Assembly (NCBI GenBank): GCA_900550385.1
Contig: URRZ01000001.1
Location: 15,049-79,048 of the forward strand
Source: an uncultured Coriobacteriaceae bacterium
GTDB lineage: Bacteria; Actinomycetota; Coriobacteriia; Coriobacteriales; Eggerthellaceae
DNA: 64,000 nt
Direction of reading: 5' to 3'
Every line of letters begins with the position of its first letter. Within the stretch, counting starts at the first letter, position 1. A program made the translations under genes and the position numbers. The notes below the pieces were generated by a model, which was given only the letters and a program-made list of their open reading frames with translations, was not told the DNA's origin and did no database searches. Below are positions 1 through 64,000 of this stretch, in pieces.

Positions 1-4
1 TCGT

Positions 5-745
5 GTGGAGGGCTGCGAGGCAAGGCGTGGCGGCGGGGATCCGTGCAGCGAAGGGCGCCTTCGCGAAGCGGTAACCGCGATGGAAGGACCCCCTTCATCT
101 TCGCGGCCTTCGCCGCTTCCCGTCGACTCGGAGGGGCATGCGTCGGCTTCCTGCGGGCGGGGCACCCGCATCTTGGCCGCGCTGATGCTGGCCGCCGCTT
201 CCGGATGGGCCGTCCTGCGGGTTCCTTGGATCTTGGGATCGGAAGCGTCGTGCTCGATGCCGCTCCTTTCGCAGGCTCCGGCGGTTCGCTGCGGTGCGGC
301 CATCCTCTGCTGGTTCGCGATGTGGACGGCACTTGCGACGGCGGTGATCTGCGATACCTCGATGCGGCTGATCCCCCGCGAGACGTGCCTTGCCATCGGG
401 GGAGCGGGGGCGATCTTCCAGGGCGCGGCGGGCGGTGCCTCCGCCTTGGCGGCGGGCGCCGCATTCGCCCTCCTGTCGATGGCGGCATGCATCACCCTGA
501 ACGCCTGCGGCAGGCGCCTTCGCGGATCCCCCATGGTCGGAGGCGGGGACATCCGCTGCATGGCGGCGCTGTCCGTTGCGTCGGGGCAGATGGCGACGGA
601 GGGCTTCATCGCCTGCTTCTCCGTCGCCGCGGCGATCGCGATCGCTGGATGCGCGGCGGGGAAGTGGAAGCCCTCGACCCCGCTGCCGCTCGCGCCGTTC
701 TTCTGCCTTTGGCTTGCGGTCGGCGCCGGGGGGTCGACGATATGA
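5..745 (+). CDS. A24-family prepilin (type IV/Tad) leader peptidase. The start is uncertain and the gene may extend upstream of the window.
   Basis: The protein is polytopic and hydrophobic. It carries both Asp motifs typical of A24 peptidases: DTSMRLIP and GGGDIRCMAAL. Confidence 0.6.
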   Translation: MEGCEARRGGGDPCSEGRLREAVTAMEGPPSSSRPSPLPVDSEGHASASCGRGTRILAALMLAAASGWAVLRVPWILGSEASCSMPLLSQAPAVRCGAAILCWFAMWTALATAVICDTSMRLIPRETCLAIGGAGAIFQGAAGGASALAAGAAFALLSMAACITLNACGRRLRGSPMVGGGDIRCMAALSVASGQMATEGFIACFSVAAAIAIAGCAAGKWKPSTPLPLAPFFCLWLAVGAGGSTI

Positions 746-806
746 CGGGCGTTTGCCGGGCTCGGCGCGACGGCGCCCCGCCCGCCGGCAGCGTTTCGGG
801 GGAAAG

Positions 807-1151
807 CTAGGAGAGCGCCGCCTTGAACGCCTTCTCCGCCTCTTTCTGGAGCTTGGCGTCGATGGCGAGGTAGGTGTCGAGCAGCTTGTCGCCCTCTTCG
901 GTCAGCGTGCTTCCGTGGGCGCCGTCGCGGTTGAGCAGCTGGGTCCCCAAGGCGGCCTCGGTCTCCTTGATGATGCGCCAAGCCTTGCTGTACGCCATCC
1001 CCATCCCCTTGGCGGCCGCGTTCAGCGAGCCGGATTCGCGCACGCCGAGGCACAGGTTGGCGATGCCCCGCCCGAACACCGAGTTGCTCTCGGAATCGGG
1101 GTTGGTGATGGAGAGCCTGATGGTGGGTTTCAGGCTTGCGAGATCCTTCAT
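807..1151 (-). CDS. ModE N-terminal-like winged-helix regulator (small, 114 aa)
   Basis: The stretch SLNAAAKGMGMAYSKAWRIIKETEAALGTQLL resembles the ModE/LysR-type wHTH domain. There is no TOBE domain. Confidence 0.6.
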   Translation of the reverse strand: MKDLASLKPTIRLSITNPDSESNSVFGRGIANLCLGVRESGSLNAAAKGMGMAYSKAWRIIKETEAALGTQLLNRDGAHGSTLTEEGDKLLDTYLAIDAKLQKEAEKAFKAALS

Positions 1152-1197
1152 GTCCTCTCCGTTCTGTTCGTTCGTCTTGCGATCGTCGTCTTCGCGA

Positions 1198-2754
1198 TCA
1201 CGCGCGCCCGCGCAAATCGCTGGAAAAATCGAGGGTTGCCTGCTCTATGCCGTCGACGGTCCCGTCGATGACGTCGGTGAACCGCACGGGGATGTCGTCG
1301 AGCTCGGCGAGGCCGCTCGGCACCGCCGACCCCGTCTTCTCGGCGATGAGCTTGTCCAGCTGGCATCCCGTGAGGGCGGCGATCTCGGCGGGCAGCTCCT
1401 CGCCGGGGGCGATGCCGTTCAGCGCGCGGTAGACGTCGGCGCCGAACTTCGCCCAGTGGGCCGTGCTGACGACCAGCAGGGGGTTCGCCCCGCGCAGGTT
1501 CTCGCCCGCCTTCCATGCGACCGCCGTGTGGGGGTCCAGCAGGTAGCCGTGCTCGTCATGCACCTGCTTGATGGTCTCCAGGCAGGTCGCGTTGTCGATG
1601 GAATCCGCGCGGTACGCCTCGCGCAGGCGGGAGAAGGTGCGCTCGTCGACGCGGAAGCGGCGCTTCCCGCGCAGGTCCTCCATCCATCCGTCGATGGCGG
1701 CGCAGTCGCGCCCCGTGATCTCGAACAGCTGGCGTTCGAGGTTCGAGGAGACCAGGATGTCCATGGAAGGCGACGGCGTCAGGACGAACTCGCGATCCGC
1801 GATATCGTAGGTTCCCGTGTTGATGAAATCGGTCAGCACGCGGTTCTCGTTGCTGGCGCAGTACAGCATCTCGATGGGGCATCCCATGCGCTTGGCGTAG
1901 TACGCCGCCAGGATGTTGCCGAAGTTCCCCGTCGGGACGCATACGTCGATGGGGTCGCCGGCGGGCACCTTGCCCTGGGAGACGAGCTGCGCGTAGGCGG
2001 AAAGGTAGTACACGATCTGGGGCATGAGGCGCCCCCAGTTGATCGAGTTCGCGCTCGAAAGCGCCATCTTCGAGCTCGCCATCAGCTCGGAGGCGAACGC
2101 CTCGTCCGAGAAGACCGCCTTGACGCCCGTTTGGCAATCGTCGAAGTTGCCGCGCACGCCCCAGACCTTCACGTTGGCGCCCCTTTGGGTCACCATCTGC
2201 TTGCGCTGGATGTCGCTCACGCCTCCGTCGGGGAACAGCACGCCGACGGCGGTGTGCTCGACGTCGCGGAACCCCTCGAGCGCGGCTTTGCCGGTGTCGC
2301 CCGACGTGGCGACGAGGATGAGGAAGTCGTGGTCGATCCTCCCCTCGGCATGCAGCTTGGTGACGCTCGCCGAGAAGAAGCGCGGCAGGCATTGCAGGGC
2401 CATGTCCTTGAACGCGCTAGTGGGGCCGTGCCAAAGCTCCAGGACGTGGGTGGTCGCCGAAAGCGTCGAGACCGGGCAGATCTCCGGAGTGTCGAAGTTG
2501 CTCCCGTACGCCTGCTCCATGAGCCTGTCGACCTGATCTTCGGGCAGGTCGACTTCGAACGCCCGGTACACGGCAGCCGCGCGGCGGGCGTAGGGCATAT
2601 CCGCCAGCGAGACGATCCGGTCCATCGTCAGCTGCGGGATGCGCTCGGGAACGTACAGGCCGCCTCCGGGGGCCAGCCCCCGCACCACCGCTTCGGTGAA
2701 GGTCGCCTTCCCGGTCGCTTTTCCTCGCGTGTCGAGATAGAGGTTGGGGTTCAT
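1198..2754 (-). CDS. thrC: Threonine synthase (long form)
   Basis: 518 aa. It has the N-terminus MNPNLYLDTRG..GGLYVPE, a PLP-enzyme body, and the SGDTGKAA motif region. Confidence 0.9.
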   Translation of the reverse strand: MNPNLYLDTRGKATGKATFTEAVVRGLAPGGGLYVPERIPQLTMDRIVSLADMPYARRAAAVYRAFEVDLPEDQVDRLMEQAYGSNFDTPEICPVSTLSATTHVLELWHGPTSAFKDMALQCLPRFFSASVTKLHAEGRIDHDFLILVATSGDTGKAALEGFRDVEHTAVGVLFPDGGVSDIQRKQMVTQRGANVKVWGVRGNFDDCQTGVKAVFSDEAFASELMASSKMALSSANSINWGRLMPQIVYYLSAYAQLVSQGKVPAGDPIDVCVPTGNFGNILAAYYAKRMGCPIEMLYCASNENRVLTDFINTGTYDIADREFVLTPSPSMDILVSSNLERQLFEITGRDCAAIDGWMEDLRGKRRFRVDERTFSRLREAYRADSIDNATCLETIKQVHDEHGYLLDPHTAVAWKAGENLRGANPLLVVSTAHWAKFGADVYRALNGIAPGEELPAEIAALTGCQLDKLIAEKTGSAVPSGLAELDDIPVRFTDVIDGTVDGIEQATLDFSSDLRGRA

Positions 2755-2930
2755 TCTGCTCCCATCGGCTTCGATCCATTATCCGTTTGCAGTATACATT
2801 GGAGCAGGGGGGATGGAAGCCGGGAAAAGCGTATGGGGCGAGGAAGCGGCGTCGGCGCCCGTTTCCCCGCATCGGCGCCGACGTGCACCTCGGCGCCGGC
2901 GTGCACCCCGTCGTCTCGGCGCCGCCGCCG

Positions 2931-3344
2931 TTAGACCAGCTTGCCCTCGCAGTGGTCCATGGCATGCTGGACCGCTTGCGCCGCCCATCCGGTGAACTTG
3001 CGCTTGCGGGGCTCGAGCTTTCCCCCCGCGAGGACCTCGTAGGAGACGCGGATCATCTTGAAGCGCTCGACGACGCTGGGCTCGTCGAGGCTGAGGCACT
3101 CCTCCACGGTCGAGAAGCGCTGCAGGCCCGATTCGAGCTTCGGGTTGTACATCACGAACGTGCGGCCGTTGTCGTTGTAGGCGATGATCGCCTTGTCGGA
3201 GCCGATCTGGTTGGCGGCCAGGCATGCCGCGTCCGCGGACCTCAAGGTGTCCACCAGATCCTCGCCGACCTGGGCGTCCTCCGCCGTCGCCGCCGCGGCG
3301 GGCTTGCTCAGCGCTTCGGTGTCCTTCACGATCTCCCTGATCAT
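2931..3344 (-). CDS. def: Peptide deformylase
   Basis: The motifs GLAANQIG-like (LAANQIG), EECLS and HAMDH are present. The start was moved to the internal ATG at 3344 (MIREIVKD), because the upstream part of the ORF is non-homologous. Confidence 0.85.
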   Translation of the reverse strand: MIREIVKDTEALSKPAAAATAEDAQVGEDLVDTLRSADAACLAANQIGSDKAIIAYNDNGRTFVMYNPKLESGLQRFSTVEECLSLDEPSVVERFKMIRVSYEVLAGGKLEPRKRKFTGWAAQAVQHAMDHCEGKLV

Positions 3345-3559
3345 GGCATGCTCGATTCTTCTCGGCCATGCGCTCGCGCATGACGTGCCTTCGCGCCGCC
3401 GTCGGGCGCCCCTTCCGGCGAGAATGATAGCAGACGCCGACGGCGCGCCGAAATCTTGCATGAGAAAAAAAGTTAACGAAGGCTTCCATTTTTCTGTCGG
3501 AAGCGCTATGATCCAAATGTTGCATACAGCTAACACTAGGAGAACGCTAGGAGTTCGGC

Positions 3560-3856
3560 ATGGGAGAATCGGTTGCCGCGATGGCGAAAGGAAGGGCGAT
3601 GGGCGCGCAGGCGCAGGGGAACGACCGGGCTTGGAGGCAGGTTCCGCTGCCGTTTCTGAAATGCGGCCAGGATGCCTCCATCGTCAAGATCCGCGGCAAG
3701 GAGGACCTGCACCGCCATCTGGAGAGCATGGGGTTCGTCCCGGGCGCCTCCATCAAGGCGGTCTCCGAGGTGTCGGGCAACGTGATCGTCGAGGTGAAGG
3801 GGACTCAGGTTGCCCTGAGCAGGCAGGTTGCGACGCATATCGTCGTCGCCCTGTAG
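3560..3856 (+). CDS. feoA: FeoA-domain protein
   Basis: SH3-like FeoA pattern (IVKIRG..LESMGFVPGASIKAV..VEVKGTQVALSR). An AGGAG Shine-Dalgarno site lies 5 nt upstream. Confidence 0.8.
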   Translation: MGESVAAMAKGRAMGAQAQGNDRAWRQVPLPFLKCGQDASIVKIRGKEDLHRHLESMGFVPGASIKAVSEVSGNVIVEVKGTQVALSRQVATHIVVAL

Positions 3857-3892
3857 CCGCACGTCGGCAAGCCCGCATGCGCGGGCGAGGAA

Positions 3893-4162
3893 ATGGAAGC
3901 ATCGGATGGGGAAAGGATCGAAGGAATGGCAGAGGCTTCTGGCAGGACGCTGCGCGATGTGCCCATCGGGCAGACGGCGACCGTGCGCCGTCTGAGCGGC
4001 GAGGGCGCGACGCGGCGCCACATCATGGACATGGGAATCACGAAGGGCGTTTCGGTGCAGGTGCATAAAGTCGCCCCGCTCGGCGACCCGATCGAGGTGA
4101 CGGTGCGCGGCTACGAGCTCTCGCTGCGCAAAAGCGAAGCGGAGTGCGTGCTGGTCGACTAG
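3893..4162 (+). CDS. feoA: FeoA-domain protein (second copy)
   Basis: The sequence GQTATVRRL..RRHIMDMGITKGVSVQVHKVAPLGDPIEV matches the FeoA pattern. Confidence 0.8.
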   Translation: MEASDGERIEGMAEASGRTLRDVPIGQTATVRRLSGEGATRRHIMDMGITKGVSVQVHKVAPLGDPIEVTVRGYELSLRKSEAECVLVD

Positions 4163-4286
4163 GCGCTGCTGTGCGCCCGCGCGAACGCGGCGCATCTGCG
4201 CCTAATTTTTCGGAGTAGGGTTAGACATTGTTAACTTTCCTTCCCGCGCAACGGACGGGGGAAGGCTCGATAGGAAAGGATGGAAC

Positions 4287-6635
4287 ATGGGCGTGCGCAT
4301 TGCCCTTGCCGGCAACCCCAATTGCGGCAAGACGACGATGTTCAACAGCATGACGGGCGCCAACCAGTACGTGGGCAACTGGCCGGGCGTCACCGTCGAG
4401 CGCAAGGAAGGCCGCTACACGCGCGATAAGGAGGTCGCCATCGTCGACCTGCCCGGCGTGTACTCGCTTTCCCCGTATTCCCCCGAGGAGATCGTGACGC
4501 GCGACTTCCTCCTGGAGGGCGGCCCCGACGCGGTGATCAACCTGGTCGACGCCACCAACCTGGAGCGCAACCTCTACCTGACCACGCAGATCCTGGATCT
4601 GGGCGTTCCGGTGGTGGTTGCCCTGAACATGATGGACCTGGTGGAGAAAAGCGGCGACAAGATCGACGTCGACGCGCTGTCCCGCCAGCTGGGCTGCCCC
4701 ATCGTCCCCACGTCGGCGCTGAAGGGCCGCGGGCTGGACGAGCTCATCGCCAAGGCGAAGGAGGTCGCGGCCGCCGGCACGCTCGCCGCGCCCCAGACGA
4801 GCTTCGACGCCGCAGTCGAGGAGGCTATCGGCAAGGCCATCGACGTGCTGGGCGATCGCGTGCCCGCCAACGTGCGGCGCTGGCATGCCGTCAAGGCGCT
4901 CGAGGGCGAGCAGCGGACTTTGGACGTCTTGAAGCTGTCGGAATCCGACCTGGCCGCCATCGCCGCGGTGCGCGAGGGGCTGGAAGACGCGTTCGACGAC
5001 GACATCGAGAGCATCATCACCTCCGAGCGCTACGGCGCCATCGCGCACGTCGCCGACGCCTGCGTGAAGCGGTCGGCGAAGGGCCTCACCACCACCCAGA
5101 AGATCGACCGCGTGGTGACCAACCGCTGGCTGGGCATCCCGATCTTCGTCGTGGTGATGGCGTTCGTGTACTGGCTGGCCATCACCATCGGCACGGGACC
5201 TGTGACCGACTGGGCCAACGACGGCATCTCGGGCGACGGCTGGCTCTACACCGGCGGCGCCGCCTACGAGGAGGCCGTGGGCGCCTGGGAGGAGCAGGTC
5301 GCCGCCGCCGAGGAGGCGGGGGATGAGGCTCTGGCAGCGCAGCTCGCCGAAGCCGAGCCCGATCCTTCAGAGTTCGGCCTGTTCATCCCCGGCTTGACCC
5401 CGATCGTGTCGGATGCCCTCACCGCCGTGAACTGCGCGCCGTGGCTGCAGAGCCTCGTCGTCGACGGCGTCATCGCCGGCGTGGGCGCGGTCATCGGCTT
5501 CATCCCGCAGATGATCATCCTGTTCCTGCTGCTGGCGTTTCTGGAGAGCTGCGGCTACCTGGCGCGCGTCGCCTTCATCATGGACCGCATCTTCCGCCGG
5601 TTCGGGCTTTCGGGCAAAAGCTTCATCCCCATGCTCATCGCATCGGGCTGCGGCGTGCCCGCCGTCATGGCCACCAAGACGATCGAGAACGAGAAGGATC
5701 GCCGGATGACCATCATGACCACCACGATGATCCCCTGCGGCGCGAAGATGCCCATCATCGCGCTGGTGTTCGGCGCGATCGCCGGCGCCGACGCGGAGGG
5801 GACCTGGTGGATCACCCCGCTGTTCTACTTCCTGGGCGTCGCGGCCATCATCGTCTCGGGCATCATGCTCAAGAAGACGCGCATGTTCGCCGGCGAGGCG
5901 TCGCCGTTCGTGATGGAGCTGCCGGCGTACCATCTGCCCACCGTCCGCACGGTGCTCATGTCCACGTGGGAGCGCATCAAGAGCTATGTGGTGAAGGCCG
6001 GAACGATCATCTTCCTGTCCACGATCGTCATCTGGTTCCTCATGAACTTCGGCATGTACGAGGGGCAGTTCGGCCTGCTCGATACCGAGGTGCCCGACTA
6101 CATCCAATACAGCCTGATGGCGGGCGTGGGCAACGCGATCAGCTGGATCTTCGCGCCGCTGGGCTTCGGCGATTGGCAGGCGACGGTAACTTCCATCACC
6201 GGGCTTGTGGCCAAGGAGAACGTCGTGGCGACGGTGGGCATCCTCACCAGCCTCGACGCCAGCGAGACCGACCCCACCACCTGGGCGACGTTCGCCGCGA
6301 TGATGGGCGGCATGACCCCCGCGATCATGGCGTTCTGCGCGTTCAACCTGCTGTGCGCGCCGTGCTTCGCCGCCATCGGCACGATCCGCCGCCAGATGGA
6401 GTCCGCCAAGTGGACCTGGTTCGCCATCGGCTACATGACCGTGTTCGGCTGGTGTGTGGGCTTGATGTTCTTCCAGTTCGGCGGGCTTATCACGGGCGAC
6501 GTGCAGTTCAACGTCTGGACGGTGGTGGCCATCGCCGTGCTGGCAGCGATGCTGTTCCAGCTGTTCCGCCCCATGCCCAAATACGACGATGCGGCGAAGG
6601 CGGGCAAGCTGGCTGCGGAAACCAGCGCAGCGTAG
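4287..6635 (+). CDS. feoB: Ferrous iron transporter FeoB
   Basis: It has an N-terminal G-domain (GNPNCGKTT) followed by a large polytopic permease. 782 aa. Confidence 0.95.
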   Translation: MGVRIALAGNPNCGKTTMFNSMTGANQYVGNWPGVTVERKEGRYTRDKEVAIVDLPGVYSLSPYSPEEIVTRDFLLEGGPDAVINLVDATNLERNLYLTTQILDLGVPVVVALNMMDLVEKSGDKIDVDALSRQLGCPIVPTSALKGRGLDELIAKAKEVAAAGTLAAPQTSFDAAVEEAIGKAIDVLGDRVPANVRRWHAVKALEGEQRTLDVLKLSESDLAAIAAVREGLEDAFDDDIESIITSERYGAIAHVADACVKRSAKGLTTTQKIDRVVTNRWLGIPIFVVVMAFVYWLAITIGTGPVTDWANDGISGDGWLYTGGAAYEEAVGAWEEQVAAAEEAGDEALAAQLAEAEPDPSEFGLFIPGLTPIVSDALTAVNCAPWLQSLVVDGVIAGVGAVIGFIPQMIILFLLLAFLESCGYLARVAFIMDRIFRRFGLSGKSFIPMLIASGCGVPAVMATKTIENEKDRRMTIMTTTMIPCGAKMPIIALVFGAIAGADAEGTWWITPLFYFLGVAAIIVSGIMLKKTRMFAGEASPFVMELPAYHLPTVRTVLMSTWERIKSYVVKAGTIIFLSTIVIWFLMNFGMYEGQFGLLDTEVPDYIQYSLMAGVGNAISWIFAPLGFGDWQATVTSITGLVAKENVVATVGILTSLDASETDPTTWATFAAMMGGMTPAIMAFCAFNLLCAPCFAAIGTIRRQMESAKWTWFAIGYMTVFGWCVGLMFFQFGGLITGDVQFNVWTVVAIAVLAAMLFQLFRPMPKYDDAAKAGKLAAETSAA

Positions 6636-6750
6636 CTGCCGCCCCCGGCTCGGCGGGAAATGAGAAAAAGGGACGGAGGATTTCTTCCATTCCCGATGCG
6701 GCGAGGGTCGCGGAACCGCACGCGACTCTCGCCGCCCGCCAGCCTGCGAT

Positions 6751-6777
6751 GCGAAAAGGGGACAGTCGCTTTTTCAC
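6751..6777. repeat. A/T-flanked palindromic hairpin (GAAAAGGGGAC-AGTC-GCTTTTTC family). Possibly the feoB terminator.
   Basis: The sequence is an imperfect palindrome flanked by an A-tract and a T-tract. It belongs to the same family as the copies at 41038, 41071, 48133, 50535, 51768 and 53796. Confidence 0.6.
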
Positions 6778-6885
6778 ATCCCGATCTGGCGCCCCGCTTG
6801 CGGCATTCCCTCGGGATGCGGAAAACGACGGACCTTTCCGCATCCCGGATGGTAGTATCTGATCCAAAGAAAGAAAGGCTATCCC

Positions 6886-7131
6886 ATGGCTCCGCTCGAT
6901 ATGAACTTCTCCACCGCGGTCGTGCTGCTGATCCTCGCAGTGCTGGTGGCGCTCGCCGTCCGACGGATGATCGGGCGCGGGCTGTGCGATTCGGGAGGGT
7001 CGTGCGATTGCTGCCACGGCGGCTCTCCCGAGGGCGGTTGCAGCGGCGGCTCCCATGCCGGCGGCTGCCCGACATGCTCGGCGGTCGACAAGATGGTCGC
7101 CGACATGGAGAGCGCGGCGAAGGGGAAGTAG
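6886..7131 (+). CDS. FeoB-associated Cys-rich small membrane protein
   Basis: 81 aa, with one N-terminal TM helix and then a Cys/Gly-rich tail (CDSGGSCDCCHGG..GGCPTC). It sits directly downstream of feoB. Confidence 0.7.
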   Translation: MAPLDMNFSTAVVLLILAVLVALAVRRMIGRGLCDSGGSCDCCHGGSPEGGCSGGSHAGGCPTCSAVDKMVADMESAAKGK

Positions 7132-7680
7132 GGAACGGCTGCGGGAAACCGGCCGATGCACCTGCTTTGCGAGATCGAACGGAAGGGGCGCTGCCGAGCG
7201 AGGCGGCGCCCCTTCCGCTTTCCATGGCAGGGAAGCGCCGCGCAGGCGCGGCCATGCGGGGGTGAGGCGCGACTGGAAAGCGCGCAGACGCGACCAGGCG
7301 GAAGCGGGGAGAGGCCGGGCGCCGACGGGCACCCTTGCTTGTGGAGAAATTGTAAACCAAAGGAAACTTCTTGATCCGGCAAGCAAGTTAACCTAATATA
7401 ACAAATGTCAGCAGGGCACGCGAAACCCGGACGCACGATAAGTTCGGCGGGATCATCCCGAAGGGTTTTCCGGAAAAGCGTCGGAAGCGGTGCCCGGACC
7501 TCCTCTTCTAGCTGACTCGGCGGCGAAAGCTCTTCTCGTCTGGCTCTTCGTCGCAACCCGATGCCGGCGAGGGCCCATCCCCCCTCTCCCTCGCCGGCCT
7601 TCAACATGTGGTACGATTCCCCCTGATTTCGACTCGCAGCGCGCCGCACGGCGCGGAAGGGGGCGGTCTTCTTGGAGAAG

Positions 7681-8055
7681 ATGTCCAAATCCCACGAGGA
7701 TTACCTTGAGGCCATCGTCATGCTGGGCGGCACGGACGAAGCGCCCGTGCGCTCCGTCGACGTTGCGGCGAAGATGGGGGTCTCGAAGGCGTCGGTGAAC
7801 AAGGCCGTCAACTCCTTGAAGGAGAAGGGCCTGCTCGACCAGCCCTACTACGGCGACATCACGCTCACCCCCGAGGGCTTCGAGTACGGTTCCGCTGTGC
7901 TGGAGCGCCATCACCTGCTGTTCACGTTCCTCACCAAGGTGCTGGGCATCCCCGCCGAGCGCGCGGATGAGGAAGCGTGCATGATGGAGCACGCCATCAG
8001 CGACGATTCCTTCGAGAAGTGGAGCGCCTACATCAAATCGCTTGATCTGGATTAG
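7681..8055 (+). CDS. DtxR/MntR-family metal-dependent transcriptional regulator
   Basis: The N-terminus SHEDYLEAI, the HTH VAAKMGVSKASVNKAV and a dimerisation helix are present. The ATG at 7681 is preferred over the TTG at 7672. Confidence 0.85.
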   Translation: MSKSHEDYLEAIVMLGGTDEAPVRSVDVAAKMGVSKASVNKAVNSLKEKGLLDQPYYGDITLTPEGFEYGSAVLERHHLLFTFLTKVLGIPAERADEEACMMEHAISDDSFEKWSAYIKSLDLD

Positions 8056-8176
8056 ATGTTCTTTGTCGCCGTCCTGCCCCGGCGTATGCTATCCTTATCA
8101 AGTTAGATCGAAAGCGATCGACCCCGGCATTAACCGAACCAGAAACAGACCACGATGCAGTTAGGGGCGCTTTTCA

Positions 8177-9274
8177 TTGACTCGCCAAGCCACCATTGTA
8201 TCTTTCGACGATGCGAGGCGATCGAGCCGCGTGGCAAGGTCGCGCGCTTCCCGCCCTTCAGGCACCTCCTCTCGGACCTCTTTGGCCGACAGGCCCTTGG
8301 TGTTCATCGATCCGGGCGTCGGAGCCGATTTCGTTTCGCCTTTCGCCCGTCGTGACGCGCAGGCCTCCGCGCGCCCTTCGGCCCTCGCGGGCGGAAGGGC
8401 CGCCGTCCCCATGCGCGAGCGGGGCGGCTTCCCGTCCGAGGCATCGGCATCCGCTCCGAGGGGGAGGGCTTCCTTCGCCGCCGCCCCGTCTCGGACCTCC
8501 TCGGCTTCGGCCGCACCCCGCGCCCGCACCGCCTCGCGCGGCGCCGATGGCCGCAGGGGCGCTCCCTCGTGGTACGATGGCCCCGACGAGCGCGCCCTGC
8601 GCGAGGAGCAGGCGCGCCGCGCCCAGGTGCGCGAGGAGGCTCGCGAGATCGAAGACGAGGCCCAGGACCAGAAGAAATCGCTGAAGGATCGGCTGGGCAA
8701 GGCGCTGGCGAAGCGCAAGGCGGACAAGGTGTTCGGCGCCCAGGACGGCGCCCCGACGGGCGAGGGCGGGCCGCGCGCCGCCCTGTACAAGGGCGAGATG
8801 GGGTCCTCCCAGCGCCGCGCCTCGCGCATGCAGGCGGGCGAGGGGCCTTCCGACGGCAAGCGCGGGAAGGCGTCCGCGCGAAGGGGCTTCCGCCTCGGCC
8901 CCAGGATGCGCGTCTTCGCGGCATCCGTCGCCTGCTTGGCCTTGGTGTGCGTGTTCCTGTACCAGCCCGCCCGCCAGGCGTACCAGGCGATGCGCGAGCA
9001 CGATGCCCTGGCGGCGGAGTACGCCGCCCTCCAGCAGCGCGGCGATGCCTTGCAGACGAGCGTCGACGTGCTCTCGACCGACGAGGGCATGGAGGCGTTG
9101 GCGCACGAGCAGTTCGGCTTGGTGCGCGAAGGCGAGGTGTCCGTGAGCGTCGCGGGCATCGAGAACGACTCGGAAGTGGGCCCGTCGGTTCCGCCGAACG
9201 TCCCGTCGGGCGGCGTTGATGCGCCCGACACGTGGTACTCGGGCATCCTCGACCCGCTCTTCGGGGTCGGATGA
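8177..9274 (+). CDS. Septum formation initiator (FtsB/DivIC-like) with a long disordered N-terminal region. The TTG start is uncertain.
   Basis: The C-terminal part has one TM helix followed by a coiled coil (QAYQAMREHDALAAEYAALQQRGDALQ..EALAHEQFGLVREGE). Confidence 0.65.
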   Translation: MTRQATIVSFDDARRSSRVARSRASRPSGTSSRTSLADRPLVFIDPGVGADFVSPFARRDAQASARPSALAGGRAAVPMRERGGFPSEASASAPRGRASFAAAPSRTSSASAAPRARTASRGADGRRGAPSWYDGPDERALREEQARRAQVREEAREIEDEAQDQKKSLKDRLGKALAKRKADKVFGAQDGAPTGEGGPRAALYKGEMGSSQRRASRMQAGEGPSDGKRGKASARRGFRLGPRMRVFAASVACLALVCVFLYQPARQAYQAMREHDALAAEYAALQQRGDALQTSVDVLSTDEGMEALAHEQFGLVREGEVSVSVAGIENDSEVGPSVPPNVPSGGVDAPDTWYSGILDPLFGVG

Positions 9275-10242
9275 TGGACTGCTCCGCCCAAGCGGCGCCC
9301 GGCCGCTACGCCGCCATAGACCTGGGCACGGTCACCTGCCGCATGCTGGTGGCCGACGTCGACGCCCAAGGGGAGCTGAAGGAGGTCCGGCGGGAATACG
9401 ACATAGTGAACCTAGGCGAGGGGGTCGACGCTTCCGGCCGCCTCGCCAAGGATGCGATGGGCCGCGCCGTCGCCGCCATCGCCCGCTACAGGGGCATCGC
9501 GGAGGATCTCGCCGCCGACCCTTCCTCGACTCCTTCCATCGTGGCGTTCGCCACCTCCGCCGCGCGTGATGCGGCGAATTCCGACGAGCTTGTGGCCGCC
9601 CTCGCGCATGAGGGCGTTTCTCTGCAGGTGATCCCCGGGGAGCGGGAGGCCGCGCTCTCGTTCGCCGGCGCCTCGATGGATTTCCCGGGGGAAGACCTCC
9701 TGGTGGTCGATGTCGGAGGCGGCTCCACCGAGGTGGTGGCGGGGCGGGCGGGCTCCGCTCCCTCGCGGTCGCGGTCGTTCGACGTGGGGTGCCGCCGCAT
9801 GACAGAGCGCTTCCTCGCCGGCGACCCGCCTTCCGCCGGCGAGCTGGAGCAGGCGCGCCTGTGGGCGCGGCGGGAGATGTCCCCCTATTTCGATGGCCTG
9901 CGCGCCGACGGCCTGTCTTGGAGCAGGGTCGTCGCCGTCGCCGGCACGGCGACCACGGCGGTGTCGGTGCGCGAGGGCATGGCCCGCTACGACTCCTCCC
10001 GGGTCCACGGCTACACGATGGAGGCATCCGCGTTGGCGGAGGTGCTTTCCCGCTTGGCGTCGCTGCCGCTGGCGCTCCGCCGCGACGTCGCGGGGCTGGA
10101 TCCGCGCCGTGCGCCGGTGATCGTCGCCGGCTTGATCATCCTGTCGGAAGTGCTCGATCTTGCGCAGGTGGGATCGTACACGGCAAGCGAGACCGACATC
10201 CTGCAAGGGGCAGTCATGGCCGCTGCGCGGGGCGGGTGGTAG
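9271..10242 (+). CDS. ppx: Ppx/GppA-family exopolyphosphatase/phosphatase
   Basis: The ASKHA-fold motifs AAIDLGTVTCRMLV and VVDVGGGSTEV are present. Its ATG overlaps the upstream stop in an ATGA arrangement. Confidence 0.8.
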   Translation: MMDCSAQAAPGRYAAIDLGTVTCRMLVADVDAQGELKEVRREYDIVNLGEGVDASGRLAKDAMGRAVAAIARYRGIAEDLAADPSSTPSIVAFATSAARDAANSDELVAALAHEGVSLQVIPGEREAALSFAGASMDFPGEDLLVVDVGGGSTEVVAGRAGSAPSRSRSFDVGCRRMTERFLAGDPPSAGELEQARLWARREMSPYFDGLRADGLSWSRVVAVAGTATTAVSVREGMARYDSSRVHGYTMEASALAEVLSRLASLPLALRRDVAGLDPRRAPVIVAGLIILSEVLDLAQVGSYTASETDILQGAVMAAARGGW

Positions 10243-10344
10243 CCGCCGCGCCGTCCCCGTGAAAAAAATCCCGATACGCCCCTTCGCTTGGGCGTTGCGC
10301 TTGCGATTTGGTACCATATGCACTTGCTGAAATCTGCTCGAAGC

Positions 10345-10429
10345 GGGAGCGTGGCGGAATTGGCAGACGCAGGGGACTTAAAATCCTCCGCCTCCGGGCT
10401 TGTGGGTTCGAGTCCCACCGCTCCTACCA
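10345..10429 (+). tRNA. tRNA-Leu (anticodon UAA), type II with a long variable arm and an encoded CCA
   Basis: The acceptor stem is GGGAGCG/CGCTCCT. The anticodon loop is CTTAAAA, the T-arm is GTGGGTTCGAGTCCCAC, and the 3-prime end is ACCA. Confidence 0.85.
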
Positions 10430-10564
10430 GCGCAGGCGCGGATCCCGTCACCCCCGCCAGGGCTGATGGCGTCGCCGCCGGCGTGGGATCGGGGGATTCG
10501 GCAGCGACGGGGAAACGATTCGCATGCAATTCGACTAACGCTTGAGGCGTGGAGAGAAGCCAGC

Positions 10565-11611
10565 GTGAACATCAACGAGATCATCGCCACTGTGGAGAAT
10601 CCGCCATCGTCTTTCGAGGAATACCTCGGGTTCTATGCCGAGAAGGTGGGCGAACTGGTCAATTCCTACCTTCCCGAGGGATCGCATCCCGATATGGATC
10701 GCTACCTCTACGATCCGTTGAAGCACTATAGCGAAAACGGCGGGAAGCGCCATCGCCCGCTCATCTGCTTCGCCGCGTGCATGGCGGTGGGGGGCGACCC
10801 CGTGCTCGCCACCAGCGCGGCTTCCGCCATCGAGCACTTCCACACTGCCGCCCTCATCCACGACGACATCGCCGACGAGGCCGAGCTGCGCCGCGGCGAG
10901 CCGTGCCTCCATCTCACCGAGGGCCTGGGGCTTGCCATCAACATGGGCGATCTGGCGCTGTCCATGGTCAACGGCACCGTGGTCCACGACGACAACCTCG
11001 ACGCTGAGACCAAGGTGCGCGTGCTCACCGAGCTCACCGAGATGACGCGCCGCACCATCGAGGGGCAGGCGCTCGACATCGGCTGGGCGCGCGACGGACG
11101 CTACGACATCACGCCCGAGGACTACCTGGTCATGGCCACGCACAAGACCGCCCATTATTCCGGAGCCGTTCCGTTGGCGGTGGGCGCCATCATCGGCGGC
11201 GGCACCGAGGCCGAGATCGAGGCGCTGCGCAACTACGGGCTCGACACCGGCCTGGCGTTCCAGATCCAAGACGACCTGCTGAACCTCATCGGCAGCGAGG
11301 AAAGCACCAAGAAGGACTTCCGCAACGACATCACGGAGGGCAAGCGCACCCTGGTGGTGGTGCATGCCCTGCAGAACAGTCCGCAGAAGGACCGCCTGAT
11401 CCAGATCCTCTCGTCGAAGGAGAAGGATCCCGAGGTCCTCGCCGAGGCGGTGCGCATCATGGAGGAGTCGGGCAGCGTGGAGTTCGCGCGCAACTATGCC
11501 GAGAACCTCACGAGCATCGCGAAGAACCGCTTGGTGGACATGGTGAAGCCGTCTTCGGCGCGCGACCTGCTCATATCGATGGCCGATTGGTTCGTGAAGC
11601 GCCTGCGCTAG
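10565..11611 (+). CDS. Polyprenyl (geranylgeranyl/long-chain) diphosphate synthase
   Basis: Two Asp-rich motifs are present, IHDDIADE and IQDDLLN. It uses a GTG start preceded by a GGAGAG site. Confidence 0.85.
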   Translation: MNINEIIATVENPPSSFEEYLGFYAEKVGELVNSYLPEGSHPDMDRYLYDPLKHYSENGGKRHRPLICFAACMAVGGDPVLATSAASAIEHFHTAALIHDDIADEAELRRGEPCLHLTEGLGLAINMGDLALSMVNGTVVHDDNLDAETKVRVLTELTEMTRRTIEGQALDIGWARDGRYDITPEDYLVMATHKTAHYSGAVPLAVGAIIGGGTEAEIEALRNYGLDTGLAFQIQDDLLNLIGSEESTKKDFRNDITEGKRTLVVVHALQNSPQKDRLIQILSSKEKDPEVLAEAVRIMEESGSVEFARNYAENLTSIAKNRLVDMVKPSSARDLLISMADWFVKRLR

Positions 11612-11615
11612 GGGT

Positions 11616-11639
11616 TCCGCGGTTCTGCCGAACCGCGGA
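11616..11639 (+). terminator. GC-rich hairpin after the polyprenyl synthase gene (no T-tract)
   Basis: A perfect 10-bp stem, TCCGCGGTTC-tgcc-GAACCGCGGA, begins 5 nt after the stop codon. Confidence 0.45.
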
Positions 11640-11764
11640 CCATGCTGCCGCTCGCTGACTGAGGTTCGACCGGTGAGCTCCCGCCTTTCCGCTCCTCTTG
11701 GCTTATATCCCTTTTTGGTGGAACTGCGCGCTGGGGGCGGGCCGGGCGCGGGGCGTGCGCTAGT

Positions 11765-12670
11765 ATGGCGCGTATGGATACGATCAAACGACATGATACC
11801 GGGGCCGCGGTGGAGGACGTCCAGCAGCGTCTCGCCACGATAGGCCTGCTTTCCGCGGACGAGGTCAGCGGGACGTTCGACGATGCGACGGCGGCGGCCG
11901 TGACGATGTTCCGCCGCAAGGCGGGGCTGCCCGTCTCCGAAGAGGTGGACGACAAGATGTGGTCCGCCTTGGTCGACGCCTCCTACAGCCTCGGCGATCG
12001 CACGCTGTACCTGCGCATGCCGCATTTCCATGGCAACGACGTGGTGGAGCTGCAGCGCGCGCTGGGCGCGCTGGGCTTCGCATGCGGCGGCGCCGACGGC
12101 ATCTTCGGCGCCTACACCGAGGACGCGTTGCGCACGTTCCAGCTGAACATGGGGCTTCCCTCCGACGGCATCGCCGGCGCCTACACCTACGCCGCCATCC
12201 GCAACCTCCATCATTCTTGGGAGGGGAAGGAGCCCATGCGCCAAGGGGCCCATCTGGGATTCGCGCGCGCCGCGGAGGTTCTGGAAAGCAACGCGCTGTG
12301 CCTGTTCGGAACCGAGCCGTTCACACGCGGGGTGGCGTCGAGGATGTCCAACTTGGCGCTTGCCACCAGCCCGACGTCGAAGATCATGAGCGCCGACAGC
12401 CTGCTGGTCGCGCCCGACGAGGGCATGCTGCTGGTGCATATCGTCCTGCCCGAAGAGACGACCGCGGCAGGCGCGCCGCGCGTCGCCTACACCGATGACG
12501 ACACGCTGGCCCTGCGTTTGCAGACCGCGCTGTCCGCGGCGCGGCGCTCGAAGCCGGCGCGCGTCGCCGTCGAGCTTCCCGGGAAGATGTGGGAGGACGC
12601 CGGCGAGGGCCGCTCGGCGCAGCATTTCGCCATCACGCTGCTCGACGCGCTGTGCTCGGCGCTTTCCTAG
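11765..12670 (+). CDS. Peptidoglycan-binding (PG_binding_1 repeat) domain protein
   Basis: Two repeats match the PG-binding pattern: G..V..VQ..L..G...DG.FG..T..AV..FQ. Confidence 0.65.
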   Translation: MARMDTIKRHDTGAAVEDVQQRLATIGLLSADEVSGTFDDATAAAVTMFRRKAGLPVSEEVDDKMWSALVDASYSLGDRTLYLRMPHFHGNDVVELQRALGALGFACGGADGIFGAYTEDALRTFQLNMGLPSDGIAGAYTYAAIRNLHHSWEGKEPMRQGAHLGFARAAEVLESNALCLFGTEPFTRGVASRMSNLALATSPTSKIMSADSLLVAPDEGMLLVHIVLPEETTAAGAPRVAYTDDDTLALRLQTALSAARRSKPARVAVELPGKMWEDAGEGRSAQHFAITLLDALCSALS

Positions 12671-12792
12671 GATCCGCAGCTTTCCGTCCCGGTTTCCCGG
12701 GGTTTCTTTCGCCTCGGTGACGGATGCGCCGCGTTCCGCCGGCGTGCGGCTATACTGCAATGCAACGAGCAAACGAGGACAAGGGGTGCCCA

Positions 12793-13479
12793 ATGTCGGA
12801 GGATATGAACAGGACGGGATCTCAGCAGGAAACGCCCGCCGGCCCGGATGCGGGGCAGGCGGCTGCGGGGCAGGGCCCCGTCGAGCCCGATGCGCCCCAG
12901 CAGCCGGCGCAGCCCTACGCGCAGCAGCCGCAGCAATCCGCCCAGCCGTGGGCGCAGCAGCCCGGCCAACCCTACGGCCAGCAGCCGGCCCAGCCTGCTC
13001 AGCCCTACGGCCAGCAACCCGTCCAACCCGGACAGCCCTACGGGCAGGTGCCCGGGCAGCCTTACGCCCCCCAGCAGCCCGGCCAGCCGTGGGGCCAGCA
13101 GCCGCAGCAGCCCTACATGCCCCAGCAGCATTACGGCGCCCAGCCCGATCCCCGTTACGGTGCACCTGCCGGCACGCCGCCCTACCAGCAGCCCGTCCAG
13201 CAGATGCAGGGGGCGCCTGCTCCCCTGACGCAGCTCACGGGCGGCATGAAGGCGGCATGGGCCGCCGTCGGCCTGCTCGGAGGCGTGACCGGCGTCATCC
13301 TCGCTTGGCTGATCAATGTCGACAAAGCCCCCCAGATCAAGAACGAGGCGCTGAAATGGTGCTTCGTCGGTTTGGCCCTGAACATCGTCGCGAGCATCAT
13401 CTACGTGTGGGTGATCGTCTCCGGGATGGCGGGGCTTGCGGGAACGGGAGCCTCGACCTCCTCGACGTTCGTCTGGTAG
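12793..13479 (+). CDS. Pro/Gln-rich repeat protein with a C-terminal two-TM membrane anchor
   Basis: There are roughly ten degenerate [14 protein letters not shown] repeats, followed by the hydrophobic segments [18 protein letters not shown] and [19 protein letters not shown]. Confidence 0.6.
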
Positions 13480-13587
13480 GGTCGCGCCCGCCGCGCCCGC
13501 GCGGTTCCCTTCTCGTTTTGGAAACACGGCGGTGATAGAATCGGTGGCGTTCAGCGCGAACGGCAGACCAAGCGGCAAGGAGCGGAA

Positions 13588-14883
13588 ATGACGCGTCCCA
13601 TGACCATGGCGGAGAAGATCCTCGCCGCCCATGCCCACCTCGACGAGGTGGAGCCGGGCCAGCTTGTCGAATGCGACGTCGATGCGGTGCTCGCCAACGA
13701 CGTGACGGCGCCCATCGCGATACGCGAGTTCGGCAGGATAGGCGTGGGGAAGGTGTTCGATCCGGAAAAGATCGTCCTCGTCCCCGACCATTACGTTCCC
13801 AACAAGGACATCAAAAGCGCCCAGCAGGCGAAGCTCGTGCGCGATTTCGCCCACGAGCAGGGCATCTCGCACTACTACGAGGTGGGCTGCATGGGCGTGG
13901 AGCATGCGCTGCTTCCCGAACAGGGCGTCGTCGGGGCGGGCGATCTGATCATCGGCGCCGATAGCCACACCTGCACCTACGGCGCGCTGGGCGCTTTCGC
14001 CACCGGCGTGGGGTCGACCGACGCTGGGGTCGGCTTCGCCACAGGCAAGGCGTGGTTCAAGGTTCCCGAGACCGTGCGGTTCGAGGTGGAGGGTAAGCTC
14101 GCGCCCGGCGTCACCGGCAAGGACGTCATCCTGCACATCATAGGATCGATCGGCGTCGACGGGGCGCTGTACCAGGCGATGGAGTTCGCCGGCAGCGCGG
14201 TGCGCGCCATGCAGATGGACGAGCGCCTGACCATGTGCAACATGGCGGTGGAAGCCGGCGCGAAGACCGGCTTGATCGAAGTCGACGAAACCACCCGCGG
14301 CTTCCTGAAGGGGCGGGCGGAGCGCCCTTGGACCGAGTACCGCAGCGACCCCGATGCGGCGTACGCCGCGGTGCATCGGATCGACGCGGCCGGCATCCGG
14401 CCGATGGTGGCGTTCCCCCACCTGCCCTCCAACACCCGGCCCGCCGCCGAGGCGCGCGATGTCGCCATCGACCAGGTGGTCATCGGCAGCTGCACGAACG
14501 GGCGCCTCGCCGACATGCGCCAGGCGGCGGCGGTGCTGCGCGGGCGCAAGGTGGCCCCCGGCATCCGCTGCATCGTGATCCCCGCCACCCAGCAGGTGTA
14601 CCGGAAGTGCATCGAGGAAGGGCTCATGGAGGTCTTCATCGATGCGAACTGCGCGGTGTCGACGCCCACCTGCGGCCCGTGCCTGGGCGGGCACATGGGC
14701 ATCCTCGCCGAAGGCGAGCGTGCCGTTTCCACCACCAACCGCAACTTCGTCGGTCGCATGGGGCATCCGAACAGCGAGGTGTACCTGGCATCGCCCGCGG
14801 TCGCCGCCGCCAGCGCGGTGCTGGGGCATATCGGGCTGCCCGACGATCTCGAGCCGGTTGCGGGCGCCGGCGCGGCGGAATAG
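13588..14883 (+). CDS. leuC: 3-isopropylmalate dehydratase large subunit (aconitase-family, short type)
   Basis: 431 aa. It has the aconitase Fe-S ligand regions (GADSHTC, GSCTNGR, CGPCLG). Confidence 0.9.
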
Positions 14884-14902
14884 CGGAACAGGAGGCGATC
14901 CC

Positions 14903-15397
14903 ATGGAATTCAAGGGCCGCGCGCATCGCTACGGGCGCGACGTCGACACCGATGTCATCATCCCGGCACGCTATCTGAACACCTCCGACCCCGCCGAGTT
15001 GGCGAAGCATTGCCTGGAGGATCTGGACCCGTCGTTCGTGGAGAACGTGGAGCCGGGCGACATCGTCGTCGCGGAGGAGAACTTCGGCTGCGGCTCGTCG
15101 CGCGAGCACGCGCCCATCGCGCTGAAGGCGGCGGGCATCGACGTCGTCATCGCCAAGAGCTTCGCCCGCATCTTCTACCGCAACTCGATCAACACGGGGC
15201 TGGCGATCATGGAGTGCCCGGAGGCGGTCGACGCCATCCGATCGGGCGATGCGGTGCGCGTCGACGCCGACAAGGGGCTCATCGTCGACGAGACCCGCGG
15301 CGAGACGTTCCGCGCGCAGCCGTTCCCGCCCTTCATCCGCGAGATCATCGAAGCGGGCGGCCTGGTGAACCGCTGGAAGGCGAAGCTGGGGCGCTAG
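14903..15397 (+). CDS. leuD: 3-isopropylmalate dehydratase small subunit
   Basis: 164 aa. It has DVDTDVIIPARYL and GCGSSREHAP, and follows leuC directly. Confidence 0.9.
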   Translation: MEFKGRAHRYGRDVDTDVIIPARYLNTSDPAELAKHCLEDLDPSFVENVEPGDIVVAEENFGCGSSREHAPIALKAAGIDVVIAKSFARIFYRNSINTGLAIMECPEAVDAIRSGDAVRVDADKGLIVDETRGETFRAQPFPPFIREIIEAGGLVNRWKAKLGR

Positions 15398-15507
15398 CTT
15401 CGCGCGGAAATGGCGGGCGTCTGCGGGATGGGCGCTCCGCGCGATGGGTGGAGCGCCCGCGGGTGCTTGCGATGCGACGCTCCGATCGGGGCACGGTGCC
15501 GCTTCGG

Positions 15508-17547
15508 CTAGTCGAGCGCGGTGATGCGGTAGAAGCGCATATCGCCTTCGCTGAGCAGCAGCTCGAACCCGGGCGTCTCGGGCGTCACCGCGTCGAACCC
15601 CTTCCAGCTATCCGGATCGTAACGCGTTGTGTCGAGGGTGGGGTCGTTTCCCGAAGGATCGTCCAGCATGATGACGTAGCGCGTCCCCGTATTCTCCAGC
15701 GCGCGACGAACCCCGTCGTCGGAGGCGACGTCTGCGAGGCCCATGCGGATAGCAGCGTTGTCCTGGGAGGGGAAGGAGTTGCCGCCATTGCTGTTATTGG
15801 TGCGGCGGAACAGCGTGGGCATGCCGTCGGTTCCGTAGCACCAGGCGGTTCCGTCGGCGGGCTTGTTCGCCGCCAGCGTGCCATCCTCCATCATCTGCAT
15901 TGCCTGCTTCACGAATGCACGCTCCTCTGCGGTGTACACGGAATCCCAGGAATACAGGTCCTCCACCTGCTGCCGCATGGCGGGCAGCCCCGCTTGGATG
16001 GTCAGATCGCCCATCTTCACGACGATGGGATTGGCGAAAAGGCTGGTGGCGAGCAGCGTCGCGAGGGCGCCCGCCGTCAAGATCCTCCGCGCTCTCCCAT
16101 GCTGTCCCAGTTGGGGGATGCGTTTCAGCGCGGATGCTGCAAGCTGCGCTAGCCATGCGAATCCGAATGCAGCCAGGGGGATGGCGAACAGTGCGTTCAT
16201 CGCGGCGGTGCGGTAGAGATCCGAGTACCAGAAACCGCTTAGCAGCTGCAGGAGAAATCCTTCTGCCGACACGTTCGCCACATAGATCGCCAGCGTAAGC
16301 GCGTAGGCGATGGAGAACCACAGGTAGCGCCGCTCCCGCAGTGTCGCGATGACGCCAAGGAGCACCAGCACGGATAACCCCGGCTGGATGCCTCCCCATT
16401 TCGCGTACATGAACGACAGCGCCGAGAACACCGCTTCGGGCAGCGAGAGCGTCGCCTGCCAATCCCCGTATGTGACCACGTTGCGCAGGGGCGGCGCGAA
16501 GAACAGCGCCATCCACAGAAGGCAGGCTCCTACGATCAGGCCGAGGCCGAGGCCGACGGTTCGCGGGGTCACCGTGGCGCGCTGCGCTTGCGGGCTGCGG
16601 AAGATGCGGCACAGGCCGTAGCATGCCATCCCGATGCCGCAGACGAACGCGCCGTTGGGGTGGCCCATTGCCACCGCGACGAGCCCTATCGCGGTTCCTG
16701 CGGCGATCTTCGCGCGGTTTTGCGCCCCTTTCGCCTCGATTGCGCCGACGAACAGCGCCAAAACGGCGGGGACGAGCGCATAGGACAGCAGGTTGGGAAA
16801 AAGCTGTCCCCTTGTGAGGAAGCCCCATGGGAAAATGGCGAACGCCAAGGTGAACAGGCTTCCGGCGAGCACCACGCCCTGTTTTTCCGGAGCCGCCGTG
16901 CTCAGCAAGAGGTGCATTCCCAAAGGGAGCACCGCGCAGCAGGTCGCCAACGTGAGCGCGTTGGTCGCGGTGTCGACGCTGTCGCCGACGGCGGATGCGG
17001 CGATGGCGGCGACGATGTGCCAAGCGGCGGGGTAGAATGCCCCTTCCGTCCCTTCGGCGAGGAAGGGTCCGCAGTTCAGGATGGAGTAGGTTCCCGAATC
17101 CAAGAAGGCGCGCACTAGCGAAAGGTGCGCCGTGGTGTCGTATTTCCGGGCGAACGAATCGGGGCCGTCGATGGCGGTGAGGAACATCGTCGCGCACACG
17201 ACGAGCGCGACCGCAACGTAGAGGGCCTGTTCATGCCAAACCGATTTTCCCGACAAGGGGAGGACATCCGTGTCGCCGTTCGCCGCGACGCCCTTGCGGC
17301 GCGCGCTCCGGCATGCCGCGTACACGACGAGGGCTATAACCAGCTCCGCCGCAAGCAGCGTCAGAGCGGGGCAGGCTACGCCCGCCGCCGCGAGGGCGAT
17401 GCCGATGACGACGATCAAGGGGATGCTTGATGCAGGAGCCGCTGCGAGAGCGGCGGCAGGCGCGAAGTTCAAAGCGCGGCCGATGAGGTAGCCCGGCGCG
17501 TAGAGTGCGATTGCGACGACGAGGAATGCGAGGGCGAATTCCGCCAT
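15508..17547 (-). CDS. Large polytopic membrane protein (GT-C-like architecture, function unknown), paralog 1
   Basis: About 14 predicted TM segments precede a soluble C-terminal domain ending PETPGFELLLSEGDMRFYRI. The start was set at MAEFAL (GGAG site 5 nt upstream) by alignment to its neighbour. Confidence 0.7.
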   Translation of the reverse strand: MAEFALAFLVVAIALYAPGYLIGRALNFAPAAALAAAPASSIPLIVVIGIALAAAGVACPALTLLAAELVIALVVYAACRSARRKGVAANGDTDVLPLSGKSVWHEQALYVAVALVVCATMFLTAIDGPDSFARKYDTTAHLSLVRAFLDSGTYSILNCGPFLAEGTEGAFYPAAWHIVAAIAASAVGDSVDTATNALTLATCCAVLPLGMHLLLSTAAPEKQGVVLAGSLFTLAFAIFPWGFLTRGQLFPNLLSYALVPAVLALFVGAIEAKGAQNRAKIAAGTAIGLVAVAMGHPNGAFVCGIGMACYGLCRIFRSPQAQRATVTPRTVGLGLGLIVGACLLWMALFFAPPLRNVVTYGDWQATLSLPEAVFSALSFMYAKWGGIQPGLSVLVLLGVIATLRERRYLWFSIAYALTLAIYVANVSAEGFLLQLLSGFWYSDLYRTAAMNALFAIPLAAFGFAWLAQLAASALKRIPQLGQHGRARRILTAGALATLLATSLFANPIVVKMGDLTIQAGLPAMRQQVEDLYSWDSVYTAEERAFVKQAMQMMEDGTLAANKPADGTAWCYGTDGMPTLFRRTNNSNGGNSFPSQDNAAIRMGLADVASDDGVRRALENTGTRYVIMLDDPSGNDPTLDTTRYDPDSWKGFDAVTPETPGFELLLSEGDMRFYRITALD

Positions 17548-17712
17548 AATGCTCCAATCGATTGCCGATGCCGCTATGCGGCGATTCACCGTTGCCGTTG
17601 CAAGTATAGGGCATCGCCCGGGGCGCGATTCGAAGGAGCGGCGGGATGGATGCCGAACGCGGCACGTGGGTCCATGCCGTCTCCGCCCCGCGTTCGTCCG
17701 ACATCGGTGGGG

Positions 17713-19743
17713 TTAGGACTCCTCGATCGCCTCGATCTCGTAGAGGCGCATGTCGCCTTCGCTGAGGATGAGCTCGAAACCCGGCGTCTCCGGGGTGATC
17801 GACTCGATGCCCGCCCAGTTTTCGGCCTTGTAGCGTTTCTCGTCGGATCTTGTGGGGTTGTCGCTTGAAAGGTCATCGAGTATTAGCAGGTAACGGGCGT
17901 CGAGCTCGCGCAGCGTCTGCTGCACCTCCTGGTCGGTGGCGACTTGGTTCAGCTTCGTTCGTATAAGGGCCGCTTCCTCGCCGTCCGCCCGCGCCCCGGT
18001 GTTGGACGAGCGCCGGTAATACGTGTTGATGCCTTCGACGCCGTAGCTCCAGCAGCTCCCGTCGCTCGGCACGTTGATGACGAGCGCGTCCTCGGGCAGC
18101 ACCTCGTCCATGATCTTTCGAATGAACTCGTCCTCCTCGGCGGTGAGGCCGTTCTCCCACGAGTAGCGCGTGCCTATCTGGTGGTTTATGCTCGACAGGC
18201 TCAGATAGACCTGCCTATCCCGGTAATCGACGTGGATGGGGGTGAACTGGAGCAGCGCGAAAACGATCGTGACGATGACGCCGATCGCCCCTGCATACCA
18301 TGCTGTCGATTTGCCGGGCTTCTTCCGCGCGAGCGCCCTCCTCATCCATGCGGCGATCCATGCCAGGCCAAGCGATGCCACGGGGATCGCGAAAAGCGCG
18401 CACATGGCTCCGGTGCGGTTGTAATCGGTGTACCAGAAGCCGATGAGGAGCTGCTTGACGGGGCTGTCGGTCGAAGTGCCGATGATGTGGGCGACGAGCG
18501 CGACGAGGTAGACGACCGTCAGCCAGAGGTAGCGCCGATCCCGCAGCGTCTTCACGATGCCGACTACCGTGAACAGCGTGAGCAGGGGCTGCACGCCCTG
18601 GCGAACGGAGAACATGAAGAAGGGGCTGCTCGCCAGCGCCTCGAAGGGCGAAAGCGATGCCTCCCACGTGTAGTTCACCACCGACTGCAAAAACGGCATG
18701 TTGTACATCACCACCCAGAGGGCGCAGGCGGACGCGAATAGGGCGACGGCGGCAACGACCCTGCCGGCGGAGATTCTCGGCTTGTCCTCGTCAGGGGCGA
18801 AGAACAGGCGGCTTACGGCGTAGGCTACGATGAGGATGCCGAGCGTGAACACCCCGTTGGGCTGCGTGAGGGCGATGCTTACGAATCCGAGCAGCACGGC
18901 CGCCGCAAGCTTCATCTTGTCCGCCGACCGCGTTGCGTCGGGGATGCCGGCGAACGCTGCGAGGACGGCCGGTACGAAGATGAACGCGGCCATGTTCGGC
19001 AGCAGCTGGCCCCACACGACGAAACCCCAGGGGAAGCCGCAGAACGCGAGGACGAGGATCGACCCGGCGATAATCACGGGCTTGTCGCGGCGGAAGACCT
19101 TCTCGAACAGGCACAGCATCCCCAAGGGGAACGCGAGCACGAGGAACACCGTGATGGAGGCGTTGAAGGAAAGGGCGACCGAGCCTCCGGTGATCGAGGC
19201 GAGCAGCGCGCAGACGACATGCCATGCCGCCGGATAGTACCCGGTGCTATCGAGGTTCTGGTCGAGGAACGAGCTGGTGTGCAGGGTCGAGAAAGTGCCG
19301 GTGTCCATGAAGCCCCGCGTCAGGGAAAGGTGGACGGTGCTGTCGTCGTTGCGCGAGAAGGAGTAGGGGCCGTCTATCCCCAAGAGGTACACGATGAGGA
19401 AAACCACCAGGGAGACGGCGACGTACAACGCGGCGATGCGCACCAGCTCGCGCGAGGCGAGGCGGGGTCGAAGGAGGTCGCTCGCGCCTTTGCCCGCGAA
19501 CCTGCGCGCAACGAATGCGAGGAGGCTGAGCACGATCACGGAAAAGATGATCGCCCAAGGAGGGCAGGGCCTTGCGACCTCGTAGGCGACCACGCCCGCC
19601 ACCGTGAACAGCATCATGGAGAAGACAGGGGCTATCGCCACGGAGGCGAACCGGCTGAAGGGGAACGAGCGTGCCAGAAGATAGCCGGGTATGTAGAGAA
19701 GCGCGATGCAGGCTAGGACGGCGAACAGGTATGCGAGCCACAT
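17713..19743 (-). CDS. Large polytopic membrane protein, paralog 2 (tandem duplicate of 15508..17547)
   Basis: It is collinear with paralog 1 from YIPGYLLAR near the N-terminus to PETPGFELILSEGDMRLYEI at the C-terminus. Confidence 0.7.
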   Translation of the reverse strand: MWLAYLFAVLACIALLYIPGYLLARSFPFSRFASVAIAPVFSMMLFTVAGVVAYEVARPCPPWAIIFSVIVLSLLAFVARRFAGKGASDLLRPRLASRELVRIAALYVAVSLVVFLIVYLLGIDGPYSFSRNDDSTVHLSLTRGFMDTGTFSTLHTSSFLDQNLDSTGYYPAAWHVVCALLASITGGSVALSFNASITVFLVLAFPLGMLCLFEKVFRRDKPVIIAGSILVLAFCGFPWGFVVWGQLLPNMAAFIFVPAVLAAFAGIPDATRSADKMKLAAAVLLGFVSIALTQPNGVFTLGILIVAYAVSRLFFAPDEDKPRISAGRVVAAVALFASACALWVVMYNMPFLQSVVNYTWEASLSPFEALASSPFFMFSVRQGVQPLLTLFTVVGIVKTLRDRRYLWLTVVYLVALVAHIIGTSTDSPVKQLLIGFWYTDYNRTGAMCALFAIPVASLGLAWIAAWMRRALARKKPGKSTAWYAGAIGVIVTIVFALLQFTPIHVDYRDRQVYLSLSSINHQIGTRYSWENGLTAEEDEFIRKIMDEVLPEDALVINVPSDGSCWSYGVEGINTYYRRSSNTGARADGEEAALIRTKLNQVATDQEVQQTLRELDARYLLILDDLSSDNPTRSDEKRYKAENWAGIESITPETPGFELILSEGDMRLYEIEAIEES

Positions 19744-19948
19744 GGCTTTCTCCTCGTCGGTAGTTTCGTTGGGTTGCTTTCGCAGTATGTGCCGTCGCGG
19801 CGGCGCGCTATGGCACTTCCGCTAGATTATAGCGTTGGGGCGGGAGTCCGCGCCGCATCGAAGGTTAACAGCGGATGACATCGCTCGTGCGCGGCGGCGT
19901 CGGGTGGAGCGCGTGCTAGTATTCCGCTAGCGAGCGAAAGGACACCCC

Positions 19949-21058
19949 ATGGCTGAAAGCTATCGTATCTGCCTTCTTCCCGGCGACGGCATCGGGCCCG
20001 AGATCATCGCCGAGGGGGTGAAGGTCCTGCAGGCGGCGGGGGAGCGGTTCGGCATCGGCTTCTCCTACGAGGAGGCGCTGATCGGCGGCGCCGCCATAGA
20101 CGCGTGCGGCACGGCGCTGCCCGAGGCGACGCTCGACGCCGCGCTCGGCTGCGACGCGGTGCTGCTCGCGGCGGTGGGCGGCCCGAAATGGGACACGACC
20201 GATCCCGCAAAACCTCGTCCCGAGCAGGGGCTCTTGGGCATACGGAAGCAGCTGGGGCTCTACACCAACCTGCGCCCGGTGCGGATCTTCCCGGCGCTGG
20301 CGGGTGCCTCCACGCTCAAGCCCGAGATCGTCGACGGCGTGGACATGATGATCGTGCGCGAGCTGACGGGCGGCCTGTACTTCGGCCGTCGCGAGCGCGT
20401 GTACGGCGAGCCGGGCTGCGCGGCGGGCGGCGCGCCCGGGCAGCGCGCCTTCGACACCATGGAGTACCGGGAGTACGAGGTCGAGCGCATCGCTCGCCAG
20501 GCGTTCGACGCCGCACGGAAGCGCCGCGGCAAGGTGACGAGCGTCGACAAGGCCAACGTGCTGGAGACCAGCCGCATGTGGCGCGAGGTGGTCCACCGCA
20601 TCGGCGAACGGGATTACCCCGACGTGGAGCTGGAGGACTTGCTGGTGGACAACGCCGCCATGCAGCTGATCAGCCGCCCCGCCGATTTCGACGTCGTCGT
20701 GACCGAGAACATGTTCGGCGACATCCTCTCCGACGAGGCGGCGCAGATCACCGGGTCGCTGGGCATGCTGGCAAGCGCGAGCCTGGGCGACGGCACGGCG
20801 CTGTACGAGCCCAGCCACGGCAGCGCGCCCGACATCGCGGGGCGCGGCATCGCCAACCCGCTGGCGCAGATACTGTCCGTCGAGATGATGCTGCGCTACA
20901 GCTTCGATGCGGCTGAGGCGGCGGATGCGGTGAGGCGTGCGGTCGAGGCCGTGCTCGACGACGGATGGCGGACGGCGGACATCCGCGACGCCTCGACGCC
21001 TGAGGGCCGCGTGGTGGGGACGGCGCGGATGGGCGACTTGGTCATCGAGCGCCTGTAG
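19949..21058 (+). CDS. leuB: 3-isopropylmalate dehydrogenase
   Basis: It has [10 protein letters not shown], a [13 protein letters not shown]-like motif, and [12 protein letters not shown]. Confidence 0.92.
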
Positions 21059-21102
21059 GTGTATCCTTGACGGAAAGGCGACGATGCTCGAGGAGGTGCG
21101 CG

Positions 21103-21576
21103 GTGGCCGATCGGACGATCGAAACGGGCGGTGCTGACGGCCGTCCGGCATCGGGCGCCGGCGCATGCCCCGGCCAACCGGCGCGCCGCCCCTGCTGCCG
21201 CAGGCGCGGAGGGGGCGGGGGGGCTTTGGTGGAGCCCGCCGCTTTGGCCGCGCTGCTCTCGGCGGGCGGCTACGGCTACGATATGAGGCGGACCATCCTG
21301 GAGATGTCCGACGGCAAGGTGGACGTGGATACCGGCGGCCTGTACCGCAGCCTGCGCAGGCTCGAGGACGAAGGCGCCGTCGCGTCGCGCTGGGTGGAGG
21401 ACTGCTCCGGTCCGCGTCGACGCGAATACGAGCTCACCGAGACAGGCGTCGCGCTGGCGAGGCAATGGCTTTCGACCCTTCGCGAGCGCAAGCGCCTCGA
21501 CGAACTGCTGGTCGAGCTGCTGGAATCGGGGCTATCGGCCTCGCAGGGAGACGGCGGCGGGCTTTCGGAAGGCTGA
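21103..21576 (+). CDS. PadR-family transcriptional regulator
   Basis: It has the wHTH LLSAGGYGYDMRRTI..GGLYRSLRRLEDEGAV..RREYELTETG. The GTG at 21103 is preceded by GAGGAGG, so the TTG at 21067 in the ORF track is less likely. Confidence 0.7.
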   Translation: MADRTIETGGADGRPASGAGACPGQPARRPCCRRRGGGGGALVEPAALAALLSAGGYGYDMRRTILEMSDGKVDVDTGGLYRSLRRLEDEGAVASRWVEDCSGPRRREYELTETGVALARQWLSTLRERKRLDELLVELLESGLSASQGDGGGLSEG

Positions 21577-21630
21577 CCGGCCGGCATGCCCCCAATCGAT
21601 CCGAATCCGATCCGCGCGAAGGAGGCGCCG

Positions 21631-24594
21631 ATGGACAGCCATGCCGCCGGCGACGGCGTCTACCGCATAGCCGGGATGCGCGGCCGCATATTCGGCTCGA
21701 GTCGCGTCCTGTCCGATGCCGTCCCGGGGCTGCCCGACGCCCCCGCCCCCTTCCCTTCGGCGTTGCACGGGGCGGAACCCGCCGGCCCGCTTCATCCCTC
21801 CAGCAAAAACGGGGCCGTCCGGGACCTGTCCGCGATGATATCCCTCCTCGAATCCGCCATCTCCGCAGCTGCGGGCAGCGAGGCGCCGCCGGCAGCCGAC
21901 GGCTCGGAGCTCCGCGATTCGCCGGAGCGGTCGTACGGGTGGGTGTGCCGGTCGTTGCCGGCCCCCGATCCCGTGGGGCGCTACGTCGTCGAGTTCATCG
22001 GGGAGCGGAAGGTGCGCATACTGGCGTATGTCGACGGATTCGGCCGTGCGTTCTCTACCGATGAGCCGCTGGATGCGCCGCCCGCGCGCGAGCCCGACTT
22101 GCAGTTCGCGCGGTTCGACGATCAGCCCGAACGCGGGGTTTTGAACGGCTGCGTCGAGGCGAAGGCCGCAGACGGGCGGTGGTTCGAGGCGGCGCTGTTC
22201 CGGCGCGAGGGCGGCCGCTACGCCCTTCGCGACACCTGGTTCGACTTCGGGGGCAACGGTGAGGGGCTGTCCTATCCGGATGCCATGGCGCGCTGCTACC
22301 TGGCGTTCGTGCACCGGCCGTCGCTGGGGGCCCCGGAGGTCCCGGCGCGGGGGTTCGGCGGCATCGAGGAGCTGTTCGACCGCCTTCCGGCGCTGGCCGC
22401 CCTGCGCAAGGCGCGAAGCGATATCATGCGGGCGCATTGGGACCCCGCGCTGAAGCCCCCCGTGCTGGCGTTCGCGCTGGCGCGCTGGCTGGAGGATGCG
22501 GGGCTGGACTCGCTCGCGTTGGCGCCTGCGGATGCGCTGCGCCTGGTGCGGACGGCCCGTTACGCCGACATCTACTATCTCGGCACGAACGAGGCGGGCA
22601 AGGGGCTGCCGGTGGGCTGCGTGTGGGCGCTGCAGAATGCGCTGAACCGCTTCCTGCTGGTGAAGGAGGAGCTGGGCGAGAGGGCCTCGATCGCCGATGA
22701 GGCGGAGGTCCTCGCCTGCGATCAGGGGATCGTCGAGACGTTCGCGCAGCGCCCCGTCGAGGAATGCCTCCACGCCGTCGACGACGACGGCTCCGCCGAT
22801 GGGGCGGATGCCGAGCGCGGCCCCGACCCGGCGGTTCGAGGCGAATGGGACCTGCGCTGCGCGCTCGCCCGCGAGGCCGAGCTGCTTCGCGCCCCGCTTC
22901 GCTTCGAGGTGGCGTTCCGCGCCGATGTCGAAGCGGGCATCGTGGGGATGCGCGCGCTCGTGCCCGGCGTGTCCATGATGCCATCGCGGTTTTGGGACGA
23001 GTCCTCCTGCGATATCGGCGAGGCGACCGAGTCCGACCGCAACGATCAGGCGGTGCGCTATGCCGAGCATCTGGCGATCCTGTTCGCCGCGAAGGCGTTT
23101 GCGGCAAGCCCCCGCGTCGAGCGCTTCGAGTTCGCCGCCTACGCGATCGCGGACAGCGTGTCGGCGGGCGGGGCGGAGCAGATCCTGTCGGCGTTCGGGG
23201 AGGGCGGCTCCGATGGGCACGAAGACGGCGAGCCCCCGGTCCTCCCGGACCTGTTCGTCGCGTTCGGCAGGGAAGGGTTCTTCGAGGGCGCGGAAGCCGC
23301 CGCTGCCGGCGAGCCCTACGGGTTCGCATCGTCGTTCGGCGCCGCGTTTGCCAGCAACGCCTCCGACCCGGTTTCGTTCGCATCCTCGGACCCGTTCCGC
23401 TCGCTGGCATCGCTGCCGTCCGCCCGCCATCGCGCCGATTCGCCCGAATGCCGCGACGCCGAGCTTCCTCCGGCGGCCCAAGCGGTGCTGGGCGCGCGCT
23501 GGATGCACGATCTGCGCATCGACTCCGACGCCCTCCACCGCCGCCTGGCCGAGCGCTTGGCGAACCGCCTGTCGCGCACGAAGAGCGCGACGGACGCCAT
23601 CCACGTCGTCATGCGCCAGCGGGATCGCGCCGACGATCCCTTCGTCGACCGCGCCTGCGCCCGCCTGATGGCGGCTTTGGCGGAAGGGGCGGCGGATCCG
23701 AGCGACCAGAACACCGTGGTGGACAGCTTCATGGGCGACGACCCCTGCCGCGACGCCATCCGCCGCGCCCAGGCGCTGGTGGGGGCGGGCGATGCCGATG
23801 GCGCCGCGCACATCCTCTCGGAGGCGGCATGGGAGGCGGAAGGCGGCGGCCGCTACGCCGACGACGCCGAGGTGGTCCATCGCGGCTTCGACGGCTACGT
23901 TTCGCGCGTTCTGTACAACTTGGCGCGCTCCGGATCCCTCCCTCGCTTCGGCGGATTCGCGCAAGCGGATCGCGACAGGTTGGTCGAGCTGGTGCCCGGC
24001 ACGCTGGTCAGCTGCCATCTGGAGGCGGTCAAGCTGCTGGAGCGCTCGTTCTCGGGCATGGATTCGGCGCTTGCCCACGCCCGGCGCGCGGTTGAGCTGG
24101 CGCCCGCCTCGCCGACCCCGCGCTGCCTCCTCGCGCGCGTCTACATGCTCATGGGGGACATGGCAAGCGCGACGGCTTCGCTGGAGAAGGCGCTTTCGTT
24201 GGCGACCCAGTCCTCCGACATCGCCGTGGCGTACTACCAGCTTGCTTACACCCGCTGGAAGGCGGGGGATGCCCGCGCGGGCGCCGCCTGCTACGCGAAG
24301 TCGATGATGACCGCGCCCATCATGGCGGCGCAGGCGGCGGTGGAGCTTCAGGACCTCCTCGGCGAGGAGGGGCTCGGCCTGCCCCGCGGCCCGGACGTCG
24401 ACGGCGAGCTGGAGCGCCTGGGGGTGCCGCTCGCCCCCGACCCCGATGTGCTCGATGCGCTGCAGGTGGCCGCCGCCGGCGCGGTGGACGCGGACCTGTT
24501 CCCGGTCGCGCGCTCCCTTTTGGCGACGTGCCTGCATTACCGCCCCGACGATGCCTTGATGGGGGTCCTGCGATCGCTCGATGCCCTTGCGTGA
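21631..24594 (+). CDS. Large (about 987 aa) acidic protein of unknown function with a TPR-like C-terminus
   Basis: The + frame has a balanced, acidic composition and a strong AAGGAGG site 5 nt before the ATG at 21631. The C-terminal helical repeats look TPR-like (ARVYMLMGDMASATASLEKAL..YYQLAYTRWKAGD). The mirror ORF on the - strand is Arg/Gly/His-rich. Confidence 0.6.
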   Translation: MDSHAAGDGVYRIAGMRGRIFGSSRVLSDAVPGLPDAPAPFPSALHGAEPAGPLHPSSKNGAVRDLSAMISLLESAISAAAGSEAPPAADGSELRDSPERSYGWVCRSLPAPDPVGRYVVEFIGERKVRILAYVDGFGRAFSTDEPLDAPPAREPDLQFARFDDQPERGVLNGCVEAKAADGRWFEAALFRREGGRYALRDTWFDFGGNGEGLSYPDAMARCYLAFVHRPSLGAPEVPARGFGGIEELFDRLPALAALRKARSDIMRAHWDPALKPPVLAFALARWLEDAGLDSLALAPADALRLVRTARYADIYYLGTNEAGKGLPVGCVWALQNALNRFLLVKEELGERASIADEAEVLACDQGIVETFAQRPVEECLHAVDDDGSADGADAERGPDPAVRGEWDLRCALAREAELLRAPLRFEVAFRADVEAGIVGMRALVPGVSMMPSRFWDESSCDIGEATESDRNDQAVRYAEHLAILFAAKAFAASPRVERFEFAAYAIADSVSAGGAEQILSAFGEGGSDGHEDGEPPVLPDLFVAFGREGFFEGAEAAAAGEPYGFASSFGAAFASNASDPVSFASSDPFRSLASLPSARHRADSPECRDAELPPAAQAVLGARWMHDLRIDSDALHRRLAERLANRLSRTKSATDAIHVVMRQRDRADDPFVDRACARLMAALAEGAADPSDQNTVVDSFMGDDPCRDAIRRAQALVGAGDADGAAHILSEAAWEAEGGGRYADDAEVVHRGFDGYVSRVLYNLARSGSLPRFGGFAQADRDRLVELVPGTLVSCHLEAVKLLERSFSGMDSALAHARRAVELAPASPTPRCLLARVYMLMGDMASATASLEKALSLATQSSDIAVAYYQLAYTRWKAGDARAGAACYAKSMMTAPIMAAQAAVELQDLLGEEGLGLPRGPDVDGELERLGVPLAPDPDVLDALQVAAAGAVDADLFPVARSLLATCLHYRPDDALMGVLRSLDALA

Positions 24595-24690
24595 GCATCT
24601 TGCGAGCGGGCGCCCTCCGGCTTCGATCGTGCGCTACAATGGCACGGTTCGAACGGCGCCGATCGGCGCAGGGCATTACGGAGGACACGC

Positions 24691-26070
24691 ATGGCGATAC
24701 GAGCACCCAAGGGCACGCAGGACATCCTGCCCGACGAGCTGCGCTTCTGGACGCGGTTCAAGCAGACGGCGGCATCCATCTTCGGGAGGTACGGCTACCA
24801 GCCCATCGAGACCCCCCTCATCGAGCAGACCGACCTGTTCGTGCGCGGCATCGGCGAGGCGACCGACGTGGTGTCCAAGGAGATGTTCACGGCGATTTCC
24901 GGCGACAACCTGAAGAAGCTTTTGGGCGGCGGGTCGCTCGAGGCGAAAAGCCGCCTGAGCCTGCGGCCCGAAGGCACCGCCGGCGTCGTGCGCGCCGTCG
25001 TGCAGCACGATCTGGTCCCGCAGGGCGCCGCCCCGGCGAAGCTCATGTACGCGGGCCCGATGTTCCGCGCGGAAAACGTCCAGAAGGGCCGCCAGCGCCA
25101 GTTCAATCAGGTCGGCGTGGAGTGCTTGGGCGCCGAGGACCCCACGGTGGATGCCGAGGGGATCATCATGACCATGCGCTTCTTCGATGCGGTGGGCATC
25201 CCCTCTTCCTCGATCCGCCTGCTTCTGAACTCCATGGGCTGCGCCGAGTGCCGTCCCGCCTATCGCGACGTGGTGAAGGCGTACATGGACGAGCATGCCG
25301 ACGAGCTGTGCGACGATTGCAAGCGACGCGCCGAGACGAACCCGCTGCGCGCGTTCGATTGCAAGAAGGAGGCGTGCTCGGCCGTCATGGACGGCGCGCC
25401 GAAGATCGCCGATTACCTGTGCGACGATTGCCGCGAGCATTACGAGACCGTGAAGCGCCTGGTGGAGGCTGCGGGCATTTCCTTCATCGAGGACCCGCGC
25501 TTGGTGCGCGGCCTCGACTACTACACGCGCACCGTGTTCGAGGTCCAGGTGACCGACGGCATGGGCAGCCAGAACGCCATCGGCGGCGGCGGACGCTACG
25601 ACAAGCTGGCCGAGGAGGTGGGCGGGCGCCCGACTCCCGGGTTCGGCTTCGCCTTGGGCTACGAGCGCTGCCTTCTGGCGCTGCAGGCGGCGGGGATGGA
25701 GCTCCCCGGGCGCCCGCCTTGCGACATATTCGTGGCGTGCGTCGACGATTCCGTTCGCGAGATGGCGTTCCGCATTGCCCAGGCGGCGCGCGACGCCGGC
25801 CTGACCGCCGAGGTGGACCATCAGCGCCGGAGCCTGAAGAGCCAGTTCAAGCTCGCCGACAAGCTGGACGCCGTGCTGGTGTTCGTGCTGGGGCCCGAAG
25901 AGCTTGCCGCCGGTTCGGTGAAGGTCCGCAACATGCAGACGCATCGCGAGAGGACCATCGAGCTTTCCGTCCTGCGCTCCATCATCAGGGCGTTTCTGGA
26001 CACGCCCGCAGACGCGGGGAACGCAGCCGCCTCGGCAGCCGCCCTGGGGGAGCTGCTCGATCGCGAGTAG
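24691..26070 (+). CDS. hisS: Histidine--tRNA ligase
   Basis: It has the N-terminus APKGTQDILP, class II motifs (MFRAENVQKGRQRQFNQ, GGGRYD), and an anticodon-binding C-terminus. Confidence 0.93.
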   Translation: MAIRAPKGTQDILPDELRFWTRFKQTAASIFGRYGYQPIETPLIEQTDLFVRGIGEATDVVSKEMFTAISGDNLKKLLGGGSLEAKSRLSLRPEGTAGVVRAVVQHDLVPQGAAPAKLMYAGPMFRAENVQKGRQRQFNQVGVECLGAEDPTVDAEGIIMTMRFFDAVGIPSSSIRLLLNSMGCAECRPAYRDVVKAYMDEHADELCDDCKRRAETNPLRAFDCKKEACSAVMDGAPKIADYLCDDCREHYETVKRLVEAAGISFIEDPRLVRGLDYYTRTVFEVQVTDGMGSQNAIGGGGRYDKLAEEVGGRPTPGFGFALGYERCLLALQAAGMELPGRPPCDIFVACVDDSVREMAFRIAQAARDAGLTAEVDHQRRSLKSQFKLADKLDAVLVFVLGPEELAAGSVKVRNMQTHRERTIELSVLRSIIRAFLDTPADAGNAAASAAALGELLDRE

Positions 26071-26250
26071 CTCCCCGCCCCGTGCGGCGGCGCGGGGCGC
26101 GGAAACGGGCTCCGGGCGGCTCCGGCCGACGCTGGCGGCGCGATTCGCGCTGCTTGTGGGTCTTGCCTGGATATTACGCCGGTCGCCTGCGCGCCTGTAG
26201 TAAACTGATCCGGTTTGAACAACCGTTGGATTTGCAAGGACTTAACCATC

Positions 26251-28029
26251 ATGACCGACTTCATGAACGAATACTGCATGCACACCGCCACGTGCGGCGA
26301 GCTGCGCCGCGAGGACATCGACCGCGAGGTGGTGCTGGCCGGTTGGGCGTGGCACACGCGCGACCACGGCGGCCTGATCTTCATCGACCTGCGCGACCGT
26401 GACGGCTACACCCAGGTGGTCGTCGACCCCGATTGCGTCACGCCCGAGGAGTTCGCCGAGGCGGAGCATCTGGGCCGCGAGTACGTGATCAAGGCGGCCG
26501 GCCGCGTGCGCTACCGCGGCGACGAGGGCGTGAACCCCAACATGGCCACCGGCGAGATCGAGGTGCTGTGCACGTCGCTTGAGGTGCTGAACACGTCGGT
26601 CACCCCGCCGTTCTCCATCGAGGACGGCATCGGCACGGACGAGACCATGCGCATGAAGTGGCGCTACCTGGACATCCGCCGCCCCGAGATGATGGCCAAC
26701 CTGATGCTGCGCCACAAGGTCGCCCAGGCGATGCGCGGCGCGCTGAACGAGCGCGGCTTCATGGAGGTGGAGACGCCCATCCTGGCCAACTCCACGCCCG
26801 AGGGCGCGCGCGACTACATCGTTCCCAGCCGCACCAACCCCGGCAAGTTCTTCGCGCTTCCGCAGAGCCCCCAGCAGTTCAAACAGATGCTGATGTGCGC
26901 TGGCGTCGAGCGCTACTACCAGATCGCCCGTTGCTTCCGCGACGAGGACCTGCGCGCCGACCGCCAGCCCGAGTTCACGCAGGTGGACATCGAGATGTCG
27001 TTCGTCGAGGGCGAGGACGTCATGGACATGATGGAAGGCGTCATGTCCGAGGTGCTGGCTGCCGTGGGCGTGGAGCATCAGTTCCCGCTTCTGCGCATGC
27101 CCTACGCCGAGGCCATGGAGCGCTTCGGCTGCGACCGCCCCGACATCCGCTTCGGCATGGAGCTGGTCAACCTGACCGAGATCGTGCGCGGGTGCGGCTT
27201 CGGCGTGTTCGCGAAGGCCGTCGAGGCGGGCGGCGTGGTCAAGGCCATCAACGTCAAGGGCGCCGGCGACTGGAGCCGCGGCGAGATCGACAAGCTGGGC
27301 GACATCGCCTCCGCCAACGGCGCCAAGGGCATGGCCTGGATCGCCTACACCACCGACGGCAAGGAGAAGAGCCCCATCATCAAGTTCTTCGACGAGGAGA
27401 CCTACGCCAAGATGAAGGAGGCCCTGGGCGTCGAGCCGGGCGACCTGGTGCTGTTCGCCGCCGACAAGGCGAAGGTGGCCAACACCGTGCTGGCCGCGTT
27501 GCGCCTGCACATGGCCGACGCGATGGACATCCCGCGCGAGGGCCATGCGCTGCTGTGGGTCGTCGACTTCCCGATGTTCCACTACGACGAAGACGAGAAG
27601 AAGCTCTCCGCCGAGCACCATCCGTTCACGATGCCGGCCAAGGAGGATCTGGACAAGCTGGAAAGCGACCCGCTGACCGTGGGCAGCTACAGCTACGACC
27701 TGGTCATGGACGGCTTCGAGGTGGGCGGCGGCACGATCCGCATCCACAACGCCGACCTGCAGCGCCGCGTGCTGCGCTGCTGCGGCCTGGACGACGAGCA
27801 GATCGAGGAGAAGTTCGGCCATCTGATCCATGCTCTCGAGCTGGGCGCGCCCCCGCACGGCGGCATCGCGCTGGGTCTCGACCGCCTGGTGATGCTGCTG
27901 GCCGGCGCGGATTCCATCCGCGACGTCATCGCGTTCCCCAAGACCAGCTCCGCCAGCGACCCGATGACGGGCGCCCCGTCCGAAGTCACCGGCCGCCAAC
28001 TCAAGGATGTGTCCCTGCGCCTGTTGTAG
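26251..28029 (+). CDS. aspS: Aspartate--tRNA ligase
   Basis: It has an OB-fold N-terminus, the motifs [18 protein letters not shown] and GGGTIRIH, and [12 protein letters not shown]. Confidence 0.93.
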
Positions 28030-28062
28030 GCCGGCGAACGCGACATCCCGCATCCGAAGTGG

Positions 28063-28098
28063 CGCCCTGCGAGCCAAGATGGCTTGCAGGGCGTTTTT
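28063..28098 (+). terminator. Rho-independent terminator of aspS
   Basis: A 14-bp stem, CGCCCTGCGAGCCA-aga-TGGCTTGCAGGGCG (one G-T pair), is followed by TTTTT. Confidence 0.75.
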
Positions 28099-28167
28099 CG
28101 TTTCCCTCAGTCCAAGTCCCAGCCCAAGTCTAGGCATAAGCTTCAATTCTTCTGCTGCGCGGGCGGA

Positions 28168-28227
28168 ATCGTGCACGTCGAAAGCGATTTGCCAGCTCGA
28201 TGCGAATTATCTCCGTCATGCACGGTC
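28168..28227. repeat. Fixed-geometry inverted repeat, copy 0 (CGTGCAc-N41-ATGCACG)
   Basis: The heptamers lie at 28170-28176 and 28218-28224, giving a 55-nt span identical to the other copies. Confidence 0.6.
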
Positions 28228-28312
28228 ATCCGTCGTCCATGCCGCCTCTCGATTGGGATGGGCCTGCATAGGGCCTGCTCATAGGTTCGAAGCTTGTACC
28301 AAGAGAAAAGAT

Positions 28313-28373
28313 GACCGTGCATGCTGCGAGAAACTTTCAAGCACGTGGCTACTTTTAATCAGCATGCACGGTC
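28313..28373. repeat. Fixed-geometry inverted repeat, copy 1
   Basis: It has perfect 14-bp arms, GACCGTGCATGCTG and CAGCATGCACGGTC. The CGTGCAT/ATGCACG span is 28316-28370, which is 55 nt. Confidence 0.8.
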
Positions 28374-28655
28374 GCTTGCCATCTGGATGATAGGGATCCT
28401 GATTCGACGCGCTGATACCGGGAAAGCTGCGATTCGATGTTTCGACGAAAGCTGAAACCACCCTTTTCGCTGCCGACTGGATGAAAGCGCCCTTGGGCGG
28501 AGGGTGCTCGGAGCGATGGGCAGTTGAGGCGGACAGCGCGGGTCGAACATGTTGGCTCAGTGTTGGAAAGAGGTTGGATTTCAAGGTGGTCCGGATGGAA
28601 AAACCGATGATGCGCCAACGTCCCGCGCGTGAGATGGGGGAGGTAAGGTTCCCCT

Positions 28656-29839
28656 ATGGAAGCGCCATTGTCCCACATATCCGCCGCGCGTTACTGGCTT
28701 GCCTACGGTTTGCAGGGCATTCCTCGCGTGGTCGCGCGGGTTCCCCTGCCGCTATCTGCCGCTTCGCGCTCGCCGATGCTGGATGGCGCCGGCGGTCGAG
28801 GCAAGGCTTTCCCTGCGTGCTCTCTCGAAGGATTCGAAGCTCCTTCGGAAAGCGCAATCGAGTTTTACGAGTCGCTCGGGTTCTTGGGAGGAAGGCTGCA
28901 TTTTGCAGTGAACGATCCGGATGAACGGCGGACGCGTCGCGGGATCATCGTGCACTCGTTTCGGAAGGGCTTTCCTGACGGTTCCGTCCTCCGTTTGTCG
29001 AATGGCGCGACGATCTGCTCTCCGGAGCTGACGTTCGTGCAAATGGGATCCGCCCTGCCGCCCGTTCGCCTTGCGTGCTTCGGGATGTGCTTGTGCGGCA
29101 TATTCGCCGTCGACCCATCGACGGAAAGCGCCTCCGATCGAGGCGCGCTCGAGGGCGTCTCCCATCGCTTGCCTCGGCGGGACGCTCTTGCGGAGAAAGC
29201 GCGGATCGCCTCTTTCGTCGAATCCCATAGGTGCTTGGTGGGTAGCGGAAATGCGAGAAAAGCGTTGCGCCTTATGGTGGAGAGAAGCCGCTCCCCCATG
29301 GAGAGCGCTACCGCGTTGATGCTCGCTGCTCCAGCGAGCATGGGCGGCTATGCACTTCCATGCCATCGTTGAACTGCCGGATCGACCTCCCTGCATGGCT
29401 TCACGGAGGCGTTGGGTCCTGCGGAAGGAACAGTTTCGGCTCGAAGCCTTATGCGGAATGCGATTTCCTATTCTCCCATGGGGGCAGGACGCTGCTTGCC
29501 GACTACCATGGCGGGTGGGCCCATAGCGGCGAGGGGAACGTCCATCACGATTCGCTCAGGGCGAATGCTTTCGAAAGCCTCGGCTACCCCTATTTCGTCA
29601 TCACCAAGCAGCAGGTGTTCGATCTTGTTTTGCTCGACAAACTGGTGGATCAGATCAGAGCGGCTTTGAAGATTCGTTTCAGGACGACGGTAAAGGATTA
29701 CGATCGCAAGAAAAAGGCCTTGCACGATCAGCTTATCGACGTGATGGGGCGCGATCTTTACGATGTGCTTGGAAGCCCCGATGGAAGAACGCAGCGAAGC
29801 GATTTGAGCGAGCCGTCCGACGCTTTGCATCGTGCATAG
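28656..29839 (+). pseudogene. Two-domain gene split by a frameshift. The N-terminal part is uncharacterised and the C-terminal part is a DUF559/Vsr-like endonuclease fold.
   Basis: ORF 28656..29372 ends ..MGGYALPCHR*. ORF 29360..29839 is in another frame, overlaps it by 13 nt and continues PSLNCRIDL.. The C-terminal part has the pattern CDFLF..LLADYHGGWAH..D..R.N.L..LGYPYFVIT. Confidence 0.5.
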
Positions 29840-29888
29840 CGTCGGTTTCTCGCGATGAGGTTCGGAAAAAGAGTCGCCATGCACGGTC
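29829..29888. repeat. Fixed-geometry inverted repeat, copy 2 (overlaps the stop codon of the frameshifted gene)
   Basis: CGTGCAT lies at 29831-29837 and ATGCACG at 29879-29885, a 55-nt span. Confidence 0.7.
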
Positions 29889-29974
29889 AACCTGTTGATT
29901 TCAGGGCCGGGCGCCTGCTTACGTCTGGAAAGCACCTGATGGGAAAAGGTTTCGTGCATGCCATCAATAATAGG

Positions 29975-30034
29975 ACCGTGCATTTCGGGGATTATCCGCA
30001 TCGTTGCGGCGAATCCGTTTCGAAATGCACGATC
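29975..30034. repeat. Fixed-geometry inverted repeat, copy 3
   Basis: The arms are ACCGTGCATTTCGGG and TTTCGAAATGCACGAT. The heptamer span is 29977-30031, which is 55 nt. Confidence 0.8.
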
Positions 30035-30066
30035 CGGGGGTGCGTCTGGCGCCGGCATGCGCTCGG

Positions 30067-31482
30067 TCAGCGCCGGCCTTGGGCGCGGAGCTTCTCCATG
30101 TCGGAGTCGGCCATGCCCTGGGTGGGGTCTTGGCGCTTGGCGTGCATGGGGTCGTCGGGGTCGCTCCACAGGCGTTCAGCGACTGGGGCCCATGCCTCGA
30201 TGGAGTCGCGGTACTTCGCGCACAGGTCGCGGGCGCTCTCCTTGGCCTGCAGGTCGGTGGAGTGCGCGCCGGTGCGTTCGACCATCTCGGCCAGCACGTT
30301 CTGGTTCTCCAGGATGGGGCAGGGGCGCAGTAGGTTGTCGTTGAACGGCTGCCCGTCGTGGTAGGCCATGAAGAGGGGCGATTTCAGCGCGTCGAGCAGC
30401 GAGCTTTCGCGGATGTTGGCGTTGGCGTAGTGGGCGAACACGCACGGTTCCACGTCGCCCGCCGCATTGATGTGCAGATAGCGCCGCCCGCCCGCGATGC
30501 AGCCGCCCACGAACTCGCCGTCGTTCTGGAAATCGAGCGTGAACAGCGGTTTTTCCTGGCGCATCCGGCGCACGAAACGGTACAGGTGCTCGCGCTGCCC
30601 GGGCGTCACCATCAGGTCGGTGGGCGCGTCGACGCCTACGGGGAAGTACGTGAAGATCCACGCGAACAGCACGCCTTGGCCGATCATCCAGTCGAAGAAC
30701 TCCTCGGACGCGATCGAGTCCGCATTCGCGCTCGTGTAGCAGCATGACACGCCGAACGGCAGCCCGTGCTCGCGCAGCAGCTCGAACGCGCGGGTCACCT
30801 TGCCGAACGTCCCCTCGCCGCGGCGGCCGTCGGTGGCGGCTTCGAACCCCTCCACGCTGATGGCGGGGACGAAATTCTTGACGCGGATCATCTCCTGGCA
30901 GAACTCCTCGTCGATGAGGGTGCCGTTGGTGAACGAGAGGAACGCGCAGTCGGGATGCGCCTCGCACAGGCGGATGAGGTCCCGCTTGCGCACAAGCGGC
31001 TCGCCGCCGGTGTAGATGTAGACATGCGTGCCCAGCTCCTTGCCTTGGCGGATGATCGAGTCGAGCTCGTCGTAGCTGAGGTTGAGGTTGCGCCCGTACT
31101 CGGCCGCCCAGCAGCCGGTGCAGTGCAGGTTGCAGGCGCTCGTGGGATCCATCAGCACCGCCCAAGGGATGTTGCAGCCGTGCTTCACGCGGTTCTTCTC
31201 CTGCTCGGGCCACGCCATCAGGTTGGCGTCGACGATGAACGTGCGCAGCAGCGCATCGCGCACCTCGGGATTGAGGTCGAGCGCCTTCATGATGAGCCGG
31301 TACCAGTTGTTCTGGCTGTCGATGGCGGTGCGGAACGCCTTGCGCTGGCTAGGGAACAGGTCGTCGGGCGCCGCCTCGTCCAGCAGGTCCATGATCTTGC
31401 GGACGTGGTTCTCCGGGTCGTCCAAAAGGTAGTCCACGGCCTTGTTGTACGCAGCTCGCTTCACATGATCGGTCGCCTTCAT
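30067..31482 (-). CDS. Radical SAM enzyme with a Cys-containing C-terminal extension (function unknown)
   Basis: It has the CNLHCTGCW (CxxxCxxC) motif, a GGEPL motif, and C-terminal Cys residues (GGCIAGG..EPCVFAH..RPCP). The start is set at MKATDH, with GGAGGAAGG upstream. Confidence 0.8.
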   Translation of the reverse strand: MKATDHVKRAAYNKAVDYLLDDPENHVRKIMDLLDEAAPDDLFPSQRKAFRTAIDSQNNWYRLIMKALDLNPEVRDALLRTFIVDANLMAWPEQEKNRVKHGCNIPWAVLMDPTSACNLHCTGCWAAEYGRNLNLSYDELDSIIRQGKELGTHVYIYTGGEPLVRKRDLIRLCEAHPDCAFLSFTNGTLIDEEFCQEMIRVKNFVPAISVEGFEAATDGRRGEGTFGKVTRAFELLREHGLPFGVSCCYTSANADSIASEEFFDWMIGQGVLFAWIFTYFPVGVDAPTDLMVTPGQREHLYRFVRRMRQEKPLFTLDFQNDGEFVGGCIAGGRRYLHINAAGDVEPCVFAHYANANIRESSLLDALKSPLFMAYHDGQPFNDNLLRPCPILENQNVLAEMVERTGAHSTDLQAKESARDLCAKYRDSIEAWAPVAERLWSDPDDPMHAKRQDPTQGMADSDMEKLRAQGRR

Positions 31483-31602
31483 CTTCGATCCTTCCTCCCC
31501 GCTTCGGGGCCGCTTCCCACCGCTAGGAGGGCGCGGCGGGAAGCTCCATCGCCGGAAACCGTGCGGTTCCGGACGGTGGTTGCTCGTGTTATGCATCAAG
31601 TG

Positions 31603-31630
31603 TTGAACATCAACAAGTGTGGATTATAAT
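31603..31630 (+). promoter_or_regulatory. Candidate sigma70-type promoter for the TetR gene, with an overlapping palindromic operator
   Basis: The promoter reads TTGAAC (31603-31608), 16 nt, TATAAT (31625-31630). The palindrome GTTGA-aca-TCAAC, flanked by direct CAAGTG repeats, overlaps the -35 element. Confidence 0.5.
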
Positions 31631-31726
31631 GCGGAAGGAAGCGCTCGGCGCATGCTCCACGCGATCTCGCCGGGCTATTCAACGCTTCATGCGAAATCGG
31701 AGAATTGGAAGGGGAGGGCGGGCCCG

Positions 31727-32383
31727 ATGGTGGAACGCAACAAGCTCGCGGAGGCGCGCGAGGCCGGGGTCGATCGCAAGGACAAGCGGGTCGCGCGCAC
31801 CGAGAAGGCCATCCGCGCGGCGTTCTTCAAGCTGCTTGCCGACGTCGATTACGAGAAGATCAGCGTGTCGGCGCTTTCGCGCGAAGCGGGGGTCGACCGC
31901 AAGACATTCTACCTTCACTACAAATCGATCGACGCGCTCGCCGACGAGCTTCTGCGCGAGCGCGCGCGTTTGATGGTGCGCTCGCTCATCGACGGGCTAC
32001 ACGCGCGGGAATGCGATCGCTCATCGGAGCCGCTCAAAATCGCCGAGCTGTCCTCGGCTTTCTGGGGCGAGTTCGCGTCGGATATGCCGCATCTGCGAAG
32101 CCAGATGAGGCATCTGCCCATGGAGATGGTGCTTGATCGCCTGCCCGACATGCTCACCGAGGCATTCGTCGAGGATGGGCGCCTCGCCGGAGAGATGCCA
32201 TCCGATATGCCGAAGTGCTACGAGCAGCTTTGTGCCGCGTTTGTCGGGGCGGGCATGATAGCCCTGTTCAGGCGGTGGCTGCTCTTCGATTCCGAGGATG
32301 CGACGCTCGAGGAGGCGGCTGCGTTATCGGAGATGCTGGTGTTCGACGGCCTGCACGGCGTGACGAAGGTCCCGATGCCCTAG
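31727..32383 (+). CDS. TetR/AcrR-family transcriptional regulator (divergent from the radical SAM gene)
   Basis: It has an N-terminal HTH (KAIRAAFFKLLADVDYEKISVSALSREAGVDRKTFYLHY). Confidence 0.8.
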   Translation: MVERNKLAEAREAGVDRKDKRVARTEKAIRAAFFKLLADVDYEKISVSALSREAGVDRKTFYLHYKSIDALADELLRERARLMVRSLIDGLHARECDRSSEPLKIAELSSAFWGEFASDMPHLRSQMRHLPMEMVLDRLPDMLTEAFVEDGRLAGEMPSDMPKCYEQLCAAFVGAGMIALFRRWLLFDSEDATLEEAAALSEMLVFDGLHGVTKVPMP

Positions 32384-32547
32384 CCGGATCGCGTTGAAGG
32401 CAGAGCGGGGGTGGAACGGGTGGAGCGCGGAGCCGCCCCCCGGCCCGCCCCCGTCCCGCCTGCGAGCGTGCACATCTGTGCTTTTTGCTTGCAACGGGCC
32501 CGCCGCATGCTCGCGGCGGGCGGTTTGGCTATACTGGCAAGCTGTTA

Positions 32548-32658
32548 CGAGTGCCTCGAATGGGCTTGGGCGGCGCCAAGTTCCGAACCTGGTCAGGTCC
32601 GGGAGGAAGCAGCCATAAGGGACCGCTGACGAGCGCCCATGCCTATTCGAGGCACTCG
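32548..32658 (+). ncRNA. ffs: Signal recognition particle RNA (small bacterial 4.5S type)
   Basis: The conserved domain IV core CCTGGTCAGGTCCGGGAGGAAGCAGCC is present. It is closed by the terminal helix GAGTGCCTCGAAT/ATTCGAGGCACTC. A TATACT -10 lies upstream at 32530-32535, and a GC hairpin follows at 32659-32691. Confidence 0.85.
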
Positions 32659-32710
32659 CGTGTCGCCGGCCGGATGACCGGCGACACGCGCATCTAGGCG
32701 AAAGGCATTC

Positions 32711-33391
32711 ATGGAGATCATCGATTTCTTCGTCAACCTGCTGTCGGATCCGCGCGGGGCGATAGCGGGCTGGATCATCACACTCGGCCCGGTCATGGTG
32801 TACACGCCGCTGTGGCTCATCGTGTTCGTCGAGACCGGCCTGGTGTTCTTCCCGTTCCTGCCGGGCGATTCGCTGCTGTTCGCGGCGGGCGTGTTCTCGG
32901 CCGACGGCGGCGGCTTGCATGTGGTGGCCACGCTTCTGGTCTTCTACACCGCGGCCATTCTGGGCAACACGTCGAACTACTGGATAGCCCGCTTCTTCGG
33001 CAAGCGCATCATCGATTCGGGCAAGGTGAAGGCGCTCACGCCCGAGCGCATGGCCAAACTCGACGAGTTCTTCGAGAAGTACGGCGGGCTCACCATCGTC
33101 ATCACGCGCTTCATGCCGTTCTTCCGCACGTTCGCCCCGTTCATCGCGGGCACCGGCCATATGAACTTCGCCAAGTTCACGCTGTTCAACTGCATCGGCG
33201 GCATCGCATGGGTCAGCTTGTTCGTGCTGGTGGGCTACTTCTTCGGCGGCGTGCCGTTCGTCCAGGAGCACTTCGAGGTCATCGTCTTGGGCATCGTGGC
33301 GGTGTCGGTGGCGCCCGCGATCATCGGCGCGGTGAAGGCCGCCTTGGGTTCGCGCAAGGGCAAGGCTGCGGAGGCGGAGGACGCCCGGTAG
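32711..33391 (+). CDS. DedA/VTT-family membrane protein
   Basis: It has the motifs FVETGLVFFPFLPGDSLLFAAG and RFMPFFRTFAPFIAG. Confidence 0.85.
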   Translation: MEIIDFFVNLLSDPRGAIAGWIITLGPVMVYTPLWLIVFVETGLVFFPFLPGDSLLFAAGVFSADGGGLHVVATLLVFYTAAILGNTSNYWIARFFGKRIIDSGKVKALTPERMAKLDEFFEKYGGLTIVITRFMPFFRTFAPFIAGTGHMNFAKFTLFNCIGGIAWVSLFVLVGYFFGGVPFVQEHFEVIVLGIVAVSVAPAIIGAVKAALGSRKGKAAEAEDAR

Positions 33392-33536
33392 GGCTCGATA
33401 GCGAATTCGCGGAGAGCGCGGGGTTGCGCCCTCGCCGCGAGGCAAGTGGGTTACCATGGGAGGCGTCCTTTTCGGAGGGCGCCTCCCGTCGTTTCGGCGC
33501 GTCGCGGCGGGAATCGATCGGGGAAAGGTGGCGTGG

Positions 33537-35942
33537 ATGGCGGAGTCGCTGTACAGGAAATATCGACCGCAGATCTTCGAGGACGTGGTCGGCCAGGAGC
33601 ACATCGAGCGCACGCTGAAGAACGCCATCGAGCAGGACAAGGTGAGCCATGCCTACCTGTTCTGCGGGCCGCGCGGAACCGGCAAGACCACCACGGCGCG
33701 CCTGCTTGCGAAGGCGCTGCTATGCGAGAAGGGCCCCACGCCCGATCCCGACGGAACGTGCGACGACTGCCGGATGATCGCCAACGGCGAGCACCCCGAC
33801 GTCAACGAGCTGGACGCCGCCAGCCGCACCGGCGTTGAGAACGTGCGCGAGGAGATCATCGGGCGCGTGCAGTTCGCCCCCACGCGCGGCCGCTACAAGG
33901 TCTACATCATCGACGAGGTCCACATGCTGTCGCCGGCAGCGTTCAACGCCCTGCTGAAGACGCTGGAGGAGCCGCCGAGCCACGTGGTGTTCATCCTGTG
34001 CACCACCGACCCCCAAAGCGTCCCCGAGACGATCCACTCGCGCTGCCAGCGCTTCGATTTCAGGCGCATCTCCATCGAGGCGATGGTGTCGCGCCTCGGC
34101 GCGATATGCGTGGCGGAAGGCGTGGAGTTCGAAGGGGAGGCGCTCGACCTCATCGCGCATCGCGCCGACGGCGGCATGCGCAACGCCCTCACCTCCTTGG
34201 AGCAGGTGATCGTCTTCTCCGATGGGGCCGTGACGCTGGAGGCCGCCGAGCGGGTGCTGGGGTCGCTGGATTCGAGCGACTTCGGCGACATCGTGGGCGC
34301 GATAGGGAAACGCGATGCGGCGACGTGCTTCCGCTGGACGGCGGAGTACGTCGAGACCGGCGCCGATCTGGCGCAGTTCACGCGTGATTTGTCCCAGCAT
34401 GTGCGCAACCTGTACGTGATGACGCTCGCGGGCGCCGACGTGGCGCTGGAGGTGAGCCCGAGCGAGAGGCGCGAGCTGGAGGCGGAGCTGCCCCTGTTCG
34501 CGCCCGACCGCCTCGCGCGGCTGTTGGGCATCCTGGGCGAGCTTTCCGGCGAGCTGAAGACGTCGACGAACCCGCGCCTGTCCTTCGAGATCGCGCTCAC
34601 CCGCATGGTGCGGCCCGACTCCGACCTCACGCTGGAGTCGCTGGCGGAACGCGTCGAGGCGCTGGAGTCGGGCTATTCCGCCGTCGCGCACGTGTCGTCC
34701 GCCCCCGCCGCGGCGTCCGGGGGCGTCCCCTTGGCGCAAAGCGGATTCCGGCAAGCGCCCGTTGCGGAGCAGCCCGCCCCCGAGCCGGTTCCGGAGCCCC
34801 GAGCGGCGCATCCCGTGCAGCCGGCCGTGCAGCCGGAGGCCCGGCCCGATGGCTGGGGCGAGGCGCGGCACGCCGCAGAGGCGGCCCCGGCGGCTTCGGC
34901 GCCTGCGGAGCCTGCGTCGATGGCGACGCGGGAGCAGTCGCGCATGGCCGCTGCGGATGCCCCGTTTGCCGACGCCGCCCCTGCTTCCGTCGCTTCGGCG
35001 TCCCCACAGCAGGCGGCTCCGCAGGCCGTCGGGGCTGGCGCATCGGCGCAGCTTTCCGCGAGCCTGGGCAACCCCGCCGCCCTCCAGCGCATCTGGCAGA
35101 GCGCCCTGTCCTCGCTGAAGAAGGAGAAGGCGGCGTTCGGCGTGCTGTTCCTCAACACTAAGGCGGTGTTCGACGCCGCCGCCGGCGCGCTGGCCATCGA
35201 CTTCCCCGTGGAGAACACGTTCGCGTTCAAAGCCGCGCAGAAGCCCGACGTGCAGGATGCGGTGGCGTCCGCGCTCGAGCGCGCCTGCGGCGAGCGCTTG
35301 GCGTTCTCCTACACGCAGGGCGCGCAGCGGGTTTCGCTGGGCGGCGGCCATATCCCGCAGGAGCCGCAGGCCTCCGCGCAGGTTCAGGCCCGTTCTCCGC
35401 AACCGGAGCCCCAGTCCCAACCGCAGCCTCAACCCCAGGCTCGCGATTCCGCCGAGCCTGCCGTAGCGGCGGCGCCGGCGGCGCCGGCGACGGGTGCCGC
35501 CGCGCCCGCATACGCCGACGATGCGGTCCCCTATGACGATGACGCCGTTCCCTATGACGACGTGGTTCCTTACGGCGACGATGCGGTGCCTTACGGCGGC
35601 CCCGCCTTCGATGGGGGCGCGATGCCCTATGGCGGAGATGCGGCGCCCTACGGCGAACCCGCCCACGCCGTTCCCGCGTTCCAAGACGCGTCTTCGAGGG
35701 CGCCCTACGAACGGCAGTCGGGCCAAGGCGCCGCCTCGACGGATGCCGCGGCGCCGCGATCCTCGGTGATGCCCGCCGCTGCCGAGCGCGCCGCCGCCTC
35801 GTCCGACGGGCGGGTCGGCATCGGGCCCGACCCCGCCGCATCCGCTGCGCCTGCCGAGCCCGTCGAGGACGCCCGCGACCTGCAGGCGATCCTCGCGGCC
35901 GGATTCGGCGATGGCGTAACGTTCGAAGAAGTGAGAGAATAG
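33537..35942 (+). CDS. dnaX: DNA polymerase III subunits gamma/tau
   Basis: It has the N-terminus LYRKYRPQIFEDVVGQEHI, the Walker A motif GPRGTGKTT, a Zn module (CxxC), and the SRC motif. The C-terminal half is long and low-complexity. Confidence 0.92.
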   Translation: MAESLYRKYRPQIFEDVVGQEHIERTLKNAIEQDKVSHAYLFCGPRGTGKTTTARLLAKALLCEKGPTPDPDGTCDDCRMIANGEHPDVNELDAASRTGVENVREEIIGRVQFAPTRGRYKVYIIDEVHMLSPAAFNALLKTLEEPPSHVVFILCTTDPQSVPETIHSRCQRFDFRRISIEAMVSRLGAICVAEGVEFEGEALDLIAHRADGGMRNALTSLEQVIVFSDGAVTLEAAERVLGSLDSSDFGDIVGAIGKRDAATCFRWTAEYVETGADLAQFTRDLSQHVRNLYVMTLAGADVALEVSPSERRELEAELPLFAPDRLARLLGILGELSGELKTSTNPRLSFEIALTRMVRPDSDLTLESLAERVEALESGYSAVAHVSSAPAAASGGVPLAQSGFRQAPVAEQPAPEPVPEPRAAHPVQPAVQPEARPDGWGEARHAAEAAPAASAPAEPASMATREQSRMAAADAPFADAAPASVASASPQQAAPQAVGAGASAQLSASLGNPAALQRIWQSALSSLKKEKAAFGVLFLNTKAVFDAAAGALAIDFPVENTFAFKAAQKPDVQDAVASALERACGERLAFSYTQGAQRVSLGGGHIPQEPQASAQVQARSPQPEPQSQPQPQPQARDSAEPAVAAAPAAPATGAAAPAYADDAVPYDDDAVPYDDVVPYGDDAVPYGGPAFDGGAMPYGGDAAPYGEPAHAVPAFQDASSRAPYERQSGQGAASTDAAAPRSSVMPAAAERAAASSDGRVGIGPDPAASAAPAEPVEDARDLQAILAAGFGDGVTFEEVRE
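35511..35660 (+). repeat. In-frame tandem acidic/aromatic repeats within the dnaX 3-prime region
   Basis: The translated sequence is YADDAVPYDDDAVPYDDVVPYGDDAVPYGGPAFDGGAMPYGGDAAPYGEP. Confidence 0.6.
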
Positions 35943-36041
35943 CTCGTCAACGCACGAGACGGATTCGAAAAGGGCGAGGCGGCAGCCGCCTTGCGCAGTT
36001 GGTCGTGCCGCTTCGGCACTTTGAAGAACAGGAGTGAGACG

Positions 36042-36389
36042 ATGTCCAGACGAGGTGGATTCCCCGGAGGCATGGGCGGCGGCAACATGAACGCCATGCT
36101 CAAGCAGGCGCAGAAGATGCAGGCGGAGCTTGCGAAAGCGCAGGACGAGATCAAGGAGATGACCTTCACCGGAACCGCCGGCGGCGGCATGGTGAAGGTG
36201 ACGGCGCTGGGCGACCAGACCATCCAGAACGTGGAGATCGACCCGGCCGCCGTGGATCCCGACGACGTCGAGATGCTGCAGGATCTGGTGTGCGCCGCCG
36301 TCAACGAGGCGCTGCGCGGCATTCAAGAGATGAGCTCGCAGCGCATGAACTCCGTGACGGGCGGGATGAACATCCCCGGCTTGATGTAG
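36042..36389 (+). CDS. ybaB: YbaB/EbfC-family nucleoid-associated protein
   Basis: It has NMNAMLKQAQKMQAEL..GGGMVKVT..IDP, and shows conserved synteny between dnaX and recR. Confidence 0.9.
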   Translation: MSRRGGFPGGMGGGNMNAMLKQAQKMQAELAKAQDEIKEMTFTGTAGGGMVKVTALGDQTIQNVEIDPAAVDPDDVEMLQDLVCAAVNEALRGIQEMSSQRMNSVTGGMNIPGLM

Positions 36390-36401
36390 CGGCGACGGCG
36401 C

Positions 36402-36998
36402 ATGTACTCCGCCCCCTCCATCCAGAAGCTCCTCGACGAGCTGGAGCGCTTGCCGGGCATAGGGCCGAAGTCCGCCCAGCGGATAGCGTATTGGCTGCTC
36501 AACACCGACAAGGCGACGGCGCTTCGCCTTTCCGAGGCGATCGTGGAGGTGAAGGACACCGTGCATTTCTGCGCGCGGTGCTTCAACTACGCGGAAAGCG
36601 AGCTGTGCGAGATCTGCTCGTCCGGCAAGCGCGACGGCTCGCTTCTGTGCGTGGTCAGCGAACCGCGCGACATTCCGCCCATCGAGCGCACCGGCGTGTT
36701 CCAAGGCGTCTACCACGTGCTGGGCGGTGCCCTGTCGCCCATGGAAGGCGTGGGGCCCGACGACCTGCATATCGCGGAGCTGCTGAAGCGCTTGGGATCG
36801 GAGGACGTGCGCGAGGTGGTGCTCGCCACCAACCCCAACATCGAAGGCGAAACCACCGCCGCCTATCTGGCGCGCCTCATCAAGCCTCTCGGCATCACCG
36901 TGACGCGCCTGGCCAGCGGGCTTCCCGTCGGCGGCGACTTGGAGTTCGCCGACGAGGTGACGCTCGGCCGCGCGCTGGAGGCGCGGCGCCCGCTGTAG
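36402..36998 (+). CDS. recR: Recombination protein RecR
   Basis: It has an HhH N-terminus (LPGIGPKSAQRIA), a Cys4 zinc finger (CARCFN..CEIC), and a Toprim domain. Confidence 0.93.
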   Translation: MYSAPSIQKLLDELERLPGIGPKSAQRIAYWLLNTDKATALRLSEAIVEVKDTVHFCARCFNYAESELCEICSSGKRDGSLLCVVSEPRDIPPIERTGVFQGVYHVLGGALSPMEGVGPDDLHIAELLKRLGSEDVREVVLATNPNIEGETTAAYLARLIKPLGITVTRLASGLPVGGDLEFADEVTLGRALEARRPL

Positions 36999-37120
36999 GG
37001 CGGCTCTGCCGCTTTTCCGGCGCTGGGGGATGGGCTCGGAGGCCCCGATGGATCGACGGTCCATCGGGGCCTTCTCCATGATGGCTCCGTACGCGGGGCG
37101 GGTGAGGCGCCCGCAAATGC

Positions 37121-37170
37121 AGAAGAGGGGCGCCGTCCCCTCCAAAAACGGCGTCCCTCTTCTGTTTTTT
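37121..37170 (+). terminator. Rho-independent terminator downstream of recR
   Basis: A 16-bp stem, AGAAGAGGGGCGCCGT...ACGGCGTCCCTCTTCT (one mismatch), is followed by GTTTTTT. A second perfect hairpin lies at 37041-37071. Confidence 0.7.
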
Positions 37171-37406
37171 CGAAGCTATGCAAGCTTCTCGCGTATGTCG
37201 GGTGACAGTATACCACCCTTCTCCATCGAATCAAGATAATATTTTTCGGCGAATAGCGGCCTTCAACCAATGGTTCGCCCCGACGCCGCGAAAGCGGCCC
37301 CGCGCGCTCGTCCGGCCCGCCTTCGCCTTCCGCGCCGTAGCTCTGCCCGGCATCTCTCGCATCGCCGTCTCGTCCAGCGCTTCGCGATGTCGCCTTGCGC
37401 CGCGCG

Positions 37407-38228
37407 CTAGCGCCCCGGGATCCCGCTCTCGCAGGGGACGCCCACCTGGCATTTCCCGCACCCGTAGCGGGTCTTCCGCCCCGGCTCGGTCGCATGGCGG
37501 ATGGTCTGCTTCAGGAACGGCCCGCAGACCTCGTGGTCTTTGCCCTCCAAGCACCCCTTCGTCACGTCGATGGCGCCCACGGGGCACGCCCTCTGGCATG
37601 CGCCGCACATGATGCACCAGTCGGTGAGCCCTTCGTAGGGCCTCGGCGTGACGGGCAGCGGACACGAGGTCACCACGCTGCCGAAGCGCCCCGCCATGCC
37701 CTTGCGCGTGATGAGGCCCTTCGACAGTCCGAATGTCCCCAAGCCGCAGATGTAGGCGGCATGGCGCTCCGACCAGTTGGAGGAATACGTGGTCAGCCCG
37801 GCATAGCGCGGATCGCCGAAGGGGTAGACGGCGCTCCAGCCGGCCTCTTCCAGGATGCGGCACAGCTCCCTGCCCGCGGCCTCGATGGCCTCCTGCCCCT
37901 CGATGCGCGCATGCAGCCATTCATCGGAAGCGAGGCGCCCGCCGACGTTCGACCGCCTCACCCGCTCGGTGAAGGGGAAGAAGAACGACACGACCGTCTT
38001 GGCGTCGGGGAGCCAATCGTGGGGGAGCAGCGCGTCGGCGCTCGCCACCTTGGGGTCCTTCGTCTTCTGGAACAGGGGGTCGTCCGCATCGCCGATCGCG
38101 AAGATCGGCGCGTCGAAGATCCGCATCCCCGCAAGGTCCTCGCGGATCGCGTCTTCCTCGGAGACGATGTTCCAGTCGGCTTGGTTCCAGCGTCGTTCGA
38201 ATTCGGAGAACAGCTTGTCGGCATCCAT
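37407..38228 (-). CDS. 4Fe-4S cluster protein related to the epoxyqueuosine reductase/reductive dehalogenase fold
   Basis: It has CIMCGACQRACPVGAI plus a second C-terminal Cys cluster, CGKCQVGVPC. The start is set at MDADKL (ATG 38228). Confidence 0.6.
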   Translation of the reverse strand: MDADKLFSEFERRWNQADWNIVSEEDAIREDLAGMRIFDAPIFAIGDADDPLFQKTKDPKVASADALLPHDWLPDAKTVVSFFFPFTERVRRSNVGGRLASDEWLHARIEGQEAIEAAGRELCRILEEAGWSAVYPFGDPRYAGLTTYSSNWSERHAAYICGLGTFGLSKGLITRKGMAGRFGSVVTSCPLPVTPRPYEGLTDWCIMCGACQRACPVGAIDVTKGCLEGKDHEVCGPFLKQTIRHATEPGRKTRYGCGKCQVGVPCESGIPGR

Positions 38229-38472
38229 GATCCCAGCCCCCTCGGCATCGGGCGCGTCTTCGAGGCGCCATGCTGCGGCGATCCCGTCCGGCGCTTTCCG
38301 CACGCGCGCAGTCCAACCCACTTCACCATAGGCCTGCGGCGCCGCCGGGGCAAGGGGGACGCCGATTCGATTCGGAATCCTTCGATGATGATAGGGAATC
38401 GTACGCCTCCGCCCCTCCGCTTCGGGCGGTTGCCCTATACTTGTGCGTTGCAGGAAAATCGGGGAGGGGACA

Positions 38473-39810
38473 ATGGTCAACGTTCCAAGTCCGGCGGTCT
38501 CGTTCGTCGGACGGCACAATTCGGGGAAGACGACGCTGATCGAGAAGGTGATCGGCGAGCTGGTCGCGCGCGGCCGCGATGTGGGCAGCGTGAAGCATCA
38601 CAGCCACGCCGGGTTCGAGATCGACTACCCCGGCAAGGATTCGTATCGCCACCGCGCCGCCGGGGCCTCCGAGACGGTCATCGCGTGCCCGGGGAAGATC
38701 GCGCGCATCAAGACCATCGAGGGCGAGGTCGAATGCGACGAGATCGTCCGGAGCATGAGCGGGCACGACATCGTGATCGTGGAGGGGTACCGCAAAAGCG
38801 GCCTGCCCACCATCGAGGTCATGCGCGCGGGCAACGCTGCCGACGAGCAGGTGGCGCGCGTGTTCGCGGAGGGGGCGCGCCGCGGTTGGCCTCTGGGGAC
38901 CGACTTCACCCAGTTCGGGAAGGGCGAGATCCCTCCCGCCGATGATGCGGAGGCGCGCGAGCAACTGCGCGAAGCCGCCGGCCAGGCGGACGCTGCGGCA
39001 CGCGCCGCGAAGGATCCCGCGGCATCGGGGGGATCCGGCATCGCGGGCAAGCTGCCGACCGCCGGTACCGTCGCCGTGGCGACCGACATCCCCGAGGCCA
39101 TCGAGGCGGCGGGGCTGTACGGGATCCCCTCTTTCGGGCTCGATGACATCCCGCAGCTTGCCGACTTCCTGGAAGAGCACTACGTCCGCCCGCGCGTGAC
39201 GGTCGTCATCCAGGCGGGCGGCGAGAGCCGGCGCATGGGCCGCAGCAAGGCGACGGTGCCCTTCGCGGGGCGCCCGCTTATCTGCCGGCTGGTCGAGCGC
39301 CTGGCGCCCGTGGCGGACGATCTGGTGATCACCACCAACGAGCCGGAGAACCTGGCGTTCCTCCATTCGGAGTACCCGCAGCTGGGCATCCAGCTGGTGC
39401 GCGACGTGTTCGACTACCGCGGGGCGCTGCCGGGGCTCTACACCGCGCTCCAAGCGGCGCGCAACCCGTTCGTGGCGGTCGTCGCCTGCGACATGGTGTT
39501 CGCCTCCTCGTCGCTGGTGGCGGCGGAGGCCATCGCGCTGAAGGAAAGCGGCGCCGACGCGGTGGTGCCCGTCAACAAGCATGGCTTCGAGCCGTTTCAT
39601 GCGATATACCGCCGCATGGAGTGCCTCCCGGCCATCCGCGAGGCGCTCGATCGCGGCGAGAAGAGGGCGCAGGGCTTCTTCGACCAGGTGAATATCCTGG
39701 AGTTCCCCCAATCCAAGGTGCTGGAGGCGGAGCCGATGGGCGGCTGCTTCATCAACGCCAACACGCCCGACGAGCTGCACGCCCTCGAGGAGGCGTGCCT
39801 GCAAGGCTAG
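38473..39810 (+). CDS. mobBA: Fused MobB-MobA (molybdopterin-guanine dinucleotide biosynthesis adapter plus molybdenum cofactor guanylyltransferase)
   Basis: The N-terminus carries the MobB P-loop VGRHNSGKTT..KHHSH. The C-terminus carries the MobA motif VIQAGGESRRMG..K. A linker of about 110 aa joins them. Confidence 0.8.
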   Translation: MVNVPSPAVSFVGRHNSGKTTLIEKVIGELVARGRDVGSVKHHSHAGFEIDYPGKDSYRHRAAGASETVIACPGKIARIKTIEGEVECDEIVRSMSGHDIVIVEGYRKSGLPTIEVMRAGNAADEQVARVFAEGARRGWPLGTDFTQFGKGEIPPADDAEAREQLREAAGQADAAARAAKDPAASGGSGIAGKLPTAGTVAVATDIPEAIEAAGLYGIPSFGLDDIPQLADFLEEHYVRPRVTVVIQAGGESRRMGRSKATVPFAGRPLICRLVERLAPVADDLVITTNEPENLAFLHSEYPQLGIQLVRDVFDYRGALPGLYTALQAARNPFVAVVACDMVFASSSLVAAEAIALKESGADAVVPVNKHGFEPFHAIYRRMECLPAIREALDRGEKRAQGFFDQVNILEFPQSKVLEAEPMGGCFINANTPDELHALEEACLQG

Positions 39811-39872
39811 GCATCCGCCCTCGGGCGACAGGACTCTGCTGTAGGAAGGAGGCGCGCGCAGCGCGGTAAACC

Positions 39873-41027
39873 ATGCCGAATCTGCAAGACATCGTCGAAG
39901 TCGCGCAAGCCCTCGAAAGCAGGGCGGTGCAGGTGGTGGCCGACCGCTGCGTGGTGGTGCGCAACCGGCACGCGGCCTGCCGCAGGTGCGTGAAAGCGTG
40001 CATCGCCGACGCCATCGCCGTGAAAGGGAACCAGATCAGCTTGGACAACCAAGCGTGCGTGGGCTGCGGCGCCTGCACCGCGGCGTGCCCCGTCGAGGCG
40101 CTGGTGCCGCTCGATCCCGCCGATGGCGCGCTCGCCTCGGACGCGGCGCGATCCGCCGCCTCGCTGGACGGCGTCGCGGTGGTGGCGTGCGCACGCATCG
40201 CCTCCAAGGATCTGGGGGATCCCTCGAAATATGCGAAGGTCCCGTGCTTGGCGCGCGTGGACGAGGTGCTGCTGGTCGAATTGGCGGCGGCGGGGGTGGA
40301 ACGCGCCGTGCTGGTGGACGGCGTCTGCAAGACGTGCAAGTACCGGGATGCCGGCGCCTGCGTCGACGAGGCGGTGTCGCAGGCACGAACGCTCATATCC
40401 GCGCAAGGCGGCGGGATGGAAATCGAACGATCGAGCGAATTCCCCGATGAGGCGCTTCTGGAAGATCGCGCGAGCCTGTACGGCCAGGCGCGCAGGGGCT
40501 TCTTCTCGCGTGCGCGCGGCAAGGCTGCCGAGGCTGCCGGCAAGACGGTGGAGGTCGTGGCGTTCAAGGAGCTGGAGCAGCGCATGCCGTCGCTGCGCGA
40601 GCGGCTGGGCGTGACCGACACCGGCTCCATGCCGTGGCTTTCCGCGCAGCGCCGCATGCGCCTCATGGATTCGCTCGACCAGATGGGCGCCCCGGTCGAG
40701 GAAATCCTTGAATCGCGCCAGTTCGGCAGCGTCTCCATCGATGCGGACGAGTGCTCGGCCTGCGGCATGTGCGCGGTGTTCTGCCCGACGGGCGCCCTGC
40801 GTAAAAGCGACCTGAAGCCCGAGGACGGCGTGGGGAGCTATCTGGAGTTCCAGCTTTCCGATTGCGTCAACTGCCGCATGTGCGCGGACATCTGCATAAA
40901 GAAGTGCCTGAAGGTGGAGCAGGCGGTGTCGACCGAGGAGCTGTTCGACTTCGAGCCCCGCTTGATCCACCTGCCCGACCCGCCCAAGCGCACCGGCATG
41001 CTGACGGGGTTCAAGCGCGGCAAATAG
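39873..41027 (+). CDS. 4Fe-4S dicluster-domain protein (multiple ferredoxin motifs)
   Basis: It has the motifs CVGCGACTAACP, CSACGMCAVFCP and CVNCRMCADIC. The Shine-Dalgarno spacing for this start is poor. Confidence 0.65.
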   Translation: MPNLQDIVEVAQALESRAVQVVADRCVVVRNRHAACRRCVKACIADAIAVKGNQISLDNQACVGCGACTAACPVEALVPLDPADGALASDAARSAASLDGVAVVACARIASKDLGDPSKYAKVPCLARVDEVLLVELAAAGVERAVLVDGVCKTCKYRDAGACVDEAVSQARTLISAQGGGMEIERSSEFPDEALLEDRASLYGQARRGFFSRARGKAAEAAGKTVEVVAFKELEQRMPSLRERLGVTDTGSMPWLSAQRRMRLMDSLDQMGAPVEEILESRQFGSVSIDADECSACGMCAVFCPTGALRKSDLKPEDGVGSYLEFQLSDCVNCRMCADICIKKCLKVEQAVSTEELFDFEPRLIHLPDPPKRTGMLTGFKRGK

Positions 41028-41037
41028 GGAAAGGGGC

Positions 41038-41098
41038 GTGAAAAAGGGACGGTCGCTTCTTCATCTTGCTCATGAAAAAGCGGCCGTCCCTTTTTCAT
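41038..41098. repeat. Two back-to-back copies of the GAAAAAGGGAC..GTC..CTTTTTC palindrome, forming a bidirectional terminator between convergent genes
   Basis: The copies are GTGAAAAAGGGACGGTCGCTTCTTCAT (41038-41064) and CATGAAAAAGCGGCCGTCCCTTTTTCAT (41071-41098). They are reverse complements of each other. Confidence 0.7.
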
Positions 41099-41221
41099 CT
41101 TGTTCCTGCTCGTTCGTAACGTCAGCGAAGCTGCCTCTGGTGCCCGGGATCCCACGAAGATCGGGCACCAGAGGCAGCTGCAGCGTCGACCCGTTCCGAC
41201 GGCTGGCAAGCCGCCGGAATC

Positions 41222-42634
41222 CTAGCGCATCATCATCTTCACGATCTTCATCTTCATGTCGTCGAAGGGAGGGTTGCGCACGGGCAGCTCGAACCAGGTG
41301 CCCTTGCGCAGCGTCGACTTGTAGTGCGTGAAGCAGTCGAAGCCCACCTTGCCGTGGTAGGCGCCCATGCCGGAGTTGCCCACGCCGCCGAAGCCCATGT
41401 GGTTGTTCGCCAGGTGGATGACCACGTCGTTGACGGTGGCGCCGCCGAAGGGCAGGGTGGTGAGCACGCGGTGCTGGATCTGCTTGTCCTCGCTGAAGAT
41501 GTAGCAGGCAAGCGGCTTCTCGAAGTGCCGCACGATCTCGAACGCCTGGTCGAGCGAGCGGTACGTGATGACGGGGATCACCGGCCCGAAGATCTCCTCG
41601 CCCATGACGGGATCGTCAAGCGTCACGCCGGTAAGGCAAGTGGGCTCGATGCGCAGCGTTTCGGGATCGCCATGCCCGCCGAACGCCACGCGCGCGTCGG
41701 GGTTGCGGTTCTCGATGAGCCCCATCACGCGGTCGAAGTGACGGCGGCTGATCATGTGCGGCCATTCGTCGCATTTCAGGATGTCGTCGCCGTAGTACTG
41801 GTGGAAGCAGGCTTCCAGCTGGGGGATGAACTCGTCGACCACGTTCTCGTGCACCAGGAAGTAGTCGGGCGCCACGCAGGTCTGGCCGGTGTTGATGCCC
41901 TTGCCCCAGGCGATGCGCTGCGCGGCACGGCGCACGTCGGCGTCGGAATGCACGATGCAGGGGCTTTTGCCGCCCAGCTCCAGCACGACAGGCGTTAGGT
42001 TCTTCGCCGCCGCCGCCATGATGGTGTGACCCACGTTCGGGCTGCCAGTGAAAAAGATCTGATCCCAACGTGCTGCGAGCAGCCAGTCGTTCATAGCCCC
42101 CGATCCCGGGAAAGCGCATATGAAGTCGTCGGGGAACACTGAGCCGAGCATTTCGACGAGCAGATTTCCCGTCTCCTTCGAGGTGCGCGAGGGCTTGAGC
42201 GCCACGCAGTTGCCGGCGGCGATGGCGTCGACCATCGGCACGAGCGCCAGCTGCAGCGGGTAGTTCCACGGCGAGAGCACCAGCACCACGCCCAGCGGGC
42301 TGGGATAGACCTTCGACGTGGAATGGAAGTGCACGGGCGGCGAGGCAACGCGCTTGGGGCGCGACCACTTGTTCAGATGCTTGAGCATCATCGTGATCTC
42401 GTCGTAGACGATGCCCAGCTCGGTGGCGTAGCCTTCGAACGGCGCCTTGCCCAGATCCTGCTGCAGGGCATCGAGCACGCGCTGCTCGTTGGCGCGCAGC
42501 CAACCGCGCAGCTTCTCGAGCGCCTGGCGGCGATAGGGAACGTGCATCGACGTGCCCGTCAGAAAGAAGTCGTGCATCTTCTGCGCCGCGGCTTCGACGT
42601 CCGCCACGCCGTTGTAGGTTGGGATATCGCTCAT
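41222..42634 (-). CDS. NAD(P)-dependent aldehyde dehydrogenase (class 3-like)
   Basis: 470 aa. It has FTGS, ELGGKSP, the catalytic Cys region GQTCVAPDY, and the EEIFGPV motif. Confidence 0.9.
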   Translation of the reverse strand: MSDIPTYNGVADVEAAAQKMHDFFLTGTSMHVPYRRQALEKLRGWLRANEQRVLDALQQDLGKAPFEGYATELGIVYDEITMMLKHLNKWSRPKRVASPPVHFHSTSKVYPSPLGVVLVLSPWNYPLQLALVPMVDAIAAGNCVALKPSRTSKETGNLLVEMLGSVFPDDFICAFPGSGAMNDWLLAARWDQIFFTGSPNVGHTIMAAAAKNLTPVVLELGGKSPCIVHSDADVRRAAQRIAWGKGINTGQTCVAPDYFLVHENVVDEFIPQLEACFHQYYGDDILKCDEWPHMISRRHFDRVMGLIENRNPDARVAFGGHGDPETLRIEPTCLTGVTLDDPVMGEEIFGPVIPVITYRSLDQAFEIVRHFEKPLACYIFSEDKQIQHRVLTTLPFGGATVNDVVIHLANNHMGFGGVGNSGMGAYHGKVGFDCFTHYKSTLRKGTWFELPVRNPPFDDMKMKIVKMMMR

Positions 42635-42806
42635 GATCGTTTTCCTTTCAGAGGATTCGAGTCAGTCGGATTATGCAGCTCGGAAGGGCGGGGAGGGGTT
42701 CGCGCGCAGTTTCCGCAGCCCTCTCATCGCGTTCGTAGAACGCGATATTCAAAGGGCGAGGACTTGTTTGAACACGTGCCCCTCCCCGCCCTTCCGAGCG
42801 GTCGGA

Positions 42807-43994
42807 CTAGTAAACCGCTTCCAGGATCTCCATCGCGTCCTCGATCGTCACTTCCGTGGCGTTGTAGAGCGCTGCGCCGTCGTAGCGCGCCTGCTTCGCC
42901 ACGGCTTGCAGCTGGTCGCGCTCGATGCCCAGCTCGCGCAGGGTCAGCGGCACGCCGTGCTTTTCATGGAAGCCCTTGTTCAACGCGAACAGCGCTTCGC
43001 AGACTGCCTCGTCGCGTTCGGCGGCGGATGCATGCGCCAGCTGCGCGTTGCGTGCAGGGTCCAGATATCCTAGCAGCTCGCCGTAGACGCCGGCGTGCAC
43101 GCCGTGGTCGAGGTTCCAGCGCACGCAATGGGGCAGGAGCATCATCATCGCCTGGCCGTGGGGTACATGGCACAGGCCGCCGAGCGAGTGCCCGATGGCG
43201 TGGACGATGCCCACCATCGCGTTGCTGAACGCTGCGCCTGCCATCAGCGACGCCAGCGCCAGGTTCGTGCGGGCGTCCACGTCGTCGCCCTGCTCGCAGG
43301 CGCGCGGCAGGTTGGCGGCGATAAGCTCGATCGCCTTGACGGCGAACGCGTCGGACACGGGGTTCTTCTGGATGGAGGTGTAGGCCTCCACGGCGTGCGT
43401 CAGCGCGTCCATGCCGGTGGTGGCGGTGAGCTTGGGCGGAAGCGTGGCAGTGAGCGCCGGGTCGAGGATCGCGGCGTGCGGCACCAGCTTGTAGGACGTG
43501 AACGAGAGCTTAGCGTGCTTGTGCGTGTCGGCCACCACGGCCACCAGCGTGACCTCGCTGCCGGTGCCGGCGGTGGTGGGCACGGCGATGAACGGCGGCA
43601 TGTCGCGCGTGAGGATCTCGGCGCCCTGCAGCGTGGCGAAGTCGACGCCTTCGCAGGACAGCGAGGCCGCCGCACCCTTGGCGGTGTCGATGACCGAGCC
43701 GCCGCCGATGGCGACGAACCCGTCGCAGCCGCGCTCCTGGTAAAGGTGCGTCACCTCGTTCACCACGTCCATCGAGGAGTCGGGCGGCACCTGGTCGAAC
43801 ACGTCGTAGGAAACGCCGGCAGCGTCCAGCACGCCGGTGAGCTTGGCGGCGACGCCCAGCTTCACCAGGCCGGCGTCGGTCATCACCAGCGGGTGGCTCA
43901 TGCCCTGCGATTCGAGCTCGTTGGGCAGTTTGTCGAGCGCGTGCTGGCCGCAGATGATCTTGGTGGGGCAGTGGAATTCGAAACCCGTGGTCAT
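42807..43994 (-). CDS. Iron-containing (group III) alcohol dehydrogenase
   Basis: It has IGGGSVIDTAKG, the metal-binding His motifs (HAVEAY, HAIGHSLG), and a start at MTTGFEF. Confidence 0.9.
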   Translation of the reverse strand: MTTGFEFHCPTKIICGQHALDKLPNELESQGMSHPLVMTDAGLVKLGVAAKLTGVLDAAGVSYDVFDQVPPDSSMDVVNEVTHLYQERGCDGFVAIGGGSVIDTAKGAAASLSCEGVDFATLQGAEILTRDMPPFIAVPTTAGTGSEVTLVAVVADTHKHAKLSFTSYKLVPHAAILDPALTATLPPKLTATTGMDALTHAVEAYTSIQKNPVSDAFAVKAIELIAANLPRACEQGDDVDARTNLALASLMAGAAFSNAMVGIVHAIGHSLGGLCHVPHGQAMMMLLPHCVRWNLDHGVHAGVYGELLGYLDPARNAQLAHASAAERDEAVCEALFALNKGFHEKHGVPLTLRELGIERDQLQAVAKQARYDGAALYNATEVTIEDAMEILEAVY

Positions 43995-44017
43995 GGCGTC
44001 TTCTTTCTCGCTGGGCG

Positions 44018-44545
44018 CTACGCGGTGCGGCGCTGCGCTTTGGGGGCGTTGCGGTAGGCGGCGCGCCAGCCGAAGAACATCTTCAGTAGCGCGGTGAACA
44101 TATAGGTGAGGGCGACGCCCGTGTCGTTGGGGCCGCGGGTGGAGAACGCGCGCTCGGCCAAGGCGTCTTTCAGCGTCTCGCCGCCGGAGAAGCAGGCGAA
44201 GGCGAAGGGCACGGAGCGGAAGTCGATAACGTAGTCGACGGTGGCTGCCTGCGGGTCGGCGGAGGCGAGGCCGCTTCCCGGTTCCACGTCGCGGGCGATG
44301 CGCGTAGGCGGTACGCGCTTGAACGAGCCGGCGTCGGTGCGGCGGCAGGTGCCGGCAAGGTCGGTGCCCTGCACGCTCAGCTGGAAGGTGTAGCCCGGCT
44401 GCAGGTAGTCGATCTCCGCGCGGATCTTCTTCGAGAAGTGGCGGAAGATGCTGATGAGCAGGGGCAGCAGGCGCAATAGCACGCGCACATACAGCGCTTG
44501 GACGTGCCATGCCGCGCCATGTCGGACGGAACCGGCTTCGGCCAT
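44018..44545 (-). CDS. Hypothetical protein, co-oriented with and 23 nt upstream of the alcohol dehydrogenase gene
   Basis: It has a good Shine-Dalgarno site (GAGGAAAGGGG) and a plausible composition. No family was recognised from sequence alone. Confidence 0.5.
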   Translation of the reverse strand: MAEAGSVRHGAAWHVQALYVRVLLRLLPLLISIFRHFSKKIRAEIDYLQPGYTFQLSVQGTDLAGTCRRTDAGSFKRVPPTRIARDVEPGSGLASADPQAATVDYVIDFRSVPFAFACFSGGETLKDALAERAFSTRGPNDTGVALTYMFTALLKMFFGWRAAYRNAPKAQRRTA

Positions 44546-45089
44546 GGGATCCCCTTTCCTCGTTCTCCCTTATGCGCTAATCATAGGGTTCGCGCCGCCG
44601 GAGCCGATGCACCTCTCGCCGCCCGGCGACCCTTCATCCGCTAGCGGTTGGGGGAAGCGGACGATCTTCGGCTCCGTTGCACACGTGTTTCGCGACGGGT
44701 CTGCGCCTTCGTCTTGCTTCAACTCCTGTTTTTTCGCGTTTTGCGCGATCCGCCAAAGGGTTCATTCAGCGAATAATCTGGCGCTGGAACTCCGATCTGG
44801 GGTTATGCCGCCGATCTGTTTCGCTTGAGCGGCTTTGCGATGCGGATGGGGCTTTTGAATCGCGCAAAACCTCGCAAAATCGGACCAACCCCTTCGGAGT
44901 CGAACGCCGCGCCTTCGCGTGAAGGGGCCGCTTGGATATATACTGGGATCATGCCGGCTCTTTAGAATGCGGAGCGCGGCGATCGGGCGGGTGCGACGCG
45001 GCCCGCAGGACGGGTGGGATGCGGCCTGCGGGGCGAGCGGACCGTCATGCCGCCCGCAGCGGCGTAGCGCCGCGGAACGGGAGGATGAC

Positions 45090-46022
45090 ATGGGTGGAAC
45101 GTTCATGCTCGCGGTGCCCATCATCGGGGCGGTGGCCATCGCGATGCTCGTGGTGGTGGCTTTGGCCGCCGTCGCCTTCATCGGCGCCACGGTCGTGAGC
45201 ATCGTGTTCGCCGCGCGCACCGGGAAGCGCCGCGCCCAAGGGAAGAAGCTCAAGGGCCTGATCGCCATCCCCATCGTCCTGTATGCGGTGAGCGTGCCGG
45301 TGCTGGCATGGTTCGCCGTCGTCATCGCCTTTCCCATCATCGATGCCGATCTGACCATCCGCTACGACGATTGCTCCGAGGCGATCGTCACCCACGACCC
45401 CATCGAGTTGCGGGAATGCCTCCAGACCCTCACCGATCCCCTGCCCGTCGAGGGGGAGGGCTCTTGGGAGGAACTGCTCCGGGTGTCCATCGAGTACGGG
45501 GATGACGAGTGCGTGCGCATCGTGTTCGACGAGGCGGATGCCCAGGGTGCGCCCCTCGACGTGGACGCGCCGCTTCCCAGCTACGATTCCGAAGGCGTTG
45601 CGGGCGATGCGGAGCCGCCGCTTCTGCTGGCGCTGGGATTCTGCTACAGCTCGCCCGACATGATCCGCGTCCTGCTGGATGAAGGCGCGGATCCCAACAT
45701 CGCCGCTGCCGCTGCCGACGGCATCCATGCATCCGAGCTTTCCGAAGGGGAGACGCCGTTGCATCTGGCATGCCGCGGGGTGGCGGGCGCCTCGGTCTAC
45801 GTGGACGACGACGAGCAGGATGCCCTTCAGGTCCTCGGCGAAACCGACGAGGTGGTGGACCTGCTGCTCGCATACGGCGCCGATCCTGCCATCGAGGATG
45901 CGGAAGGGCGGACGCCGTGGGACAACTACGTCGCGCGGGTCGCGCGCTTCGTGCAATACGACGATCTGAGCGGGGACGAGGCTGACCGGATCCTCGAAAG
46001 CCGCGCGGAGGTTCTCCGCTGA
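45090..46022 (+). CDS. Membrane-anchored ankyrin-repeat protein
   Basis: It has N-terminal TM helices, then ANK-like repeats (GETPLHLACR.., VVDLLLAYGADPAIEDAEGRTPWD). A GGGAGGA Shine-Dalgarno site precedes the ATG at 45090. Confidence 0.7.
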   Translation: MGGTFMLAVPIIGAVAIAMLVVVALAAVAFIGATVVSIVFAARTGKRRAQGKKLKGLIAIPIVLYAVSVPVLAWFAVVIAFPIIDADLTIRYDDCSEAIVTHDPIELRECLQTLTDPLPVEGEGSWEELLRVSIEYGDDECVRIVFDEADAQGAPLDVDAPLPSYDSEGVAGDAEPPLLLALGFCYSSPDMIRVLLDEGADPNIAAAAADGIHASELSEGETPLHLACRGVAGASVYVDDDEQDALQVLGETDEVVDLLLAYGADPAIEDAEGRTPWDNYVARVARFVQYDDLSGDEADRILESRAEVLR

Positions 46023-46171
46023 GAAGGCGTTGAGGGCGTCGGCGACTCGAGCCGGAGACGGAGGCGCGCGCTCGCGCAACGCGCGGCGTCTTGCGTGGCG
46101 GGCGACCATTCGCTCGCTTGCGTTATGCGAAGCGGCCCGCAGGCGGGCGTCTGTCGCGTGCTTGGTTCGCC

Positions 46172-47203
46172 CTACACGATGGGCGGTGTCCATTCGGACA
46201 GGCCCTTCGCCCGGCGGTTGGCGCGACGGCCGCGCATGTTGGCGACGCAGCCCTGCATGCCGTGGGGGATGTAGCCCATGTCCTCGATGTTCTCGGGCAG
46301 ATAGCTCACCAAGCTCAGCGGCGCCGTTTGCTCCACGTGCTCGGGCATGGCTCCCGGCACGGCTTCGAATCCGCACACCACGGCGCCTTGGCCGGTGAGC
46401 TTGGCCTCGTAGGCGCTCAGCGGCTCGTCGGGGAACAGCGCGCGCACGTCGTCGGCGTTCCAGAGCAGGTCGTAGCCCGCAAGCTCGATCTGCGTGAGCG
46501 AGAAGTCGCGGAAGGGCAGGCTGTCGGTGCGCAGGCGCACGGATGCGCCGGGCGCGAGGATCTTGCGGTAGGCCATCAGCCGATCGAGGTGCGTCAGGCG
46601 CAGGTGCGCTTTCTTCTTCTTGGGGAACGGCGTGGGGAAGTTCATGAGGATGCCGTCGATCTCGTCCGGCGCGAACAGCATGGCAAGGTCGGGGTCGTCC
46701 GCCCATACGAACACGGCGTTGGGAACGCCCTCCGCCAGCGCCAGCTCGGCGCCGCGCATCACGCAGACGCCCTCCACGTCCAACCCGATGTAAAGCGTGT
46801 CGGGGCGCAGCTTCGCGCAGGCGACGGTGTACTCGCCTTTGCCGCAACCCAAGTCGAGGATGACGCGGTCGAAGGGCGCGCGGGGAGTGGGGGCGCTGCT
46901 GCTGCGAGCGCCGTCGCTTGCGTCGGTCGTCGCGTCGGCGGAGCAGTCGTCGGCGGCAGCTGTTTCGGCGAGAGGGCGAATGCATGGGGCGGCAGTCGCG
47001 GCGGGGCGACCGGTCGGGGTGGCTGCCATATCGGCGAGACGACGGTTCGCGGCAGCGTCCGCGTTCGCCGAATCAACGGAGGGAGTCCATCCGTGCCACT
47101 TGCCGCGCCACGATTCAGGGCTGCGCTCCACCGCCTGCGCGCAGCCGGCGAGGCGGTCTTCCAGGGAAAAGTCTTTCGGCAAACGCGATCGCGGCGTGCG
47201 CAC
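46172..47203 (-). CDS. trmB: tRNA (guanine-N7)-methyltransferase with a low-complexity insertion
   Basis: It has WRGKW, the SAM motif LDLGCGKGEY, and FPTPFPKKKKAHLR.. The GTG start at 47203 is preceded by AGGAGA. An Ala/Asp/Thr-rich insert of about 60 aa lies after the N-terminal segment. Confidence 0.8.
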   Translation of the reverse strand: MRTPRSRLPKDFSLEDRLAGCAQAVERSPESWRGKWHGWTPSVDSANADAAANRRLADMAATPTGRPAATAAPCIRPLAETAAADDCSADATTDASDGARSSSAPTPRAPFDRVILDLGCGKGEYTVACAKLRPDTLYIGLDVEGVCVMRGAELALAEGVPNAVFVWADDPDLAMLFAPDEIDGILMNFPTPFPKKKKAHLRLTHLDRLMAYRKILAPGASVRLRTDSLPFRDFSLTQIELAGYDLLWNADDVRALFPDEPLSAYEAKLTGQGAVVCGFEAVPGAMPEHVEQTAPLSLVSYLPENIEDMGYIPHGMQGCVANMRGRRANRRAKGLSEWTPPIV

Positions 47204-47410
47204 GGGGTCTCCTATCTGAATCAAGCGAAAGAGTCGAAGGTGCTTTGCAGTATGATACGCTAGCTTGGCGAAGCGCGGTTCGCCGCACGTCGAGCATGCT
47301 GCACGTTTCTGATGCTGTGCGGCTTGCTTCCCTCCGATCCCAGTTCGCAAGCTGATCTCGGGGTGCATTTCCTGATGTCGGAGCATGTGCGCATCCCGTA
47401 GGCTCGCAGA

Positions 47411-47470
47411 ACCGTGCATTTCGGGAAGCATTCGCCATCGGCGAGCGAAAGAGTTTCGAAATGCACGGTG
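47411..47470. repeat. Fixed-geometry inverted repeat, copy 4
   Basis: The arms are ACCGTGCATTTCGGG and GTTTCGAAATGCACGGTG. The heptamer span is 47413-47467, which is 55 nt. Confidence 0.8.
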
Positions 47471-47555
47471 CTTTGCCGCGATAGGGAGTTCGCCTCGCGT
47501 TGGCTTCAGAAAACCCCCAGTTCAAAAGCACGTCGTGCGTTTCGGCGATTTTTCG

Positions 47556-47615
47556 ATCGTGCATATCGGCGCTTTTTCCCATAAGGGTGGCAAATTCGTC
47601 CCGAAATGCACGATG
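47556..47615. repeat. Fixed-geometry inverted repeat, copy 5
   Basis: The arms are ATCGTGCATATCGG and CCCGAAATGCACGAT. The heptamer span is 47558-47612, which is 55 nt. Confidence 0.8.
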
Positions 47616-47637
47616 CCGCCCCGAAGCCGGAAGGCGA

Positions 47638-48089
47638 TCAGCGCGGGATTGCAAGCTCCATATGCAAGATGGGGTAGGGGTTGCCCTGCTCGTCGAGCTC
47701 CGAGCGTCCGCGCATGACGAAACCCAGGTGCTCGTAGAAGCCTCGCGCCCCGGGGTTCTGCTCGTTCACGTCGAGCTTCTTCACGCCGCAGGCGGCGACG
47801 CCGTGCTTTAGGAGCCGTTTCCCGACACCGCGTCCGCGCTGCCCATCGGCGACGAACAGCATCTCGAGCTTGTCCCCGTCGATTCCCGTGAATGCCGTGG
47901 GCGCGCCGTCCGCGTTCTCCTCGACGATCAGCAGGGGGACTCCGGCGAGTGCGGTGGGCACGTATTCGCGGATGCCGAGGATCTCGCTTTCCGTCAGGAA
48001 CAAGTGCGTTGCGCGCACCGACCCTTCCCATACGTCGAGCAGCTGGTCGATGAGCTCGGGGGTCTCTGTTCGGGCGCGATTTCGCGCAT
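47638..48089 (-). pseudogene. GNAT-family N-acetyltransferase with an apparent homopolymer frameshift near the 5-prime end
   Basis: The GNAT core QRGRGVGKRLL..GARGFYEHLGF is present. The in-frame conserved segment PELIDQLLDVWEGSVRATH lies upstream of the only in-frame start, a GTG at 48018. A strong GGAGGA-N5-ATG at 48089 is in the neighbouring frame, and the two frames join at the G5 run at 48058-48062. Confidence 0.6.
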
Positions 48090-48132
48090 CTGGATCCTCC
48101 TTCTCCGGCTTTGCGTTCGGTGTCTTCGGAAT

Positions 48133-48159
48133 GTGAAAAAGCGACTGTCCCTTTTTCGC
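48133..48159. repeat. GAAAAAGCGAC-TGTC-CCTTTTTC palindrome copy in a divergent promoter region
   Basis: The sequence is GTGAAAAAGCGACTGTCCCTTTTTCGC. It lies between the GNAT start and the XRE-fusion start. Confidence 0.65.
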
Positions 48160-48265
48160 ATTTTACTGGTTCGGCGAGAAGCAACGGGCTGTTTCTTGCG
48201 GGGCGGCTGCCTGCTCGGGGACAATGTGCGCGTGACGGACGATCGGCGAGAGGGAGGAAAAGGCC

Positions 48266-49093
48266 ATGCCCATCAAAGACACCATCGCCGCCATCCGCAA
48301 GGAGGCGGGCATCACGCAGGAGGAGATGGCGCGCAGGCTCTACGTCACCCGCCAGGCGGTCAGCCGCTGGGAGACGGGCGAGACCGCACCCGGCATCGAC
48401 ATGGTGAAGCTCATCTGCGTCACCTTCGGCGTGCCGCTCGAGCGCTTCTTCGACATGCCGATGAGCTACTACTGCCAGTGCTGCAGCATGCCGATTCCGG
48501 AGGAGGAGATGCGCGGCACCGAGGCGGACGGATCGAGGAGCGCGGACTTCTGCAAGTACTGCTACGACCACGGCGACTTCACTGCGAAGGGCATGACGAT
48601 GGACGAGTTCATCGAGGCGACGGCTCCGATGGAGGCGAAAGCGCTGGGCGTGTCGCTCGACGAGGCGGTGTCACTTATGGCAACACTGCTGCCGCATCTG
48701 AAGCGCTGGCGCGAAGTGGGCGAGAACGAGGAGCGCTACGGTGAGGAGATTCGCGCGGCGTACGGCGACGAGGTCGTCGATGCCGCCAACGAGAAGTACG
48801 TCGCCATGGGCGAGGCGGCGCATATGCAAGCCGATGAGCTGGCGCTCGCCATCAACGAGCAGCTGCGTCGCGCGATGGAGGCGGGCGACGTGGAGGGTCC
48901 CGAAGCGCGCAAACTGGTCGCCATGCACGGCCACTGGCTGCGCATGTACTGGCCCGACGGGTTGTACACGCCCGAGGCGCACAAGGGCTTGGCCGACGGC
49001 TACCTCGCCGACGAGCGCTTCCGCGCCTACTACGACGCTGTGGCGCCGGGCGCAACCCAGTTCCTCCGCGACGCGATCCATGCCTGCGCGTAA
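48266..49093 (+). CDS. XRE-family HTH regulator fused to a zinc-ribbon segment and a TipAS-like effector domain
   Basis: The N-terminus has the HTH ITQEEMARRLYVTRQAVSRWETGE. The middle has CQCCSMP..CKYCYDHGDF. The C-terminus is helical (YGDEVVDAANEKY..HGHWLRMYW..YYDAVAPG). Confidence 0.75.
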   Translation: MPIKDTIAAIRKEAGITQEEMARRLYVTRQAVSRWETGETAPGIDMVKLICVTFGVPLERFFDMPMSYYCQCCSMPIPEEEMRGTEADGSRSADFCKYCYDHGDFTAKGMTMDEFIEATAPMEAKALGVSLDEAVSLMATLLPHLKRWREVGENEERYGEEIRAAYGDEVVDAANEKYVAMGEAAHMQADELALAINEQLRRAMEAGDVEGPEARKLVAMHGHWLRMYWPDGLYTPEAHKGLADGYLADERFRAYYDAVAPGATQFLRDAIHACA

Positions 49094-49121
49094 ATGCGGA
49101 AAAGCACATCCGCTTTTTCAT
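49094..49121 (+). terminator. Hairpin plus T-tract immediately after the stop of 48266..49093
   Basis: The sequence is ATGCGGAAAAGCACATCCGCTTTTTCAT, with the stem GCGGA/TCCGC followed by TTTTT. Confidence 0.55.
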
Positions 49122-49265
49122 ACTCGATAGGCAAACGTCCTGATCAATGGCGCTCAACTTCAGATAAACTGGCGGTAGAGGCAATTCGACCGACGGTCGG
49201 TTGAGCGCGAATGCCGTGCGTGGAACGATTGATGCGAGCCGTTCCACCACGATGAAAGGACGATC

Positions 49266-49703
49266 ATGGCACAGCAGGCACAGCTTAGCTTCGGCGAGAT
49301 GGTTCGCGCGCTCCGCGCGGAGAAGGGCATGACGCAGCTCGATCTTGCGCGGAAGATGGGCGTCACCGACAAGGCGGTTTCCAAGTGGGAGCGGGATCTG
49401 TCGATTCCCGATGTGGCATCGCTCCCCAAGCTTGCCGAGGAGCTGGGCACTTCCGTCGATGAGCTGCTTCAGGCCAAAACGGCGGCGCAGGAGGCTGCGG
49501 CCGAAGATGGCGCCACGCGCAAGAAGGCGGCGGCTTTGGTCGAGTTGGTGCTCAAGGCGGTCGCCCTCGCGATGGGCGTTGGGGTCGTGGCGCTCACGAT
49601 CATGGACGAGGTCGAGCCCCGCAACGCGCTCGGCCTGCTCGGCGTCGGCGTCGCCTGCCTCGCGCTCGTGCAGCTGATGCATTCGGGAGAGGACGATCGG
49701 TAG
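49266..49703 (+). CDS. XRE-family HTH protein with C-terminal transmembrane helices
   Basis: It has the HTH MTQLDLARKMGVTDKAVSKWERD. This is followed by the hydrophobic segments LVLKAVALAMGVGVVALTI and LGLLGVGVACLALV. Confidence 0.75.
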   Translation: MAQQAQLSFGEMVRALRAEKGMTQLDLARKMGVTDKAVSKWERDLSIPDVASLPKLAEELGTSVDELLQAKTAAQEAAAEDGATRKKAAALVELVLKAVALAMGVGVVALTIMDEVEPRNALGLLGVGVACLALVQLMHSGEDDR

Positions 49704-49740
49704 CGTTTCGATATCTGGCCAGCGCGTTGGCCGTTGTCCG

Positions 49741-50418
49741 TCAGTAGCGCTGGGCGTCGCCGGCGGCGTAGTCATCGAAGAGCTGGCGGCAGGTGTCGCG
49801 GTCGAACTCCTGCAGGCTCACTGTCTCTTCCTCGCCGTTGAGCTGGCGGTAGAACGCGTCGTCGCGGAAGCCGATCTCGGCGCTGTCCTCGCGCGTGCAG
49901 CCGTAGTAGACGGCATCCATGTTGGACCAGAGGACCGCACCCAAACACATCGGGCATGGCTCGGCGGTGGTGTAGAGCTCGCAGCCCGTCAGATCGTGTG
50001 TGCCCAGGTTGCGGCACGCGTCGCGGATCGCCTCCATCTCGCCGTGGCAGGTGGGGTCGTTGTTCGCCAGCACGCGGTTGTGGCCTCGGCCGACGATCTC
50101 GCCGTCCTTCACGATGACCGATCCGAACGGCCCGCCGTCGCCCGCCTGGATGCCCTGGTAGGCTTCGTCGATCGCGATCTGCATGAATTCGGAGGAGGGC
50201 TGCATGTCGGTTCCTTCGGTGTCGGTGGATTCGTCAGATCCGTTGGCGGAGCTTTGCTCGGCGGTTTGGGCTTGCGAAGCCGTTTCGGTTTGCGAAGCGG
50301 CGTCTTGCTCGGTTGACGCTGTGTCGTTTCCTGCGGATGAGCAGCCCGTCAGCGCGATAGCCAGAAAGAGAGCGGCGACGATGCCGACGAGCGTGCGCAG
50401 CTTAGAGGATGAGGCCAT
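49741..50418 (-). CDS. CDA-fold nucleoside/guanine deaminase with a lipoprotein signal peptide and a low-complexity linker
   Basis: It has a lipobox (LAIALTGC) after a positively charged N-terminus, then a Ser/Thr/Glu/Gln-rich linker. The zinc motifs HGEMEAI and PCPMCLGA are present. The start is at ATG 50418. Confidence 0.8.
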   Translation of the reverse strand: MASSSKLRTLVGIVAALFLAIALTGCSSAGNDTASTEQDAASQTETASQAQTAEQSSANGSDESTDTEGTDMQPSSEFMQIAIDEAYQGIQAGDGGPFGSVIVKDGEIVGRGHNRVLANNDPTCHGEMEAIRDACRNLGTHDLTGCELYTTAEPCPMCLGAVLWSNMDAVYYGCTREDSAEIGFRDDAFYRQLNGEEETVSLQEFDRDTCRQLFDDYAAGDAQRY

Positions 50419-50534
50419 AGCGGGTCCTTTCGACGGGGACATGCAACCATGGTAGCATGCGGTGCGCTCGGCGTGACCGTCCGAATAGACGACGCGATAG
50501 GGGGAACGGTCTCTTTTCCGCATCGGCGCAATGC

Positions 50535-50559
50535 GGGATAGCGACTGTCTCTTTATCAC
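50535..50559. repeat. Degenerate copy of the A/T-flanked palindrome (GATAGCGAC-TGTC-TCTTTATC)
   Basis: It lies in the divergent region between the deaminase start and the first GG-leader peptide gene. Confidence 0.5.
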
Positions 50560-50657
50560 GCCCTCAGTTTTTCACGGTGTGCAGGTCGCAAGCTCGCGTT
50601 CACTCCTCAAAGCGCCTATTGGTTCCCATGCCTCGCAATGCTCGGGCTTCCGTTCCA

Positions 50658-50663
50658 TATAAT
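50658..50663 (+). promoter_or_regulatory. Candidate -10 box (perfect TATAAT) upstream of the GG-leader peptide genes
   Basis: A TATAAT hexamer lies 50 nt upstream of the ATG at 50713. No convincing -35 element was seen. Confidence 0.35.
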
Positions 50664-50712
50664 CAAGTCGAGGCGCAAGCAAGCGCTCCCGTCTCCAAAA
50701 ATAGGAGGCATC

Positions 50713-50982
50713 ATGGTAAAGATCACGAAAGGCGAGCACGGCTTGCTCGCCGACGGCAAGCCCATCGACGAGAGCTCGTTCACCGAACTTTCCGATGAGG
50801 ATCTCGAGCAGACATCAGGCGGCATCACGGTGATCCAGCATTTCGACGGTAGCAGCGTCGATAAGCTGCGGTGCTGGCAATGCGGCGGCGAAGACTGGGA
50901 TCTCATCGGCTGGCGCGCCGATAACAAGCTCTGGGCGCGCTGCAAGAAGTGCGGATGGGAAGACTGTGCCGAGTTCTACTAG
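50713..50982 (+). CDS. Small protein A (89 aa): double-glycine leader plus zinc-ribbon-like Cys-rich core
   Basis: An AGGAGG site lies 4 nt upstream. The leader ends FTELSDEDLEQTSGG. The core carries CWQC-N19-CKKC plus one extra Cys. Confidence 0.7.
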   Translation: MVKITKGEHGLLADGKPIDESSFTELSDEDLEQTSGGITVIQHFDGSSVDKLRCWQCGGEDWDLIGWRADNKLWARCKKCGWEDCAEFY

Positions 50983-51031
50983 GCCGTCTTCACGGCACCT
51001 AGACACCGTTTTCAATGCGAAGGAGAACGCG

Positions 51032-51352
51032 ATGAGCAATTCCGAACACGATGCCACGGGCAAGATGCCGGAACTGGCCGGCGAGGTCGAGCTGAAAGAC
51101 GCGGAGATTGCCGAGGTTTCCGGTGGTGCAACGGGTGGCCTCTATCCCGAGAAAATCCATTGGGAGGATCTCGTGGAGTGGCGCGTGCGATGCAGCAACT
51201 GCGGCTCGAGCTATGTGAAGAGGAATTCCGGCTACGAGTACATGGTCAGCGGCCTTCGCGCAACCTGCGACTACTGCGGGAGTTCCAGCGTCGAAACGCA
51301 TTTCATGAGGATGATTCAGGAAGGGTATTACCCGTCGTCGCAGTTCAGGTAA
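51032..51352 (+). CDS. Small protein B (106 aa): double-glycine leader plus zinc-ribbon-like core
   Basis: An AAGGAGA site lies 5 nt upstream. The leader ends VELKDAEIAEVSGG. The core carries CSNC-N21-CDYC. Confidence 0.7.
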   Translation: MSNSEHDATGKMPELAGEVELKDAEIAEVSGGATGGLYPEKIHWEDLVEWRVRCSNCGSSYVKRNSGYEYMVSGLRATCDYCGSSSVETHFMRMIQEGYYPSSQFR

Positions 51353-51440
51353 GCGAAAGTGCGCTGCGCCTGCGGTTTGCGGCGCGGCGGAAACTAGGGC
51401 AACGGGGGCGTGGCTCGTTGCCCCAAAGGAAGGAGTCATC

Positions 51441-51689
51441 ATGACCGACGAGAGAATCCCAAACGTTGAGCCTGTCGATTATAAGATCCTTTCCGACGAG
51501 GACATGGTCCTTTCCGACGAGGAGCTGGCCGACGCAACCGGCGGGGTGATGATCTATCCCTCGCAAAGGATGCGGGCGACCTGCGGGGATTGCGGGTACT
51601 CTTTCTATGTGCTGGTGCCTCTTGGCCGCAAGCCGGTCGTGGGTTGCCCGAAATGCAGAAGCGGGCGGGTTGGCCTCATGGCAATCTAG
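51441..51689 (+). CDS. Small protein C (82 aa): double-glycine leader plus zinc-ribbon-like core
   Basis: A GGAAGGAG site lies 6 nt upstream. The leader is ILSDEDMVLSDEELADATGG. The core carries CGDC-N17-CPKC. Confidence 0.7.
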   Translation: MTDERIPNVEPVDYKILSDEDMVLSDEELADATGGVMIYPSQRMRATCGDCGYSFYVLVPLGRKPVVGCPKCRSGRVGLMAI

Positions 51690-51767
51690 GCCGCCGAACG
51701 CTTTCGGTCTGAAACAGGGCAACGGACAACGCAAACGGGACAACGGCGGCGCAGCACGTTGCCCCGG

Positions 51768-51800
51768 AATGAGAAAAGGGGTCTGACCCCTTTTCTCATT
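51768..51800 (+). terminator. Perfect 16-bp-arm palindrome with A/T flanks, the likely terminator of the three-peptide unit
   Basis: The sequence is AATGAGAAAAGGGGTC-T-GACCCCTTTTCTCATT. Confidence 0.7.
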
Positions 51801-51918
51801 TTCTGTCGGTAATGTCTTCCGACCAGATTTCATGTACTGCAAACACATAAAATAATAAAAATCGTGTATTATAAATACACGAAATGTAATTCCACATGCG
51901 AATGCCCTGGAGGGAGAA

Positions 51919-53286
51919 ATGAGGAGAAAGATCGAGAACCTCATCGAGGCGTGGGCGACTGCTCCCGCGAATCGTCCTTTGCTGATCCGCGGAGCTCGCC
52001 GTGTCGGGAAAACCTACGTGGTCGAAGAAGTTGGCAAACGCATCGCGGGCAACAACTTCGTGAAACTCGATTTCCAGACCGATCTCGAACTCATCGCCCC
52101 GCTTTTCAACGGCCCTACCGACGATGTAGATGCCGTAATGAAACGCGTTGCGGAGTATAAGCGGGTTCGGTTGGATAAAAGCAGCGCCTTCGTCTTTTTC
52201 GACGAAGTCCAACTGTGCGAGCGTGCGCTTAATTCGCTCCGATTCTTTTCGGGCTCGGGGTGGCGCGTGATAGCAACGGGAAGCCAGCTTGGCGTTGCAA
52301 CGCGCAAGCGCGATCTTCCATTTCCGAGCGGTGTGCAGCAGGAGACGATGCATCCCCTGACCTTCGAGGAGTTCCTTTGGGCGCTTGGCGAAGAGCCGAT
52401 GGCAGAGGCGATTCGGGATCACGCGCGAACGTTGGAGCCGTATCCTGCGCATGAGAAGGCACTGGAGCATTATCGCCTCTACCAGGTTATCGGGGGCTTT
52501 CCGGCGGCGGTGGCTGAATATGTTCGGACGGGGGACATCGATGAAGCCCGCATCCAGCAGCGGGAGGTGGATGCGATCTACACCGCCGACATGACGGATC
52601 CGGAAAACGGGATCAGCGCCCTTGCCGCACGCAAGGTGTGGCGCAGCATATCTTCGCAATTGCTGCGATCATCGACGAAGAAATTCAAGTATGCGGAGGT
52701 CGAGCGCGGCGGGAGAAGGGCGAAGCTCATGGAGCCCCTCGATTGGCTCGAAGGTGCCGGCATGGTTTCCATCAACAATCTGACCCAATGCATCGAGGCG
52801 CCGCTTGTCCCCTATGATGACGAGGAGGGGAGCTTCTTCAAGGTGTACTTGGCCGATACGGGGCTGATGTTCTATAAGCTCGCGGTGAATCCGCGCCTCT
52901 GGCTCGAGGCGGAAGCGGCTTCCGGTTTGCCCGCGTCCTCCGATTTTCGGGGGGCGCTTGCGGAAAACTCGGTGATGCAGGCGCTTACGGCCGCCGATCT
53001 GCAAACGTACTACTGGACTCCGCCTTCCTCGTGGGGAGGTTCGGGCGAATTGGATTTTCTTTTGCAGGACGACCATATGAGGGTGATTCCCGTCGAAGTC
53101 AAGTCGACGCGCAATGTCCGTGCGAAAACCCTCGCCACGTTCATGGGTAAGGCCGGTTCCCCCTATGCGATAGTGCTCTCGAACCGTGATTTCGGATGTT
53201 CCGAGGGGGTGCAAGGCGAAGAGGTTAGGGAGCTTCCCCTCTATGCGGCTTATTGCATCGGCGAAGGATGCGCCAAGAGGGAGTGA
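51919..53286 (+). CDS. AAA-family ATPase with a C-terminal DUF4143-like (restriction-endonuclease-like) domain
   Basis: It has the Walker A motif GARRVGKT and the Walker B-like motif FVFFDEVQ. The C-terminus has ELDFLL..VIPVEVK. A GGAGGGAG Shine-Dalgarno site is present. Confidence 0.85.
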   Translation: MRRKIENLIEAWATAPANRPLLIRGARRVGKTYVVEEVGKRIAGNNFVKLDFQTDLELIAPLFNGPTDDVDAVMKRVAEYKRVRLDKSSAFVFFDEVQLCERALNSLRFFSGSGWRVIATGSQLGVATRKRDLPFPSGVQQETMHPLTFEEFLWALGEEPMAEAIRDHARTLEPYPAHEKALEHYRLYQVIGGFPAAVAEYVRTGDIDEARIQQREVDAIYTADMTDPENGISALAARKVWRSISSQLLRSSTKKFKYAEVERGGRRAKLMEPLDWLEGAGMVSINNLTQCIEAPLVPYDDEEGSFFKVYLADTGLMFYKLAVNPRLWLEAEAASGLPASSDFRGALAENSVMQALTAADLQTYYWTPPSSWGGSGELDFLLQDDHMRVIPVEVKSTRNVRAKTLATFMGKAGSPYAIVLSNRDFGCSEGVQGEEVRELPLYAAYCIGEGCAKRE

Positions 53287-53795
53287 TTCGGGGAAGCCTA
53301 TGACGAACAACCGCCACGCTAGTCCAGCAATTCAGCTTCCAACGCGAGGCGACGCTTGATGGCGTTGCGGATGACGAGCGCACAGGCAGCGAAGCAGGCG
53401 ATATAGGTGAACTAGCGAAAATGATAAGATAGGCTATCAAAATCGCGATTATCGATATTTGATAGGTTATGTTCGGGAACGTATGCGCTCGTCATCGGGT
53501 CGGACGCGTTTCCGGTCAAAGACTTCCTTCTTGGCCGTGTGCCCTTGTTTCAATGACGGGTGGTAAAAGAACGAGAGAGATGGAGTTCCTCTTCTCGCTG
53601 GCTCGGCGGTTTCGTATTTCCATACGGGTTAGAGCCAGCCTCCTGATCAGGCCTTTGCAACCGCAGGGCGCCCGAAACCCGCGCAAAATGAAGCCTGCAG
53701 TTGGTGGATCGGACGGCGCGGCTATCCCACAATAGACTTTGCCGGCATGAAACGACCGATCTGCGCGCCGCGGAAAGGGGGCAGTCACCTTTTTG

Positions 53796-53822
53796 GTGAA
53801 AAAGGGACAGTCGCTTTTTCAC
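53796..53822. repeat. GAAAAAGGGAC-AGTC-GCTTTTTC palindrome copy, with a degenerate copy just upstream at 53771-53795
   Basis: The sequence is GTGAAAAAGGGACAGTCGCTTTTTCAC. Confidence 0.65.
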
Positions 53823-53906
53823 ATTTTGCGAAGTTGCGCTGCGAGGGATAGCCTCGCACCAACCCCTGCCTCCGCACCCGCCGCCAACCACGAAAGGAAA
53901 TAAGCC

Positions 53907-54938
53907 GTGAGCTTTCGAGACAACCTGCAAGCCCTGCGCGCCGAGCGCAACATGACCCAGGAGCAGCTGGCGATGCTGCTCGGGGTATCCCGCCAGTCCG
54001 TGACGAAATGGGAGGCGGAGCGCTCCTATCCCGAGATGGACAAGCTCCTGAGGATCTGCGACATCTTCGGATGCTCGCTCGACGACCTGGTGAAGGGCGA
54101 CCTCACCGGACGTGCGCCTGCCGAGGGCTCGCCCTCGGTGCCGTCCGGCCCGCCGTCGGACGTGTGTGGCTACGACGAGCACCAGCGCATGATGGCGTGG
54201 AGAGTGCCCACGGGCATCGCCGCCATCCTCATGGGCATCGCGATCGCGTTTTTCTTCGAGGGCGCGGTCGACCTCGGCACGCACAACGGCCACGATGCCC
54301 TGTTCGTCATCATCGCGCTGGCGGCTGCGCTCGCGGGACTCGCGTTCCTCGTGCCCGCCGGCATGGCGCACTCCGCTTTCGTGAAGGCGCATCCGTATGT
54401 GGAGGACTTCTACACCGAAGACGACCGCGCCCGCGCCCGCAAGTCGTTTTCGGGCGGGCTCATCGCCGGCTTGGCGTTCATAGTCGCGGGGATCGGCTGC
54501 ATGCTCATGCTCGAGGAGCGCGCTGAGAATTACGGCATGTTCTTCCTGCTGTTCTTCATCGCGCTCGGCGTGTGGAACATCGTGCACTACGGGATGCTCC
54601 TCGGCCGCACGAACATTGCGGAGTACAACAAGGACGCCGCCGACGAGCTCGAGATCGAGGACATCGTGAACGCCCAGGTGGATGCCGAGGTAAAAGACGC
54701 GCTGCTGTCTCGCAAGCGCCACGGCAAGAAGCTCGGCGCGGTGTGCGGCTCCATCATGATAGTCGCGACCATCGTCGGCCTCGCGCTCCTGTTCGCCCCC
54801 GCGCTCACCGCGCCCGACCCCAGCGCGTTCGAGCCCGAGGGCACCTCCGCCATGTGGTTCTGGGTTGCCTGGCCGGTGGGCGCGCTGCTCTGCGGCATCG
54901 TGACGTTGCTCTGGGAAGCGTTCGGGAAAAAGGAATGA
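53907..54938 (+). CDS. XRE-family HTH protein fused to a polytopic membrane domain
   Basis: It has the HTH MTQEQLAMLLGVSRQSVTKWEAERSYP, followed by at least five hydrophobic segments. It uses a GTG start with an AAAGGAAA site upstream. Confidence 0.75.
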   Translation: MSFRDNLQALRAERNMTQEQLAMLLGVSRQSVTKWEAERSYPEMDKLLRICDIFGCSLDDLVKGDLTGRAPAEGSPSVPSGPPSDVCGYDEHQRMMAWRVPTGIAAILMGIAIAFFFEGAVDLGTHNGHDALFVIIALAAALAGLAFLVPAGMAHSAFVKAHPYVEDFYTEDDRARARKSFSGGLIAGLAFIVAGIGCMLMLEERAENYGMFFLLFFIALGVWNIVHYGMLLGRTNIAEYNKDAADELEIEDIVNAQVDAEVKDALLSRKRHGKKLGAVCGSIMIVATIVGLALLFAPALTAPDPSAFEPEGTSAMWFWVAWPVGALLCGIVTLLWEAFGKKE

Positions 54939-54980
54939 AACCGTTCGCTCGCGTGTCTTTCGTTGGGCACGTACGCTGCC

Positions 54981-56015
54981 TTATGCGCTTCGGTTGAGTG
55001 CGCGGTAGCGGTGCGGGGTCATGCCGAAGCGTTCTTTGAACGCTTCCGAGAAGCTGCCTTGTCGCGAGAACCCGACACATGCCGCCACGGCGGCGATCGA
55101 CTCGTCAGTGCTGGTTAGCAGCTCGCAGGCTCGCTCCATGCGTCGATCGCGCACCCAGCCCATGGGGGTCGTGCCTTCCGCGTCGCGAAACAGGCTCGCA
55201 AGTTTGCTCGGGCTCGTGCATGCGGCATGGCATAGGTCGCCAAGCTCGATGGGCTCGTCCAGGTGCTCGCGCGCAAATGCGCAGGCGAGGTTGAGCGACG
55301 TCCGGTCGACAGCGCGCATTCGCGGCGCGGCGCCCTGCGCGTTCCTCTCGTGCCAGTCAACGACGAGCGCGCAGGCTTCCGCCGCCTTGCAGCGGTAATA
55401 CGCTTCGGCAACGGTGTGCGAAAGCCGCGCTGCTTTGATCTCGTCGAACAGGCGGGAAAGCGCAGGTATGCGGTGGGTGCCGTCGAGGCGCGCGATCGCC
55501 GTGGTGAGCGCAACCGGATCGGTGCCGACAGCGCTTGCCATTCCGGTGGCGCCTTCGGGAAGAAGGGAGATGCTTGCGACGGTGAGGCGCTCTCCGGGCG
55601 GCACGACCTCACAGCACATGCCCGCGCGCCACGCATAGCCGAGCAGCGTGCCCGTCTCCCATCCGTCCTCGATCCCGAGAAGCGGCGTGAAGTAGGGGAT
55701 CATGTTGCGCCCGTAGCTGCCGAAGCAGAAGAAGTTCGGCACGACGGCGCCGAATGATACGGTTTCGTTGAACAAGAGGTCGAACACGGTGATCGCTGCA
55801 GCATCGTCGATCGCGAGATACCAGTACGACCCGTATCCGTACGCGGGGTCGATCGTCCATACGCGTCCGCATCCGCGATCGCCGCCGCCTTCGACCTCTA
55901 CGCCGTGCATATCGGCCATTTGGGGAAGGAAAATCGCGTCGATTCTCTGATTGGAGTCAGCTGGGATTTCCGATCCGGCTTGATCTCGGTTGTCAGATGC
56001 CGTCTTGCTGCCCAT
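54981..56015 (-). CDS. AraC-family transcriptional regulator
   Basis: It has a C-terminal double HTH (..LASLFRDAEGTTPMGWVRDRRMERACELL..IAAVAACVGFSRQGSFSEAFKERFGMTPHRYR). The start could be 56015 or 56033. Confidence 0.85.
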   Translation of the reverse strand: MGSKTASDNRDQAGSEIPADSNQRIDAIFLPQMADMHGVEVEGGGDRGCGRVWTIDPAYGYGSYWYLAIDDAAAITVFDLLFNETVSFGAVVPNFFCFGSYGRNMIPYFTPLLGIEDGWETGTLLGYAWRAGMCCEVVPPGERLTVASISLLPEGATGMASAVGTDPVALTTAIARLDGTHRIPALSRLFDEIKAARLSHTVAEAYYRCKAAEACALVVDWHERNAQGAAPRMRAVDRTSLNLACAFAREHLDEPIELGDLCHAACTSPSKLASLFRDAEGTTPMGWVRDRRMERACELLTSTDESIAAVAACVGFSRQGSFSEAFKERFGMTPHRYRALNRSA

Positions 56016-56132
56016 TCCTGGTTCCTTTCGCATCGAGCGCCGCCCGGTCGTTCTTTCGGCGCGATCGAGTGGGTTTCGGCTGGATCGTTGGAAAAACGCT
56101 TGAGAAGCCGAAGTTCCCCCGTGATCGCTAAT

Positions 56133-57005
56133 ATGTTACCCATGGCTAATTTTAATGGACAGGTTATCGGAGCACAAGCGGAGGGCATGCTGGCAGAACC
56201 GGACGGTTGCCGCAGCTCGTTGCGCGCCGCGGCGTCAGAAGGGCGAACGCTCGGCAAGGCTTGCTCCACACGCGTGACGGTAGCGGACGCCAGGGGCGCG
56301 CTGCCGTCACGGCGGCTCGATCCGCGCGTGTCGATCGCCATCCTCGTCCTCATCAACGCCACGGCGTTCGCGCCGCGGCTCGTTATCGGGCAGATCGCGA
56401 TGGTGGCTCTGTGCGCTGCGGTGGCGATATGGTGCGGACGTGCCGTATCGGCGGCGAAGTGGTGCGCCGCTTACGCCGTCGTCATGGCTGCGGGATATGC
56501 GTTTCTCCTGTTTCCGAATGCCGCTGCCGCGTCGTTCGCGACGATGATCGTGATGGTTCGCTGCGTGTTCTGCGTCGGGATGTTCGCCTCTACGATGATC
56601 GCGACGACGCGCGTGGGGGAGCTTGCCTGTGCGCTCCAGCGCGTGCATCTGCCGCGCCATGGGATCATCGCAGTGTGCGTCGCGCTTCGCTTTTTCCCGA
56701 CGATGGCGGGCGAGTTCCGCGCGGTCGTCGAGGCACTGCGCGTGCGGGGCATGGCGATCACGCCGAAATCGATCGTCACGCAGCCGGTGCGCGTCATGGA
56801 GAACCTGCTCGTGCCTGTCATGAGCCGGCTGTCGATCGTCGCCGACGAGCTGTCGAACGCCGCGGTCGTGCGCGGCATGGATTCTGCCCGTCCGCGCACG
56901 TCGTATTACGACTTGCGCCTGCGGACGGCCGACATCGTGTTCCTGGCGCTGTTCGCGGCAACGGCGGCGATGCTGCTCCTCTCGAAATTCGGGATGATCG
57001 CATGA
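56133..57005 (+). CDS. ECF transporter transmembrane (T) component, CbiQ/EcfT-like. The start is uncertain (56133, 56142 or 56187).
   Basis: It is polytopic and carries the conserved ..ALRVRGM.. / ..AVVRGMDS.. Arg-containing coupling helices. Confidence 0.75.
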   Translation: MLPMANFNGQVIGAQAEGMLAEPDGCRSSLRAAASEGRTLGKACSTRVTVADARGALPSRRLDPRVSIAILVLINATAFAPRLVIGQIAMVALCAAVAIWCGRAVSAAKWCAAYAVVMAAGYAFLLFPNAAAASFATMIVMVRCVFCVGMFASTMIATTRVGELACALQRVHLPRHGIIAVCVALRFFPTMAGEFRAVVEALRVRGMAITPKSIVTQPVRVMENLLVPVMSRLSIVADELSNAAVVRGMDSARPRTSYYDLRLRTADIVFLALFAATAAMLLLSKFGMIA

Positions 57006-58567
57006 GCGCGTCCGACATCGCGATCGAGTTTCGGGAAGCGGGGTTCTCCTATGCGTCCACGGCGGGCGCCGCATCGGTGCACGGCGTGTCGTTCGCGCAG
57101 CGCGAGGGCGAATGCGTTGTCGTGACGGGTCCGTCCGGTTGCGGCAAGACGACGCTTGCGCGCATGGCGAACGGGCTTATTCCCGCTGTGTACGCGGGCG
57201 AGGCGGAAGGCGAGGTGCGCGTGTTCGGCCGCGCGGTCGCCGATTGGGAAATGGACGATCTGTCGTGCGCGGTGGGCAGCGTGTTCCAGAACCCGCGCAG
57301 CCAGTTCTTCAACCTCGACACCACCTCCGAGATCGCCTTCGGCTGCGAGAACATGGGCGTCCCCCGCGACGAGATCGCCCGCCGCATCGCCTCGACGACG
57401 TGTGCGCTGGGCATCGATCACTTGCTCGAACGCGACATCCGAGCGCTTTCGGGCGGGGAAAAACAGCTCGTCGCCGTCGCCTCGGTTCATGCGATGAAGC
57501 CGTCTGCGTTCGTGCTCGACGAACCCACCGCCGCGCTCGACGTGCGCGCGATGCTGCGCCTGCGCGACGTGGTCGCGCGGCTCAAGGCAGCGGGCAAGAC
57601 GGTTCTTATCGCCGAGCATCGCCTGTGGTGGCTGCGGGGAGTGGCGGACCGTATCGTGCTCATGCGCGATGGAACGGTCACGACGGAGATGAGCGCCGAT
57701 GCGTTTGCGCAGATGCCTGCAGAGGCGCGTGAACGGCTCGGGCTGCGCGCGTGGGATATCGAGCAGGTGGAGCCGCGCGCGGCGGGTGCGGCGCGCGAGA
57801 AACCGCAAGGCCGTGCCGAGGGCGCGTCGGCGCTCATCGTGCGCGGGCTCAAGGTTCGCTACGGCAGAAGCGGCCCTTTCGTCGTGAACGACTGCGATTT
57901 CGATGCTGCCGCGGGGCGAGCGGTGGCGCTTGTCGGGCGAAACGGAGCGGGAAAGACGACGTTCGCACGCTGCCTCGCGGGCCTTCATGCGGAGGCGGCG
58001 GGCGAGATCCGCATCGAGGGCGAGGCGCTCGGGCCGCGCAAGCGCGCGGGTCGCGTGTTTCTCGGCATGCAGGAGAGCGGCTACCAGCTGTTCAGCGACA
58101 CGGTCGAAGGCGAGCTGCGCCTCGCGCTCGATGCGCGTCGAGTGCGCAAGGCGCCGGCGGCAGGAGGCGAAGGACTCGACGACGCTCGGGAGTCGGAGAC
58201 CGCCCTCATCGATGCCGCGCTTGCGAACTTCGGTCTCGAAGAACTGCGCGACCGGCATCCGCTTTCCCTTTCAGGAGGCCAGCGCCAGCGCCTCGCCATC
58301 GCCGCCGGGTCGCTGCAAGGGTCGCGCGTGCTCGTGCTCGACGAGCCGACGAGCGGGCTCGACCTTGCGAACATGGAGCGCATCGCCGCCGAGATCGACC
58401 GGCTCAAGGCGGCGGGGTACTGCATCGTCGTCATCACGCACGACTTCGAGTTCGCGTGCGCCACGTGCGACGAGATAGCCCATTTCGAGAACGGCCGCAT
58501 CGCGGAACGATTCGACCTCGTGCCGTCGACCGTGCCTCGGGCGCGAACGCTGTTCGGATTCGACTGA
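57002..58567 (+). CDS. ECF transporter ATPase with two fused ABC domains
   Basis: Two Walker A motifs are present (GPSGCGKTT, GRNGAGKTT), along with two signature motifs (LSGGEKQ, LSGGQRQ). Its ATG overlaps the upstream stop in an ATGA arrangement. Confidence 0.9.
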   Translation: MSASDIAIEFREAGFSYASTAGAASVHGVSFAQREGECVVVTGPSGCGKTTLARMANGLIPAVYAGEAEGEVRVFGRAVADWEMDDLSCAVGSVFQNPRSQFFNLDTTSEIAFGCENMGVPRDEIARRIASTTCALGIDHLLERDIRALSGGEKQLVAVASVHAMKPSAFVLDEPTAALDVRAMLRLRDVVARLKAAGKTVLIAEHRLWWLRGVADRIVLMRDGTVTTEMSADAFAQMPAEARERLGLRAWDIEQVEPRAAGAAREKPQGRAEGASALIVRGLKVRYGRSGPFVVNDCDFDAAAGRAVALVGRNGAGKTTFARCLAGLHAEAAGEIRIEGEALGPRKRAGRVFLGMQESGYQLFSDTVEGELRLALDARRVRKAPAAGGEGLDDARESETALIDAALANFGLEELRDRHPLSLSGGQRQRLAIAAGSLQGSRVLVLDEPTSGLDLANMERIAAEIDRLKAAGYCIVVITHDFEFACATCDEIAHFENGRIAERFDLVPSTVPRARTLFGFD

Positions 58568-58666
58568 TCGCGCAGTGCGGACGCGGGCGCGCATCGTCGT
58601 GCGACGCAAAGGTGCATCGCTTTGGACTTTTCGGTATCAACTGCCTCACGAAAGGAGACGTTTCAC

Positions 58667-59275
58667 ATGGTAACGGCGGCATCGGCCCAGGGGAGCGCGA
58701 AGCTCCAGGGCAAGGACTTCATCTTCATCGCGATCTTCGGGCTTCTGCTCTTCATCGTGTTCTTCGCGTTCGCGATGGTTCTCGGCATGAACGCGAACAC
58801 GTTCTGGTTCACGCACGCCATCGGCGCGATCCCGGGCGGCATCGTGTGGATGTACCTCGCCGCGCGCGTGCCGAAGCCGGGCGCGACGATCGTCATGTCG
58901 GTCATCGTGGCGGTCGTGGGCCTTCTGCTTGGCATGTTCTGGACGGGGCCGGTGGGCATCGTCGTGGGCGGCGCGCTGGCGGAGATCGTCATGGCGGCAG
59001 GCAAACGGTCGAAAGTTGCGGTCATCGCGGCGTTCGCCGTGTGGACGCTCTCCTTCTGGATCGGCCAGGAGTCGATGGTGTTTCTCGCGGGCGGTTCCTA
59101 CGTCGACATGGTGGTCCAGTCGGGCATGAGCCGCGAGTACGGCGAGACGCTCGTCGGGTTCATGCAAAGCCCCCTCATCGTCGTCGCGGGCGTTCTGTGT
59201 GCCGTCGGCCCTATCGTCGGCGGTCTTCTCGGGTCGAAGATCTTCAACAAGCACTTCGCACGCATCGCTGCATAA
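58667..59275 (+). CDS. Putative ECF S-component of the MptD/Trep_Strep type
   Basis: It is about 200 aa, strongly hydrophobic with six TM segments, and has a basic C-terminal motif (GSKIFNKHFARI). It sits next to the ECF T and A-A genes. Confidence 0.65.
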   Translation: MVTAASAQGSAKLQGKDFIFIAIFGLLLFIVFFAFAMVLGMNANTFWFTHAIGAIPGGIVWMYLAARVPKPGATIVMSVIVAVVGLLLGMFWTGPVGIVVGGALAEIVMAAGKRSKVAVIAAFAVWTLSFWIGQESMVFLAGGSYVDMVVQSGMSREYGETLVGFMQSPLIVVAGVLCAVGPIVGGLLGSKIFNKHFARIAA

Positions 59276-59293
59276 CAGGTCGCTTTTCTCTTC

Positions 59294-59333
59294 AAGCTGC
59301 CGCTTCGGTTTCGGGGCGGCAGCTTCTTTTTTC
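59294..59333 (+). terminator. Rho-independent terminator after the S-component gene
   Basis: The hairpin AAGCTGCCGC-loop-GCGGCAGCTT is followed by CTTTTTTC. Confidence 0.8.
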
Positions 59334-59433
59334 TGCGTAATCGTTCATATGCATCGTTGTTGGATGATTTTTCCGATGAATCGCTACATTGTTATCCAAA
59401 TATAACATTCAACGAGAAACGGAGAGATGCGGA

Positions 59434-61284
59434 ATGGAAGGAAGGCGAGATCAGCGCGCGTCGAAGAATCGGCAGCGCAACCCCATCATGCGGCTGCTCG
59501 ATTTCGCGGGCGGGTATAAAAAGCTCACGATCCTCGGCTGCGTGCTGTCGGGCGTGAACGCGCTGTGCGCTATCGCGATGCTCGTGTGCGTGTGGTTCGT
59601 GCTGCGAGATCTCATCGCGGTGGCGCCCGACTGGTCGGCGGCGCCGAATGCGACAGGCTACGGCATCGCGGCGTTCGCGTTCGCGCTTGCTGGGCTCGTC
59701 ATCTACTTCGCGGCGCTCATGTGCACGCATCTTGCGGCGTTCCGCACGGCGACGAACATGCGCGCCGCCGCGCTCGAGCACCTCTCCCGTGTGCCGCTCG
59801 GATACTTCGACGCGCACGCGACCGGCGAGCTGCGCCGCGTCATCGAGGGAGCGACCGGGCTTACCGAGGGCGTGCTCGCGCATCGTTTCCCCGATTTCGT
59901 GGGCGCGCTCGTCACGCCTGTGGCGTACCTCGTCGTCATGGTCGCCGTCGACTGGGTACTGGGTCTGCTCTGCCTCGTGCCCGTTGCCGTGTCCGCCGCG
60001 TGCATGTTCTGGATGATGGCCGGAGGCGGCGGCGACGAGAACACCAACATGATGACGTTCATGAAGAACTACCAAGACGCGCTCGACCGCATGAACAAAG
60101 CGGCGGTCGAATACGTCCGCGGCATCCCCGTCGTGAAGGTGTTCCAGCAGACGGTGCGGTCGTTTTCCACCTTCCGCGAGTCGATTCGGGCATATCGGGA
60201 GTTCGCGAGCGCCTACGTGCGCCTCTGCACGCCGCCTCAGGTGGCGCAGCTCGTGGCGATCAACTCCACGTTCGCCGTGCTCGTGCCGGCGGGCATCCTG
60301 CTCGCGCAGAACGCGGGCGATTTCGCGGCGTTTCTTTCCGACTACCTGTTCTACGTCGTCTTCTCCGCTCTCACGACCATGATGATGACGAGGGTGATGT
60401 ACGCCTCGCAGGCGCTTACCGAGGCGCAGGACGCCGTCATGCGCATCGAGCGCATCCTCGATGCGCCCGTCATGGCGGACGCGGATCCTGCGCGCGCCAC
60501 GGATCCTGCAGACGACTCGATCGAGTTCGACCGCGTGACCTTTTCCTATCCCGGAACCGACCGCCCGGCGCTCGAGAACGTGTCGTTGCGCGTGCCCGCA
60601 GGCGCCACGGTGGCGCTCGTGGGACCGAGCGGCAGCGGCAAGACGACGGCGGCGAGCCTGGTGCCGAGGTTCTGGGACGCGTGCGAAGGCGCCGTGCGGA
60701 TCGGCGGTGTCGACGTGCGCGACATCCCGCTTTCCAGCCTCATGGATCGCGTGGCGTTCGTGTTCCAGAACGACCGGCTGTTCAAGCAGAGCCTTGCCGA
60801 CAACATCCGCGCCGCCCGGCTCGACGCGACGCGCGAGGAGGTGGAGGCGGCGATGCGCGCCGCCCGATGCGACGACATCGTCGCGAAGTTCCCCGACGGG
60901 CTCGATACCGTAGCGGGTGCGCGCGGCGTCTACCTCTCCGGAGGCGAGTGCCAGCGCATCGCGCTTGCCCGGGCGATCCTCAAAGACGCCCCGATCGTCG
61001 TGCTCGACGAAGCGACGGCGTTCGCCGATCCGGAAAACGAAGCCCTCATCCAAAAGGCGCTCGCCGTGCTCGCGAAGGGCAAGACGGTGCTCATGGTGGC
61101 CCATCGGCTCTCGACGGTGGTGGATGCCGACATGATCTGCGTGCTCGACGAGGGGAGAATCGTCGAGCAAGGCGCGCACGCCGAGCTCGTGGCGGCGGGA
61201 GGCCTCTACGCGAAGATGTGGGACGATTACCGCACGAGCGTTTCGTGGCGGATTGCCGGAAAGGGGGCCGGCCATGCTGCGTAG
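59434..61284 (+). CDS. ABC transporter, fused permease/ATP-binding protein (exporter fold), half 1
   Basis: It has a six-TM domain, then GPSGSGKTT, LSGGECQRIALARA and VVLDEATA. There is no N-terminal C39 peptidase domain. Confidence 0.88.
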   Translation: MEGRRDQRASKNRQRNPIMRLLDFAGGYKKLTILGCVLSGVNALCAIAMLVCVWFVLRDLIAVAPDWSAAPNATGYGIAAFAFALAGLVIYFAALMCTHLAAFRTATNMRAAALEHLSRVPLGYFDAHATGELRRVIEGATGLTEGVLAHRFPDFVGALVTPVAYLVVMVAVDWVLGLLCLVPVAVSAACMFWMMAGGGGDENTNMMTFMKNYQDALDRMNKAAVEYVRGIPVVKVFQQTVRSFSTFRESIRAYREFASAYVRLCTPPQVAQLVAINSTFAVLVPAGILLAQNAGDFAAFLSDYLFYVVFSALTTMMMTRVMYASQALTEAQDAVMRIERILDAPVMADADPARATDPADDSIEFDRVTFSYPGTDRPALENVSLRVPAGATVALVGPSGSGKTTAASLVPRFWDACEGAVRIGGVDVRDIPLSSLMDRVAFVFQNDRLFKQSLADNIRAARLDATREEVEAAMRAARCDDIVAKFPDGLDTVAGARGVYLSGGECQRIALARAILKDAPIVVLDEATAFADPENEALIQKALAVLAKGKTVLMVAHRLSTVVDADMICVLDEGRIVEQGAHAELVAAGGLYAKMWDDYRTSVSWRIAGKGAGHAA

Positions 61285-63007
61285 CGCGCTCGGACTCACC
61301 GATCAGGGGTGGCGCACCTTCAAGCGGGGCGTGCTCTTCTGCGCGATCTCGAACCTCGTGCTCATGGCGCCGATGTGCATCCTGTTCCTGCTCGTGCGCG
61401 ATTTCATGGCCCACCTCGAAGCGGGGGCGCCGCTGCCGGCGCTTTGGCCGTACCTCGTCGCGGTCGTCGTCGTGCTCGCGCTCATCGCAGTGACGCAGCT
61501 GCTCGAATACCGCAACACCTACGGCCCCGTGTACGAGGAAAGCGCCCGCAAGCGCGAAGGCATCGCCGAGCGTTTGCGGCTGCTCCCGCTGTCGTTTTTC
61601 GGCACACGCGATCTGTCCGATCTCACGAACACCATCATGAAGGACTGCGCGGACCAGGAGCGGCTGTTCATGCACGTGGTGCCGCAGCTGTTCGGCACGG
61701 GCGTATCGAGCGCTGTCATCATCGTCGGCGTGATCGCTTTCGATTGGCGGCTCGGGCTCGCGGCGTTCTGGCCGCTGCCGGTCGCGGTGGCGATCATGGC
61801 GGTGACGAGCGGCTATTCCAACCGCAGGATCAAAGCGAAGGAAGCGCGCCGCCTCGAAATGATCGACGGCGTACAGGAATATCTCGACTGCGCGCGCGAG
61901 ATCCGCGCGACGAACCGCGCAGGTGCGTTTCTCGGGGAACTGCGCGGAAGGCTCGGCGCGTTCGAGCGGGCGCAGGTGGCGTCCGAGCTCGCCACGGGCG
62001 TGACGATCTCGTCCGGGCAGGCGTTCCTCAAGCTCGGCATCGCCACGACCATCCTTGCGGGGGCGGCGCTCATCGTGTCGGGCGGTGTGGATTTCCTCAC
62101 GTACTTTGTATTCCTCCTCATCGTCACGCGCGTGTACGACCCCATCAACGTCGTGCTACAGTCGAGCGCAGAGCTCATGGAGATGCGCCATTCGATCCGC
62201 CGCACGAACGCGCTTGCGGCCGAGTGTCCCATGACGGGATCGAAGGACTTTCGCCCGCAAGGCCATGATGTGGCGTTTCGCGATGTGTCGTTCTCCTACG
62301 GAGGCACCGACGAGGCGGTGCTTGCTAATGTGACGTTCACGGCGCGCGAGGGCGAGGTCACGGCGCTCGTAGGGCCGTCCGGTTCGGGTAAGTCGACGTG
62401 CGCGAAGCTCGCCTGCCGTTTCTGGGATGCTGACGCGGGGTGTGTGACCGTGGGCGGCGTGGACGTAGCGACGGTGGACCCCGAGGTGCTGCTTGCCGAT
62501 TTCGCACAGGTCTTCCAAGACGTCGTGCTTTTCGACGAAACGATCATGGACAACATCTGGATCGGCCGCGAGGGCGCCACCGACGAGGACGTGCTTGCCG
62601 CCGCGCATGCTGCGAACTGCGACGGGTTCGTGAGCCTTCTGCCGGAAGGCTACACCACGAAGATCGGCGAGAACGGGGCGCGCCTCTCGGGTGGCGAGCG
62701 CCAGCGCATCTCGATCGCCCGGGCGCTTCTGAAGGACGCGCCGATCGTCGTGCTCGACGAGGCGACGGCCTCTCTCGACGTGGAGAACGAGACGGAGGTG
62801 CAGCAGGCGCTCTCGAGGCTTCTCGCCGGCAAGACGGTCATCGTGATCGCGCACCGCATGCGCACGGTCATGGGCGCCGACCACGTGGTCGTGCTCGAGG
62901 AGGGTCGCGTGGCCGAGCAGGGCAGCCCGCAAGAGCTCATGGCGGCCGGCGGCCTGTTCGAACGAATGGTTCGCTTACAGACTGAAAGCGCGGAGTGGAC
63001 GCTGTGA
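61274..63007 (+). CDS. ABC transporter, fused permease/ATP-binding protein, half 2 (heterodimer partner)
   Basis: It has GPSGSGKST, LSGGERQRISIARA and VVLDEATA. It overlaps the upstream gene by 11 nt. Confidence 0.88.
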   Translation: MLRSALGLTDQGWRTFKRGVLFCAISNLVLMAPMCILFLLVRDFMAHLEAGAPLPALWPYLVAVVVVLALIAVTQLLEYRNTYGPVYEESARKREGIAERLRLLPLSFFGTRDLSDLTNTIMKDCADQERLFMHVVPQLFGTGVSSAVIIVGVIAFDWRLGLAAFWPLPVAVAIMAVTSGYSNRRIKAKEARRLEMIDGVQEYLDCAREIRATNRAGAFLGELRGRLGAFERAQVASELATGVTISSGQAFLKLGIATTILAGAALIVSGGVDFLTYFVFLLIVTRVYDPINVVLQSSAELMEMRHSIRRTNALAAECPMTGSKDFRPQGHDVAFRDVSFSYGGTDEAVLANVTFTAREGEVTALVGPSGSGKSTCAKLACRFWDADAGCVTVGGVDVATVDPEVLLADFAQVFQDVVLFDETIMDNIWIGREGATDEDVLAAAHAANCDGFVSLLPEGYTTKIGENGARLSGGERQRISIARALLKDAPIVVLDEATASLDVENETEVQQALSRLLAGKTVIVIAHRMRTVMGADHVVVLEEGRVAEQGSPQELMAAGGLFERMVRLQTESAEWTL

Positions 63008-63086
63008 GGTCGCCGCGGCTCTCCGCGTTCCGGGCTCCCGTCGCGAGCGCCCATGCGAAAAGCGCGGTGCGTTTGAATCCTCGCCG

Positions 63087-64000
63087 CTATAATGCCTGGT
63101 CTGTGCTGCCGTGCGCACCTGCGTTATTCGTTTGACCTCGGCGCTTCCATGAGAGCAGCAGCGCCGAATTGATGATCACGACGACCGAGCCGGCGTTGTG
63201 GACGAGCGCTCCGACAACCGGTCCCATGATACCCGTCATCGCAAGGACGATCGCGACGAAGTTGAGCGTCATCGAGAAGGTGAGGTTGAGCCTGATCGTC
63301 GTGAGCATGCGTTTCGAAAGCGCGAGCAAGTGCGGCAGCGACGCGATGTCGTCGCGGACGAGGGCGATGTCGGCGGCGTCGACGGCGATGTCGCTTCCCG
63401 TCTGCCCCATCGCGATGCCCACCGTCGCTCGTTTGAGGGCGGGAGCATCGTTGACTCCGTCGCCCACCATGCAGACGGGCTGTCCCGACATCTCGTAATC
63501 CTCGATGGCGAGTAGCTTGTCTTCGGGCAGGCAGTCTGAGCGCACCTCCTCTATGCCCGCCGTCTTTGCAATGTGCTTCGCCGCTTGGGCGTGATCTCCG
63601 GTGAGCAGAACCGGATCGAACGAGATCTCCTTGATCGATCGGATGGCTGCCTGCGCCGTCGGGCGGACCGTGTCGGCGAGCGCGACGAACCCGGCGCATG
63701 TGCCCTCGATCGCCACGAGCACGACGGTGCATCCTTCGTCGACGTGCCGTTGCGCGGCTTGATTCGCGCTGTCTGCTCCGTGCGCGCCGATCTCGAGCAT
63801 CATTTCCAAATTGCCCGCTGCGATGCGCCTGCCATCGACTATGGCGGCCACTCCGCGCCCGGGCGTCATCTCGAACCCGCTGACGGAGGGCGGCGCGGAG
63901 CCGTTTTCCTGCTCCTGCGCGCGATGCGCGATCGCCTTGCCGAGCGGATGCTCCGAAAGCCGCTCCGCCGCACCGACGAGCCTGATCAGCTCGTCTGCGC
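63087..64000 (-). CDS. P1B-type heavy-metal-translocating P-type ATPase. Only the C-terminal part is present, and the gene continues past the window end.
   Basis: It has the hinge motif VGDGVNDAPAL, the nucleotide-domain motif SEHPLGKAI (in frame upstream of the ORF-track start), and terminal TM helices. Confidence 0.88.
   Translation of the reverse strand, partial: ADELIRLVGAAERLSEHPLGKAIAHRAQEQENGSAPPSVSGFEMTPGRGVAAIVDGRRIAAGNLEMMLEIGAHGADSANQAAQRHVDEGCTVVLVAIEGTCAGFVALADTVRPTAQAAIRSIKEISFDPVLLTGDHAQAAKHIAKTAGIEEVRSDCLPEDKLLAIEDYEMSGQPVCMVGDGVNDAPALKRATVGIAMGQTGSDIAVDAADIALVRDDIASLPHLLALSKRMLTTIRLNLTFSMTLNFVAIVLAMTGIMGPVVGALVHNAGSVVVIINSALLLSWKRRGQTNNAGAHGSTDQAL

Follow-up and report, generated by a model that had tools for sequence, protein, structure and literature searches.

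Three neighbouring Slackia genes for small proteins with double-glycine-type leaders and predicted zinc-ribbon cores

Layout of the A, B and C genes

The window (the whole 64-kb stretch of DNA analysed) contains three real genes, A, B and C, that are neighbours in a gut Slackia genome. Re-reading of the sequence bore out the description given in an earlier note: three + strand ORFs of 89, 106 and 82 aa, strong Shine-Dalgarno (SD) sites 4-5 nt 5′ of each ATG, and core regions of 52, 74 and 47 aa whose CxxC pairs lie 19, 21 and 17 residues apart. The features of the locus are as follows.

50658-50663, + strand: candidate −10 hexamer TATAAT, ~50 nt 5′ of the ATG of A, read by eye
50713-50982 (50713-50979 plus stop), + strand: gene A, 89 aa; SD AGGAGG at 50703-50708
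50713-50823, + strand: gene A leader, 37 aa, ending ..LSDEDLEQTSGG (..FTELSDEDLEQTSGG)
50824-50979, + strand: gene A core, 52 aa, CWQC-19-CKKC
51032-51352 (51032-51349 plus stop), + strand: gene B, 106 aa; SD AAGGAGA
51032-51127, + strand: gene B leader, 32 aa, ending ..LKDAEIAEVSGG (..VELKDAEIAEVSGG)
51128-51349, + strand: gene B core, 74 aa, CSNC-21-CDYC
51397-51423, + strand: putative GC-rich hairpin GGGGCAACG...CGUUGCCCC in the B-C spacer; z of the spacer alone only −1.6
51441-51689 (51441-51686 plus stop), + strand: gene C, 82 aa; SD GGAAGGAG
51441-51545, + strand: gene C leader, 35 aa, ending ..LSDEELADATGG (..VLSDEELADATGG)
51546-51686, + strand: gene C core, 47 aa, CGDC-17-CPKC
51716-51764, 3′ of C: hairpin related to that of the B-C spacer
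51768-51800, no strand assigned: likely terminator of the A-B-C transcript, a perfect 15-bp hairpin followed by a T-run
53322-53405, − strand: remnant of a membrane-protein gene, the last 28 codons of a 207-aa gene (tblastn, 82% identity)

The TATAAT hexamer is a candidate only, because no complete sigma-70 site turned up in a strict scan for both hexamers. The terminator region (51687-51800) folded with z = −4.8, and 0 of 200 shuffles folded equally well; the hairpin at 51768-51800 also reads as a hairpin on the opposite strand. An Rfam scan of positions 50300-52000 returned nothing near threshold. The 207-aa membrane protein, which has several hydrophobic stretches, is encoded by an intact gene immediately 3′ of C at loci L005, L006 and L012-L014, while in the window an AAA_14/DUF4143 gene (51919-53286) fills this space. 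The GC3 of A-C is 0.73-0.77, below the genome norm of ~0.9.

A leader and a core module conserved together

When all six frames of the window were searched with a GG-leader regular expression, three matches were obtained, namely A, B and C, each with two CxxC motifs downstream; this co-occurrence exceeds chance. At other loci (~0.5 Mb), nearly all matches to the same expression were family members, other double-glycine peptides or fragments, and two were clear false positives. Counted back from the GG, positions −12/−7 are L/L in A, L/I in B and L/L in C, position −4 is T, V and A, respectively, and A has F at −15, as the earlier note had described. Its statement that all three leaders are acidic at −8/−9 has to be corrected, since B has Ala at −9 and no acidic residue there. 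A logo built from 53 family proteins (L-12 in 51, E-8 in 40, L-7 in 45, A/V-4 in 46 and GG in all 53) agreed position by position with the classical LSxxELxxIxGG signal, supporting the double-glycine pattern proposed from the three genes, and an I/V-x-I motif right after the GG was likewise conserved. Leaders of the family are acidic and 17-47 aa long, with the consensus L-S/T-D-E-E-L-x-x-A/V-x-G-G; all 53 combined contain a single Cys. Those of the A/A′ type carry a long conserved N-terminal extension (MAKIxxGENGxL..), and a leader-swapped variant (P0005) indicates that leaders are exchangeable between cores. In AlphaFold models the leader was of low confidence, with a short helix at −9 to −5.

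Weak but specific matches were found to the leader parts of the TIGR01847 (bacteriocin_sig), BriC, Lactococcin, cerein 7B and Bacteriocin_IIc models, with C matching the Lactococcin leader model at E 0.0026. Against TIGR01847, a 15-position model, A scored 14.8 bits (E 0.034), just under the cut-off of 15.7 bits, B and C were unlisted, and 2 of 51 family members matched at E ≤ 0.01. Judged by their sequences, the leaders of A, B and C match the double-glycine (C39/PCAT-type) consensus.

The cores of A, B and C are predicted to adopt a Cys4 zinc-ribbon fold. At least four Cys are present in 52 of the 53 family cores, which measure ~42-79 aa and have a CxxC-CxxC spacer of 13-28 residues; the net charges of the A, B and C cores are −2, 0 and +6. 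C matched Zn_ribbon_8 (PF09723) with 24.6 bits (E 2.5e-5), below the gathering threshold of 34.4 bits, and A and B gave only weak matches, to other zinc-ribbon models in Pfam. Zn_ribbon_8 was matched by 13 of 51 family members (best E 6.6e-7), and PF09723 appears in precomputed tables for many orthologs of C, as 'weak' wherever the match is marked. The AlphaFold model of C had a core pLDDT of ~90, with strands flanking the CxxC knuckles. Its top PDB matches in Foldseek were an MCM Cys4 zinc module (probability 1.0, rmsd 2.4 Å over 40 residues) and ribosomal zinc-ribbon proteins, with E-values of only ~0.1 because the C core domain is so short; a search with a first, low-confidence model of A was uninformative. 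Together, the HMM matches, the C model and the Foldseek Cys4 modules favour the zinc-ribbon signature claimed earlier, as a prediction. Of the HMM scans that had been suggested as a check, it can be said that both modules gave weak matches, whereas A, B and C narrowly missed the curated cut-offs.

When 1.84 billion representative proteins were searched with a profile, 162 matches were obtained, ~60 of which were small proteins matching leader and core. In alignments of 51 and 54 sequences, with a mean identity of 20-21%, the GG and two or three of the four Cys were invariant, and the other Cys and L-12 were nearly so. Homologs therefore keep both modules, and the family is conserved across phyla. 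A, B and C are paralogs in a widespread, uncurated and unnamed family rather than a Slackia oddity. Scans of A, B, C and 51 members found no Pfam or NCBIfam model for the combination of GG leader and zinc ribbon, and full-text literature searches found no description of it, in line with the earlier note, which knew of no such class. Members are annotated as 'hypothetical' or 'zinc ribbon domain-containing', and one source names a member 'predicted Zn-ribbon and HTH transcriptional regulator'. The profile also picked up large proteins containing 4-10 zinc-ribbon repeats; these were rejected as relatives, since they matched through the core only and have no leader. No match was obtained when two members were searched against plasmids by tblastn, and a scan of viral contigs gave a match of only 16 residues, hence no sign of phage origin.

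Comparison of A, B and C with four other strains gave dN/dS values of 0.04-0.16. For A, dN/dS was 0.04-0.10 and full-length orthologs were 80-97% identical; for B, which has orthologs in every A-B-C cassette, it was 0.00-0.04 in the core and 0.20-0.86 in the leader; and for the core of C it was 0.03. The cores are thus more conserved than the leaders. The earlier note had spoken of a diversifying paralog family. A paralog family it is, but not a diversifying one: each paralog is under purifying selection, and strains differ in the copy number and composition of the cassette. The number of tandem genes in it ranges from two to five among strains, a fifth type of paralog (D) is at times found a few kb 5′ of it, and truncated, chimeric and leader-swapped variants occur. 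Some strains have a truncated or frameshifted A, a C with a Cys-to-Phe change, or neither B nor C. Intact copies are present in many metagenome assemblies, in clusters of 42-189 member sequences. Retention of GG and Cys, with dN/dS far below 1, is the reverse of the GG loss, lack of purifying selection and unconserved Cys that the earlier note had named as grounds against its proposal. In some strains a ZIP zinc transporter is encoded near the cassette; a link between the two was considered and rejected, the transporter not being in the window.

Exporter linkage and gene neighbourhoods

No C39-peptidase exporter was revealed in the 64-kb window when 30 large ORFs were scanned against Pfam and a C39 motif was searched for, and none lay within 10 kb at ~15 Slackia and 5 Christensenellaceae loci. 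The ABC pair at 59389-63007 was rejected as a dedicated exporter: it has no peptidase domain, is of generic ABCB type and scored 235-251 bits on models of the exporter cassette described below, against cut-offs of 709-853. It is also only 27-32% identical to a pair beside a Christensenella homolog. The Pfam scans also showed no RiPP enzyme close to the A-B-C cassette, the only radical-SAM gene in the window being 20 kb away, and no immunity gene was recognisable in the window. The earlier note, which had recognised neither a peptidase exporter or modification enzyme (within ~8 kb) nor an immunity gene, was correct on these points.

Exporter-linked members were found in two unrelated Clostridia-like lineages. 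At L029-L031, a family member lies 79 bp 3′ of, and on the same strand as, genes for a sigma factor, an HlyD-like protein, a C39-ABC protein, a second ABC protein and a binding protein; a second member, of the A/A′ (HWYG) subfamily to which Slackia A belongs, adjoins the cluster. At L032, two (probably three) zinc-ribbon GG peptides and one Cys-free GG peptide follow a similar exporter pair. The cassette is of NHLP type, consisting of a C39 peptidase/ABC protein (TIGR03796; 935 and 966 bits, cut-off 853), a second ABC protein (TIGR03797; 728 and 747 bits, cut-off 709) and an HlyD-like protein (TIGR03794; 193 bits at L029, cut-off 156). Five of the six proteins were above the curated cut-offs; the HlyD-like ORF of L032 is truncated and fell below. 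The complete TIGR03794/TIGR03796/TIGR03797 cassette is absent from the window and was seen only beside distant members. The occurrence of these members in C39-peptidase ABC operons lends the export idea direct genomic support.

Several other distant members are solitary and have housekeeping genes as neighbours (rlmH and tRNA synthetase genes on either side, or recG), and Christensenellaceae orthologs are much alike across genera, yet their neighbourhoods differ. Slackia, L032, L035 and L036 also encode, alongside family members, GG-leader peptides whose cores are unrelated. In Slackia piriformis (L019), a Cys-rich protein of 130 aa, likely a Nif11-type leader precursor (27.5 bits against 32.3), adjoins another paralog. 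Paralog E scored 13.6 bits on the Nif11-type model, against the same cut-off of 32.3, and A, B and C had no match to the NHLP or Nif11 leader domains (TIGR03793/TIGR03798). Within 10 kb of the family genes at ~25 distinct loci, exporter operons included, there was no LanM/LanC, YcaO or peptide-modifying radical-SAM gene. The one radical-SAM gene among these loci (L025/L026) encodes UPF0004 and TRAM domains of the kind usual in RNA methylthiotransferases.

Interpretation and comparison with known systems

Our best reading is that the family represents a new cargo family of a known export route, and we put at roughly 60% the probability that A, B and C are precursors that are cut after the GG and leave the cell through an exporter whose genes lie elsewhere in the genome. 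We infer the following course of events. A, B and C would be co-transcribed from a promoter 5′ of A to the hairpin 3′ of C. The leader helix would be recognised by the C39 cysteine-peptidase domain of an NHLP/bacteriocin-type peptidase-ABC exporter, encoded elsewhere in the Slackia genome, which would cut the precursor after the GG and export the 47-74-aa core. Once exported, the mini-protein might bind a metal ion through its four Cys, or form two disulfides with them, and might signal to other cells or affect them in the manner of a bacteriocin. It is possible, though we hold this more tentatively, that the family constitutes a new class of exported Cys4 zinc-ribbon mini-proteins, freed from a GG leader by a peptidase-ABC exporter, acting outside the cell as folded metallo- or disulfide-stapled effectors (bacteriocin, interbacterial signal or metal scavenger). 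Such a class would be widely distributed among gut Coriobacteriia and Clostridia, and classifications of bacteriocins and RiPPs do not yet include it.

Alternatively, these could be intracellular zinc-ribbon proteins, such as regulators or binders of nucleic acids or proteins, in which helix and GG form a structural or partner-binding segment that merely resembles a leader, the exporter-linked relatives being a derived subset. Zinc ribbons are overwhelmingly cytoplasmic, one member bears a regulator name, the I/V-x-I after the GG is conserved too, and the Christensenellaceae orthologs resemble each other in differing surroundings. The many members that are single genes in unrelated, partly housekeeping contexts with no exporter keep this alternative alive. 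We nevertheless consider it unlikely, because the leader corresponds to the export signal at each position across phyla, is practically Cys-free, more variable than the core, poorly ordered in models and exchangeable, and because members lie inside C39-exporter operons in two independent lineages and co-occur with GG-leader peptides of unrelated cores.

Quite improbable, in our view, is that the proteins are RiPP precursors whose Cys are enzymatically modified (thioether, lanthionine, thiazoline or similar) before cleavage at the GG and export, so that the CxxC motifs would be modification sites instead of metal ligands. RiPP systems typically have GG leaders and an export cassette of NHLP type, the S. 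piriformis paralog has its likely Nif11-leader neighbour, and the N-terminal extension of A/A′ could be an enzyme-recognition element. However, peptide-modifying enzymes are missing beside the ~25 loci, the sole radical-SAM gene of the window is distant, the cores are more conserved than the leaders, and they are confidently predicted as a folded zinc ribbon that generic zinc-ribbon HMMs match. The degenerate A and C alleles, the strains with no B and C and the low GC3 might further suggest that the genes are ORFs arisen by chance, or pseudogenes in decay, within a variable region resembling an island, but the low dN/dS with near-zero change in the cores, the intact metagenomic copies, the strong SD sites and the conservation across phyla effectively refute this.

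Double-glycine export is a main Gram-positive route for bacteriocins and signals, and its known cargo consists mostly of short, unstructured or helical peptides and RiPPs. If the export reading is true, a conserved, widespread zinc-ribbon cargo widens the view of what this route carries, and adds a class of proteins, as yet without annotation, that are antimicrobial or signalling candidates from abundant gut anaerobes (Slackia, Christensenellaceae and other Clostridia), a family that has no name in the curated HMM libraries or mining tools now in use. It also raises the question of how a metal-dependent fold passes, or folds after, a peptidase-ABC exporter. The distant members inside peptidase-ABC operons make a new exported peptide type testable, and the predicted mature N-termini make the test a direct one.

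With the GG peptides of peptidase-ABC exporters (class II bacteriocins, ComC/BlpC/BriC-type pheromones, colicin V and the PCAT1 substrate CtA), the family shares the leader consensus, its length range and an acidic amphipathic helix before the GG, as well as small tandem precursor genes, multi-peptide loci and some genes far from an exporter, in addition to the distant members in C39-ABC operons. It differs in its cargo, a predicted Cys4 zinc-ribbon mini-protein in place of a short pheromone or a membrane-active peptide of cationic or hydrophobic character. Nor do its genes regularly have an immunity gene or a two-component system as neighbours, and its leaders fall narrowly short of the curated models. 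PCAT1 reportedly handles cargo of ~66 aa, so that 50-75 aa would be within range. Unlike those of typical class II (unmodified) bacteriocins, the A-C cores are neither cationic nor hydrophobic in the usual way and are beta-rich and folded in models; the window has no immunity-like gene, and the membrane-protein gene after C is only a remnant here. Ubiquitin is also found fused to zinc-ribbon ribosomal proteins, but the parallel was rejected as resemblance only, since a ubiquitin fold needs far more residues than the leader has.

The NHLP/Nif11 'NHLM bacteriocin system', reportedly described by Haft et al. in 2010, is said to combine the TIGR03794/03796/03797 cassette with precursors that have NHLP or Nif11 leaders. 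All three cassette proteins exceed their cut-offs at L029, and at L032 only the two ABC proteins do so; the leaders of the system's substrates end in GG, as in the family. The leaders of A, B and C, however, are short and classical and not NHLP or Nif11 domains of ~70-80 aa, the family has no cyclodehydratase or lanthionine synthetase, and the cassette is not part of the window. With FmdB/Zn_ribbon_8 proteins (PF09723, TIGR02605) the family shares the CxxC-(13-28)-CxxC beta-ribbon core, with scores below the gathering threshold. In FmdB-type proteins, which are not known to carry a GG leader, the ribbon is N-terminal and followed by a low-complexity tail, whereas in the family the ribbon is C-terminal, behind a leader. 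Finally, glycocins and disulfide-stapled GG bacteriocins (sublancin, glycocin F) share with the family a GG leader and at least four core Cys, and their export by a C39 ABC transporter is the route that we propose for the family. Glycocin-type cores are helical hairpins with Cx6C spacing that require a glycosyltransferase; no such enzyme is encoded near the family genes, whose products combine CxxC spacing with a predicted beta-ribbon.

Organization, expression signals and variation of the cassette

Reading of the sequence bore out the description in the earlier note of three plus-strand ORFs, with the sizes, Shine-Dalgarno sites, GG leaders and paired CxxC motifs reported there. The Shine-Dalgarno sites are strong and lie 4-5 nt before the start codons.

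Features of the cassette
50713-50979, + strand: gene A, 89 aa; core of 52 aa, predicted mature start ITVIQ..
51032-51349, + strand: gene B, 106 aa; core of 74 aa, predicted mature start ATGGLY..
51441-51686, + strand: gene C, 82 aa; core of 47 aa, predicted mature start VMIYPS..
51768-51800: perfect 15-bp hairpin with T-run, 3' of C (z = -4.8)

The N-termini are acidic up to the GG, with Leu at -12 (counted back from the GG), Leu or Ile at -7 and Thr, Val or Ala at -4. The acidic residues noted previously at -8/-9 are present in general, the sole slip being B, where -9 is Ala. The CxxC pairs are spaced by 19 (A), 21 (B) and 17 (C) residues, and alignment of A, B and C with one another shows no variation at L-12, the GG or the four Cys. 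When all six frames of the 64-kb window (66% G+C) were scanned with a GG-leader regular expression, A, B and C were the sole matches. Judging by the names of homologues, the window belongs to Slackia, a gut genus of the Coriobacteriia. All three carry the double-glycine leader motif; A falls 0.9 bit short of the cut-off of the curated leader model TIGR01847, and an NCBIfam scan found no NHLP or Nif11 domain in A, B or C.

The sequence upstream of A contains a TATAAT hexamer at a distance of about 50 nt; this and the hairpin with T-run 3' of C suggest that A, B and C form a single transcript. Hairpins of the type GGGGCAACG...CGUUGCCCC occur in the B-C spacer (51397-51423) and between C and the terminator (51716-51764); they may act in processing or attenuation, or may represent a small repeat.

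Slackia piriformis GCA_030373895.1 and numerous metagenome assemblies contain orthologous cassettes. In codon comparisons with four other strains, dN/dS was 0.04-0.10 for A, 0.06-0.10 for B (core alone, 0.00-0.04) and 0.14-0.16 for C (core alone, 0.03), the cores being more constrained than the leaders. A, B and C are real genes, and the individual paralogs are under purifying selection, contrary to the diversifying paralog family that had been proposed. Cassettes contain two to five tandem genes (L040, L041, L042, L015 and L014), and other strains have further paralogs.

Further paralogs in other Slackia strains
A': 94 aa; one or two copies
D: 75-80 aa; a few kb upstream of the cassette
E: 93 aa; solo, at a second locus in S. 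piriformis (L019)

Across strains A' occurs in zero, one or two copies, and one strain retains only A' and a truncated A. Other defects are a Cys-to-Phe change in C and the loss of both B and C. Recombinants (P0047, P0005 and P0074 being the proteins cited) include an A'-B fusion with the N-terminus of A' and the C-terminus of B (P0047), an A core carrying the A' leader (P0005) and an A'/B hybrid without the first Cys. The cassette thus behaves as an accessory, recombining multi-peptide locus. In several Slackia strains a Cys-free, very acidic GG-leader peptide (..INDADLDAVTGG LTIEEMYEKVKEELDSG..) is encoded on the opposite strand, adjoining the cassette (L001:10370-10537, -; also L013, L015 and L005); none was found in the window.

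The product of the gene divergent from A (49741-50559, -) has a deaminase domain of the cytidine/deoxycytidylate type, which also matches MafB19-like toxin deaminases (E 3e-21) and is preceded by an apparent lipoprotein signal (..LFLAIALTGCSS..) and a linker of low complexity; anchoring at the surface, if real, would be unusual for a deaminase. Just past C, and convergent with it, other strains carry, along with a small HTH gene, a gene for a 207-aa membrane protein that has several hydrophobic stretches and could be of immunity type (L005:10373-10993; L012-L014). The window holds only its last 28 codons (53322-53405, -), the space being filled by an AAA_14/DUF4143 ATPase gene of lower GC3 (0.70) with an AT-rich junction at about 51800-51900; no immunity gene for A-C was recognisable. 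A ZIP-family (ZupT-like) metal transporter gene 5-6 kb 3' of some cassettes (L012:11764-12552, L013:11319-12110, L014:15344-16129) is absent from the window, and its proximity is probably coincidental. Elsewhere in the window, two tandem paralogous DUF6541 genes (15508-19743, -) encode proteins of about 680 aa.

Joint conservation of leader and core

A profile built from 12 Slackia-type sequences gave 162 matches among 1.84 billion representative proteins. About 60 were small proteins of 64-116 aa covering both leader and core, and the remainder, matched over the core only, were large proteins built of 4-10 zinc-ribbon repeats in tandem. The latter, of about 200-890 aa (397-806 aa for P0072, P0077 and P0087) and encoded outside the window, form a separate repetitive family in which every zinc-ribbon unit follows a conserved segment, 'RKTHEQFVEEVA..NP.VEVIG.Y'. 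Alignments of 51 and 54 sequences, with a mean identity of 20-21%, show no variation at the GG or at two or three of the four Cys and almost none at L-12 and the other Cys, indicating that homologues retain both modules, a point that the earlier note had proposed to check. Genome matches lie in Christensenellaceae (Christensenella, Guopingia and one MAG), and further members in Clostridiales MAGs and 'Candidatus Aphodovivens'; in public records they are named 'hypothetical protein' or 'zinc ribbon domain-containing protein'.

Among 53 leaders, the GG is present in all, L-12 in 51, E-8 in 40, L-7 in 45 and A/V-4 in 46, with S/T at -11 and D/E at -10, a pattern that we recognise as the classical double-glycine signal for export, familiar from class II bacteriocin and ComC-type leaders. 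Net charge averages -4.9 for the leaders, which have a single Cys between them, and +1.7 for the cores, 52 of which have at least four Cys.

The HMM matches of the cores were all to zinc-ribbon models, though below curated cut-offs, Pfam gathering thresholds included: C to Zn_ribbon_8 (E 2.5e-5), B to Zn_ribbon_PaaD (E 1.8e-4) and, among 51 members, 13 to Zn_ribbon_8 (best E 6.6e-7), 13 to FmdB and 19 to ECs_2282_CxxC. In an AlphaFold model of C, from the 54-sequence alignment, the core is three-stranded (pLDDT about 90) and the leader, in which SDEEL forms a short helix, is poorly ordered. The best Foldseek match of this model was the Cys4 zinc module of archaeal/eukaryotic MCM (probability 1.0, rmsd 2.4 Å over 40 residues), and zinc-ribbon ribosomal proteins were also among the top matches; E-values of about 0.1 are in line with a domain of 40 residues. 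Judged by these profiles and the predicted fold, the core is most probably a zinc ribbon, as previously suspected, and would bind metal.

Linkage to peptidase-containing exporters

Pfam scans of 30 large ORFs and a motif scan detected no C39-peptidase ABC exporter in the window, so that its reported absence near A-C extends to the entire 64 kb; nor did any of the Slackia and Christensenellaceae loci examined have one within 10 kb. The two ABC genes at 59389-63007 lack a peptidase domain, and their scores are those of a generic exporter.

By contrast, exporter linkage at the operon level was observed in two independent lineages. In one (L029-L031), a sigma factor, an HlyD-like protein, a C39-ABC exporter (708 aa), a second ABC protein (724 aa), a binding protein and a family member are encoded on one strand, beside a second family member, which falls in the HWYG subfamily of Slackia A and A'. 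In the other (L032), the order is an HlyD-like fragment, a C39-ABC exporter (728 aa), a second ABC protein (727 aa), a zinc-ribbon GG peptide, a Cys-free GG peptide, a second zinc-ribbon GG peptide, a 98-aa ORF and a sigma-factor ORF. The exporters of the two lineages exceed the NCBIfam cut-offs that define the NHLP bacteriocin export cassette, with 935 and 966 bits for TIGR03796 (cut-off 853) and 728 and 747 bits for TIGR03797 (cut-off 709); TIGR03794 is matched above its cut-off in one lineage (L029; 193 bits, cut-off 156), the HlyD-like ORF of L032 being a fragment. With about one such exporter per genome, roughly 1% of random genes would fall within 10 kb of it, so that on this rough estimate 2 of about 9 distinct non-Slackia lineages is a strong excess. 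At two further loci (L035 and L036) family members adjoin other GG-leader peptides.

The sigma-70 ORF of L032 (10457-11116, +) runs in frame into a third GG-leader and CxxC..CxxC sequence (..LTDDKLDIVSGGASNTGVCRYCG..CRDCKK..), which is either truly fused to it or an independent peptide gene whose start is an internal Met. In Christensenella tenuis (L011:11095-13466), a multi-pass membrane protein with a histidine-kinase-like C-terminus is encoded 0.9 kb downstream of the family gene, and the next ORF, convergent, has an N-terminus resembling a response-regulator receiver domain; this layout, by eye only and at one of five loci, recalls peptide-pheromone loci.

In S. piriformis, about 30 genes from the cassette, E (L019:10001-10282, +) is divergent from a 130-aa protein (L019:9274-9666, -) with a core rich in Cys, Gly and Tyr and a Nif11-like leader (27.5 bits, cut-off 32.3), likely a Nif11-type leader precursor. 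An ABC-2 transporter and an ECF sigma factor adjoin this pair, and a DsbD-thioredoxin fusion lies 6 kb away. The presence of such a precursor beside E suggests that the Slackia genome may encode a GG-processing exporter elsewhere.

Proposed processing of A-C and relation to known export systems

We favour, with a probability of about 0.6, the reading that A, B and C are precursors, and that a peptidase-ABC exporter encoded elsewhere would cut them after the GG with its C39 domain. The resulting Cys4 mini-proteins, 52, 74 and 47 aa long, would be in a metal-bound or disulfide state and act extracellularly as a bacteriocin-like effector or signal. Alternatively, A-C could be intracellular zinc-ribbon proteins whose N-terminal segment merely looks like a leader. 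Several distant members are solitary amid housekeeping genes (P0079 between rlmH and tRNA synthetases; P0091 beside recG); set beside the operon-level linkage and the retention of the whole leader pattern, we consider this alternative unlikely. It is less likely still that A-C are Cys-modified RiPP precursors, no RiPP modifying enzyme having been found near A-C. Non-functional ORFs, for which the defective alleles of some strains might speak, are scarcely credible given the low dN/dS values.

No model in Pfam-A or NCBIfam (June 2026) combines a GG leader with a zinc ribbon, and no description of the combination was found in the literature searched. The family merits experiments, since predictions on cleavage site, secretion and metal content are simple to test. 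Compared with double-glycine-leader peptides and the NHLP-type cassette, the A-C family would share their export logic: the export route is already known, and the new element is the cargo family.
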